From Bdellovibrionia bacterium (lineage in GTDB: Bacteria > Bdellovibrionota > UBA1018): a stretch of DNA of 47,121 bases. The translations under genes were made by a program, and so were the position numbers. Below the pieces are notes generated by a model that saw only the letters and a program-made list of their open reading frames with translations, ran no database searches and was not told where the DNA came from. Every line of letters starts with the position of its first letter. Within the stretch, counting starts at the first letter, position 1. The stretch lies in NCBI GenBank assembly GCA_045805065.1, contig JBJMMA010000185.1, forward strand, positions 1 to 47,121, read 5' to 3'. Below, one piece after another: positions 1 through 47,121 of this stretch.

Positions 1-65
1 TCAGGATCCGGAACAGAACTTTTCAAAAGTAACTCACACTACTCTACAAGCGATGCTTTGGCATT

Positions 66-500
66 GGTCGCCGTGGCGACCGTTTTCCGGCAAGGTTTGC
101 CTAGTGGTGCCGGGTTTTTGACGCTGATTTTGGTCGCCGTGGCGACCGATCTTTTGTTTTGGGTTCGCTTTTGGGCTGAGATCGACTCTTTTTTGCTCTA
201 TTTCGGGCTTGTTTTGGTCGCCGTGGCGACCGTTTTCGGTGCTTCTCTGGGGCTTAAATGCACGCTTTGCACTTTCATTTGATCGCCGTGGCGACCGATT
301 TCGCATTTATTTAAGTCTCTGATGCGTAACCTGCGCTTCAAAATGGTCGCGGCGGCGACCACTCAAAGCATCTTTATGGGCTCAAATGTGGCGTGAATCG
401 GTTCGTTTTGATCGCCGTGGCGACCGAAAACACGCATTTAAGGGCGTGTTGAAGGCCCAAAACTTACGTTTTTCGCTTCGAAATGATCGCCGTGGCGACC
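66..500. repeat. Array of seven 16-bp palindromic repeats G(G/A)TCGCCGTGGCGACC with 48-68 bp T-rich spacers
   Basis: Copies at 66-81, 132-147, 216-231, 281-296, 345-360 (GGTCGCGGCGGCGACC variant), 410-425 and 485-500. Each is a 7-2-7 inverted repeat. Start-to-start periods are 66, 84, 65, 64, 65, 75. Confidence 0.95.
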
Positions 501-501
501 G

Positions 502-1296
502 TTAGCTGCTGGCGCTTTGATAGCGTTTGAGGCCTTTTCGCCAAAAAACGACGTTGAAAACGTAGAATGCGGCAAGTACTGCGGCGATTAATACGTATTC
601 TTTTGGCTCAAGTCCCTTCAAAAGGGCACGCGCTGGAACGCTTCCGATGAATGCAAAGGGCAGTGCTGTGAGGATTAAATAGCGAATTGCTTGGGGGTAG
701 AGCGCGTCAGGCTTGGTCGCAAATGCGAAGAACTGATAGTAGAGACGCGATAGAGCCCAGCTTCTCTCGGTCCAAAAGATCCAAACAGAGAAGGCAAAGC
801 GAAGCAAAATGGCAGTGAGAAGGCCTACCAAAAGCCAAAATCCGAATGCTAGCCAGTGCCATCCGCCTGCAAATCCTGCGGGACCTGCGTAGGTAATCGT
901 GATCCCAAGACCCAAAAAGAAGTTAAAGGACGCCGTAATGGCGATCCAGCGCGTGAGCGAGAGGAAGAGCGGGCTCACGGGTTTAGTGAGCAGAATGTCG
1001 AGCTCGCCCTTGTTCACAAGGTCTGAGAAGTTCCAGAAGTTGCGCTGAAAGAGCATCGTAAAGAGCGCGTCGGATGAGAAGAACACGCCCAAAAAGAAGT
1101 AAACCTGGGGTTTGGTCCAGCCTGCGAGGTTTGGAACGTTGGCGTAAATGACGTTAAAGAGACTGACCTCAACGCCAATCCAGATGATGTCGGTCATTAC
1201 GGAAGTCAGGAAGTTGGTGCGATAGACGGCTTCGCGAACCCAATTGTTCTTCAGTTGAACGCGGTAGATCTCAAGATATTGAAGAAACTTTTTCAT
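502..1296 (-). CDS. ABC-2 family permease (DUF990/ABC2_membrane_6 type)
   Basis: About 6 TM segments, 'GELDILLTKP' motif, C-terminal 'GLKRYQSASS'; operon with ATPase. Confidence 0.9.
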   Translation of the reverse strand: MKKFLQYLEIYRVQLKNNWVREAVYRTNFLTSVMTDIIWIGVEVSLFNVIYANVPNLAGWTKPQVYFFLGVFFSSDALFTMLFQRNFWNFSDLVNKGELDILLTKPVSPLFLSLTRWIAITASFNFFLGLGITITYAGPAGFAGGWHWLAFGFWLLVGLLTAILLRFAFSVWIFWTERSWALSRLYYQFFAFATKPDALYPQAIRYLILTALPFAFIGSVPARALLKGLEPKEYVLIAAVLAAFYVFNVVFWRKGLKRYQSASS

Positions 1297-1300
1297 AAGT

Positions 1301-2092
1301 TCAGCTTCCCAAGCTCAGATAACGACGGGTTCCAAGTCCCCAAGTCACACGAATCAGAGTCCAACCGACACAGAGCCAGAGCGCGGCAATGCCCAACTGC
1401 TGAGCGAACTCGATATTGCTCCAGCGTCCCAAAGCGTATTGGGTAGGACCAAAGACGTAGAGGTAGAACGGCGTCGATTTCCAGATCCAAGCCATGCGCT
1501 CAGGGAAGAGAGAAAGCGGAACCAATTCCCCGGAGAGAAGACTTACGATCATGTTTTTGACCATCAGGATGCTGTAGGCCTCTTCCCAAACAAAAGCGGA
1601 GGCTGCGAGCGCCACGCTGATTTGGTAGTGAATGATGTTGCCGACTAAGGCCAAGAACATCGCTCCGATCATCCGGCCCGGATGAACTCCAAACCAGTAG
1701 CCTGCGACCAAGCCCACCGCAAGGCTTGCCGTTGCGATGAAAAGCTTCGGGGCAACGCCACGGAGATAGACAAACTCGACCACGCCAACGGGACGTAGAA
1801 GATAGTTACTGAGCTGACCCGAGCGGATCATCTCGGCCAATTCAAAGTCATGGTCCCCGCCGCGGATCTGAGTAAACAAGAGACTGGTCAGCGTGTACTG
1901 AATCATCTGCGTGTAGTTCAGGCCCGCAACGGTTTGATTGCCGCCCAAAACAAACATGGCGTACCAAAGAATCCATTGAATGGCGGCAGGGACAAACGCC
2001 GCGCCTAGGACTTCAAACGCAAACTCCCAACGATAGGCAGTCGCGTCCTGAAGACCGTTCTTCAGAGTGGCGATTCTCCAAGCAAGCTTCAC
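1301..2092 (-). CDS. ABC-2 family permease (DUF990 type)
   Basis: 'IRSGQLSNYLLRPV', 'LSGELVPLSLFP', multiple TM segments; 4-bp overlap with the ATPase gene. Confidence 0.9.
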   Translation of the reverse strand: MKLAWRIATLKNGLQDATAYRWEFAFEVLGAAFVPAAIQWILWYAMFVLGGNQTVAGLNYTQMIQYTLTSLLFTQIRGGDHDFELAEMIRSGQLSNYLLRPVGVVEFVYLRGVAPKLFIATASLAVGLVAGYWFGVHPGRMIGAMFLALVGNIIHYQISVALAASAFVWEEAYSILMVKNMIVSLLSGELVPLSLFPERMAWIWKSTPFYLYVFGPTQYALGRWSNIEFAQQLGIAALWLCVGWTLIRVTWGLGTRRYLSLGS

Positions 2093-3162
2093 GACGTGAC
2101 TCCTGAAGTTGTGCCGGGGCGTGCGCCCGAGATATCGCCGTCGGTGTAGAGACGTTGAATGACGGCTTCCAGGCTTTGCTCTTCAACCCCCATGTCGATG
2201 ATCGTGTACTTCTTCATCAGGGCTTGAAGGAGAGGAACGATCTGCTCCTGCCGGATATTGAAATGGATCGGATGGCTCTCGTCTTCTTCGCCTTCCCCTT
2301 CATTGACCGTCTGGGTAGAGATCGCTTGAAGCGGGATGCCGGTGTCTTGAGCGAGTTGCTCAAGGGTTGGGGTTTCCATCAGGCGAACACGAAACACGCG
2401 TTCGTTCTCGCGGGTCAGTCCCGTCGGCTTGCCATCATAGATGAGCTCGCCAGAGCGCATGATGAGAACACGAGAGCAGAGGCGCTCAATGTCTTCCATG
2501 TTGTGGCTGGTGAGAATGATCGTGGCCTTCTCGCGTTGGTTGAAGACTTTCAAAAACTCGCGAAGCTTGTGAGCTGCAAGAACGTCGAGACCAATGGTTG
2601 GCTCATCGAGGAAGATGACGCTTGGCCAATGGAGAATGGCGCCAATGAGCTCCATCTTCATGCGCTCGCCTAAAGACAAGCGGCGGATCTGAGTCTGAAG
2701 ATGGCGCTGCACGTCGAGAAGCTCGGCCAAAGTATGGAGCCTCTCCTTATACTTGTTCATCGGGATCTCATAGATCGCGCGGATCAGATCAAAGGCATCG
2801 ATCGCAGGAAGATCCCACCAGAGCTGAGCCTTTTGCCCCATGACGAGCGAGATCTTTTGCCGGAAATCCAGAGGACGCTTGAAAGGCTCATATCCCAAAA
2901 CGCGGGCCTCTCCGGACGTTGGAGGAATCAGACCCGAGAGCATTTTGAGCAAGGTCGTTTTGCCCGCGCCATTCGCACCGATCAGACCGGTGAAGGATCC
3001 GGCTTCGATCGTGAAGCTCACGTTCTTGACGGCATCGTGGGTTGAGTACTGAGGATTCAGAACCAGTCCCAGGGATCCACGCCAGCCTTCCTCTTTCTTC
3101 AAGGAACGGAACGAGCGATTGATGTTTTTGACTTCGATGATAGGTGGACGAGTCGTGTTCAT
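2089..3162 (-). CDS. ABC exporter ATP-binding protein
   Basis: Walker A GANGAGKTT, signature LSLGE, Walker B IFLDEPT, H-loop TSH. Confidence 0.95.
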   Translation of the reverse strand: MNTTRPPIIEVKNINRSFRSLKKEEGWRGSLGLVLNPQYSTHDAVKNVSFTIEAGSFTGLIGANGAGKTTLLKMLSGLIPPTSGEARVLGYEPFKRPLDFRQKISLVMGQKAQLWWDLPAIDAFDLIRAIYEIPMNKYKERLHTLAELLDVQRHLQTQIRRLSLGERMKMELIGAILHWPSVIFLDEPTIGLDVLAAHKLREFLKVFNQREKATIILTSHNMEDIERLCSRVLIMRSGELIYDGKPTGLTRENERVFRVRLMETPTLEQLAQDTGIPLQAISTQTVNEGEGEEDESHPIHFNIRQEQIVPLLQALMKKYTIIDMGVEEQSLEAVIQRLYTDGDISGARPGTTSGVTS

Positions 3163-3172
3163 TTTCAGTGTC

Positions 3173-4207
3173 TCAGAGTTTTCGGCGGGTACCGGTCGAG
3201 GACTTGAAAGTCAGGCCTTCGACATAAGCGTTGTAACGAGTGACGATGGTTTTGTTCTCGCCAAGACCATCTGCTGCAAGCGCAGCTTCGACAAATGAAG
3301 TCTCCACCGGGAAAGCCGTAATGAGTTGGGCAGGCACCAAGTGCTGCTTCTTTCTCTCGGCTCTGTTGTCAGCGATGGAATAGATCAGCCAATGCGTGTT
3401 GGTGTCCCCTTCGACCTTGTGAGGGAAAGGAACGAAGTCGGTGCGGATGATCACATCACCCGTCTCGGTATGAACCGTCTCCTCCAGGCGCATCGACTTC
3501 AACGAATCAAAGTCGTAGGTCACAAGAGTTGGGCTGACCGCACGCGAAGCGCTGCGCGTGAGAGTCTTCAAGATGGAAGGCTCGTTCTTGAAGGCGATCC
3601 GTCCGGCAAAGTAAGTCGCGTTTGAGAAAAGTGATCCCGCTTTTGGAAGCGGGCTCAAGGTTCCGATTGGAAGCCCAAAGCCACGATCCAAAGTGTCGCG
3701 CACCCAGCGAGCCCGCTTGTAACCAAACGAGGTCTTCAAGTTGCTGAAGAGGTAGCCATAGGTGTGTTGGACGCCAGCGTGAAGAATCTCACGATTGTTC
3801 ACCATGAAAGGTTTGCCAGCAGGTGGAGCAAAGAACTCGACCAATGGGTCAATCAGGGTTGGTGAGACAATGATTCCGCGAGCAAGCTCATCGAAGTTGA
3901 TGCAGTAGCCCCAGAGCTCAAGCCAGTCCTTGCGGCGAGAATCCGCCTTCATCTGGGAGTAAAGTACCGGCTGCTCTTTCTGCAGAGCTTTGATGACTGA
4001 TCCGTTTTGAGACGCTACGGACTCCAAATCCCGAGCCAGTCCCGCCCAGGGACAATCCTCTGGCTTTTCACCTTGGCCTTCATCAGGACAAGTTGAGGAA
4101 GCATAAGTCTTGGCCGATGGGCTAACCCATGAGGCCAAAGAGAGAAGAGTGGAGGCGATCAGGGCTCCGAGCAGGAAGCTCGAATAGGTCTTCAGACGTG
4201 TGCTCAT
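3173..4207 (-). CDS. Hypothetical exported protein
   Basis: Long ORF with a hydrophobic signal-like N-terminus from MSTRLK (ATG 4207); co-oriented upstream of the ABC operon. Confidence 0.75.
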   Translation of the reverse strand: MSTRLKTYSSFLLGALIASTLLSLASWVSPSAKTYASSTCPDEGQGEKPEDCPWAGLARDLESVASQNGSVIKALQKEQPVLYSQMKADSRRKDWLELWGYCINFDELARGIIVSPTLIDPLVEFFAPPAGKPFMVNNREILHAGVQHTYGYLFSNLKTSFGYKRARWVRDTLDRGFGLPIGTLSPLPKAGSLFSNATYFAGRIAFKNEPSILKTLTRSASRAVSPTLVTYDFDSLKSMRLEETVHTETGDVIIRTDFVPFPHKVEGDTNTHWLIYSIADNRAERKKQHLVPAQLITAFPVETSFVEAALAADGLGENKTIVTRYNAYVEGLTFKSSTGTRRKL

Positions 4208-4242
4208 AGATGCCCCCAGCCTTACCACGGGGCGGTCGGGGC

Positions 4243-4791
4243 CTAAAAGTAGAAACGGATCCCAACCCCGCCCTGAACAAAACCATAAGTGGCGGGAATC
4301 ACACCCACTCCGGGGGCGATCTCAGCAAAGACCCCTAAGGGGACGGTTACCGGGCGCCATTCGACGCCTAATGGGATCCTGATGCCAAATCCGGCCGAAC
4401 CCTGGTCGGATCTAAAGTAGGTACGGTCCTTATTTCCGGTATCCTGGGTTTGGATGAAGATTTCCGCGCCAACGCCGACGTAAGGATTCAGCGCGCTGAC
4501 AAATTCGTTCGTCTGACCGAATGCTCCAGGGAAGTGGTAGAGGTAATCGGCAAAGACCAGAAAATAGTCGCTGAACGAATACGACAGAGTCGTATCGACT
4601 GCCGACCTCCGATCGATCCAGTACTTCCCGGTAATACCGGTCGGCTCACCCAAAACGACCCCGAGCCCAAATGGGCGGCTTGTCTCTGGGCTGCCCGCAT
4701 GGGCCGTCTTCAACTTGGCGAAGCCGGAGTTGGGAAGGGCACAAGTCAGGCCGATCAAAAGAACACAGGTCGTTGAGAATTGAGTCTGCAT
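4243..4791 (-). CDS. Small outer-membrane beta-barrel protein (DUF3996-like)
   Basis: AAGGAGA RBS before ATG 4791, signal peptide, 'FGLGVVLGEPTGITGKYW', C-terminal 'GIRFYF'. Confidence 0.8.
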   Translation of the reverse strand: MQTQFSTTCVLLIGLTCALPNSGFAKLKTAHAGSPETSRPFGLGVVLGEPTGITGKYWIDRRSAVDTTLSYSFSDYFLVFADYLYHFPGAFGQTNEFVSALNPYVGVGAEIFIQTQDTGNKDRTYFRSDQGSAGFGIRIPLGVEWRPVTVPLGVFAEIAPGVGVIPATYGFVQGGVGIRFYF

Positions 4792-4868
4792 AGGAAGTCT
4801 CCTTTTCAATGTCGGGGCCACCTCGAGGAACGTCGTTTGCACTTCCGGGGTCTATCGGAGACATTCCC

Positions 4869-5147
4869 ATGCACATCAGATTGCTTTCTCTTGCGCTCGT
4901 CGTCGCGTTGACGGGCTTGGCTTCGCTTGGAACTTCTTGCAACCGTGCGCGCGAAGAGTCGCATGATCGTCCGGGGAGCGCTCCTCAAGTGGCGCAAACT
5001 CCCGGCTTAACGCTGGCCCCGACGTTTCGACCTGCGGGTGACCCCAATGTGATTGCTCCGCCTCGATACGAATCCAAAACCGCAGATCAGGGCGAGGGCG
5101 CCGGGGTTGCGGCAGGTCACACCAAAAAAGAACAAAAGATCGACTAA
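4869..5147 (+). CDS. Small putative lipoprotein
   Basis: GGAG RBS before ATG 4869; hydrophobic stretch ending LGTSC; directly upstream of the dehydrogenase. Confidence 0.6.
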   Translation: MHIRLLSLALVVALTGLASLGTSCNRAREESHDRPGSAPQVAQTPGLTLAPTFRPAGDPNVIAPPRYESKTADQGEGAGVAAGHTKKEQKID

Positions 5148-5159
5148 CAGGAGTTTCTT

Positions 5160-6386
5160 ATGAAGGCCTTGGTATTTAAGAAAACCGGCGACATTCGAGT
5201 TGAAGAGGTTGCGGATCCAAAGATTGAAAAACCAACAGACGCGATCGTGCGATTGACCGCCAGCGCAATCTGCGGAACCGACCTTCATATGATTCGCGGG
5301 ACGATGCCGGGGATGGTGCCGGGTACCATCCTGGGACATGAAGGCGTAGGCGTGATCGAAGAAGTCGGCAACGAAGTAAGAAACTTCAAGCCAGGCGATC
5401 GCGTCGTTATTTGCTCAACAATCGCCTGCGGATATTGCGAGTTCTGCCGGGATGGGTTTTACGCTCAATGTGACAATGCCAATCCGAACGGGAAAGATGC
5501 GGGCACTGCTTTTTTCGGAGGACCAAAATCCTCCGGTCCCTTCAACGGTCTTCAGGCAGAGAAAGCGCGCATCCCATTTGCCAGCGTCAACCTGGTGAAA
5601 CTTCCGGACGAGGTCACAGACGATCAAGCGATCCCAATTTCCGATATCTTTCCTACCGCCTACTTCGGAGCTGAGATGGCGGGTATTGAGCCAGGTGATA
5701 CGGTCGCGATTTTCGGGTGCGGACCCGTGGGCCAGTTCACGATCGCAAGCGCAAAGCTGATGAACGCGGGCCGAATCTTTGCCATCGATTGCATTCCATC
5801 GCGCCTGGAAATGGCAAGAGAGCAGGGCGCCGAAGTCATCAACTATAATGAAGAGGATCCGGTTGAGATGCTGAAGAAGCTGACCGGAGGAATCGGACCC
5901 GACCGCGTGATTGATTGCGTGGGTGTTGACTCCAACCATGCTGACCAGGGCCCGGCTGCAAAGGATGCCAAGAAGCTTGAGAAGGAATACAAGCTCGAGC
6001 TTGAGTACAATGCGGCCGGCGCAAATCCCAAAGGGGATAACTGGCATCCGGGCGACGCTCCATCTCAGGCATTGCGCTGGGAAGTGGAAGCTATTGCCAA
6101 GGCGGGCACTCTTTCTATCATCGGTGTATATCCAGAAACACTCATGGTCTTTCCGATTGGCAAGGCCATGAACAAGAATCTGACGATGCGAATGGGGAAC
6201 TGCAATCACCGCAAGTATATCCCTCGCCTCATCGAGCTTGTACGGACCCGGGCAATTGATCCTGCTCAGGTTTTGACGCAGCACGGACCGATTGAGTCCG
6301 CCGTTGAGGCCTACAAGGCCTTTGATACGCGCCAACAGGGCTGGATCAAGGTCAAGCTCGAGCCGCAGCAGAAGAAGGCCGCTTAG
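5160..6386 (+). CDS. Zn-dependent alcohol dehydrogenase (formaldehyde-dehydrogenase-like MDR family)
   Basis: ICGTDLH, GHEGVG, structural Zn motif CGYCEFC...C, GCGPVG nucleotide-binding motif. Confidence 0.93.
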   Translation: MKALVFKKTGDIRVEEVADPKIEKPTDAIVRLTASAICGTDLHMIRGTMPGMVPGTILGHEGVGVIEEVGNEVRNFKPGDRVVICSTIACGYCEFCRDGFYAQCDNANPNGKDAGTAFFGGPKSSGPFNGLQAEKARIPFASVNLVKLPDEVTDDQAIPISDIFPTAYFGAEMAGIEPGDTVAIFGCGPVGQFTIASAKLMNAGRIFAIDCIPSRLEMAREQGAEVINYNEEDPVEMLKKLTGGIGPDRVIDCVGVDSNHADQGPAAKDAKKLEKEYKLELEYNAAGANPKGDNWHPGDAPSQALRWEVEAIAKAGTLSIIGVYPETLMVFPIGKAMNKNLTMRMGNCNHRKYIPRLIELVRTRAIDPAQVLTQHGPIESAVEAYKAFDTRQQGWIKVKLEPQQKKAA

Positions 6387-6516
6387 AATATTTAGTTTAT
6401 TAAAATAATTAAATTAGTTGAGGATAAACCTTTGAAGAGGAGGAGCTTGAGCAACTGAAAGACTCCTTCGCCGGATGACGAGCGCTTTAAGGATATCTAA
6501 AGATCCCTAGAAAAAG

Positions 6517-6552
6517 AAAAGGCTCCCCACTTTCGCTGGGGAGCCTTTTTTA
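6517..6552. terminator. Bidirectional intrinsic terminator
   Basis: AAAAGGCTCCCCA-CTTTCGC-TGGGGAGCCTTTT with A/T tracts on both sides, between convergent genes. Confidence 0.88.
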
Positions 6553-6591
6553 TTTTGTGGATGTTTAATCTAGTGATGTTGAATCAAAAGG

Positions 6592-6798
6592 TTAAGCTGC
6601 CTTCCTTCGGCCGGATTCTTCGCCTGGAGGGGCGGCCCGCGATTCCTCTCTTTTGGGAGAGGTTCCGCTTTGACCACCCTGGATCACGCGGAAATTTTTA
6701 CTTTTCATTTTCTCGATGAGCTCCCGGTCCCGTTGATAGAACCAGAATTCTTCGGTGTCACAACCTGCCTTCTGACGTGCATCTTTGAGTACGCTCAT
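6592..6798 (-). CDS. Small hypothetical protein
   Basis: 68 aa with 'EEFWFYQRDRELIEKMK' and 'FRVIQGG...KAA' tail; ends just before the terminator. Confidence 0.65.
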   Translation of the reverse strand: MSVLKDARQKAGCDTEEFWFYQRDRELIEKMKSKNFRVIQGGQSGTSPKREESRAAPPGEESGRRKAA

Positions 6799-6925
6799 AT
6801 GTAACTACTATAACGCGTCGAGTCGTGAAATGGCAGTGTGGCAATGACGACAATTGCATCTATAAGAGCTTGATAATATTGATCATTCTTAAGTGACTTC
6901 TTTTTTCTTAAGATTGAGTTAACAA

Positions 6926-7207
6926 TTACAGAAGTGCAAGAGATGAAAGACCTAGAATGACGCCAATCCATTGTTGAGAGCTCATCGATTCTTCCAGCCA
7001 ATGGATTCCGATGGCGACTGATATCAGGGCATTGGTCACGCCAAACAAGATCACGGCTTTGCTGAGGCTCTCATACCGAAGGCTCCACGCCCAAAAGACC
7101 GCGCCACAAACATAGGCAATGACGCCGATGGGGTACTTCTCCTTCTTGAAGTAAAAATCGCCTAAGACTTCCAGAAGGCCACCCATCAGAATCAAAGCCC
7201 AGAACAT
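6926..7207 (-). CDS. Small 4-TM DMT/SMR-like membrane protein
   Basis: GAGGAG RBS before ATG 7207; TM1 contains Glu (GGLLEVLGD); C-terminal 'EESMSSQQWIGVILG'. Confidence 0.75.
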   Translation of the reverse strand: MFWALILMGGLLEVLGDFYFKKEKYPIGVIAYVCGAVFWAWSLRYESLSKAVILFGVTNALISVAIGIHWLEESMSSQQWIGVILGLSSLALL

Positions 7208-7226
7208 CTGTTTTCTTCTCCTCAGG

Positions 7227-8843
7227 CTAGCGGCGTACAAGTTGAGCAGCCCTCGAGGAGGCTAAAAGCGCCGATTCAAAACTTGGATTTGCAAAGCAAT
7301 CCTGGTTGGCAAAGAAGATACGGTTAGCGATCGGGGCGGATGCGCGGTCCAGCACTCCGGACGAGAGCAAGCCCGTGGCTGCAACCGGGATCGCGTGTCC
7401 CCAGCGAGATACACGGATGCCTGCGATATCGCCTCCGTTCATACCGATCAGAGGCAGGATCTTCATGGCTTCTGCCGCAAACATGTCGACGTGTTTTTTG
7501 TGGCTTGCCGGACTGAAGAGATACTGTCGCGCGCCCTGATAAGGATACGCTTTGTATGCGGTCAGAACAGTGGGTGAGCTGGCGGTTGGATAGGCCCAAT
7601 TCGCAAAACAGAAATCTGTGAACGCGCGATCGCTTGGATGCATGGCGGACGGATCCGCCGGTGGCTGACCTTGAAGCGAGAAGACGTCGTAAGCAGGGGG
7701 ATTAACGGGCTTCTTGAGAACTATGTTGCCCACGACATAGGCGCGATACTCGATCTGCCCGATGGCGCGAGCTTGATTTGGATCCATTCCGCGAATGACT
7801 TTTTCCGCGGTGAATTTTGGAGCCGCATAGACGCAGTTCCTGGCTTGGATCGTGCGCAGATTTCTTTGTGCGTCTTCAAAGCAGATTTGGACGCCCTGGG
7901 CGTTCGGAACGATATCAAAGACCAAAGCACCGCACTGGAGATTTGCGGGGGGAACGGATGCGCGCAGGCGCTCCAGAAGTTTTTGCGCGATCATCGAGTT
8001 TCCGCCCGGAAAAGCGACAATTCCCGCGATGTCAGCCGAGAGAAAGTTGAGTGCTTGATAAGCGGAGACTTCGGATGCCGTTGCTGCAAACGAGGACTCG
8101 CAATAAAGCTCGATGAACTCCGCAAGCAGCGGATGAACCGTTCTGAACTGACGGATCGTCCAATCCTTGAAGCTCAATCGATCCCAACCCTGCCTGTCGT
8201 TTTGATAAGGAAGCTCAGGATAACTTGATTGGTTGATCTGCTTCATCAGCGCGTAAAAAGCGCGGAACTGGTTTTCAGCGCCAGGTGCCGCTGCCCCTTC
8301 CCAGAATTTTGGTACTGGTCTGTCCTGAGAAACCACGGTTGTATCGGATTCGAGTCGGCCTGTTTGGGTCAGCCCAAGCTCAGTGAGGAGCCTGAGGGAC
8401 AGGCTTTGCGCATCAGGTACGCTCATGTAGGCCGCACCAATGGAGAACGGAGAGCCCATGAAAACTTCGCCCTTCGAGTTTCCGCCAAAGCGCGAGGCTT
8501 GCTCCAGGAGCACGGGCTTTTTATCGCGAAGAAGATAGGCCGAAATCAGGCCCGACATGCCGCCGCCCACGACCACGGTTTCAGCAAAAAGGCTTGGAGC
8601 AGGGATACCTCCACGTCTTTGAATATAGTTGTCCTTGTCCCAGAGAATTTCGTGAGCCCGGTCTGATTCATCTCCTGTGAAATCCGGAGTGGAGGCGGAG
8701 CGAGCCTCAACGATAGGAGAGTAGTTCTGTGCTGCGGCCAGTGCCGAAAGGCTCGCTAGACTTTTCAGGGGGAAGAAGTGCGATGCGGTCAGGGACATAA
8801 GGGAGTGGCGAATAAACTCACGGCGATTCACAGGAAGTTGCAT
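7227..8843 (-). CDS. Tat-exported FAD-dependent amine-oxidase-family oxidoreductase
   Basis: Twin-arginine NRREFI, Rossmann VVGGGMSGL, 'LLEQASRFGG', 'RWGHA'; start taken at ATG 8843. Confidence 0.85.
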   Translation of the reverse strand: MQLPVNRREFIRHSLMSLTASHFFPLKSLASLSALAAAQNYSPIVEARSASTPDFTGDESDRAHEILWDKDNYIQRRGGIPAPSLFAETVVVGGGMSGLISAYLLRDKKPVLLEQASRFGGNSKGEVFMGSPFSIGAAYMSVPDAQSLSLRLLTELGLTQTGRLESDTTVVSQDRPVPKFWEGAAAPGAENQFRAFYALMKQINQSSYPELPYQNDRQGWDRLSFKDWTIRQFRTVHPLLAEFIELYCESSFAATASEVSAYQALNFLSADIAGIVAFPGGNSMIAQKLLERLRASVPPANLQCGALVFDIVPNAQGVQICFEDAQRNLRTIQARNCVYAAPKFTAEKVIRGMDPNQARAIGQIEYRAYVVGNIVLKKPVNPPAYDVFSLQGQPPADPSAMHPSDRAFTDFCFANWAYPTASSPTVLTAYKAYPYQGARQYLFSPASHKKHVDMFAAEAMKILPLIGMNGGDIAGIRVSRWGHAIPVAATGLLSSGVLDRASAPIANRIFFANQDCFANPSFESALLASSRAAQLVRR

Positions 8844-8877
8844 GGGGGGACGATTACCGTGAGATGTTCCAAAAAAC

Positions 8878-8899
8878 AATAATGAGAATCATTCTCATT
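8878..8899. promoter_or_regulatory. Fur-box-like operator
   Basis: AATAATGAGAATCATTCTC matches 16/19 of GATAATGATAATCATTATC; 8881-8899 is a perfect 9-1-9 palindrome in a divergent intergenic region. Confidence 0.75.
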
Positions 8900-8987
8900 T
8901 AAATCTTTTGATTCAAATCGATCTTAAAAATTGGTACTCAAACGTAAAGATTTCAGCTCAATCAGAATAATTTAGCGATCCGCATCC

Positions 8988-9701
8988 ATGAAACTCATCA
9001 TCAACAACCTGCGCAATGAAATTGAGCAAGCAAAAGCTGCGACCATCGAGTTTCAGATCGAGTGCGGGACTTTTTTTCGGGAAAAGCGTGTCCTGCGTGG
9101 GAAGACGGAAGGCGAAGTCGCCGAGTTTCTGAAGCTAGCCCCACAAGTCATCCTGGATTACGAAAGTGGCAAAGAAGCGATTCCACTCGACCAGGTGGAT
9201 GCGCTCTCGCGCTTTCTTGAAATTCCATTCAAAGAGATCATGGAGCTTCATCTGAGGCTTGAAGAGAAGATCATGCCTTCACCGCCACCCCAACAGAAGT
9301 CCCTGGACGCTCAAGACCTGGGGAAGGTGGTCCTGGAGACTAGAAAAACACTGTTTCTATCCTTAAAGGATTTAGCTCAGCTTCTTTCAAAGTCCGGCTT
9401 TCCCATCACTGAAGAGGCATTGACGAGAATTGAGGAAGGGAGCGAGGTTGCCTCAGCTGAGTTTTGGCTCAGCTTCTGTTCTTTATGCCACTTGGAGCTC
9501 AACTCCGCTCGAACGTATTCACGCCCGGAGCATCTCATGCGTTTATATGAAGCCTATAGAAAAAATAAGCTTCGTATTCCAATGAGCTCAAAGCTTCAAA
9601 ATTCCTTTGAAAAGTTTCACGCTGCCCACGAGGCTAACAGCTACATGCTGTCTTACTTGTATCGATTCTCTTTGGCGTTTAAGCGCCGTTGGCTCAAATA
9701 A
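8988..9701 (+). CDS. Protein with two XRE-type HTH domains
   Basis: 'FREKRVLRGKTEGEVAEFL...YESG' and 'ETRKTLFLSLKDLAQLL...RIEEG'. Confidence 0.75.
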   Translation: MKLIINNLRNEIEQAKAATIEFQIECGTFFREKRVLRGKTEGEVAEFLKLAPQVILDYESGKEAIPLDQVDALSRFLEIPFKEIMELHLRLEEKIMPSPPPQQKSLDAQDLGKVVLETRKTLFLSLKDLAQLLSKSGFPITEEALTRIEEGSEVASAEFWLSFCSLCHLELNSARTYSRPEHLMRLYEAYRKNKLRIPMSSKLQNSFEKFHAAHEANSYMLSYLYRFSLAFKRRWLK

Positions 9702-9754
9702 GTCAGGGCGATTCTGTTGAAATCGGGGTTGCGTTACTATATACCCTGAGCCGC

Positions 9755-10501
9755 ATGTCGCAGTCGGTCAAAGCAACTCAGCCATCTTCAGTAAATGACG
9801 TTCTTCTCGATTCTGTGAATCGCCGTTTAGTTGAAGCCGCAACTCGCTTTGCGATCCTCCTCAACCGCATGGGCTATCCCGCGCAGGCTTACTCCGAATC
9901 AGCACTTCAGAAAGTGACTGTTACGCCTGCTCCTCAAAAAGAGTTGATCGCATCTCATCTTGAAAGCTGGAGCGAGTGGATTGAGCCCCTGGATCCAAGC
10001 AAGTCTTATGACAATGAGATCTCGCTTCTCCTGCGCGCATTAGCTAAGCATGGCTTTGATCTTGACGAAGAGTTTTTCAAGACGATCGAGAAGGATCAGA
10101 TCATAGAGCTCTATGATGAAGACATGATCCAGCTTTATCGAAGCTTCAATTTCTACAAGATTACTGGCTACAGCATTCTCGATATTTCATTGTACGAGTG
10201 GTACGTGCTTTGGGATCGTCCTCGCCAATCTCTGGAGAGCATCGGCGCTGAGCTTCAAGAGGCGTTGAAGACTTACATTCCGGTTAAGCCATTCCAGACA
10301 AAAACTCATCTCGTGCGCGAGATCTTCAATGCCGCCAAGTCCGAGAATTTCAAGCCTCGTGCAGCGCTTTTGACTCCCGTGCGCCTGGGCACTTTGATGC
10401 CTAAGCCGTTTAGCACGAATAATAAAAAAGGTTTCATCTGCACATCCACCGGCGAAATGATCGCCATCGGCAAAGATGCACAGAACATCGAGTTTATTTG
10501 A
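9755..10501 (+). CDS. Hypothetical protein (possible PAS-like sensor fold)
   Basis: Long ORF, probable ATG 9755; 'IIELYDEDMIQLYRSFNFYKITGYS' resembles a PAS N-terminal signature (inference). Confidence 0.7.
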   Translation: MSQSVKATQPSSVNDVLLDSVNRRLVEAATRFAILLNRMGYPAQAYSESALQKVTVTPAPQKELIASHLESWSEWIEPLDPSKSYDNEISLLLRALAKHGFDLDEEFFKTIEKDQIIELYDEDMIQLYRSFNFYKITGYSILDISLYEWYVLWDRPRQSLESIGAELQEALKTYIPVKPFQTKTHLVREIFNAAKSENFKPRAALLTPVRLGTLMPKPFSTNNKKGFICTSTGEMIAIGKDAQNIEFI

Positions 10502-10580
10502 TGAGCCTTCAGCAGCCTGCGATTTCTCGCTACGAACGCAAGCTGGCTAATTTTGAAGTCGCGGTACACACGTTGCAGCT

Positions 10581-11495
10581 TTGAACCAGTTGGCCGCGAG
10601 AGTCAGGGTGAAAAAAGAGCAGGCGAAAGCAAAGATGGAAAAGCGTCCGGTGACGCCGTTGGAGGGCGAGCTTATTGCTGAAATTGATGAAGCCGCCGAC
10701 CGACTTTTGTTCTTATCAAAGGTCAGTCAGGTGCTCGGTCGTGCGTTAACTGACAAGGAATGCTTTGACCATTTGTTGGAGCTGGTGGTGCCGAAACTGG
10801 CAGATTGGGCCACGCTCACGATTGTCAACGAGCGCGACGAGCTCCAGCGTGTTGGAACCGCACATACTGATCTTGTAAAAAGACAGCTATTAAAAGATTT
10901 AGGAAACCGGTACCCGCCGAGAATTGATGACCCGACTGGTCCGGGGTTTACGATTCGGAATGGAAAATCCGAATTTGTTCCTGATTACGGACAGACGTTC
11001 GACGTACAGATGAATCAGGTTCGTTATCCGGAGCTCAGGGAGATCTTACGAACTTTACGCATTCGTTCCAAAATTTCGGTTCCCATCTCCGCGCACGGAA
11101 GGATACTGGGCGCTCTTTGGATAGCCACTTCTGACTCAGGGCGAGTTTTCAATGAAAGTGACTTGAAACTGGCCGAGGAAATCGCGTCACGCGCGGGCTA
11201 TTTCGCTTACCACTTGATCCAGTATGCTCTTGCTTCGCGGAAGTTTGAAAGGCTCCAAATTGAAGTTCATGTAAGGGAACAGCTGCTTTCTCAGCTTCGC
11301 CATGATGTGCGTTCAATCTTGAGCTCCGCACTTCTGTCTGCGCAGATGATCGAGCGGAGCGACACAACAAAAAAGAATATTTACGCGAAACGAATCATCA
11401 CCGCTGTTCAGAGAGCAACAGAGATCTTGGACAAGACAAAGGAGAGCGCTCTGGCTGAAGCTTCGCATGGCTTTACGGACAAAAAGAGCGCATGA
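10581..11495 (+). CDS. GAF domain + HisKA (DHp) protein lacking a HATPase domain
   Basis: 'VPKLADWA', 'VPISAHGRILGAL', 'FNESDLKLAEEIASRA', H-box 'HDVRSILS'; start uncertain (10581, 10608 or 10634). Confidence 0.8.
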   Translation: MNQLAARVRVKKEQAKAKMEKRPVTPLEGELIAEIDEAADRLLFLSKVSQVLGRALTDKECFDHLLELVVPKLADWATLTIVNERDELQRVGTAHTDLVKRQLLKDLGNRYPPRIDDPTGPGFTIRNGKSEFVPDYGQTFDVQMNQVRYPELREILRTLRIRSKISVPISAHGRILGALWIATSDSGRVFNESDLKLAEEIASRAGYFAYHLIQYALASRKFERLQIEVHVREQLLSQLRHDVRSILSSALLSAQMIERSDTTKKNIYAKRIITAVQRATEILDKTKESALAEASHGFTDKKSA

Positions 11496-11508
11496 AACTT
11501 GGCGCTCG

Positions 11509-12720
11509 CTAAACAGGCACGCGTTGTTTGCGAGAAGCCAGCATCACGCCAAAGATCGAGATGAGGGCCGGGAACAGTGCCCAAAGAGCAAGGTCCGAGG
11601 CTTCAATGAGTGTGGTACTGACCAGCGGAGCAACGATCTGCGCGCAGGACTGAAGCGTCTGATTGACTCCCATGATTCTTCCGCGCTCGTTTGGCTGAAC
11701 ATGGCCTGTGATCTCACTTGTAAGCGCAGGTCTCAGTACGCCTCCACCAAAGCTCGTAAAAAGCCCAGTCAGTGCGATCCAGAAAGGATTGGAAACCACG
11801 CTCAAAAGAATGTAGCCAATGACGCTTGAGACAAATCCCAGGCGAGCGAGTTTTCTTTCGCCAAATCTCTCAACGAGCTTCCCCATGAGCCCGACCTGAA
11901 GAATGATCTGCAGTAAGCCGAAATAAGTGAATGCATATCCGACTTGCTGAGCGTTCAGCGGTAAACCATGGAAGGTGAATCGCCTTTCAGAGAAAAGCGC
12001 AAAGCCTGACATATAGGCCGAGAACGAGAAGTAAAAGAGCAGGATCTGAAGAAGCAAGCCTGAGAGCACCGGCTTTTTAAAGAAGCGAAAGAAGACTTTG
12101 ATCTCAGATTCCTTTTTTGCACCGGGAGCAGGCGCTGCTGCAGAGTGAGCAGGCTTGGTCGCTTTGGGCAGAAGAAAGGTGCTCGCCATGATGCTCGAAA
12201 AAGAGAGGAACGCCGCTGCAAGAATCGGCACGCGATGACCATACTGATAAAGAAAAGCAGTCAGCGCAGGGCCGACGAAAAAACCGATTCCAAAGGCCAT
12301 GCTGATTTTGCCAAAGTTTTTTGCGCGATCCTTTGGATTTGCGATGTCAGAAATGTAAGCCTGAGCGGTCGACAGGTTTCCAGCGGTCAGGCCATCGATG
12401 ACACGCGCGACGAAAATCCAAAACAGGGACGGAGCTGAAGCTAAAAGAAGAAAGCTCAAGAACGTGCCTATCTGACTGACGATCAGTACAGGTTTTCTTC
12501 CGATTCGATCGCTCCATGCGCCCAGGATCGGGCCTGAGATCAATTGGCAAATAGCATAGCTCGAGACCAGCATTCCAACCGTGAACGGACTTGCGCCAAA
12601 GCGTTCAGCATAAAAGGGCAAAAGCGGAAGAATGATCGTAATCCCCAGAACGTCGATCAGTACGATGAGAAAAATTGCCAGAAGCCGACGGTCTGAGGTG
12701 AAGTTCATATTTGTGACCAT
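11509..12720 (-). CDS. MFS transporter, TetA/DHA1-like
   Basis: About 12 TM segments, motif A 'GAWSDRIGRKP', 'AQAYISD'. Confidence 0.92.
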   Translation of the reverse strand: MVTNMNFTSDRRLLAIFLIVLIDVLGITIILPLLPFYAERFGASPFTVGMLVSSYAICQLISGPILGAWSDRIGRKPVLIVSQIGTFLSFLLLASAPSLFWIFVARVIDGLTAGNLSTAQAYISDIANPKDRAKNFGKISMAFGIGFFVGPALTAFLYQYGHRVPILAAAFLSFSSIMASTFLLPKATKPAHSAAAPAPGAKKESEIKVFFRFFKKPVLSGLLLQILLFYFSFSAYMSGFALFSERRFTFHGLPLNAQQVGYAFTYFGLLQIILQVGLMGKLVERFGERKLARLGFVSSVIGYILLSVVSNPFWIALTGLFTSFGGGVLRPALTSEITGHVQPNERGRIMGVNQTLQSCAQIVAPLVSTTLIEASDLALWALFPALISIFGVMLASRKQRVPV

Positions 12721-12839
12721 GGGGAATATCTGAACGGGTTTTTAAAAACAAGAAAGCAGATCATTTCACTTCCAAGACTGTTCCCATACTATAGAGTAAG
12801 CAGGCGCCTGTTGCGCCGCAGGAAAAACTATAGGCATGT

Positions 12840-13523
12840 GTGATGCGCCCTTTTTGCTTTCTTTTGTGCGTATTTAGCTTAAGTGCTTGCTCTCAAGTCA
12901 GACTATCGCCTTATGAGGCCTCGAGCCCGCAACAGCGCGCGAAGTTCAAGAAAGTTCTCATGCCTTTAGCGGAAGGGACTCGTTTTGAAATTTCTCAAGG
13001 TGCTTTCGGTCGTAGCACGCACAACGATCCGGGACATGAGTACACATGGGACTTTGATGTTCCTTACGGCACAAAAGTTTTAGCAGTTGAAGCGGGCAAG
13101 GTCATCCAGATATGGGAACCAAACTCAGGCGGCGGTTGCGATCCAAAATTCAACAACAGCGCTCATAACATCCAGATCGAACACGCTGACGGAACCGTTG
13201 CTCAGTACACGCACATTCAAAGTCTTGTTCACGTCGGTGATTCAGTGAAGGCAGGGCAACCGATCGCTGTTACTGCAAGGAACGGATTTATCTGCACGCC
13301 TCAACTCGACCTCACTGTTTTTCAAGACCGAGAACATACTTTCTTAAAAGGTAATCCTAGAAATATCCCGGTTCTCTTTTATGGGTTGCCAGATGGTGGA
13401 ATGGCGCATGAAGGTTACAAGGGAAAGGTCCCTGCGTACTACACGCCCCGGACTTCCCTTTTTGAGGGAGATCCGGGGCATGAGTTTCATCTCGCATGCC
13501 GAGCTACAGCCACTGGAGCTTAG
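12840..13523 (+). CDS. M23 (LytM) family lipoprotein with degenerate HxH motif
   Basis: Lipobox LSAC; 'WDFDVPYGTKVLAVEAGKV', 'IEHADGTVAQYTHI', 'VGDSVKAGQPI'. Confidence 0.85.
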   Translation: MMRPFCFLLCVFSLSACSQVRLSPYEASSPQQRAKFKKVLMPLAEGTRFEISQGAFGRSTHNDPGHEYTWDFDVPYGTKVLAVEAGKVIQIWEPNSGGGCDPKFNNSAHNIQIEHADGTVAQYTHIQSLVHVGDSVKAGQPIAVTARNGFICTPQLDLTVFQDREHTFLKGNPRNIPVLFYGLPDGGMAHEGYKGKVPAYYTPRTSLFEGDPGHEFHLACRATATGA

Positions 13524-13525
13524 GT

Positions 13526-14290
13526 TCAACAGGCAAAGGATTGGGCACAAGCGTTGAGGCAATTCACCTGGCCGGGCTGCGTGCACGTGCAAGGTCCGCA
13601 TGCAGGAGGGGGATTCTCAGGCTGTGTCGGTGGATTTTCAGTTCCAGTCCCATTTCCGTTTCCATTGCCATTGCCATTGCCATTTCCATTACCATTTCCG
13701 TTTCCAGGCGGAGTGGTGATTGGGCCGGTATTCGGACCGGTACCCGGCGTACCGATTACGAGGGGAGTCGTGGTAGAGGCCGCGGTCGGAGTGCTGCTAG
13801 GTGTTGCACCGGCTGCTCCGCACATCGGGGAGCCGCTTGGGCTTACTAGGCACCATCGACCGCTAAAACTGTTCAAATTATTTCCCTTTGTGTCTCCCGG
13901 TTGTGAGTCGCCTTGGTAGTAATAGAGCGGGCGATTCGCGTAAATGATTTGTTGAGAGCCGTCCGAGCGAACGTAGGGAGTGCCGAGGCGATTCGACTGT
14001 GCGCCACCGCTTACGCCGACCGAATCGCCTGCGGCCCCCGTCAACGGTGGCCAAAGCCGAGCGCAGTCGTCAGTACATGTGCTTCCGTTAGGAGGATCTT
14101 TATCAAAGACATAGAGTGACTTACCTTGTCCATCAACCAGGTGGTCGCCCCCAGGTCCAGCCTGAGTGCCGATCGTGATAGTGGCGGCAGAAGCTGTCCG
14201 AATCTGCGGGATGGGATGGAGCTTGTTCACTGTGAATAAGCCGATGAACAAGGACGCGACGGGGAGCACTGTTTTCATGTAAGGCCGCAT
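13526..14290 (-). CDS. Secreted COG4315 (Lipoprotein_15 repeat) protein with Gly-Asn linker and Cys-rich tail
   Basis: 'LVDGQGKSLYVFDKD...CTDDCARLWPP' and 'PLYYYQGDSQPGD'. Confidence 0.85.
   Translation of the reverse strand: MRPYMKTVLPVASLFIGLFTVNKLHPIPQIRTASAATITIGTQAGPGGDHLVDGQGKSLYVFDKDPPNGSTCTDDCARLWPPLTGAAGDSVGVSGGAQSNRLGTPYVRSDGSQQIIYANRPLYYYQGDSQPGDTKGNNLNSFSGRWCLVSPSGSPMCGAAGATPSSTPTAASTTTPLVIGTPGTGPNTGPITTPPGNGNGNGNGNGNGNGNGNGTGTENPPTQPENPPPACGPCTCTQPGQVNCLNACAQSFAC
13649..13705 (-). repeat. Coding hexanucleotide repeat encoding (Gly-Asn)9
   Basis: Runs of ccattg/ccattt/ccgttt in frame in 13526..14290. Confidence 0.9.
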
Positions 14291-14428
14291 GCGAATACCT
14301 CTCTGCTTTTCGTTCGCTAGGGATGTGGTTCGCTAGGGATTTGTATGAGAGGCGGTTGTGCAATCGATGTTCCGCATGGAATGCGGCACGCTTTCAGCTC
14401 TTAGGCCTGGAATAGCATACGAGAGTGC

Positions 14429-16624
14429 TTAATTGACAGTTCCACCGAACAGGGAGCCGGTTCCGCTCACGACGCTGCCATTGACCGTGAGCGTTCCACC
14501 GGCCTTTGAAAGGGTATTGCCGTTGAGGCTGAGGTTACTCACGCTCAGGTTGTAGCCAGCCATGTCGGCATTTCCCGCCGTAAGTGTGAGAGTCTGGCCG
14601 GGGCTTGTCAGAGTGAGAGCCGACCCCAGGGTCAGGCCAGCGCCTCCAGATTTGTTGACGGTAATATTGCCGGAAGGAAGTGATGCTCCTGCATTGACAG
14701 TGATTGCTGATCCGCCGCTTCCAATCAGCTGAATGGAAGCTCCACCACCATTGAGGGCCGATGTTGATGTCACGTTTCCACTCACCTTATATGTTCCAGA
14801 GACTGCCGTCCTGCCGTCCAGACTCGACAAAGTCAGATTGCCGGCAATATTCATGGGTGTCGCCAACGAGATTTGTGCGTAAGCATCTGGCTTCATGACT
14901 ACATTATAAAAACTCATGCTGCCTGTATCGACGGTAAAGGTCATGCTGTCACTGTTCATTAAAGTGACCGTCGAAGTGCCGGTATTGACACTTCCAGCTA
15001 CGTAGTAAAAGTGCCCATTGAGCGAGAAGGAGTCCGTCAAGCTCACGGTTCCGCCGGTTGAATTGATCTTGAGGTTTGGAATCGTGTACGTTGAGCTTGC
15101 GCTGTGAATAGCCTGATTTGTCGTACCCACTAGAGAAAACAGGGTGGTTCCGTGGTTACAGCTCGATGTCGTTGTCAGGTCGCTAGAGACCTCAACAGTG
15201 CCACCAGAAAAACCGGTCCGGCCGTCCAAACAGCTGAGCGTGACGTTTCCTGCGACCTTCATGGTTCCTGATACGGTGACGACCGCATAACTATCAGGGG
15301 TAAAGGCCACATTATTGAATGTCAGCGGTCCCGGAGTGATGATCTGGGGGTTGCCATAACTATAGAAATTGAAATTGGTGCCCGAGAGAGTGACTGTTCC
15401 ACTGGTGTAAGTGAAATTTGAACTCACATTGATGTTTCCTGTGAATGTCACAGTGCCGCCAGTGGATGCGACCTCAATGGCAGGGAACCAGCTGGGTGTG
15501 CCTGATGCGGACAGCGTCTGGTTCGAGGAACCCTGGAGTTTGATTTTCGCCGTGCCAGTGTAGCCGTGATCGCTGAACGACACGTTGCCAGTTACGGCAA
15601 TTATTCCGTTGTCCAACGAGCTGCGACCATCAGTATTGCCGGACGAAAGGTTCCCGACATTCATCGTTCCGACAATTGTGTTGTAATCAAAAGGTCCGCC
15701 GAGAAAACTAACGTTGCCATAGGTGACATTGCCTGGAGTAATTGTCTTTGCACCGGCTCCAAAGAAAATTTGCCCGCTACCGGAGTTAAAAGTTGCTGAA
15801 CCCACGGTCCAGGTGCTGACATTGGCGTTGAGTACTCCACTGGTGCTATTGTAGGTGCCCCCAAGCAATATAAAGGCGCCATTGATTGTATGGGATCCGG
15901 ATCCGCCGTTAAAAGTTCCGGCAAACTGAATCCAGCCGCCGTTGGAGTTCACTGTGAGACTTCTGGTGGGAGTAAAGCCGATAGACCCGGTATAACTGGA
16001 AGTCATCCGCACGCCGCCTACAGTAGTTGAAGCAGATACAAGTGCATTGCATGTGCTTCCACACGTGCCATCGAAAACAGCGATATTACTTGCTCCTGGG
16101 ACTGCTCCACCGGACCAGTTTCCTGCATTAGCCCATGCTGTGTTGCCTCCAGCGCCGGTCCAGATATAGGGATTTGCTGACAGCGTTTCAGTTTGTGAGG
16201 CCGGAGAATAGTTCGTTGCCGAAGCTTGAATGTTATTGGATCCGGCTTGTGTTGCGACAAGATAAAAGCTTTGCAGATGAGTTCCGGAAGTGACAGTAAC
16301 GGAACTGATTGCCTGTGTGCAGTTGGCGTCAGAGTAGAAAGTGACTCCCGAAGAGCCCGTGAGATTGACACTCAGGTCAGAGCTGACATTGGTTGCTACG
16401 TTTGAGGCGTTTGCCGTTTGGACGGTGACAACTCCCGAGCAAAGAGATGACAGGAGCGATTGAGGCGAGGTCGTGAACGAGAGAATAGGCTTTCGGTTTT
16501 TCCAGAAAGCAATGGTTGGCAGGGTTGCAGAGCAATCCAGCGGATAAACCGCGGTTACAAGAGCCTGAATGAAGAGAGCTGCACGAACGCTCCTTTGAAT
16601 CATCTCTTTAGCTTTACTCCCCAT
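14429..16624 (-). CDS. Large secreted G/S/T/N-rich beta-solenoid (adhesin-like) protein
   Basis: Signal-like N-terminus, 'WTGAGGNTAWANAGNWSGG.VP' motif, three internal repeats of about 137 aa. Confidence 0.8.
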   Translation of the reverse strand: MGSKAKEMIQRSVRAALFIQALVTAVYPLDCSATLPTIAFWKNRKPILSFTTSPQSLLSSLCSGVVTVQTANASNVATNVSSDLSVNLTGSSGVTFYSDANCTQAISSVTVTSGTHLQSFYLVATQAGSNNIQASATNYSPASQTETLSANPYIWTGAGGNTAWANAGNWSGGAVPGASNIAVFDGTCGSTCNALVSASTTVGGVRMTSSYTGSIGFTPTRSLTVNSNGGWIQFAGTFNGGSGSHTINGAFILLGGTYNSTSGVLNANVSTWTVGSATFNSGSGQIFFGAGAKTITPGNVTYGNVSFLGGPFDYNTIVGTMNVGNLSSGNTDGRSSLDNGIIAVTGNVSFSDHGYTGTAKIKLQGSSNQTLSASGTPSWFPAIEVASTGGTVTFTGNINVSSNFTYTSGTVTLSGTNFNFYSYGNPQIITPGPLTFNNVAFTPDSYAVVTVSGTMKVAGNVTLSCLDGRTGFSGGTVEVSSDLTTTSSCNHGTTLFSLVGTTNQAIHSASSTYTIPNLKINSTGGTVSLTDSFSLNGHFYYVAGSVNTGTSTVTLMNSDSMTFTVDTGSMSFYNVVMKPDAYAQISLATPMNIAGNLTLSSLDGRTAVSGTYKVSGNVTSTSALNGGGASIQLIGSGGSAITVNAGASLPSGNITVNKSGGAGLTLGSALTLTSPGQTLTLTAGNADMAGYNLSVSNLSLNGNTLSKAGGTLTVNGSVVSGTGSLFGGTVN

Positions 16625-16785
16625 TTCTCCATTATATGGGGGATTATCCAGGACGTCTAAGTTAACTTCCTAGATAAACCCCCGATTTATTAGGAGCTTA
16701 TCAAAACTGTTAAGTTTCGATTACAGCTTCAGTAGTGGTTTGATTGCTATACTAGAATGCTCGCTGTTAACTAAATCGGTTGGGA

Positions 16786-17649
16786 CTACAGTGACCTGAG
16801 CGCCTTAGCGATGGCGCGAATTTCCGGTCCTTCTTTTTCGCCTTGGCGATGGACGATATAGACGCTTTGTTTTCGTTGTTTTTCGGGAATTGCACAAGGG
16901 TACTGAACGAGCTGGTACTTGGATGCCGCTTTTCGGTTGTATAGATTCACTACGAATTCAGGCAAATAAGCCAGAGCTAGGCCCTGGCCGCAAATCTCGA
17001 TAGCGGATTGCATCAGGGTCACCTGATACGCAAATTTGCGGGGAAATTCGTGGTCTGGCCAGCCGTCCAGCCCGACGACTTTCGATGGAGTCCCTTCGAG
17101 CGGAGCGAGAGGGACGACAAAGGGGGGATCATCCTCTTCAAGACCAGATGCGCCCTTTATTCCAAACACCCCCATGGTGATCTTGGAAACTTCTTTGAAG
17201 ACAACCTTGGGCGTCGGTATGGGAACGTAAGTAATGCCAACATCAGTGCGTCTTTGGCTGATGGACAGTTCCAATTGTCCTGGCGAGAACTCTTGCAGAA
17301 CTAGAGATCGAAAAGGATGGTGCTTCAAAAGTACGCTCAAGAAATACGTGGTGAATACTTCAAAGGAGCCAACGCGAAAGTGTTCGTTTGCGGTGGTCTG
17401 TCGCATATCCTTGCTGATATTTAGCCAAGAATTCAACAAAGGCTCCGCAGTCTGAAGGAAGCGCATTCCTGTTTCAGTAAGTACTAATCCCCGACCTTCT
17501 CTTTCCGTAAGATGGAGTCCCGTTTCAGTCTCCAAAAGTTTCATGGCCTTGGACAATGCGGGCTGGGAAATTTTTAAAATCTCACTTGCTTTGGTGATTG
17601 AGCCTGTTTTTGCCAAGACACAAAAATAACGAACACGATCTATATCCAT
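16786..17649 (-). CDS. LysR family transcriptional regulator
   Basis: 'GSITKASEILKISQPALSKAMKLLE...LTETG'; divergent from the P450 gene. Confidence 0.93.
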   Translation of the reverse strand: MDIDRVRYFCVLAKTGSITKASEILKISQPALSKAMKLLETETGLHLTEREGRGLVLTETGMRFLQTAEPLLNSWLNISKDMRQTTANEHFRVGSFEVFTTYFLSVLLKHHPFRSLVLQEFSPGQLELSISQRRTDVGITYVPIPTPKVVFKEVSKITMGVFGIKGASGLEEDDPPFVVPLAPLEGTPSKVVGLDGWPDHEFPRKFAYQVTLMQSAIEICGQGLALAYLPEFVVNLYNRKAASKYQLVQYPCAIPEKQRKQSVYIVHRQGEKEGPEIRAIAKALRSL

Positions 17650-17669
17650 AAGTTATGAATGTATAACTT
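17650..17669. promoter_or_regulatory. Probable LysR binding site
   Basis: AAGTTAT-N6-ATAACTT inverted repeat containing T-N11-A, abutting the LysR start codon. Confidence 0.6.
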
Positions 17670-17712
17670 TAATGAACTTATTTTCAATTATCTTCTGCAT
17701 TAAGTTGCTGAC

Positions 17713-19041
17713 ATGAAATCGAAATGTCCGATCACCCGACTTCTAAAAATGAATCCAGTGGGGCAGCTTTTAGCTTTTCAAAGCGATCCATACGGATTTT
17801 TTGACGAGCATAAACCCGAAGACACGTCGAAACCTGTGAGGCTGAGCCTGGGATTTCGACCTTTTTACTTCTGCTATCATCCTCGGCACGCGCAGCATAT
17901 CTTGCAGGATCAAAAGCATAAGTACGATAAAAGCTCGTTGGTCCTCAAAAAGATCAAAGCTCTATCTGGGCCAAAAGGGCTGATTCAACTTAAGGACGAA
18001 GAGGCGTTAAGGGTTCGTCAGACGAGCGGAAAACTCATGAGCCCTTCCGGAATGGATCGCCTTGTTCAAAAGGTCGATGCGTTTGTTAAAGAACTATTTC
18101 CAGTGATTGATCGATCGATTGAGAGACAAGAAGCGGTGGATCTGGTTCCACACCTCACCCGAATTGTGCTGCGGACAGCCGGTGTATTTGTCCTTAATCA
18201 TGATCTCATCTCTGAGTCCGATAAACTCAATTCAGCCTTTGTGGACTTGAACCGGAAAGCCGGAGAAAGTCTCAGGAGTCTTGCGGAGTGCCCTTTTTCT
18301 CCTGCAAAGAAGCGGTCAATCGGCACGATTCATTCGGAGTTAGACCGAATCGCGGAAGAAGTCTTAAAGGATAACGAGCCTTCTCTTTTAAAGGCTCTGG
18401 CTGCAAGAGGCGAGGATAGATTGTTTGTCCGCGACCAGCTGAAAGCATTTATGTTTGCGGGATACGACACCACAGCCTCTTCGCTCATATTTGCAACTTA
18501 CCTCGTCGCTGCGCATGAGTCAGTCCAAAGACAGATCGCCCTGGAAGTCAAACGTATGCCCAGATTGAATTTTGAAGGCCTTAAAAAATCAGCCTATGTT
18601 CAATCGGCTTACAAAGAGGCATTAAGACTCTATCCTTCAGCTTATTTCTTGCCTCGCGAAACGAATCAAGATGACGTTTTGGGGGGAGTCAAAATTCCAA
18701 AAGGCTCGCAAGTCTTTCTCAGTGTTCGTCACATCCAACGACATCCTGAGTATTTTGATAAGCCTGACGAATTCGTCGCGGACAGATTCATCCAGGAGAT
18801 CAAGCATCCGTTCTCGTTCATTCCATTTGGTGGAGGGCCAAGAGTGTGTATTGGGGCCGCGCTCGCCAAACTTGAAGCCACTTTGGTACTTCAGAAATTG
18901 TGTGAACGCTACGAGATGCGCCCAGCTCATCCCGCTCCGCCGGAAATTGAGGCCCTGATTACGGCCCATACAAATGCGCCGCTGCCTGTATTTTTCAGGA
19001 AGCGAGATGCGAGCGTACAAAGTGCTCAGGTGCAGTCATGA
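17713..19041 (+). CDS. Cytochrome P450
   Basis: I-helix AGYDTT, ExxR (EALR), heme motif FGGGPRVCIG. Confidence 0.95.
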   Translation: MKSKCPITRLLKMNPVGQLLAFQSDPYGFFDEHKPEDTSKPVRLSLGFRPFYFCYHPRHAQHILQDQKHKYDKSSLVLKKIKALSGPKGLIQLKDEEALRVRQTSGKLMSPSGMDRLVQKVDAFVKELFPVIDRSIERQEAVDLVPHLTRIVLRTAGVFVLNHDLISESDKLNSAFVDLNRKAGESLRSLAECPFSPAKKRSIGTIHSELDRIAEEVLKDNEPSLLKALAARGEDRLFVRDQLKAFMFAGYDTTASSLIFATYLVAAHESVQRQIALEVKRMPRLNFEGLKKSAYVQSAYKEALRLYPSAYFLPRETNQDDVLGGVKIPKGSQVFLSVRHIQRHPEYFDKPDEFVADRFIQEIKHPFSFIPFGGGPRVCIGAALAKLEATLVLQKLCERYEMRPAHPAPPEIEALITAHTNAPLPVFFRKRDASVQSAQVQS

Positions 19042-19907
19042 GCGTGCTTACGGTTCAAACAACCTTAAGAAAAATTGAAAGAAATATGACGGAGATTGCT
19101 CCTCATCGGCATCCCGCCTTATTTAGCAAATTTCTTGTCAAAGGATATGGCGCGATCACACTGAGCTCAGTGACTGAGCCGAGGTCTTCCGATCTATTGC
19201 AGGCCAAGCTTTGCCTGGGTACCCTGATTACGCTCTACGATGATTTTGCTGACCGACCCTCACAGAGGGATTCGCAGCTGTTAGAGACGCTTTATCAATT
19301 CAGGTTCGGCGAGCAGTCTTCTTCAGTCAGAAGTTTGAATTCATGTCATCGCCGCACGGTGGACTTTGCTCAGTCATTATTCATTGAGATGGAAAGGATT
19401 TTGAATCGACAGCCGCATTATCGCCACTTCATTGAGATTCTCAATTTTGACTTAGCACAGTTTTATTCGGCAAATCAGTTCAGCTCTCTGTTGATGGCCA
19501 ACCCCTCTATCAATAACTCCTTGGAAAACCGGCTTTACGCTCACCACAACATGGGGATGGTCATCGTTGCGATGATGGATTTGATGGCTACTGAGCGTGT
19601 TGAGCTTTCCGAGCTCGGGGCGATGCGCGAGGTTTTCTTGCTCGGTCAGCGCTTGGGACGGATTTTCAATGTCCTAGCAACTCGGAAACGAGAAGCCTTG
19701 GAGGGTGACATCACTGGAGAACTCTCTACTTGCATGAGTGAACGTGAGGTCGAGATTGCCGAACGAGCGCTACGGCAAGAGATCAGTGAACTTCGTGACA
19801 AGATCAGGACTTTCGATGGTCGAATCACGACGTTTTCCGTGGAGGCTTATCTCGACGGACTAGCAAAGGTCCATAGGCTGCATGAAGAAATGGAGGGCGT
19901 CATATGA
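19038..19907 (+). CDS. Class I terpene-synthase/isoprenoid-synthase fold protein
   Basis: DDxxD (YDDFAD) and NSE/DTE-like 'RIFNVLATRKRE'; helical; ATGA overlap with the P450. Confidence 0.7.
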   Translation: MSVLTVQTTLRKIERNMTEIAPHRHPALFSKFLVKGYGAITLSSVTEPRSSDLLQAKLCLGTLITLYDDFADRPSQRDSQLLETLYQFRFGEQSSSVRSLNSCHRRTVDFAQSLFIEMERILNRQPHYRHFIEILNFDLAQFYSANQFSSLLMANPSINNSLENRLYAHHNMGMVIVAMMDLMATERVELSELGAMREVFLLGQRLGRIFNVLATRKREALEGDITGELSTCMSEREVEIAERALRQEISELRDKIRTFDGRITTFSVEAYLDGLAKVHRLHEEMEGVI

Positions 19908-20338
19908 CTTATGTTTCTGGCGGATGCTTATGTGAAAAAGTGCGGTACACGGTTTCATTACCTCCCATATCGCAAGGGATCTGTTATTGCCGCCAATGCC
20001 GGAAAGCGGGAGGAGCATGCGGAAGCCCGTTGATGGTTTTGCATAGAGACGCATTTGAGTGCTCGAAGGAAGCATTATCATTTTGTCGAACCCAATCAGA
20101 TGATGGCTCAACTGTGGTGAGGAATTTTTGCAGAGAGTGCGGCAGCCATATTTTTGCCCAGATTGCGGACGTTCCGGAAATTGTCACTGTGAGAGCCTCG
20201 ACACTCGACGATGTGAGCCGCTTTATCCCGGAATATCTAGTTTGGACTCGAAATGCGGGTCCGTTCTGTAGCTTTCCTCCAGGAGTTCCAGCTTTCCGAG
20301 AAGATGCGCCTCTTCATATGGTGTTGGGAACAAATTAG
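19904..20338 (+). CDS. GFA/CENP-V family Zn protein
   Basis: GGCLC, CYCRQCRK, RNFCRECGS; ATGA overlap. Confidence 0.9.
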   Translation: MTYVSGGCLCEKVRYTVSLPPISQGICYCRQCRKAGGACGSPLMVLHRDAFECSKEALSFCRTQSDDGSTVVRNFCRECGSHIFAQIADVPEIVTVRASTLDDVSRFIPEYLVWTRNAGPFCSFPPGVPAFREDAPLHMVLGTN

Positions 20339-20549
20339 AAGTAGGTCGTATCAGCGATTTTATAGAAATGGTGGGTCGGGAGAGTCGGCTCTCGCCATAA
20401 GTCAGTTAGTTCGTGATGAATGTAGCTTTGAGGTCATGGAGACGAATGTCTGTGGTCCTAAGCGATTGGCAAAAGTTTCTCACCATCTTAGTCGCATGCC
20501 CTGCTGAAGGAGATAATTCGACTTTTAAGGTCGATATCCCTCAATCTAA

Positions 20550-20927
20550 CTATCTATAAATGTACTTATGATTATCTTCAGGTGTCAGCGAGAGGTCGAC
20601 AATTCTCTCTGCGCAGCTATTAAAGGAGATGTAAACATATTTGTTCTCGTTCAGTGCAAGTTGCGCATTCTTAGACATTGTCGGGAAATTGGGAACTGAC
20701 GAATCCACATAGAAAGCGCGTCCATTAGCTGCGAATCCAAGGACATATGCCTCTTTTAAATCAGATTTACTGAACACTGATAACTCACCGTAATAGTACT
20801 TAAAACAGAGCGAAGGATACTGGTAGGAATCGGATTGATCCTCATCGGCTAATGCCAAGGGACCGGTAAATAACGCTGAAAGTAATACCGTGAAAAAGGC
20901 GTTGCACAATTGAATTCTCATTTGCAT
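20550..20927 (-). CDS. Small secreted hypothetical protein
   Basis: GAGG RBS; signal peptide ending ALA-DE. Confidence 0.7.
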   Translation of the reverse strand: MQMRIQLCNAFFTVLLSALFTGPLALADEDQSDSYQYPSLCFKYYYGELSVFSKSDLKEAYVLGFAANGRAFYVDSSVPNFPTMSKNAQLALNENKYVYISFNSCAERIVDLSLTPEDNHKYIYR

Positions 20928-21110
20928 GAACCTCTTGATGACTCGATTGATTCCGTCGAGAGTCGCCAGTCAATACATAGGTATGTATACGATTGCAATG
21001 AGATAGATGTGGGTCAGCGAATAGCTTTATTCCTTCAAATGTGTCGCATCCTATAAGCGAGCGCTCAATTGCAACAGTCGAGACGACCTATTTTACTTAA
21101 GTTTCGGCAG

Positions 21111-22034
21111 TTATTGAGACTCGTCTGCATTTTCGCAAGTAGAGTGTGGATATACCGTGTGCCATACGTTGTGATGAATTTCGTCACGGGTATTTGAGTA
21201 AGGAACAAACAGACAAGCCCCGCTTGCTACAATACGGCCAGATCCGTCCGGACTAGCGACGCCAGCACCTATGGACCGGCGATTGAGAGATATCGCGATG
21301 TCTTCGTACATCGCCTCACAAGATGTTTTGATATCATCAGTCTTCCAGGAAGTAATTTGAGGTTCAAAGCTACGTCCCATATACGAAAAGCGTTCGAGCC
21401 TTCGTACATGACAGTAGGGGTCATCTTTATTTAAGGCACTCAACTCTGTACACTGATCTTTCGTCAGCATGCGAGTCCAGTTATCGATTTTCACTGGTCT
21501 CGTAAAAGTTGCAGGATCAATAATTCGATCTTCTTCAGATCCATCGTTTTTTTGCACGCGCACCACAACTGCCACATGTGAAACCCATGCCATTACTTGT
21601 CCAACAACAAATGGGTTTGGTACTGGAATTTCTTTTTGATACAAAAAGTATTTTTGACTGTATATCCCGTGCTGCTCAAAAAACTTTGCCATCAAATGTG
21701 CTCTTGCATGGCAATTTGCGTTTTCTGGTCGCTCAAAACCAATCTGTTCACTCTTCGCTAATTTGGCAAAGAGCTTATTTAGTTCGGCTTCTGGGATCGA
21801 GCGCCGCAAGGCCGATTCAGGTGGAGGTTGATCTGAATTGGTCGCCATGCATTTGTCTACAAAGCCCGATTGAGAGCCACTATTGTCTGATGAAACGCTT
21901 TCCATGGTTTGCACTAGGGCTGCGCAACTTGGAAATGCGGGATTGATTGAGGTGAGCGTCGATAGATCCAAGGCAACGCCCTTTGCGAATGACCTAAGAT
22001 ACAGTTCATCTTTTGTAAAACGAGCGCATCTCAA
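21111..22034 (-). CDS. Protein-glutaminase domain protein (5' end uncertain)
   Basis: NCHARAHLM, WVSHVAVVV and IIDPATF correspond to the Cys-His-Asp motifs of Chryseobacterium protein-glutaminase. Confidence 0.8.
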   Translation of the reverse strand: MRCARFTKDELYLRSFAKGVALDLSTLTSINPAFPSCAALVQTMESVSSDNSGSQSGFVDKCMATNSDQPPPESALRRSIPEAELNKLFAKLAKSEQIGFERPENANCHARAHLMAKFFEQHGIYSQKYFLYQKEIPVPNPFVVGQVMAWVSHVAVVVRVQKNDGSEEDRIIDPATFTRPVKIDNWTRMLTKDQCTELSALNKDDPYCHVRRLERFSYMGRSFEPQITSWKTDDIKTSCEAMYEDIAISLNRRSIGAGVASPDGSGRIVASGACLFVPYSNTRDEIHHNVWHTVYPHSTCENADESQ

Positions 22035-22117
22035 GCACTATGCTCACGTATTATCGCTTCTTCACTGAGGATAAAGATAGCAACGAGGAGGACATTATTG
22101 AAAAGAATTAGTGCTCC

Positions 22118-23044
22118 TTACATGTGGGTCACGACGTACTGGCCGTTGAAGTACAGAAGGGCATACGCTTCCGAGCTCAAGTGCTTTCCATTTTGTGCCT
22201 GCACATCATTTAGGAATGCGCCGAGCACATTCTTGGCTGTCTTTGGATCACTCGTTGCTTTCGAGAGCGCAGTATTGAGCTTTGCAGTAAGGCTGTTCGC
22301 AATCCCGTCGTTGTCAATCCAACCCTGTGCTCGTGATTGATTCACGAGCGTGATGAGATTTCGGATGGAGCCAGCTGCATCGAAAGTGGCAGGAGGATTG
22401 ACAGGGCCGAGGGTCTTGAGGCTTACAGTATCTATAAAACTGTTCGGATATTGGGCCTTCAGTTGAGAGTAAATCCGATCGAAGGATTGATCAACAGAGG
22501 GAGAGTCGTCGTCGCCCGGAACAAAATATCTGTTTCTTGCACGGCCAGAAAACTTGGCATCGACTATTGTTGGCAGACCGCTGCTTTTAAAGGAAAAGCC
22601 GGAAACCGTTTGACCGGCGGGGATCCCGTGTATGGAACCACGGTCCTTGGACCAGTACCAAATGCCTTGTTTCCGATATTCATTCCCAGACCACTCTTCG
22701 GCTGGGCTTGGATTTGTTGCATTTGAAACGGGCGCCGGATGATAGACGTATATTCCTTTAATGGCTTGCACAGCTCCTTGCAAATTTGAAATGGTGAATG
22801 TGTAGGTAAATACCTGTGCAGCCTGATCGTAAGATACCGCAGACTTAATTGCTGGCTTTACCTTGTTGCCAGAATCCAAGATCGATCTTTGCAATCCATT
22901 GTCTGGTGTTTCCCATTCAAATACAATCCAGTTATTTTTGGCGTCGTAATATCCGTTAACCGGCTCACTTGCCATCAAGGTGAATGGTGTAAAGATACTC
23001 ACGAGTAAAATAGACTTCTTTAAAAAATGTCTTCCGAATTTCAT
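22118..23044 (-). CDS. Secreted protein with C-terminal FIMAH-like helical domain
   Basis: AAGGAG RBS before ATG 23044, signal peptide, 'GWIDNDGIANSLTAKL...AFLNDVQAQNGKHLSSEAYALL'. Confidence 0.75.
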   Translation of the reverse strand: MKFGRHFLKKSILLVSIFTPFTLMASEPVNGYYDAKNNWIVFEWETPDNGLQRSILDSGNKVKPAIKSAVSYDQAAQVFTYTFTISNLQGAVQAIKGIYVYHPAPVSNATNPSPAEEWSGNEYRKQGIWYWSKDRGSIHGIPAGQTVSGFSFKSSGLPTIVDAKFSGRARNRYFVPGDDDSPSVDQSFDRIYSQLKAQYPNSFIDTVSLKTLGPVNPPATFDAAGSIRNLITLVNQSRAQGWIDNDGIANSLTAKLNTALSKATSDPKTAKNVLGAFLNDVQAQNGKHLSSEAYALLYFNGQYVVTHM

Positions 23045-23054
23045 TAATATCTCC

Positions 23055-24761
23055 TTACAGAATGCTGTCACAAAGCTTGGCAAGCTTAGCCGAGTAAGCA
23101 TTGAAGTATATATGATAATGTTCATTCGTTTGGTTTGGATACTCCAATACTGGGACTCCACCCAGAGCACAGGCAGTGGATTCGAAACTATCTTTATTAT
23201 CATCCGGGATGCTTGTGCTTCTAATATCTACGTCAGTCCCTGTCCGATGAAATGTGTGCGGTCGGGCCCAAGTGTTCTTATGGTCGTATAAACCACCCCA
23301 CGGAAGGCTCGCATCTGTCACCACAAGCGGAGTATCTTTCGGATGATTCCCGCTATATATGGAACCAATCGCGAACATGTCTTCGTCGACAAACGGCTGC
23401 ACGCTGTAAAAATTCTGGTGCTTGTATCCAGCGCAATTCTCTATTGCGCATTTGAACAAGTAGGTTCCCCCGCCCAATTGAGAAAGTCCTGGAACCTTAA
23501 CCGTCAGATCCTGAGAATCATTTACCGATGGACTTTCTACAAGTTCTCCTGAGATCGTTTCGATTCCGCCAAACTTTGATGCCGTGTAGATGACGGTGCA
23601 GGTGCCGTCATCCAAGGTTTCACAAGAGTCTTCGTCGTTCTTGAAATGCCCGATCGGTCGTCCATCTGTGTGCATATGACCGCCGGAACCATCTTTCGGT
23701 TTTACCGAAAACTGAATCGTTTCACCCGAGATTGGCGAACCAGAAGTTGTGGTCAATTTCGCCGTGACGATCGATTCAGTGTTTCCGGGGGTTTGGCCGA
23801 TATCTGACATATCAGGATAAACCTGTCCCTGTGAGAGCGACAACGCCAGTTTGTACGGAAGTCCGACCTTCACTTGCACGCTCTTTGTGTTATTCGGGAG
23901 ATAGTCTTCGTGATAGGTATCATTCGGTGACACGGTCGCTGAGATCGTTTGCGTGCCTTTTTCGCTTTCATTAAAAGTCACCTCAAAAGGGACTAACAAC
24001 CCTCTCAAAAAGTCCTCAGAACGAATGGTCTGTATCTGAGGGGGCTGAGACCCCGCCTGTAGCACCAAGGTAGTTGTCTCGTTCGTCGAATCAATAAGCC
24101 CCACATCCCCGCCTACTGGCACATTTACTTGGATCGGAACGCCAGGTTTGACTTGAAGAAGTCCGTCAGATGGATCGACGACTGAACCCGGCTGCGAAAT
24201 TTGAAGATCCCCCAATGCTAGATCGGGATAAGAGGTGATCGAGAAGCGCGAGATAGTAATGAAAATATAAGATTTACCCAAGTTCCAGCATACAACTTCC
24301 GCTCCGGGCAATCCTGCGATTGGAGGCGTGCCGAGCTCTATAGGAACAGAGGTCACTTTGACATTAGGAACAGTAATTCCAGCACCACCAACGTGGCAGT
24401 AGAGATTGTCAGTTGAGGTCGCAGTCAAAAGCACAGAGATAGAAGCCCCACTCATGCTAAAACCTGCCGCGTTTGAAGCGTATGGACTTGCGCCGGGTGG
24501 AAGATTAGCAGGAAGCGGAGGGAGTCCCACTACGATGCCTGATGGAGAAAAGTTCGGCTGAATTGGCGTAAATGCCCCTAAAAACACCCCGCTGTTTGCA
24601 TTGTCGCCGACGTATGCATATCCCCATTGAGGACCTCCTGCCACTTGTACCCAGTTCATCGGATCTAAAACTTTTGTTACCGACGCCAATGCAGGACAAC
24701 TCTGTAGGAAAGCCAAAAAGCATATCAGTTCTAAGACGTGAAACGCACGACCCAATCGCAT
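23055..24761 (-). CDS. Secreted CARDB/Ig-like protein with C-terminal MepA/M15-like Zn peptidase domain
   Basis: 'PDLA...PNNTKS' (CARDB-like), Big-1-like segment, 'DASLPWGG', H-x6-D in 'HRTGTDVD', HxH in 'EHYHI'. Confidence 0.75.
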   Translation of the reverse strand: MRLGRAFHVLELICFLAFLQSCPALASVTKVLDPMNWVQVAGGPQWGYAYVGDNANSGVFLGAFTPIQPNFSPSGIVVGLPPLPANLPPGASPYASNAAGFSMSGASISVLLTATSTDNLYCHVGGAGITVPNVKVTSVPIELGTPPIAGLPGAEVVCWNLGKSYIFITISRFSITSYPDLALGDLQISQPGSVVDPSDGLLQVKPGVPIQVNVPVGGDVGLIDSTNETTTLVLQAGSQPPQIQTIRSEDFLRGLLVPFEVTFNESEKGTQTISATVSPNDTYHEDYLPNNTKSVQVKVGLPYKLALSLSQGQVYPDMSDIGQTPGNTESIVTAKLTTTSGSPISGETIQFSVKPKDGSGGHMHTDGRPIGHFKNDEDSCETLDDGTCTVIYTASKFGGIETISGELVESPSVNDSQDLTVKVPGLSQLGGGTYLFKCAIENCAGYKHQNFYSVQPFVDEDMFAIGSIYSGNHPKDTPLVVTDASLPWGGLYDHKNTWARPHTFHRTGTDVDIRSTSIPDDNKDSFESTACALGGVPVLEYPNQTNEHYHIYFNAYSAKLAKLCDSIL

Positions 24762-25169
24762 ACGTACTACCTTCTGCTTATCTTGCTTCGCCCAAAGTTT
24801 CCGTGGCGAATCGTTCTCCCTCTACACCGCTAGATAAGCTCGATAGGTTTCACGATAGAAGATCTTTATCTCTTTAGGAATAAGTCAAATATGACACCCC
24901 CAAACTTTTTCATGTTCCACACAAAAACAATGTTCCCTAGGCGTCATTTGCACGACTAAGTTCTTTTGATCCGTCCATCCCATAAATGACGGTGTAACGC
25001 AGAAATGTAGGCAATTATTGTCCTGAGCAAATGCTTTGCACTTTTGCAGGAGTGCTTTTACAGCGCCGCTCAACCGACTTGATCAATTAGATTGCACGCA
25101 AGTGTTTGAAGTGTCCGTTAAAGAACCCTCTATGTCCTTCATCAGCTTGACTATTAGGGAGGTAATGAG

Positions 25170-25616
25170 TTGGATTGCCATTCAATGGAATACATCTATT
25201 CGGATAAATGGATAACCTTTGTTGGGACAATTCTAACTGTTCTGGTGTCGTTAGCTATTTGGACTCTTACCCAACGAGCGAACCGTATGGCTCAAGAGCG
25301 TATGCGTAGAGAAGAACGCTATCAAGCGCTGCTCGACAGCCTCCGCGGCTTCTATGTTAGCTCGTATGATCAAAGCCTCAGATCGGAATTCTTGCGGCAA
25401 CTTAATCTTGCTTGGATGTACTGTCCTGACGCAGTAATCAAGGTCGCATATGAGTTTTTAGAAACAGTTCGCGATCAAAAAAAAGTAAAAGATGAAGAGA
25501 AAGAATTGGCGTTAGGCCGCCTTGTCTTGGCAATCCGAAAGGACATGGCTTCAGGAAAAATTCTTAAAAAAACGAACCTATCGCCGGAGGACTTTAAACA
25601 CCTCCAAGCGACTTAA
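25170..25616 (+). CDS. Hypothetical protein, single N-terminal TM plus helical domain
   Basis: GGAGGT RBS; TM 'WITFVGTILTVLVSLAIWTL'; start 25170 (TTG) or 25185 (ATG). Confidence 0.7.
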   Translation: MDCHSMEYIYSDKWITFVGTILTVLVSLAIWTLTQRANRMAQERMRREERYQALLDSLRGFYVSSYDQSLRSEFLRQLNLAWMYCPDAVIKVAYEFLETVRDQKKVKDEEKELALGRLVLAIRKDMASGKILKKTNLSPEDFKHLQAT

Positions 25617-25688
25617 ATAGCTGCTCATAGTCATTTCGCCGCTTGCTAAAAGTGTAATTATTTTGCATATATTGGAGCTTAAGACTAA

Positions 25689-25719
25689 AGTTGCATAGTG
25701 CAACTGACGAGATTATAAT
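25689..25719 (+). promoter_or_regulatory. Sigma70 promoter of the TA operon with overlapping operator
   Basis: TTGCAT (25691-96)-N17-TATAAT (25714-19); AGTTGCA-TAG-TGCAACT palindrome covers the -35. Confidence 0.8.
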
Positions 25720-25731
25720 AGGTAACAGCTA

Positions 25732-26034
25732 GTGCCGGTGAGATTGAGGGAATTAAGCACTTACTTCAGTAGTAATCGCAAGAGCTGCAAGGTGTTAGTG
25801 AGCGACCACGCCTGGAAGGACCATCGAGAGCGGGGTTTCACTTCACTTGAGATTGTTGACTTGGTGAAAAACGGACGAGGATCGTTACGTTTAAATACGG
25901 CAGATAGCGCAATTGAAGGCAGCGTAGTTCTGCATGTAAAGGATCGCCAGGAGAGGAAATGCGAGCTCGTCTTAATCATCAAGGAGGATGAAAATATAAT
26001 CAGAGTTTGTAGTGCTTGGAGAAGAAGCTCATGA
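25732..26034 (+). CDS. DUF4258-like (RelE/BrnT-like fold) putative toxin
   Basis: 'SDHAWKDHRERG' and C-terminal 'IRVCSAW'; about 100 aa; ATGA overlap with the antitoxin. Confidence 0.7.
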   Translation: MPVRLRELSTYFSSNRKSCKVLVSDHAWKDHRERGFTSLEIVDLVKNGRGSLRLNTADSAIEGSVVLHVKDRQERKCELVLIIKEDENIIRVCSAWRRSS

Positions 26035-26909
26035 AAAAAGAAGTAAAAAAAATTGAGAAATATTCTTTCTCCGATCCTTTTGGGACAGTCACCGCTTCGG
26101 TGTCCATGATCTATTTAGATGGTGAAGGATTTTTGGACGATACTGAAATTGAAAGACTTAGTGCTCTTACTGCCACTCAATTCGATGAGCTTAATCGAGT
26201 TTCCATTAAGTCTGGGCAGCGAACTCTTACGAAAGATGAGTTGTACCACTGTCTTGTCTTCTTTAGGATTCAAGCAAATGATTTGGCTAATTTGCTTGGA
26301 ATCGACAAGTCTGTAGTTTCGAGACAGCTTAAGGGTAAGTCCTCTATTACGACCGCTCAAAGCTCCACTTTGATTGATTTGATTGTGAATGAGCTTGCGG
26401 AAAAAGGTTACGTTCAAAGAAAAGTCCGCGCTTTAAAAGCTGCGATACAAAATAATAATTCGCTTGAGGAGCTTGGGGTTGAGCCTAAGAGCGTCGCTTT
26501 GCTGCTAATCTCAAAATTCAAGCAGCATAAGGCTGAGATTACTAAGCTGAAGCTACACAAACTTTTGTACTATGCTCATGGCTTAGGAATCGCTCTCTAT
26601 AATGTTAAGCTTTTTGACGAGCCTTTTCTCGCCTACAAGATGGGGCCGGTCTTAGAAAGTACCTATAAGTTAACAAAAAAATACAAGAGCGATGATTTAG
26701 CGAAATTGTTGCCAGATGATCGAGAGATCATCGAGCCGAGTGAAGTGGTGCGTGACATCGTGGATGCCACTTTTGAAAGATATGGCAAGGTCGAGACATG
26801 GGCTTTAGTAGAGGCGACACATAAAGAAAAGCCTTGGACACAGACCAAGCAAAGCGCAGAGATCTCTGACGAGCTCATGATTCAAGAGTTTAGAGGGAAG
26901 TATCTTTAA
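26031..26909 (+). CDS. XRE-HTH + Panacea (DUF4065/SocA-like) antitoxin
   Basis: HTH 'QANDLANLLGIDKSVVSRQLKG'; Panacea motifs 'KLHKLLYYA', 'AYKMGPV', 'THKEKPW'. Confidence 0.85.
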   Translation: MKKEVKKIEKYSFSDPFGTVTASVSMIYLDGEGFLDDTEIERLSALTATQFDELNRVSIKSGQRTLTKDELYHCLVFFRIQANDLANLLGIDKSVVSRQLKGKSSITTAQSSTLIDLIVNELAEKGYVQRKVRALKAAIQNNNSLEELGVEPKSVALLLISKFKQHKAEITKLKLHKLLYYAHGLGIALYNVKLFDEPFLAYKMGPVLESTYKLTKKYKSDDLAKLLPDDREIIEPSEVVRDIVDATFERYGKVETWALVEATHKEKPWTQTKQSAEISDELMIQEFRGKYL

Positions 26910-27119
26910 TTGTTTAGGCTCCACTAAAAGGGATCTAACCGCTCTAAGAAAACTGCTCCGAACGAGAAGCATTCAGGGAGCAAAAAAGAAGCACGCTCAC
27001 GAAATTTTCTGAAATTTCGCGAAAGACTCAGGCCGTGATTGCTAAGCCCGGTGATGTGATTTCAACTACTTATTACGATGGGTTTTATTAGCGACTTGCT
27101 TTGAAGTGACTTCGAAAAA

Positions 27120-27195
27120 TGGTGGGTTGGGACGGAATCGAACCGCCGACACATGCCTTTTCAGGGCATTGCTCTACCGACTGAGCTACCAACCC
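27120..27195 (-). tRNA. tRNA-Phe (GAA)
   Basis: 76 nt; acceptor stem GGGTTGG/CCAACCC, anticodon arm ATGCC-CTGAAAA-GGCAT, T-loop GTTCGATTC, encoded CCA. Confidence 0.97.
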
Positions 27196-27250
27196 ACATG
27201 GAAGGAAGAAATCCTAGGTATGCGATCTGCGGTCAAAACGCAACGGAGAA

Positions 27251-29653
27251 TTACTCTCTTTTGCCCACGGTGGCTGGTAAGGCTAAGATTTGACCCTTGC
27301 GTTTGACGCGAAGCGTAACTTTCTGTCCTGGCAAAAGATTGCTCAAGACCTCGGTGAACTTGTTCAAATCATCAATAGAATAAACAACCGGAGCTCCAAC
27401 TCCCTGAGGATTGGGAGCTTCGATGGCCATTAAAATATCTCCCTCACGAACGCCTGCTTGGTCAGCCGGACTGCCAGGACGGGTGCCGGCAAGCGGAACG
27501 CCTCCACCTTGAGCGCCAGCGCCGCCAGGGCCAGAAGGCGAGGAGAGTGTTGAGTAATCGGGAATCGTTCCAAGGTAAGCTCCGTGCGAGTGCTTGCCGC
27601 CAATTTTGCCAAACGCGTGAGTGCCCTTCGCCTTTTGATAGGCGAGGCGCTGGCGGGGGGATCCTGCATCGAGCGCAAGGGCTGCTACGACTTCCGCGAC
27701 TTGAACGGTGCCCGTAGCATTGATCTTATCCGCAGTGTCCGAGGCCCGGTGATAATCCGCATGAGGGCCAGTGAAGAAATGAAGGACCGGCACATGATCA
27801 ATGTAGAACGCCATATGATCGCTTGGACCGTAACCATCACCGCCACCGACGCAGTTCAATCGACGAAGCACGCATTCTTTATCCACAAGCGCTTTCCACT
27901 CACGCGCGGACTCTGAGCCAAAAACTGTGAGCTTGTTGTTTTCAAGTCGGCCCACCATATCGAGATTAAGCATCGCCTTGGGCTTGATCTTTTTAGATTT
28001 CAAAAGCTTCACAAACTGAGAGGAGCCCGCGATCCCTGCTTCTTCTCCCGTGAAAGCCGCAAAGACATAACAGCCTTTTTTGGAATTGGGATCCGCTTGA
28101 ATGATTCGCGCAGCTTCAAGCATGGCTGCAACACCCGAGGCATTGTCATCAGCGCCTGGATGAATTACGCGACGATTGAGCTCGAGTGAGTTCTCTGATC
28201 CATAACCTAAATGATCCAAGTGCGCGCCAACTACGACAGGGGCAACCTTTCCGCAACCATCGCCCCAGCGTCCGATCAGGTTTTCCGAATTCACAATGCG
28301 TTCGACCTTTTTCTCGCGCAGCTTCACCTGGACGGGCTGACGATAAGTTTCGAGATAAGGCTTAAGATCCATCTCGCGATATGCTTTTTCGACAATATCG
28401 AGAGCCTTTTCCATCCCCGGAGCTCCGGGCTCGCGCCCTTCTAAGGTAGGATCAGCGAGCACTCGAATCAGCGATGCCGCGCGATCCGCAGGATCCTTCT
28501 GATTGACGGGCGCGCCTTCGCCGCCGACCCAGTCTGCGATAAAGACATTGGTCTCATGAGGCGCTTTGGCGTTTCGATTGGAGGAGAACGCAAGATACTT
28601 TCCATCGGGCGAGAACATCGGAAAGCTCTCAAACGTATTGGAGTAGGTGACTCGCTCAAGACCTGTTCCATCGATTCGGATCTGATAAAGGTCAAAGTGC
28701 CTGCCGTGAGGATCGCGAGGATTGGAGGCAAAGATCACATGCCTTCCGTCGGGCGTAAAATAAGGAGCAAAACTTGCGACGCCCAGACGAGTGATTTGCC
28801 TTGCGTGCGATCCATCCGCCATCGCTACCCATATCTCAAGCTCCGTTGGCTTGACGAGATGATTCTTTAAAAGAGCGCGATACTCAGCGGCTTCACCGAC
28901 TTGAGGACTTTTTCCTGGGCGTGGACGTGATGCACGCCAGACAATCATCTTACAATCCGGAGAAAAAGCCGCGCCGCCATCATAGCCCAGAGTGTTTGTC
29001 ACTTGCTTGATGTCGCGAATCGTCCCAAAGGGTTCAAGCTTTGCTGTGTAAAGATCAAGATCTCCTCCACGATCGCTCGTAAAGATCACGCTTCCGTCTT
29101 TGCATACCGTGGTTTCAGCGTTGTAAGCGCGGGGCTGGCCTGGCTCAATCGGAAACAAATCGCTGCCATCAGGCTTTGAGCTGTAAATGCGATACGTAGG
29201 ATAAACGGGCCAGACATAGCCTTTGGATAAATCAGGCGGGGCAGGGCACGCAGGATCGGTGGCGAAAGTGCTGCTATAAAGAATCCGCGAATTGTCGGGA
29301 TAGTAAAACGCGCAAGTCGTGCGGCCCTGGCCATTGGAGACGCGCTCGTTGACTTTGCCATCCACGCTCAGACGATAAATCTGATCGCAGTTTGCGGGGC
29401 TGTTCCCAGCATCTTTATGCTGGTAACTCAGCCATTCGCCATCAAAGGACCAATAGGCCTCGGCATTGGTTCCGCCAAACGTCAGCTGGCGAATATTTTT
29501 GAGATGCTGCTCCCCTTCGAACTGCAGCGCTGGATTCCCCTCGGATGCCACGCGATGATGCGAGCACGCGGAGGTTGCGAGGACCCCCAGAGCCGTGAAG
29601 AGAAGAGTTGCGAAGTGCTTCAGCCGACGAGAGGGTGCGAACCGAGAGTGCAT
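27251..29653 (-). CDS. Lipoprotein with TolB-like PD40 propeller, M28 aminopeptidase and PDZ domains
   Basis: TSAC lipobox, repeated FSPDG, GAHLDH, GADDNASG, GEE, NLDM, SDH, DYH, PDZ 'PGSPADQAGVREGD'. Confidence 0.92.
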   Translation of the reverse strand: MHSRFAPSRRLKHFATLLFTALGVLATSACSHHRVASEGNPALQFEGEQHLKNIRQLTFGGTNAEAYWSFDGEWLSYQHKDAGNSPANCDQIYRLSVDGKVNERVSNGQGRTTCAFYYPDNSRILYSSTFATDPACPAPPDLSKGYVWPVYPTYRIYSSKPDGSDLFPIEPGQPRAYNAETTVCKDGSVIFTSDRGGDLDLYTAKLEPFGTIRDIKQVTNTLGYDGGAAFSPDCKMIVWRASRPRPGKSPQVGEAAEYRALLKNHLVKPTELEIWVAMADGSHARQITRLGVASFAPYFTPDGRHVIFASNPRDPHGRHFDLYQIRIDGTGLERVTYSNTFESFPMFSPDGKYLAFSSNRNAKAPHETNVFIADWVGGEGAPVNQKDPADRAASLIRVLADPTLEGREPGAPGMEKALDIVEKAYREMDLKPYLETYRQPVQVKLREKKVERIVNSENLIGRWGDGCGKVAPVVVGAHLDHLGYGSENSLELNRRVIHPGADDNASGVAAMLEAARIIQADPNSKKGCYVFAAFTGEEAGIAGSSQFVKLLKSKKIKPKAMLNLDMVGRLENNKLTVFGSESAREWKALVDKECVLRRLNCVGGGDGYGPSDHMAFYIDHVPVLHFFTGPHADYHRASDTADKINATGTVQVAEVVAALALDAGSPRQRLAYQKAKGTHAFGKIGGKHSHGAYLGTIPDYSTLSSPSGPGGAGAQGGGVPLAGTRPGSPADQAGVREGDILMAIEAPNPQGVGAPVVYSIDDLNKFTEVLSNLLPGQKVTLRVKRKGQILALPATVGKRE

Positions 29654-29697
29654 GCTCCATTGAATGGCATGCTTTCCCGACTCGTGACAAGCGTCTC

Positions 29698-30480
29698 TCA
29701 GTTTTCTTGGTCAGCATTATTTGGATCGTACTCTGCGGGTGGAGGCAGGGCGCCAAGATTAGTGTCTTCTGCGTTTTCTTCAACAGCTGCAGCCTGGCCC
29801 GTGCGAATCGTGTCAGACGAAGCTGCTTGAGGTGCAGCTTGAGGAGCTGATGCTGCACGCGCTGCCGGAGCCGTTTGAGCGGGAGCCGCGACCGCTGCGC
29901 GTTGTTGCATGCGTGCGGAAACTTGAGCTTCAGCGGGTGCTTGAACTTGTGCTTGAGCTGCAGTGCCTTCAAGCGTGCTTTGAATGAGCTCAAGCTCTTT
30001 CAAGGTATGAGTGCGGTAGTCGTATGCGCGTCCGTATTTGCGAACCAGATTTTCGACGATCTTGAGGCGCTGAAGAATCGCATCAGACTGGTTGGAAGGA
30101 ACAGCATCATATGCTGCGGCCGGGGCTGCGGCTGAAGCGGCTGCTTTTGGTGCGCTTGCTGCCGGCATTGCTGCTTTTGCTTTAGCAGCTTTGTGAGCCT
30201 TTGCAGCGGGTGCTGCAGATGCTGCAGGTAAAGTCGCTGGCGCGGTCGGAAGAGTAGTTTCAGCAGAGTCAGAAGAGTCAGACTCGACTGGCGCTGCGAA
30301 GCCTGCGGCTACTCCGGGTTGCATCTCGCTTGCATCCGTTGCTGCGTAGATTTCTTTCGCTGGCGCCCTCTTGATCCGAGAAACAGCTGATGCCGTCTTA
30401 GGAAGAGCCAGGGGAAGTGCGAGTGGCATCAGTACGAGACTGAGAATTTGAGCTGACATTTTGGGGCAGCGAGACTTCAT
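29698..30480 (-). CDS. Secreted Ala-rich low-complexity protein
   Basis: GGGAG RBS before ATG 30480, signal peptide, central globular segment 'RKYGRAYDYR'. Confidence 0.75.
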   Translation of the reverse strand: MKSRCPKMSAQILSLVLMPLALPLALPKTASAVSRIKRAPAKEIYAATDASEMQPGVAAGFAAPVESDSSDSAETTLPTAPATLPAASAAPAAKAHKAAKAKAAMPAASAPKAAASAAAPAAAYDAVPSNQSDAILQRLKIVENLVRKYGRAYDYRTHTLKELELIQSTLEGTAAQAQVQAPAEAQVSARMQQRAAVAAPAQTAPAARAASAPQAAPQAASSDTIRTGQAAAVEENAEDTNLGALPPPAEYDPNNADQEN

Positions 30481-30833
30481 ATAAGGACTCCCTTTATACA
30501 GATCAAACGAGGCGGATCGGGCAGACGATCTGACGCATTGCGGTATATTGAATTGCGTCTGTTCTGTCAATGGCGGCCTGCAGCAGAGGTGGCCCCTCAA
30601 ACGAAGCGATGCTGGAATCCTGAAAATTATCGAAAAAGTCACATATTTCGAGGGTCGTTGAGTTGACAACCCACCAACTATGACCAATATACCCGCAGAA
30701 GGCTTAAGAACTTCAGGGGCGGTGTATTGGAGAGTTCGCGATAACTCGCTGAACTCATTAGAATTCCCTGCCCGCGACCTGTCTTAAGCGATTCAGGTTC
30801 CAAATCAAATACAACCTTAAGGAGGTTAAACCT

Positions 30834-31121
30834 ATGCAAGTTCGTCCGTTGCATGACCGTGTTCTGGTTAAGCGCTTCAATGAAGAAGAACGCTCTAAGG
30901 GTGGCATCATCATCCCTGACACTGCGAAAGAAAAGCCGGTTCAAGGCGAAGTCATCGCAGTTGGCCAAGGCCGCGTGACCGAAGACGGCAAGGTCCGTCC
31001 TTTGGACGTCAAGAAAGGCGATCGCGTCTTGTTCGGCAAATATGCCGGCAACGAAATCAAGATCGACGGCGAAGACTATTTGATGATGCGCGAGGAAGAC
31101 ATCCTCGGCATTCTCGGCTGA
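30834..31121 (+). CDS. groES: Co-chaperonin GroES
   Basis: '[11 protein letters not shown]...[13 protein letters not shown]'. Confidence 0.99.
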
Positions 31122-31154
31122 TTTTTTCTCTAATTACCGCAGGAGGTAACTTAA

Positions 31155-32798
<1,644 letters not shown>

Positions 32799-32848
32799 TT
32801 TGTTCGCTAGGCAGTTGGGTAACCAACACCAAGCGTAGCAAAACGATT

Positions 32849-32882
32849 AGGCCAGAAAAGCACTGCTTTTCTGGCCTTTTTG
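32849..32882 (+). terminator. Intrinsic terminator after groEL
   Basis: AGGCCAGAAAAGCA-C-TGCTTTTCTGGCCT followed by a T run. Confidence 0.9.
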
Positions 32883-32897
32883 TTTTCTAAACCTGAA

Positions 32898-33227
32898 TTA
32901 GAAAAAGAGTTTGAAGCGAAGATTATATCCACCCGTTCCATGGTGAGTGGCGTTGTTGATCATGCTCTCAAAAAGAGAATCATAACGAACAAATCGCTTT
33001 ACCAAAGAGCCCTGGCCCGAAGGTTTTTCAATCCCTTCCGTGCAGGATCCGCAACTCCATCCCAGGTCGGCATCGTCTTGGGACGAGGCGCTTAGCTCGA
33101 GATGAAGTTGAGGCTGGGCGACCGCAATTCCGCTTGGGCCTCGTTCAAGCAGGGTGGCTGAAAAGGCAGCCATCGGCATTCCGGTCGTCAGGGCGAGGAG
33201 AGCGGGCAAAGTTGCGGTTAACTTCAT
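32898..33227 (-). CDS. Small secreted hypothetical protein
   Basis: AAGG before ATG, signal peptide, CxxC, C-terminal 'YNLRFKLFF'. Confidence 0.6.
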   Translation of the reverse strand: MKLTATLPALLALTTGMPMAAFSATLLERGPSGIAVAQPQLHLELSASSQDDADLGWSCGSCTEGIEKPSGQGSLVKRFVRYDSLFESMINNATHHGTGGYNLRFKLFF

Positions 33228-33360
33228 TGCCTTAAATGATCTGATACTTGATCAAATTAAGCAAGTATTAGATAATGAAAGGTTTGGGTAAGGTTAGCTA
33301 GGCATTTCAATAGGTTGTATCCGCTATTTTTTTAACGGATTTATGTGTTAAGCCAGATCC

Positions 33361-34269
33361 ATGTCCTCAGCTGTCTCTAGCCGTTGGCTCAAGTGTATTT
33401 CAACCGAAGGTACCATTCGTGGAGTGGCCATTCAGGCTACCGAGCTAGTTCGCTCTATGGTCGAGATGCACCAGCTTCAAGGGGCAGGCGCTCGGGCGCT
33501 GGGTGAAGCAGTCATTGGAGCGCTTCTCATTGCGTCCTACTGCAAAGACAAAGAGCGGATCAATCTCAACATCCGCGGCTCAAAAGGCATCTTCCAAGCC
33601 TTGGTGGATGCTTATCCGGATGGAACCGTGCGCGGTTACATCGTGGAGAAATCAATTGAGCTTCCGGATGATGGGATCGTTTTTGAAGATCCAAGACAAG
33701 GTCCGTGGGGTGAGGGAATGCTCTCGGTTTTGAGAACCAAAACCCAGGAGCGTGAGCAACCTTACATCGGCACCGTTCCGCTGGTCACAGGACATCTTGC
33801 GAAAGATCTGACATTCTATTGGATGCAGAGTGAGCAGGTGCCGTCCTCTGTCGGTATCGCCGTGGAAATGAAAGACGACCAGGTTGTCGCAGCCGGAGGA
33901 TTCCTGGTTCAGGCCATGCCTGGCGCGAGCGAAAAAGAAGTGAAGCTCATCGATGATCACATCCATGAGATGCATTCACTGGCTGAACAGCTTGCAACCA
34001 ACAGCGATCCTTTGGTGATTCTTTCCAAGATTTTTCAGGACACGGCCTTTGTACTCCTTGAGGAGAAGCCTCTTGAGTTCAAGTGCACTTGCTCCTGGGA
34101 GCGCGTGAGAAAGGCCCTGACTCTGGTCGGCACGGCAGAGCTCAGTGCGATGCTCAATGAAGATCACTCAGCATCGGTTCGCTGCGACTTCTGCACAAAA
34201 GAGTACCGCGCGGACGAAGACGAGCTCAAAAAGCTCATCGCCGAAGCGCGCGAGCGCGAAGGCGGCTGA
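33361..34269 (+). CDS. hslO: Hsp33 redox-regulated chaperone
   Basis: 'QSEQVPS', 'AAGGFLVQAMPG', Zn motif CTC...CDFC. Confidence 0.95.
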   Translation: MSSAVSSRWLKCISTEGTIRGVAIQATELVRSMVEMHQLQGAGARALGEAVIGALLIASYCKDKERINLNIRGSKGIFQALVDAYPDGTVRGYIVEKSIELPDDGIVFEDPRQGPWGEGMLSVLRTKTQEREQPYIGTVPLVTGHLAKDLTFYWMQSEQVPSSVGIAVEMKDDQVVAAGGFLVQAMPGASEKEVKLIDDHIHEMHSLAEQLATNSDPLVILSKIFQDTAFVLLEEKPLEFKCTCSWERVRKALTLVGTAELSAMLNEDHSASVRCDFCTKEYRADEDELKKLIAEAREREGG

Positions 34270-34305
34270 CCAGGGCGGGCGAGGCCGGCCCGAGATTTTA
34301 AAAAT

Positions 34306-35055
34306 TCAGAAAGTCACGCCAGCATGCAGGAAGAACGAGGTGTAGGTTCCGCCTACGTCAAACGTTTTGCCGTTTGAGAGCTGCTGAGTGTTTCCAAAGA
34401 CTTCGTTGAAGGTCAGCGCAGCGCCAAAGAAGAACTGCTTGGTGACTTCGAGATCAACGCCTGGGCCCAGGTGCACGCCAAAGAGCATCGGGCTGACGCT
34501 TTCAGCGACGTTCGAAGTAAGTCCCATCGCTCCAACATTGTAGCTCGGGCGATAAAAGCCCAGGCCAAACGAAGCATAAGGAATCACGCGATCATACCAA
34601 GCCAGGTTGGTGCGAAGGCCCGCGTGAAGATTCATCATCGACATCTTGCCATCAGAATGGCTTGAGTAACCGAGTCCTGATTCAAAGGCGAAGAGATCGC
34701 TGACGCCGTAGGTGTAGCGAAGTCCGGTTCCGATTGAATCCGCGTATTTATCGCCCAGGTTACCCATCAAAAAGACTTGGCCCATTTCCAGAGACACGTT
34801 GTTTGAGCCTGGAGCAAATGGGGAAGTGCTGTTTTGAACAGGAGCGTACTTCTCTTTTGTGTAGGATTTAGCGGAGCTAGGAGAGCGGTCCGAGGAGGCC
34901 CAAGAGGGCTGAGAGGACCAACTTGAGTTTGCCGAGGCAAAGGCTTCCTTTTGAGATGCCCAGTTGAGGCCTAAGATGGCAACGCTTGCCATAATAGAAG
35001 CTTTTGCCCCGACAGAAACTCGATTCGAAATACCAAAGTCCGGTAAAAGACGCAT
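34306..35055 (-). CDS. Outer-membrane beta-barrel protein (OmpW/OmpA-like, 8-stranded)
   Basis: AAGGAG RBS, signal peptide, amphipathic strands, C-terminal Phe. Confidence 0.8.
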   Translation of the reverse strand: MRLLPDFGISNRVSVGAKASIMASVAILGLNWASQKEAFASANSSWSSQPSWASSDRSPSSAKSYTKEKYAPVQNSTSPFAPGSNNVSLEMGQVFLMGNLGDKYADSIGTGLRYTYGVSDLFAFESGLGYSSHSDGKMSMMNLHAGLRTNLAWYDRVIPYASFGLGFYRPSYNVGAMGLTSNVAESVSPMLFGVHLGPGVDLEVTKQFFFGAALTFNEVFGNTQQLSNGKTFDVGGTYTSFFLHAGVTF

Positions 35056-35064
35056 ACTTCACTC

Positions 35065-35096
35065 CTTGAAGTAAGAAAAAGTTTTCTTACTTCAAG
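35065..35096. promoter_or_regulatory. Perfect 15-bp inverted repeat at the 5' end of the OMP gene
   Basis: CTTGAAGTAAGAAAA-AG-TTTTCTTACTTCAAG, touching the RBS. Confidence 0.6.
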
Positions 35097-35188
35097 TCTA
35101 CCGGGCTTTTTTGCAGTGAGCAAACTTTTGGCTGATCGCAAAAAGTCTCACTCCAAAACCTGACTTATTAAGTCAGAGATTCTGAATA

Positions 35189-35548
35189 TTACTGATTCAG
35201 AATAGCGGCGCGGTTTGCCATGTCTGCTTGAGCAGGGTCTTGGTCAAACTGAGCGATTTCGCTGGTAACCTTGGAAGCAATATAGCCCGAAAAGGAGCCA
35301 TCGCCGTGGCGGATGATTTCCTTGAGGAGCTCAACGGAAGGCTGAGTCTTAGCCTTCTTTTCGCTTTCATAAAGGAGCTGAGTAAGAGTTGCTGCGGTGA
35401 TGTCGTTCTTCGTCTTGTTGTCGATCACGCGAAGATCTTCGCCGCCCTTGATCATCTTGGCGATCTCGTCCAAAGTGACGTAGCTGGACTCATGAGTGTC
35501 ATACAGCTTTCTGTTCTGGTAGCGCTTAATAATTTTCATTTCTTTCAT
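35189..35548 (-). CDS. PhaR-like PHB_acc_N DNA-binding regulator
   Basis: 'IIKRYQNRKLYDTHESSYVTL...VIDNKTKNDITAATLTQ'. Confidence 0.9.
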   Translation of the reverse strand: MKEMKIIKRYQNRKLYDTHESSYVTLDEIAKMIKGGEDLRVIDNKTKNDITAATLTQLLYESEKKAKTQPSVELLKEIIRHGDGSFSGYIASKVTSEIAQFDQDPAQADMANRAAILNQ

Positions 35549-36097
35549 GATTCCCCCTAGTTAAGTAAAAGTCCCCCGACTTTTATGACGTTCAACTGGT
35601 TATTAGGTTCCTGTGACGTCCCTATCACGCGGAGCTTTCAAAAGATTCCATATCAAACAGGAACAACTCACATCGCTTACTGCCTACTTACGATCCACTA
35701 CTGCACTACGATTGTTTCTGCTTTACTGGACAATCTTGACTCACTGGGAAAACTGCATCCCGTCCTCGGTCGCTTCAAAATTCGAAGGCAATCGAAACGG
35801 ACGGCAGATACGCCACAACGTGTCATAGCTTGTACTTTAGCCAAATAACAACCCGCTGCGCCGAAGTCAAGTGCCGCTCTAGAAGCCGCACACAGGGTTG
35901 TCATCCTGCAGCTAACGCACCCAGTAAAGCATGGCTCCTGTTTTAACGCAAGAGGCCCAACTGGTGCTGGTCTCGGGGCAATGCACGTAGCGTTCCAATT
36001 GGCTGGTCGCATGAAGACCGTTCAAATAATGACGCGAGAAGATTTTCAGATTTTCTAACAGAATGCCGAAAAAGTGTCTGGAGGGGAGCTTAATCCC

Positions 36098-38041
36098 ATG
36101 AAAAATTCACCAACCAGACGCGTACGGATCGTACAAAAAAGCCTACCAAAGTTAGGTGTTTTCCTGCTGGGAGTTCTCAGCTCCTGCGCTACGCAACGCG
36201 CACAAATGGATGAACTCAGCGCCCCGAAACAGGCTCCCAGAGAGGTGCTGCAGGTAGATAGCGGATCGCGTCGAAAAGTGCCTGACTTCACTCGCTCTAC
36301 CGAAGCGAATGCCGAATACCACTTCAGCATGGCGCAGGCTTATGTGAATGAAGGGAACCCGGATCGCGCCATCGAAGAGTACAAGCTCACCCTGATGTAT
36401 GATCCAAAGTCCGCCCTCGTTTATTCCCGCCTCGCAGGGGAGTATATCAAAAAGGGAATGTTGAGTGCTGCAATGGAAGCTTGCAAAGAAGCATTGCAGC
36501 GCGATCCAAATTTCACGGATGCACGACTGATCCTGGCTGGGCTCTATTCTTCTGCCCATGACGATGAGTCTGCCATCAAGGAATACGATGCGATTCTTAA
36601 GAAGAATCCTCGCCACGAGGAAGCAGTCATCTATAAGTCCCAGGTTCTGGGCGAGGCAGGCCATGTCGATCAGGCTGCCCAGACCCTGAAAGCGTTTCTG
36701 AAGAAGAACCCAGACTCCGTTCTGGCCTATTATTACCTGGGTCGCACTGAGCAGGCCCAGCGTCACTTTAAGGAGGCAGTTGTCGCTTACCGCAAAGCGA
36801 TGACCCTGCGCCCTGGCTTTGCCCAACCTGCACTCTCATTGGGACTCCTTTATGAGGAGCGCCAGATGAACAATGAAGCGATTGAAGTTTACAAGGATCT
36901 CTTTGATGCCACTCAGGAGGCATCGGCTGCCAATCGTCTGGCCACGCTTTACCTGAAGGCTGAGAAGTACTCCCAAGCCCTTCCTTATCTGGAGTCGGTC
37001 GAGGCATCTGATCCAGATGACATGAACGTCCGCGTCAAGCTTGGGTTGATTCGAATGGAGCTCAAGGACTACTCGAAAGCGATCACTACCTTTAGTTGGA
37101 TTCTGGATCGCAATCCGGATTCCGATCGTGTGATCTACTATCTGGGCCATGTCTATGAAGAGGTTCATCAGACGGGAAAAGCGATTGAGGAGTTGAAGAA
37201 GATCAAGCCTGCTTCTCATTTATATGATGAGTCAGTTCTCCACGTCGCCTACCTGCTCAAGCAGGAGAACCGCCTGGCTGAGGCCAAGAGCTATTTGAAT
37301 GATGCGATTGAGCGTACTCCGACGATCGCCAACTTCTATGTGTTCCAGGCAAGTCTGGAAGAGGACGCAAAAAACTTCGATGGCGCAGTGAAGGTTCTCG
37401 AGCGCGGCCTGAAGAAGCTGCCTGAGGATGAGAAGATCCTCTACTATCTGGGCAGTATGTATGATCGCCAGGGCAAGACGGATCAGGGGCTTGCTGCGAT
37501 GGAAACGATTCTCAAGGTCAACCCAGACAATGCGGATGCGCTGAACTACATCGGTTATACTTGGACAACGCGCGGTGAGCGCCTCGATGATGCTGAGCGC
37601 CTGATCAAGCACGCCTTGACGCTGCGTCCGGATAACGCGTTCATTCAGGACAGTTGGGGTTTTTATCTTTTCACGCGCGGTCGCCTTTCGGAGTCCGTTG
37701 TGCAATTAGAAAAGGCCGTCAAGCTCAAGCCAAATGAGTCTACGATTTTAGAGCATCTGGCGGATGCGTATCTTCGAGCTAACCTTGAAGAAAAAGCATA
37801 CGCTCGATATGGTGAAGCAGTTCGTTTTGCCGAAGATTCGGCAAGCCGGCAAAAACTCGAAGCCAAAGCGTTGAGCTTGCATCGAGTGCTGGTGCAGAAG
37901 GGCAAGATCAGCCCAACAGAGAGTGCTCCTGAATATGCTCACGAAACGACACATGAGTTTTCCCGCGATATTTCCCAAGACTTTTCGAAGTCGGCTCGCT
38001 CACAAGATCGCGTTCCTGCAAAGCAGACGGATTCAAACTGA
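36098..38041 (+). CDS. TPR-repeat lipoprotein
   Basis: GGAG RBS, LSSC lipobox, many TPRs, 'ALNYIGY...DSWG' C-terminal signature. Confidence 0.92.
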   Translation: MKNSPTRRVRIVQKSLPKLGVFLLGVLSSCATQRAQMDELSAPKQAPREVLQVDSGSRRKVPDFTRSTEANAEYHFSMAQAYVNEGNPDRAIEEYKLTLMYDPKSALVYSRLAGEYIKKGMLSAAMEACKEALQRDPNFTDARLILAGLYSSAHDDESAIKEYDAILKKNPRHEEAVIYKSQVLGEAGHVDQAAQTLKAFLKKNPDSVLAYYYLGRTEQAQRHFKEAVVAYRKAMTLRPGFAQPALSLGLLYEERQMNNEAIEVYKDLFDATQEASAANRLATLYLKAEKYSQALPYLESVEASDPDDMNVRVKLGLIRMELKDYSKAITTFSWILDRNPDSDRVIYYLGHVYEEVHQTGKAIEELKKIKPASHLYDESVLHVAYLLKQENRLAEAKSYLNDAIERTPTIANFYVFQASLEEDAKNFDGAVKVLERGLKKLPEDEKILYYLGSMYDRQGKTDQGLAAMETILKVNPDNADALNYIGYTWTTRGERLDDAERLIKHALTLRPDNAFIQDSWGFYLFTRGRLSESVVQLEKAVKLKPNESTILEHLADAYLRANLEEKAYARYGEAVRFAEDSASRQKLEAKALSLHRVLVQKGKISPTESAPEYAHETTHEFSRDISQDFSKSARSQDRVPAKQTDSN

Positions 38042-38744
38042 GTTTGTTTGGGCCTCAGTCTTAGGAACTCTTTCGTTACTTTCGGCCTGTTCGCACGCGC
38101 CTTCCCATGAAGGAACGCTTCGGTCTCGCACTACTCCGAAGAAGCTTCTTGCCGAAGCTTGCAGTCCTGGGAAGATGATTCAACAAGCGGGTGGTGTGGC
38201 GTGGATGAAGGCAAAATCGCCAGACGCATCCGGCCAGTTTCCTGCGTCGATTCAGGTCAAAGCGCCTTCCACCTTGAAGCTCGAAGTTCAACAACCATTG
38301 GGTGGAACCGCAGCCGTTCTGTCAATTGAAGGAAGTGAGCTTCGTATTGACGTGCCAGGAAAACCTGAGCGCGGTCGTCGTGAACGCGATACTTGGGCAG
38401 GGATCCCTCTGCGATGGGCGACTGATTTGTTTTTGGGAAAAATTCCATGCCCTGATGCAAACTCACTTGGTCAAGCATCGCTTTCTATTAACGCTGATGA
38501 TGAATTAGTTGTTTCGGTACCTTCTGATGCATCCGGAAAGCCTGCCCGTTTTGTATATCGCTTTGATGAAAGAAATGTCGGACGGTTTTGGGCAAAAACT
38601 CTTCACTGGGAATCGGGAAATGCTGCGGTAGATTTTGAGTTCGATGATCCGGAATCTGAGACGCAGAGCCCACTCAAGTGGCAGGCAAAATCCAAGCAAG
38701 GCGAAGTCAAAATCCGCTGGCGTGATCGCGAGATCGTGCGTTGA
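37953..38744 (+). CDS. LolB-like lipoprotein (start uncertain)
   Basis: LSAC lipobox, 'LEVQQPLGGTAAVL', 'GIPL'; TPR-then-lolB order as in proteobacterial loci. Confidence 0.6.
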   Translation: MSFPAIFPKTFRSRLAHKIAFLQSRRIQTEFVWASVLGTLSLLSACSHAPSHEGTLRSRTTPKKLLAEACSPGKMIQQAGGVAWMKAKSPDASGQFPASIQVKAPSTLKLEVQQPLGGTAAVLSIEGSELRIDVPGKPERGRRERDTWAGIPLRWATDLFLGKIPCPDANSLGQASLSINADDELVVSVPSDASGKPARFVYRFDERNVGRFWAKTLHWESGNAAVDFEFDDPESETQSPLKWQAKSKQGEVKIRWRDREIVR

Positions 38745-38838
38745 CTCGTTGACTCATTGACTCTGGGCCCCAGCTCGGGTAGCTCTTAAGAGTTATCGAG
38801 GCGGCTCTGCCGCCACGCTTATTAGGGGGGTCCTAAAC

Positions 38839-40605
38839 ATGTCATCCATTTCCAGATTTCGTCTTCTCTCGTCTCTTCTTCTCTGTACTGCTTTGATTTT
38901 CTCCGCTTGTACAAAGAAATCTGCTGATCCTGCGAACACGGTTCGTCTTTCGTCGATCGCAAAGTTCAAGGGCCTGGACCCTATCCAAGGGGACGATCTT
39001 TACTCAGCGACTGAAGCCAGTCGCGCGTACGAAACCCTTCTCGACTATCATTATTTAAAGCGTCCTTATGTTCTGATTCCGCTCCTGGCTGAATCGATGC
39101 CGGAGGTCAGCAAGGATGGAAAGACTTACACTTTCAAACTAAAAAAAGGCGTTCTCTTTCACGACGACGTTTCCTTTAAGGAAACCCAGGGCAAGGGACG
39201 TGAGATGACGGCCGATGACGTGATCTATTCTTGGAAGCGCCTGGCGGACCCTAAGAACACCTCTCCTAACTGGTGGACGTTTGAAGGCAAAATCGTTGGA
39301 CTCGATGACTGGCACAATGCTGCCGCAAAGGGCGCTGCCGATTACTCAAAGCCAATTGAAGGGCTGAAGGCGATCGATCGCTACACGCTTCAAGTCACGC
39401 TCAATCAGCCTAACTCTCTCTTCCTCTACATGCTTGCCATGCCTTCAGCTGCGGTGGTTCCTCACGAAGCCGTTGAGCACTATGGAAAAGAGTTCCTCAA
39501 TCATGCCGTGGGCACGGGCCCTTATCGCTTGACCGAGTTCAACCCGAACTCCAAAGCGATCTGGGATCGCAACCCGACCTATCGCAAGGAGCTTTATCCT
39601 TCTGAAGGAGAACCAGGCGATAAAGAAGCCGGGCTTCTTGAAGATGCCGGCAAGCCGCTTCCTCTCAATGACCGCATCATCGACACGGTCTATGAAGAGC
39701 AGCAGCCTCAATGGCTGACTTTCCTGAGTGGCAAACTCGACGTCAGCGGGATTCCAAAAGATAACTTCGCTCAAGCCATTGATAAAAGCGGCAAGGAGCT
39801 CACGCCAGAGATGAAGGCCAAGAATCTTCACTTGGGAATTTATCCAAGCGCGGATCTGACGCATCTTTCATTCAATATGGCGGATCCGCTCATGGGCAAG
39901 AACAAGTATCTGCGTCAGGCATTGAGCCTTGCTTATGATAGCACGCAGCTGATTGATCTTTTCTACAATGGCCGTGCAATTCCTGCGCAAGGGCCGATTC
40001 CTCCGATGCTGGCTGGTTATGATCCAGCCTTCAAAAATCCTTATCGCCAGTACAATCTGGAAAAGGCAAAGGAGCTGCTGGCTAAAGCAGGTTATCCAGG
40101 TGGAAAGGGATTGCCGACACTGGACTATGTAAATCTTTCGGACAGCACCAGTCGTCAATTCGCCGAGTATACGCAAAAAGCGTTTTCTCACCTAGGCGTG
40201 CAACTTAAAGTCAGTTCGTATTCCTGGCCGGAATTTCAGGCCAAGATCAAAAACAAGCAAGGTCAGATGTGGGAGTTCGCTTGGAACGGCGATTATCCGG
40301 ATGCCGAGAACTTCTTACAGCTGTTCTATGGAAAAAATGTGTCTCCAGGACCGAACGACGGCAATTACGTCAATCCTGCGTTTGACAAGCTGTACGAAAA
40401 ATCTTTAACCTTAACCAACGAGAAAGAGCGTCTCGCTCTTTATAAACAAATGGTCGATATCGTGGTGGAAGATACGCCTTGGATCTTTGGGGTGCATCGG
40501 ACCCTCTATTATCTGACCCAGCCTTGGACGAAGAACTATAAGTACAACAATTTCTCGCACTCCAATGCCAAGCATTTACGGATCGACACAGCCCTAAAGA
40601 AGTGA
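38839..40605 (+). CDS. oppA: Peptide ABC transporter substrate-binding lipoprotein (family 5)
   Basis: FSAC lipobox, 'LAESMPEVSKDGKTYTFKL', 'VGTGPY', 'DYPDAENFL'. Opp versus Dpp cannot be resolved. Confidence 0.9.
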   Translation: MSSISRFRLLSSLLLCTALIFSACTKKSADPANTVRLSSIAKFKGLDPIQGDDLYSATEASRAYETLLDYHYLKRPYVLIPLLAESMPEVSKDGKTYTFKLKKGVLFHDDVSFKETQGKGREMTADDVIYSWKRLADPKNTSPNWWTFEGKIVGLDDWHNAAAKGAADYSKPIEGLKAIDRYTLQVTLNQPNSLFLYMLAMPSAAVVPHEAVEHYGKEFLNHAVGTGPYRLTEFNPNSKAIWDRNPTYRKELYPSEGEPGDKEAGLLEDAGKPLPLNDRIIDTVYEEQQPQWLTFLSGKLDVSGIPKDNFAQAIDKSGKELTPEMKAKNLHLGIYPSADLTHLSFNMADPLMGKNKYLRQALSLAYDSTQLIDLFYNGRAIPAQGPIPPMLAGYDPAFKNPYRQYNLEKAKELLAKAGYPGGKGLPTLDYVNLSDSTSRQFAEYTQKAFSHLGVQLKVSSYSWPEFQAKIKNKQGQMWEFAWNGDYPDAENFLQLFYGKNVSPGPNDGNYVNPAFDKLYEKSLTLTNEKERLALYKQMVDIVVEDTPWIFGVHRTLYYLTQPWTKNYKYNNFSHSNAKHLRIDTALKK

Positions 40606-40609
40606 ACCT

Positions 40610-41545
40610 ATGCTGAGCTATATACTACGTCGTTTGCTGAGTACGATTCCCACCCTCATCGGGGTGACTTTGATTATCTTCGTGCTCTTCAACCTGGTGG
40701 GTGGCGATCCGGCAATTTTGATGGTGGGTAAGCATGCGACTCCGGCGCAAATTGCCGAGATTCAGCATGAATACGGCCTGGATCAGCCTGCTTACGCTCA
40801 GTATTTTGATTACCTCAAGCAGGTGGTGACCTTCGATTATGGTCGAAGCTTTGCGACCAAGCAGAAGATCAGCACGATGATCAGTGATGGGATCGCGCCT
40901 TCGCTGACGCTTGCGATTCCGGCTTTTGCGATCACAACGCTTCTCTCGATCGGAATTGGGCTTTTAGTGGCCTACTTCCGCGGGAAGTGGGTGGATAAGA
41001 TTGGGGTCGTGCTCTGCGTGTTTGGAATGAGCGTGCCGATGCTGGCCTACATTCTTTTTGGCCAGTATTTCTTTGCGTACAAGCTCGGCTGGTTTGAGAT
41101 CTCAGGCTATGAACCGACGCTCGATGGCTGGTTCCGTTACATGGCGCTGCCGGCTCTGATCTGGATCATCGTGAGCTTGGGTTATGACGTTCGCTTTTAC
41201 AGAACGGCGGTTCTGGAAGAAGTGAATCAAGACTATGTCCGTACGGCCCGCGCCAAGGGGCTCAGCGGTCCGAAAATTTTCCTGAAGCATGTTCTTAAGA
41301 ACAGCATGGGTCCGATCATCACGAACGTGGTGGTTGAGATCCCGCTTCTGATCACAGGCGCTTTTCTGTTAGAAGGGTTCTTTGGAATTCCTGGCCTGGG
41401 GGGCATCACGATCAGCGCGCTTCATAACAGTGATTTTCCAGTGATCAAGGCCATGACAACCCTTCAGTCGATCTTGTTCATCTTTGGAAACCTGCTAACC
41501 GACGTCCTATACACGGTCGTAGATCCAAGAGTGAGTTTGAAATGA
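40610..41545 (+). CDS. oppB: Peptide ABC permease (OppB/DppB)
   Basis: 'DYVRTARAKGL', 'FGIPGLG', 'DPR'. Confidence 0.93.
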   Translation: MLSYILRRLLSTIPTLIGVTLIIFVLFNLVGGDPAILMVGKHATPAQIAEIQHEYGLDQPAYAQYFDYLKQVVTFDYGRSFATKQKISTMISDGIAPSLTLAIPAFAITTLLSIGIGLLVAYFRGKWVDKIGVVLCVFGMSVPMLAYILFGQYFFAYKLGWFEISGYEPTLDGWFRYMALPALIWIIVSLGYDVRFYRTAVLEEVNQDYVRTARAKGLSGPKIFLKHVLKNSMGPIITNVVVEIPLLITGAFLLEGFFGIPGLGGITISALHNSDFPVIKAMTTLQSILFIFGNLLTDVLYTVVDPRVSLK

Positions 41546-42453
41546 GTACCGGTTCAGTTTCGGTCGGAGTCGCAAACGTCAATTCTCAACAGGCCGAGCC
41601 TAAGGGCAGAAGCTTGCTGAGGGATGGCCTGCATCGCCTGAAAAAAGACAAGCTCGCCCTGGTCTGCATCGGGATCGTGGTCATTTATGCCTTGATCGCT
41701 CTTTTGGCGAAGTTTGGCATGATCGCAACTCCTTGGGACGCCGTCGTGGGCGCTTCTTACCAGCCACCGTCTTTGGATAAGATGCAGCTCTGGCTTGGAA
41801 CGGACATCTTTGGCCGCAGTGTTCTTTATAAATGTATCCACGGAACCCGCATCGCAATGAGTGTGGGGCTTGTCTCTTCGTTGATCAGTATTCCGATCGG
41901 CGTTGTGCTGGGCGCGCTTGCCGGCTACTTTGGCGGCTGGATTGATGAGGCAGTCGTTTGGTTCTATACGACTCTTTCCTCCATCCCAAGCATCATGCTT
42001 TTGATCGCAATCACTTTCATGCTCGGCAAGGGCCTGACGGCGATTTACGTCGCTCTCGGCGTAACGGCATGGGTGAGCTTGTGTCGCGTGATTCGCGGCG
42101 AGTTCATCAAGCATAAGACACGCGAGTACGTTGTGGCTGCTGAAAGCCTGGGCGCTTCGCACAGCTCGCGTATTTTCAGGCACATTCTTCCGAACGTTTC
42201 TCACTTCATCATCATCAACCTGTCGATCAACTTCATGTCGGCCATCAAGTCTGAGGTGATTCTCTCTTTCTTGGGCCTTGGCGTGCAGGGCCAGCCAAGC
42301 TGGGGCGTAATGATCGATGATGCGAAGCTTGAGCTCGCTCGCGGGGTCTGGTGGCAGCTGGCCGGCGCGACTGGCGCCATGTTTTTTGTCGTGCTAGCAT
42401 TTAATATTCTTGGGGACTCGTTGCGCGACGCGCTCGATCCGAAGATTAAGTGA
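41542..42453 (+). CDS. oppC: Peptide ABC permease (OppC/DppC)
   Basis: 'LGTDIFGR', '[12 protein letters not shown]', 'LSFLGLG', '[10 protein letters not shown]'. Confidence 0.93.
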
Positions 42454-42467
42454 GCGGAGACTCTGAT

Positions 42468-43487
42468 ATGGACGGCAACTCTGAGAAAATCCTGGAAGTT
42501 AAAAATCTGGAGACGTCCTTCTTCACCGAAGCCGGAGTGGTGAAGGCTGTTGATGACATTAGCTTTAACGTCTACAAGGGCAAGACGCTGGGTATCGTGG
42601 GTGAGTCAGGCTGCGGAAAGAGCGTGACCAGCCTTTCGATCATGCGTCTGATCCCGAACCCTCCAGGCAGGGTCACGGGCGGCCAGATTCTTTATAAAGG
42701 CAAAGACCTTCTCAAGCTTGAGATGAGTGAAATGCGCAAGATCCGCGGCAATGAGATCTCCATGATCTTCCAGGAGCCGATGACTTCGCTGAATCCCGTT
42801 TTTACGATCGGAAACCAGATCGTAGAAGCGGTTCTTTTGCACCAGGACCTCAGCAAGTCCGCAGCGCGCGACAAAGCAGTCGAGATGCTGAAGCTTGTTG
42901 GGATTCCATCTCCTGAGAAGCGCGTGCACGATTACCCGCACCAGCTTTCGGGCGGCATGCGCCAACGCGTGATGATCGCGATGGCCTTGTCCTGCAATCC
43001 AAACGTGTTGATCGCCGACGAGCCAACGACTGCGCTGGATGTGACCATTCAGGCTCAGATCCTCGATCTTTTGCGTGACCTTCAACAGAAGGTCGGCATG
43101 GGGTTGATCTTGATCACCCACGATCTCGGAGTGGTGGCTGAAGTCGCTGACGAAGTCATGGTGATGTACGCCGGTCGCGTCGTCGAGCAAGGCTCCGTGC
43201 GCGAGATCTTCGGGAATCCAAAGATGCCGTACACGCGTGGGCTACTGAACAGCATCCCAACGCTTTCCAAGGATCCTACGGGCAAGGTCAAAAAGAATCG
43301 TCTCGAAACGATTCCTGGCATCGTGCCAAATCTCTTGTATCTGCCTCAAGGCTGCCGATTTCAGGATCGCTGCTCTTTTGTTGAGGCAGCATGCCGTGGA
43401 AAAGAGCCGGATCTTCGACAAATTCCAGCGCGCGTCGGTGAGCAAGGATCGCTTCCGCACTCGATTCGCTGTGTGAGGGACATCTAA
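42468..43487 (+). CDS. oppD: Peptide ABC ATPase (OppD/DppD)
   Basis: [25 protein letters not shown]-terminal Cys cluster; GGAG before ATG 42468. Confidence 0.94.
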
Positions 43488-44473
43488 TGGAGAACAAAGA
43501 AGTACTTCTCTCAGTTCGTAACCTCGTCAAGGAATTCCCCATCAAAGGCGGATTCTTCAATAAAGAGGTCGCCAGCGTAAAAGCGGTATCGGACGTTTCG
43601 TTTGATATTCGCAAGGGTGAGACGTTGGGCCTGGTCGGTGAGTCGGGTTGTGGAAAAACGACACTGGGTCGGTGCGTGCTTCGTTTGGTGGAGCCAACGA
43701 GCGGACAGATCCTGTTTAAAGGACAAGATATCACCAAACTTTCTGCGCGCGAGATGCGTAAGCTTCGCCGCAATATGCAGATTATTTTCCAGGATCCGTA
43801 TGCTTCGCTCAACCCGCGCATGACGGTTGAGGACATTCTGGGTGAGCCATTGGACATCCATGGGCTTTATCAGAATAAACACGAGCGCAAGCAGCGCATC
43901 CTGAAGCTTCTGGATCTGTGCGGTCTTCGCCGCGAGGCGATTGCTCGTTATCCTCACGAATTTTCGGGCGGTCAGCGCCAGCGTATCTGCATTGCTCGCG
44001 CTTTGGCTGTCGAACCTGAGTTCATTGTTTGCGACGAGCCGGTGTCGGCTCTCGACGTCTCGATCCAGGCTCAGATCGTAAATTTAATGCAGGATCTGCA
44101 AAAAGAGCTCGGCCTGACCTATCTCTTCATTGCCCACGATCTGAAGGTCGTTGAGCACATCTCAAACCGCGTTGCGGTGATGTACCTTGGAAAAGTTGCT
44201 GAGATGGCAACAGCCGAGGAGCTCTACACGAATCCGAAGCATCCTTATACCCGGGCGCTTCTTTCTGCGATTCCGATTCCGGATCCTAACTATCAGAAAG
44301 AACGGATCATTCTTCGTGGTGATGTCCCATCGCCGATCAATCCGCCAAGCGGATGCTATTTCCATCCTCGCTGCCCTATGGCCAAGGAAAACTGCAAAAC
44401 TGAGGTTCCTTGCCTGAGAGATCGAGCCGAAGGCGCTCGTATCCCTCACGATGTATCCTGTCATTACGCTTAA
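43487..44473 (+). CDS. oppF: Peptide ABC ATPase (OppF/DppF)
   Basis: [24 protein letters not shown], '[11 protein letters not shown]'. Confidence 0.94.
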
Positions 44474-44563
44474 AACGTCATCCAATTGACGCTTCATTAG
44501 CCTTTTGTTTTTTAGACAACCTGCCGAAACGCATAGAGATAGGGGAGTACCCTAGGTGCAATT

Positions 44564-45430
44564 ATGTGCCTTGAATACCTCCTCGAAACACAGGTGCGTA
44601 AGGCCGTGGACTTCAAGCAAAGAAAGCTTCCAAAAGATGCCGTAGAACAGTTGAGGATCTGCCCGATCCGTACTGTGCAGCCTTATGCTTTGATGATGGC
44701 TCCTGCCTACGTCTACATGAAGCTCAATGAGAAGTTCGTGATGATGAAAGGCGCCTTCGACTTCTTCACCGAAGAAGAGCTGGAGCGAATCAAGACGTTT
44801 GGCTCAATCTTTTTTCCCGGGGAAGTGGACACTGCGCTTCGTTTTCGCGATGTGGCCAGCGAAGTCCGTGAGCTTCTGGGTTGGAATCCTGAAACAGTTA
44901 TCCTGCACGAGCTCAAGGAAAAGACCCAAGGCAAGAAAGAGGAGATCCCTCTGATGCTTTCCTCTTTTGAGCTCTCCGATGCAGTCATTCGCGTCATTGG
45001 ACCGCTGTGGAAGCCAGGCCCTTACATTGATCCATATTTTGTTTCCGTTTTCGTGAATGAGCTTTGTGAAATCATCACGCCGGATCTTTTGAAGAGTTAT
45101 CGAGATCAGAGTATCGCGGATTTTGAAAAAGCGGTTCTGGGCTCGAGCTGGGCCGTCTTTCTCGCTCTTCACTTAGGTTACAACGATCTTAACTTCCTCA
45201 ACCGCCTGCGACTTTCCGTGATGCACGAGATGATGTCCGGGCAAACCGGACAATGGAAGAGCGCAGAGATTCGTCAGCTGGTTCAAGTGGCGCGTGAGTC
45301 GATTGGCTCCGAGCTTGAGCCACTGCCGGGACACCTGATTCACTATAATGTTTTGAAGTCGCATCTCAATATCGCTTCCGAAAAGCTTTCATCGCGCATG
45401 AGGCGCGTAGAAAGGCTTGCGCATGTATAA
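44564..45430 (+). CDS. Hypothetical protein
   Basis: 288-aa ORF with AGGT upstream; no motif recognised. Confidence 0.75.
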   Translation: MCLEYLLETQVRKAVDFKQRKLPKDAVEQLRICPIRTVQPYALMMAPAYVYMKLNEKFVMMKGAFDFFTEEELERIKTFGSIFFPGEVDTALRFRDVASEVRELLGWNPETVILHELKEKTQGKKEEIPLMLSSFELSDAVIRVIGPLWKPGPYIDPYFVSVFVNELCEIITPDLLKSYRDQSIADFEKAVLGSSWAVFLALHLGYNDLNFLNRLRLSVMHEMMSGQTGQWKSAEIRQLVQVARESIGSELEPLPGHLIHYNVLKSHLNIASEKLSSRMRRVERLAHV

Positions 45431-47121
45431 TTTCGGCAAGCTTCCTCCAAGAGCAATTCAAGCTTCTGGCGTTGCAAGCGTCCTTGGGGAAGACTGCCGT
45501 GTTTTTTACGATAACCTTTTTCACTCGGCAGGCCTCGGAAGAGTAGGGGACCTCCTAGCGGCGCGACTTCGTGCCTTTGGGCTGGATGAGTTGAAGCTTC
45601 GCGCGGTGCTGCTTTTCAGTTACTTTGAAGCCTTTCGTTCCCAGAATCAGGATGGCGGCCTGGATGAGCCATTGACCATTGAGTGCGGATTTGACGAGGA
45701 GAAGGTCGCTGTTGGAATTGCTTTCTCTTTGAGAGACACTGCGGTTTTTGCGGCCGAAGGAATTCAAGACCGGGTTTCCAAGAATCAGCCTTCCAATGCG
45801 TTTGAAGCACTTCTCGGCATGATCTACCTGAACTCAGATCATATGATCGTTCGACATGAAGCTGCCAGCGCACGCGTGGAAATCGTCTCGCTTCTTGCGG
45901 TTCCAGGCAAAATCGAGTCGGGCGAAAAGCAGCCGATGACGCTGATCGAGCAATCGACAGAAGCTCCGGTCGAGCAGATCAAAGCCAAGGAATATGTTCA
46001 GCTTGCGGATCTCGAGTATGCCGAGCTTCTGAAAGATGAAGGCCAAAGAGCCACGAAAAAGGCGAGCTTTTCAACTGGAGAGATTCTCTCCAAGCGCTTC
46101 TCCACATCCTCGAAGGAGGAGAGCGTCAAAGCGACTGTCTCTGGCCAAGTGGAAGAAGACTCATCAGAAGTGAAAATTGCTGCAAGCAATGAAAGCTCAA
46201 AAGATGAGCTGATCCGCGTCAGCGGCGAGAAAAAGGACCCAGTTAAAAACAGCCTGGTGCGAATCTCAGGCGATGCTTCGCCTAAAGACTCAAAAGGATC
46301 TGGCCAAGGTTTCAGTGTTCAGGAGATGTTAAAAAAGGTCTGGCCGTTCAAGCGCAAAAAGCAGGACGGCTCTGATGCGGATGAAGCGCAAGTCGGCCCT
46401 GAGCAGCATGCTCAAGCACCGGCGGCATCTGAACTTCCATCGACGCCTCAGGAAGCGGCAAAAACTGAAGCGGAAGCTGCTCCTGCAGCCAGCGAAGAGG
46501 AAGTGGATGATCCAGAAGAAATGGCTCAGATCCTTTCCAATAATTTTTCTTCCGGAAGCTTCTCGCAGCTCGTAGAGCGGACGCAGGAGATGGCTCGACA
46601 GATCAAGCGGGAATCGCAAGACCAAGCCGCAAAGCGCTGGGCGGATGGCATGTCTCAGCAGATCATGGCTGAAAAGGTCCGCCTGGGCGCACTCTCGCAA
46701 AAGATCAATCAGGCGATTCGCCAAAAAGAGCAAGATCTCAAAAAGCGCGAACAGAAATTCGCTGAAGACCTTCGACGCAAGGAAGAGGCGCTTCATCAGA
46801 AGACGATTGCCTTGGGACGCGCCAAAGAGCAGGTTGCACAACTGACTACGCAGCTTGAACGTCAAAAGGGAACCAAAGGCCCAGGCGGTGAAGAGAATAA
46901 TTTCAAGCAGAAGTATCAGCTCTCTCAACGCATGCTCACGAGCTTGCGTGAAGAAAACACCAAGCTTGCCGCAAAGCTTGAAGATCTCAAGGTCCAGACG
47001 GTTTCGACCGCAAAAGCTGCCGACTCGAGCGCGCAGATCGAGCTTGCGAACTTGAAGTCCAAACAAGATCAGATGATGCGCCAGAACATGCAGCTCAAGA
47101 GCCTCAATGAGCAGCTCATGA
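45423..47121 (+). CDS. Large coiled-coil protein, truncated by the window end and absent from the ORF track
   Basis: ATG 45423 overlaps the previous stop. Reads MYNFGKLPPRAIQ...LTIECGFDEEKVAVGIA..., and the same frame gives ...MMRQNMQLKSLNEQLM at the window end. The middle was not checked codon by codon. E/K/Q-rich C-terminal part. Confidence 0.85.
   Translation, partial: MYNFGKLPPRAIQASGVASVLGEDCRVFYDNLFHSAGLGRVGDLLAARLRAFGLDELKLRAVLLFSYFEAFRSQNQDGGLDEPLTIECGFDEEKVAVGIAFSLRDTAVFAAEGIQDRVSKNQPSNAFEALLGMIYLNSDHMIVRHEAASARVEIVSLLAVPGKIESGEKQPMTLIEQSTEAPVEQIKAKEYVQLADLEYAELLKDEGQRATKKASFSTGEILSKRFSTSSKEESVKATVSGQVEEDSSEVKIAASNESSKDELIRVSGEKKDPVKNSLVRISGDASPKDSKGSGQGFSVQEMLKKVWPFKRKKQDGSDADEAQVGPEQHAQAPAASELPSTPQEAAKTEAEAAPAASEEEVDDPEEMAQILSNNFSSGSFSQLVERTQEMARQIKRESQDQAAKRWADGMSQQIMAEKVRLGALSQKINQAIRQKEQDLKKREQKFAEDLRRKEEALHQKTIALGRAKEQVAQLTTQLERQKGTKGPGGEENNFKQKYQLSQRMLTSLREENTKLAAKLEDLKVQTVSTAKAADSSAQIELANLKSKQDQMMRQNMQLKSLNEQLM

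Follow-up and report, generated by a model that had tools for sequence, protein, structure and literature searches.

Seven 16-bp palindromes at the start of a contig from a Bdellovibrionia bacterium probably form a non-canonical parS array, here named parS2, which would load the ParB protein ParB2 and belong to a second chromosomal ParABS system found, in addition to the ordinary one, throughout an order of predatory bacteria. The array opens the window, the whole stretch of 47,121 nucleotides that was analyzed. In relatives, the stop codon of an ABC-2 permease gene is followed by the palindromes, parA2, and parB2, in agreement with the parS- or sopC-like reading of the array that a first-pass annotation had proposed from the DNA of the window.

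Palindrome array at the contig end

A search with the pattern GRTCGCCNNGGCGACC, allowing at most one mismatch, detected seven copies of GRTCGCC-NN-GGCGACC at positions 66-500 of the window (Table 1). Each copy is scored on both strands (14 matches), against a chance mean of 0.01 matches per window, and none of 100 dinucleotide-preserving shuffles reached 14, so that the array reported by the first-pass annotation is real. Three copies carry the described exchange of G for A at position 2 (GATCGCC at 281, 410, and 485). The copy at 345 has the altered center ascribed to it, GC, together with a change in one arm that the description had left out. Start-to-start distances of 66, 84, 65, 64, 65, and 75 bp agree with the periods given earlier, and the T-rich flanks can be read directly on the plus strand. 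The last copy ends at position 500 and, as had been noted, abuts the stop codon of the ABC operon, since the minus-strand reading frame including its stop spans 502-1296.

The spacers of the array are 48-68 nt long, with a GC content of 38-50%. The proposal that all sites share roughly one face of the DNA does not hold: with one turn taken as 10.5 bp, the seven sites lie at cumulative phases of 0, 103, 103, 171, 206, 274, and 326 degrees, and there is therefore no common helix face. Across 48 related loci, neighboring sites are 35 to 111 bp apart (85 spacings), and the periodicity is only weak (Rayleigh R 0.20 at 10.5 bp). Because of the drift within the window and this weak periodicity, helical phasing was not accepted as a general feature of the sites.

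Contig G000:C185 starts 66 bases ahead of the array, and seven is therefore a lower bound on the number of copies. Flanked by the ABC-2 permease stop codon on one side and the contig start on the other, the array probably continues leftwards towards the unassembled parA2. The exact motif occurs elsewhere in G000, the genome of the window, as a single lone site with a TT center (C215:2100).

Table 1 Features of the palindrome array and its neighboring genes. Positions refer to the window unless a contig is named.
Feature	Position	Strand	Description
DNA between contig start and site 1	1..63	.	unassigned; does not encode the ParA2 N-terminus
Array of seven units	64..506	.	16-bp palindrome and T-rich flanks per unit, unrelated spacers
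parS2-like site 1	66..81	.	GGTCGCCGTGGCGACC, perfect
parS2-like site 2	132..147	.	GGTCGCCGTGGCGACC, perfect
parS2-like site 3	216..231	.	GGTCGCCGTGGCGACC, perfect
parS2-like site 4	281..296	.	GATCGCCGTGGCGACC, G>A at position 2
parS2-like site 5	345..360	.	GGTCGCGGCGGCGACC, GC center and one inner arm base altered
parS2-like site 6	410..425	.	GATCGCCGTGGCGACC
parS2-like site 7	485..500	.	GATCGCCGTGGCGACC; one base off the ABC-2 permease stop codon
ABC-2 permease gene	502..1296	-	ABC2_membrane_6, E 5.3e-42, C-terminus ...RYQSASS
parA2 tail (last 26 codons)	G000:C43:2-79		opens contig C43
parB2, whole	G000:C43:172-1161		near the start of contig C43

Gene order and sites in relatives

The ABC-2 permease gene is the conserved upstream neighbor of the palindromes and provides the synteny anchor for the parS2-parA2-parB2 module. 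An identical permease C-terminus adjoins the palindromes in relatives, and in many of them a palindrome is located approximately 0-30 nt from the permease stop codon. The order ABC ATPase, two ABC-2 permeases, palindromes, parA2, and parB2 is found in genomes G001, G005, G006, and G060, which span two families of the order. The records of the relatives are labeled Bacteriovoracaceae, Bacteriovorax, or Oligoflexia.

In G000, most of parA2 falls within an assembly gap between contig C185, which opens with the window, and contig C43, which opens with the parA2 tail. Since parA2 is unassembled, the adjacency of array and genes in this genome rests on the two contig ends and on the synteny in relatives. 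A ParB-like gene had been predicted just to the left of the window, and the end of parA2 together with parB2 indeed opens contig C43 across the gap. The minus-strand frame TTG AAA AGT... that had been pointed to at the window edge encodes LKSSVPDP, which is unlike the conserved ParA2 start MASF(R/K)E.CFTPAEF, and is therefore not the start of parA2. A promoter scan of window positions 1-700 found no promoter. The scan of G001 gave two 9-of-12 hexamer matches, one per strand, both weak; of these promoter-like matches, the one in the sense orientation of parA2 is flanked by the array and the proximal site.

The palindromes of relatives are positioned 80-510 bp upstream of parA2 and also inside it, with parB2 next. 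Two to eight palindromes are clustered per locus, and the motif occupies one locus per genome. The consensus of 180 sites from 48 loci is C-GGTCGCC-RY-GGCGACC-G, with an RY center in 175 of the sites and both orientations present; the 100% identity at the 14 arm positions is a consequence of the search pattern and provides no independent evidence. Intragenic palindromes lie 190-380 nt into the coding region, in the linker of parA2, where the site sequence fixes the encoded peptides as GRHGD and VA.AT, and these peptides are missing where the DNA site is missing. One palindrome is fixed 67 nt before the Walker A codon of ParA2 in 25 of the 48 loci. When G000 is compared with G001 from the same genus, the sites align and the spacers do not. 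Relatives L032 and L033 contain near-identical 55-bp and 47-bp units, and arrays seem to grow by tandem duplication. Judged by sequence comparison, selection is on the DNA sequence of the sites and not on a hairpin, and the spacers are not conserved.

When 185,579 species were scanned for paired palindromes of this kind at a distance of 20-50 nt, 102 loci were recovered; ParA2 is encoded at 33 of them (at least 503 bits) and ParB2 at 32 (at least 373 bits). Among the ParA2 loci listed with a title, 33 of 33 are of Bdellovibrionota type, and the remaining loci of the 102 have no ParB within 5 kb. The same arms are found in Actinomycetota, Acidobacteriota, and other phyla within longer, different repeats that have non-RY centers, with neither ParA2 nor ParB2 nearby; these were taken as unrelated.

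ParB2 and ParA2 proteins

ParB2 contains a ParB_N domain (1.3e-23) and an HTH_ParB domain (3.4e-07). Its best solved relative is the ParB of Myxococcus (7bnk, 1.5e-29), and its best PDB matches are ParB and Spo0J proteins. The CTP-binding motifs GERRLRA and E..ENxxR are invariant among ParB2 proteins, which are 61-88% identical to each other across the order and 22-24% identical to ParB1, the product of the ordinary parA1-parB1 system. The N-terminal peptide is KTRQGSGYLKQLYSTAR in ParB2 and LGKGLASL in ParB1. The recognition helix KSRITECIGFTRLP hardly varies from one ParB2 to another and corresponds to DRATVSNFLRLLRL in ParB1. The differences between the two helices fall at positions listed as DNA-contacting in ParB and Noc by Jalal et al. 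2020 (PMC7383237), who show that specificity depends on a small number of residues in the recognition helix and in the helix next to it. In a tblastn search with ParB2 against 72,556 plasmids, none of the best 12 matches listed exceeded 41% identity or 54% coverage, and a plasmid origin of ParB2 was rejected on these 12 matches. By its sequence, ParB2 is a bona fide ParB of a diverged chromosomal type.

ParA2 is a long ParA with an N-terminal winged-helix domain. The 66 N-terminal residues are modeled as a strand, a helix-turn-helix, a β-hairpin wing, and a helix, with a pLDDT of about 90. The folds nearest to this domain are BldC (TMt 0.74, rmsd 2.2), a phage Xis, and the MerR-type proteins CvkR and SoxR. 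A Foldseek search with the domain alone returned a best E-value of 0.026 and no match at 0.001 or below, and the modeled resemblance to BldC, Xis, and MerR proteins is a lead only. Pfam returned no significant family for the N-terminal 64-65 residues of three ParA2 proteins; the best E-values, 0.032 and 0.073, were regarded as noise. The ATPase fold is closest to Soj. The full-length model aligns with the type Ia ParAs 7npe and 3ez2 over approximately 390 columns, with a TMq of 0.69 to ParA2 of V. cholerae (7npe).

Co-occurrence across the phylum

The distribution of the genes and the motif was determined in 401 genomes of the phylum Bdellovibrionota. ParB2-grade matches were obtained for G000, for 54 of the 57 family members, and for 25 of the 34 genomes in the remainder of the order; none was found among the 309 Bdellovibrionota genomes that do not belong to the order. 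Of the 80 ParB2-bearing genomes, 79 contain the exact motif, as does one of the 12 ParB2-negative genomes within the order. Beyond the order, the motif is found as lone sites in 7 of 309 genomes, and the six listed have non-RY centers. The motif tracks ParA2 exactly as it tracks ParB2, and the phylogenetic profiles therefore cannot separate the two proteins as the binder. Genome G390, which is 75% complete, has kept ParB2 (51% identity, recognition helix intact) beside the ABC operon and lacks ParA2. No palindrome was found on its ParB2 contig or elsewhere in the 75%-complete assembly, in which degenerate sites with at most two mismatches occur at six places, against three with a reversed control.

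Ordinary ParABS system and distance to the origin

The parA1-parB1 genes of G000 have two copies of TGTTCCACGTGGAACA just upstream (G000:C55:11042 and 11206). The same arrangement is present in all five other genomes examined, and in these ParB1 is located 8-17 kb from dnaA. As parS1 is upstream of parA1 and parS2 upstream of parA2, each system has its own palindrome beside its own parA. The canonical parS1 is a 16-bp palindrome with the 7-2-7 layout of the array sites. The canonical parS consensus is TGTTNCACGTGAAACA. The array has no half-site in common with this consensus, and canonical-type sites of G000 lie solely upstream of parA1, so that the array would be a non-canonical parS.

ParB2 and ParB1 share a contig in six genomes, 60-324 kb apart. 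Where dnaA was mapped, it is on the same contig as both genes (three of three genomes), with ParB2 at distances of 76, 167, and 297 kb from dnaA; in three more genomes, ParB2 and ParB1 are separated by 144-324 kb. The distances of ParB2 to dnaA or ParB1 correspond to approximately 2-12% of the genome size.

Proposed second centromere and alternative explanations

We propose that ParB2 dimers bind each 16-bp palindrome through their own HTH recognition helix, with GGTCGCCRYGGCGACC, also in the form GGTCGCCACGGCGACC, as the candidate parS2 DNA. The conserved CTP-binding motifs would let ParB2 form closed clamps that spread outwards from the array, which is located upstream of parA2 and reaches its 5' coding linker. 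ParA2, with its Soj-like ATPase and MerR/Xis-like winged helix, would move or position the ParB2 complex. Since the sites bracket and enter parA2, ParB2 loading probably also represses the parA2-parB2 operon. The second system would be separate from parA1-parB1/parS1 near dnaA and would use its own site sequence. We infer ParB2, not ParA2, as the binder, as well as the clamp, spreading, transport, and autoregulation steps.

Alternatively, the palindromes could be operators of ParA2, bound by N-terminal winged helices that are paired in the ATP dimer and autoregulate parA2-parB2; the centromere of ParB2 would then be elsewhere, or ParB2 would be a co-repressor. We consider this unlikely. Type Ia ParAs such as P1 ParA and F SopA bind their own promoters. 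In favor of operators, ParA2 aligns at full length with the type Ia ParAs 7npe and 3ez2, its N-domain is confidently modeled as a winged helix of DNA-binding type with BldC, Xis, CvkR, and SoxR as nearest folds, and the palindromes both precede parA2 and enter its 5' portion. The retention of ParB2 in G390 without both ParA2 and palindromes fits ParA2 operators slightly better, in an assembly that is 75% complete. However, the fold matches of the N-domain are weak (best E-value 0.026) and no Pfam family corresponds to it, and the copies, at most eight with variable spacing and with sites 190-380 nt inside the gene, look centromere-like. Furthermore, the 16-bp, 7-2-7 layout is that of parS1, which is bound by an HTH-ParB in the same genomes, and unsystematic inspection of the loci revealed no alternative conserved repeat for ParB2.

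It is very unlikely that another dimeric regulator, for example of the ABC-2 operon or of an operon boundary, uses the sites and that their link to parA2-parB2 is positional. The ABC-2 stop codon has a site right beside it in the window and close to it in many relatives, and the ABC operon stays beside ParB2 even in G390, but the motif is lost jointly with ParA2 and ParB2 inside the order, in 25 of the 48 loci one site is at the same fixed distance from the Walker A codon, and the neighborhood contains no conserved candidate regulator gene. RNA elements, which would be terminators, stabilizers, or processing sites 3' of the ABC operon, or the processed small RNAs that the first-pass annotation had offered as an alternative, are highly improbable. 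Each palindrome can fold as a G+C-rich hairpin of 6-7 bp and two of the seven fit a simple terminator pattern on the plus strand; this count is nevertheless at shuffle level (2 vs 1.7, sd 1.5), and the plus strand is antisense to both flanking operons. There is no Rfam family in the array, the sole Rfam match of the window being a tRNA at 27123-27195. The arms show no compensatory changes and keep their letters although ParB2 is only 61-88% identical, and copies occur in both orientations relative to transcription and inside the coding region. A selfish or defence repeat, such as a REP- or MITE-like element or a degenerate CRISPR array, is largely refuted and extremely improbable. The regular spacing of about 65 bp, the contig-end position, and the unrelated "spacers" would suit such a repeat, and in other phyla the same 14 arm bases are part of longer dispersed or CRISPR-like repeats; those copies, however, have non-RY centers, other flanks, and no ParA2 or ParB2 nearby. 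The locus studied here is syntenic across an order, and its conserved unit measures just 16-18 bp with spacers of 48-68 nt, whereas CRISPR repeats are about 23-50 nt long. The first-pass annotation had named REP-like scattering of the motif and adjacent cas genes as signs against its own reading. In G000, exact copies are instead confined to the one array and the lone TT-center site, other genomes have them at one locus, and no cas1 was found in the 94%-complete genome, for which reason the CRISPR explanation was dropped.

More tentatively, the parS2 centromere might be part of a broader arrangement in which two centromeres occupy the origin-proximal tenth of the chromosome, and the second is a domesticated hybrid module with a distinct task and a ParB2-throttled parA2; we regard this combination as possible but doubtful. 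The hybrid would join a Soj-like ATPase and a MerR/Xis-like winged helix with a chromosomal-type CTP-clamp ParB whose recognition helix has been rewired. Its expandable, sopC-like array would extend into the parA2 reading frame, and the intragenic sites would let ParB2 loading throttle parA2 expression directly. The second system may work at another stage or task than ParABS1, for example in ordering many chromosome copies in a filament before non-binary division, or as a second SMC loading point.

Implications

ParABS is the textbook machinery of bacterial chromosome segregation. Its parS sequence is considered almost universal, and as a rule a replicon has a single ParABS system. On this subject, Livny 2007 is cited in PMC11789641. 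If the proposed function of parS2 is true, a whole order has retained, by vertical inheritance, a second system whose centromere differs in sequence from the first and lies on the same chromosome. It would represent a natural rewiring of ParB specificity jointly with its target, and would make a new ParB/parS pair that differs from the canonical one available for labeling DNA loci in live cells. As described in PMC7186360, bacteria related to these organisms divide by non-binary fission of polyploid filaments, and how a number of chromosome copies are kept apart is unclear; the second system would offer a concrete and testable handle on this separation in non-binary dividers. Within the searchable literature, subscription-only papers excluded, we found no description of a second ParB or of this motif in Bacteriovorax, Halobacteriovorax, or Bdellovibrio, and the phrase "two ParABS systems" was absent from the literature searched.

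Comparison with known partition systems

The locus resembles the chromosomal Soj/Spo0J-parS systems in having a 16-bp inverted repeat by an origin-proximal parA-parB operon, in the ParB_N, HTH_ParB, and CTP-binding motifs of ParB2, and in the ParA2 fold near Soj. It differs from them in its array site GGTCGCCRYGGCGACC, which is unrelated to TGTTCCACGTGGAACA, in the recognition helix and N-terminal peptide of ParB2, and in the additional winged-helix domain of ParA2. Moreover, its two to eight sites are clustered partly within parA2, and it is a second system on one chromosome.

The centromere sopC of the F plasmid is an array of 43-bp units, each with a 7-2-7 palindrome. The array described here shares with sopABC the regularly spaced tandem units and 16-bp 7-2-7 palindromes with a CC-AC-GG core, and ParA2 shares with type Ia proteins a modeled N-terminal domain of DNA-binding type. 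In F and P1, the centromere is located downstream of parB and not upstream of parA, whereas the parS2 array lies upstream of and inside parA2. Unlike in sopABC, ParB2 resembles chromosomal ParB rather than the large SopB or P1 ParB, the module is chromosomal and vertically inherited, and the spacers are not conserved.

The ParA2-ParB2/parS2 system of V. cholerae chromosome 2 and those of multipartite genomes likewise comprise a second, distinct ParB/parS pair and a long ParA with an N-domain, but in the order studied here both systems are on one replicon, as seen from the shared contig in six genomes. The predicted retargeting of a ParB-family HTH to a new palindrome has parallels in Noc-NBS of Firmicutes and in the RK2 pair KorB-OB. 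KorB is encoded on a plasmid and acts chiefly as a regulator. Noc functions without a ParA, and its tens of sites are scattered over the chromosome away from the terminus, whereas the putative parS2 sites are clustered at one locus with a dedicated ParA2.

Palindrome array and neighbouring genes

Seven copies of the palindrome GRTCGCC-NN-GGCGACC occupy positions 60–501 of the window (pattern search), where window shuffles give a mean of 0.01 matches, and the array described in the first-pass annotation is borne out. The copies are spaced by 66, 84, 65, 64, 65 and 75 bp. The 48–68-nt spacers are mutually unrelated, with a G+C content of 38–50% versus 51% window-wide. The source assembly of genome G000 consists of 262 contigs and is 94% complete. 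The window covers the opening 47 kb of contig C185. Since the array starts 66 bases from this contig end, seven copies is a minimum. The last copy is separated by one base from the stop codon of an ABC-2 permease gene on the minus strand. The ABC operon is headed by the gene of a 351-residue protein without a Pfam or NCBIfam match, and a similar-sized ORF is found at this position in the relatives G001 and G060. The adjoining 199-residue ORF matches DUF3996 at a sub-threshold level and nothing else.

Coordinates of the palindromes, partition sites and neighbouring features
Feature	Location	Description
Copies 1–3	window 66, 132, 216 (starts)	perfect GGTCGCCGTGGCGACC
Copies 4, 6, 7	window 281, 410, 485 (starts)	begin GATC
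Copy 5	window 345 (start)	GGTCGCGGCGGCGACC
Exact copy outside the array	G000 C215:2100	TT centre
Intragenic parA2 sites (examples)	L042:1142; L039:1409-1561	linker, alignment A1 columns 66-170
Canonical parS-type sites	G000:C55:11042-11057; 11206-11221	TGTTCCACGTGGAACA, just upstream of parA1-parB1
Head of ABC operon	window 3173-4228 (-)	351 residues
Adjoining ORF	window 4243-4842 (-)	199 residues
tRNA gene	window 27123-27195 (-)	single Rfam match of the window
Diverged ParB2 locus (L159)	G390:C10:1-5942	

The exact 16-mer is present in 43 of 61 genomes (60 relatives and G000), and the reversed-pattern control gave zero. In nearly every motif-bearing genome of this set, the sites are clustered and confined to one contig. 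Two flanks of the palindromes recur in the relatives: the C-terminus of the ABC-2 permease (...RYQSASS, stop), as in the window, and a reading frame that translates the palindrome as GRHGD or VA.AT. This frame belongs to a ParA-family ATPase of 330–390 residues (AAA_31, 1.5e-34), here called ParA2, whose nearest solved structures are ParA/Soj. The gene order in four relatives is hypothetical gene, ABC ATPase, two ABC-2 permeases, palindromes, parA2 and parB2 (about 300–330 codons), followed by tig and truA in three of them and by other genes in G005. ParB2 is a true ParB according to domain searches (ParB_N, 1e-23 to 1e-25; HTH_ParB, 1e-7 to 1e-9). The G000 assembly lacks the body of parA2. 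The first-pass annotation suggested that the gene of a putative binding protein may lie just left of position 1, which holds in substance, as contig C43 opens with the last 26 codons of parA2 (88% identical to those of G001) and a complete parB2, although the TTG frame that it named is not the start of ParA2.

Signs of selection at the DNA level

An RY dinucleotide forms the centre of 175 of 180 sites from 48 non-redundant loci (AC 76, GC 62, GT 27, AT 10). The sites occur in both orientations. Palindromy continues into the flanking bases: position −1 is C in 84% of the sites, and position +16 is G in 72%. The arm positions were set by the search pattern, and their invariance is no independent result.

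Three independent signs argue that selection acts on the DNA sequence. In two genomes of the same genus, with ParB2 88–90% identical, the sites can be aligned but their spacers cannot; the copy number of the pair also differs (at least 7 versus 3 plus 1 upstream). In some relatives the repeating unit of the array, 47 or 55 bp long, hardly differs from copy to copy, which indicates recent tandem duplication. One to three sites lie within the parA2 reading frame, in a variable, poorly modelled linker (pLDDT about 40–60) that joins the N-terminal domain to the ATPase, and at 25 of the 48 loci a site is positioned exactly 67 nt ahead of the Walker A lysine codon. ParA2 reads VA.AT (VAAAT, VATAT or VAMAT) or GRHGD where the DNA site exists, and these residues are unconserved where it is absent. 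A candidate DNA site is therefore written into a protein linker, with the palindromes dictating short ParA2 peptides.

A constraint on hairpin RNA was rejected because it would preserve pairing and not letters, and a protein-coding constraint because it leaves the intergenic copies unexplained. A symmetric dimer recognising the double-stranded DNA sequence would be the simple explanation of the palindrome conservation. The first-pass annotation named genome-wide REP-like scatter and adjacent cas genes as contrary evidence. All exact copies in the G000 genome lie in the array apart from the single TT-centre site, and about a dozen one-mismatch places elsewhere resemble background; a dispersed repeat was therefore rejected. 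No Cas1 was found in the G000 genome (94% complete), and the reading as a CRISPR array was rejected on this ground. An Rfam scan of the whole window gave no match in the array, its sole match being the distant tRNA gene. A crude terminator pattern fits two array copies, the number expected from shuffles, and both lie antisense relative to the flanking genes. A known RNA family or terminator was rejected for these reasons.

Distribution across genomes

A scan of 185,579 species, one genome each, for two palindromes 20–50 nt apart yielded 102 stretches, with ParA2 in 33 and ParB2 in 32. In three more loci, whose record titles are of Bdellovibrionota type, the array is located at the end of a contig, as it is in the window. 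The module-bearing loci are titled Bacteriovoracaceae, Bacteriovorax stolpii, Oligoflexia, Bdellovibrionales and Bdellovibrionota MAGs, the order name being inferred from these record titles. The closest ParB2 (596 bits) is from locus L090, recorded as 'uncultured Bacteriovoracaceae bacterium'. Arrays often lie at the ends of contigs from metagenome assemblies, as in the window, L061, L088 and L095. The locus seems hard to assemble, and apparent absences of ParB2 or ParA2 from draft genomes (G305, G024, G383) need cautious reading.

The remaining stretches come from G+C-rich phyla and contain the arms within longer, different repeats with other centres; no ParB was found within 5 kb of them. 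Being unrelated to ParA2/ParB2, they were rejected as the same system. In G+C-rich MAGs, among them Actinomycetota and Acidobacteriota, the GGTCGCC..GGCGACC arms have CT, CC, CG or GA centres in repeats of about 36–45 nt, spaced by about 65–80 bp, at several loci per genome (L057, L065, L077, L079, L083, L102, L112, L135 and others). These repeats may be CRISPR-like or REP-like elements.

Across 401 evenly sampled genomes of Bdellovibrionota, matches of ParB2 grade (E 1e-60 or better) were obtained for G000, for 54 of the 57 genomes of its family and for 25 of 34 from the rest of the order. None was found in the 309 genomes outside the order, where the top score of about 106 bits belongs to ParB1. 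Of the 80 ParB2-positive genomes, 79 have the exact motif. Within the order, one of the 12 genomes negative for ParB2 has it too (G383, 77% complete). Outside the order, 7 of the 309 genomes contain a lone site, and the six listed have non-RY centres. ParA2 is absent from all four ParB2-negative genomes tested. Therefore, the three parts come and go together, with the counts representing non-independent events, as the genomes share ancestry. In another Bdellovibrionota family, f22, 98 of 100 genomes have at least two ParB-family matches (E 1e-10 or better), none ParB2-like. One ParB features in the published account of B. bacteriovorus; the second match may be a ParB-like nuclease-type protein.

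Two Par systems on one replicon

Contig C55 of G000 carries an ordinary parA1-parB1 pair as well. Five better-assembled relatives have exactly two ParB genes each. ParB1 lies 8–17 kb from dnaA, and parA1-parB1 adjoins mnmG and rsmG; upstream of parA1 there are one or two sites of the canonical TGTTCCACGTGGAACA type (L161–L165). ParB2 is the gene at the palindrome locus. Among genomes of 2.7–4.1 Mb, three have ParB2 and dnaA on a common contig (76, 167 and 297 kb apart), and three further ones have ParB2 on the contig of ParB1 (144, 198 and 324 kb apart). Therefore, both systems are on one replicon, and they lie within roughly the origin-proximal 2–12% of the genome.

Candidate binder of the palindromes

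ParB2 is the probable binder of the palindromes. It has the traits predicted for a CTP clamp with site specificity: GERRLRA and the ENxxR box are invariant in ParB1 and ParB2, and the nearest structures to ParB2 are the ParB proteins of Myxococcus, Bacillus and Thermus. ParB2 proteins hardly vary in their HTH recognition helix, KSRITECIGFTRLP. The differences from the ParB1 helix, DRATVSNFLRLLRL, include positions that match, in an approximate MAFFT mapping, specificity residues and DNA contacts, the latter conserved between ParB and Noc, as reported by Jalal et al. 2020 (PMC7383237). The distinct N-terminal peptide, KTRQGSGYLKQLYSTAR versus LGKGLASL in ParB1, suggests that ParB2 has a private ParA partner. 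Multi-copy, expandable, variably spaced arrays and sites deep within a coding region weigh for ParB2, as do, by analogy, the 16-bp 7-2-7 layout shared with the ParB1 site of the same cells and the location of parS1 immediately upstream of parA1.

Use of the palindromes as operators by ParA2 itself is rather unlikely. It would fit the N-terminal winged helix-turn-helix of ParA2, which, followed by a helix, is confidently modelled in residues 1–66. This domain alone weakly resembles BldC, phage Xis and MerR-type N-terminal domains (best E 0.026) and has no Pfam family. Genome G390 of the order, only 75% complete, leans towards operator reading by ParA2: its ParB2 has diverged (51% identity) but keeps the recognition helix, and the gene comes straight after the ABC-2 permease gene of the ABC operon, yet neither ParA2 nor palindromes are present. 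This locus may be a decaying or repurposed remnant of the module. Binding by ParB2 and by ParA2 are not mutually exclusive.

With ParB2 as the binder, we hypothesize that its dimers nucleate on every palindrome, take CTP, close and slide, and that a partition complex would thereby assemble over the array and the parA2 start. Nucleoid-bound ParA2-ATP, stimulated by the ParB2 N-terminal peptide, would move or anchor the origin-proximal locus. Site occupancy around and within parA2 may feed back on operon expression.

Comparison with known systems

Annotations of ParA2 family members go no further than 'chromosome partitioning protein' or 'ParA family protein'. The open literature searched, including the available portions of PMC7186360 and PMC11789641, describes neither a second ParB nor this motif in Bdellovibrio, Bdellovibrionota, Bacteriovorax or Halobacteriovorax. 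According to the Hi-C section of PMC11789641, the origin-terminus cross-diagonal is typical; parS comes up there only in its canonical form and in a general way. In the sections available, a review of chromosomal ParB names Noc as the paralogue, and no replicon with two chromosomal ParABS systems is described (PMC7022226). Predators related to this lineage grow as polyploid filaments with non-binary division, and the description of Bdellovibrio has only one ParAB, plus two orphan ParAs (PMC7186360, in part). The ATPase domain of ParA2 superposes best on Soj-type ParAs (TMt 0.82–0.88), yet ParA2 differs from ordinary Soj by its extra N-terminal domain, and full-length type Ia ParAs, V. cholerae ParA2 and P1 ParA, align to it over about 390 columns.
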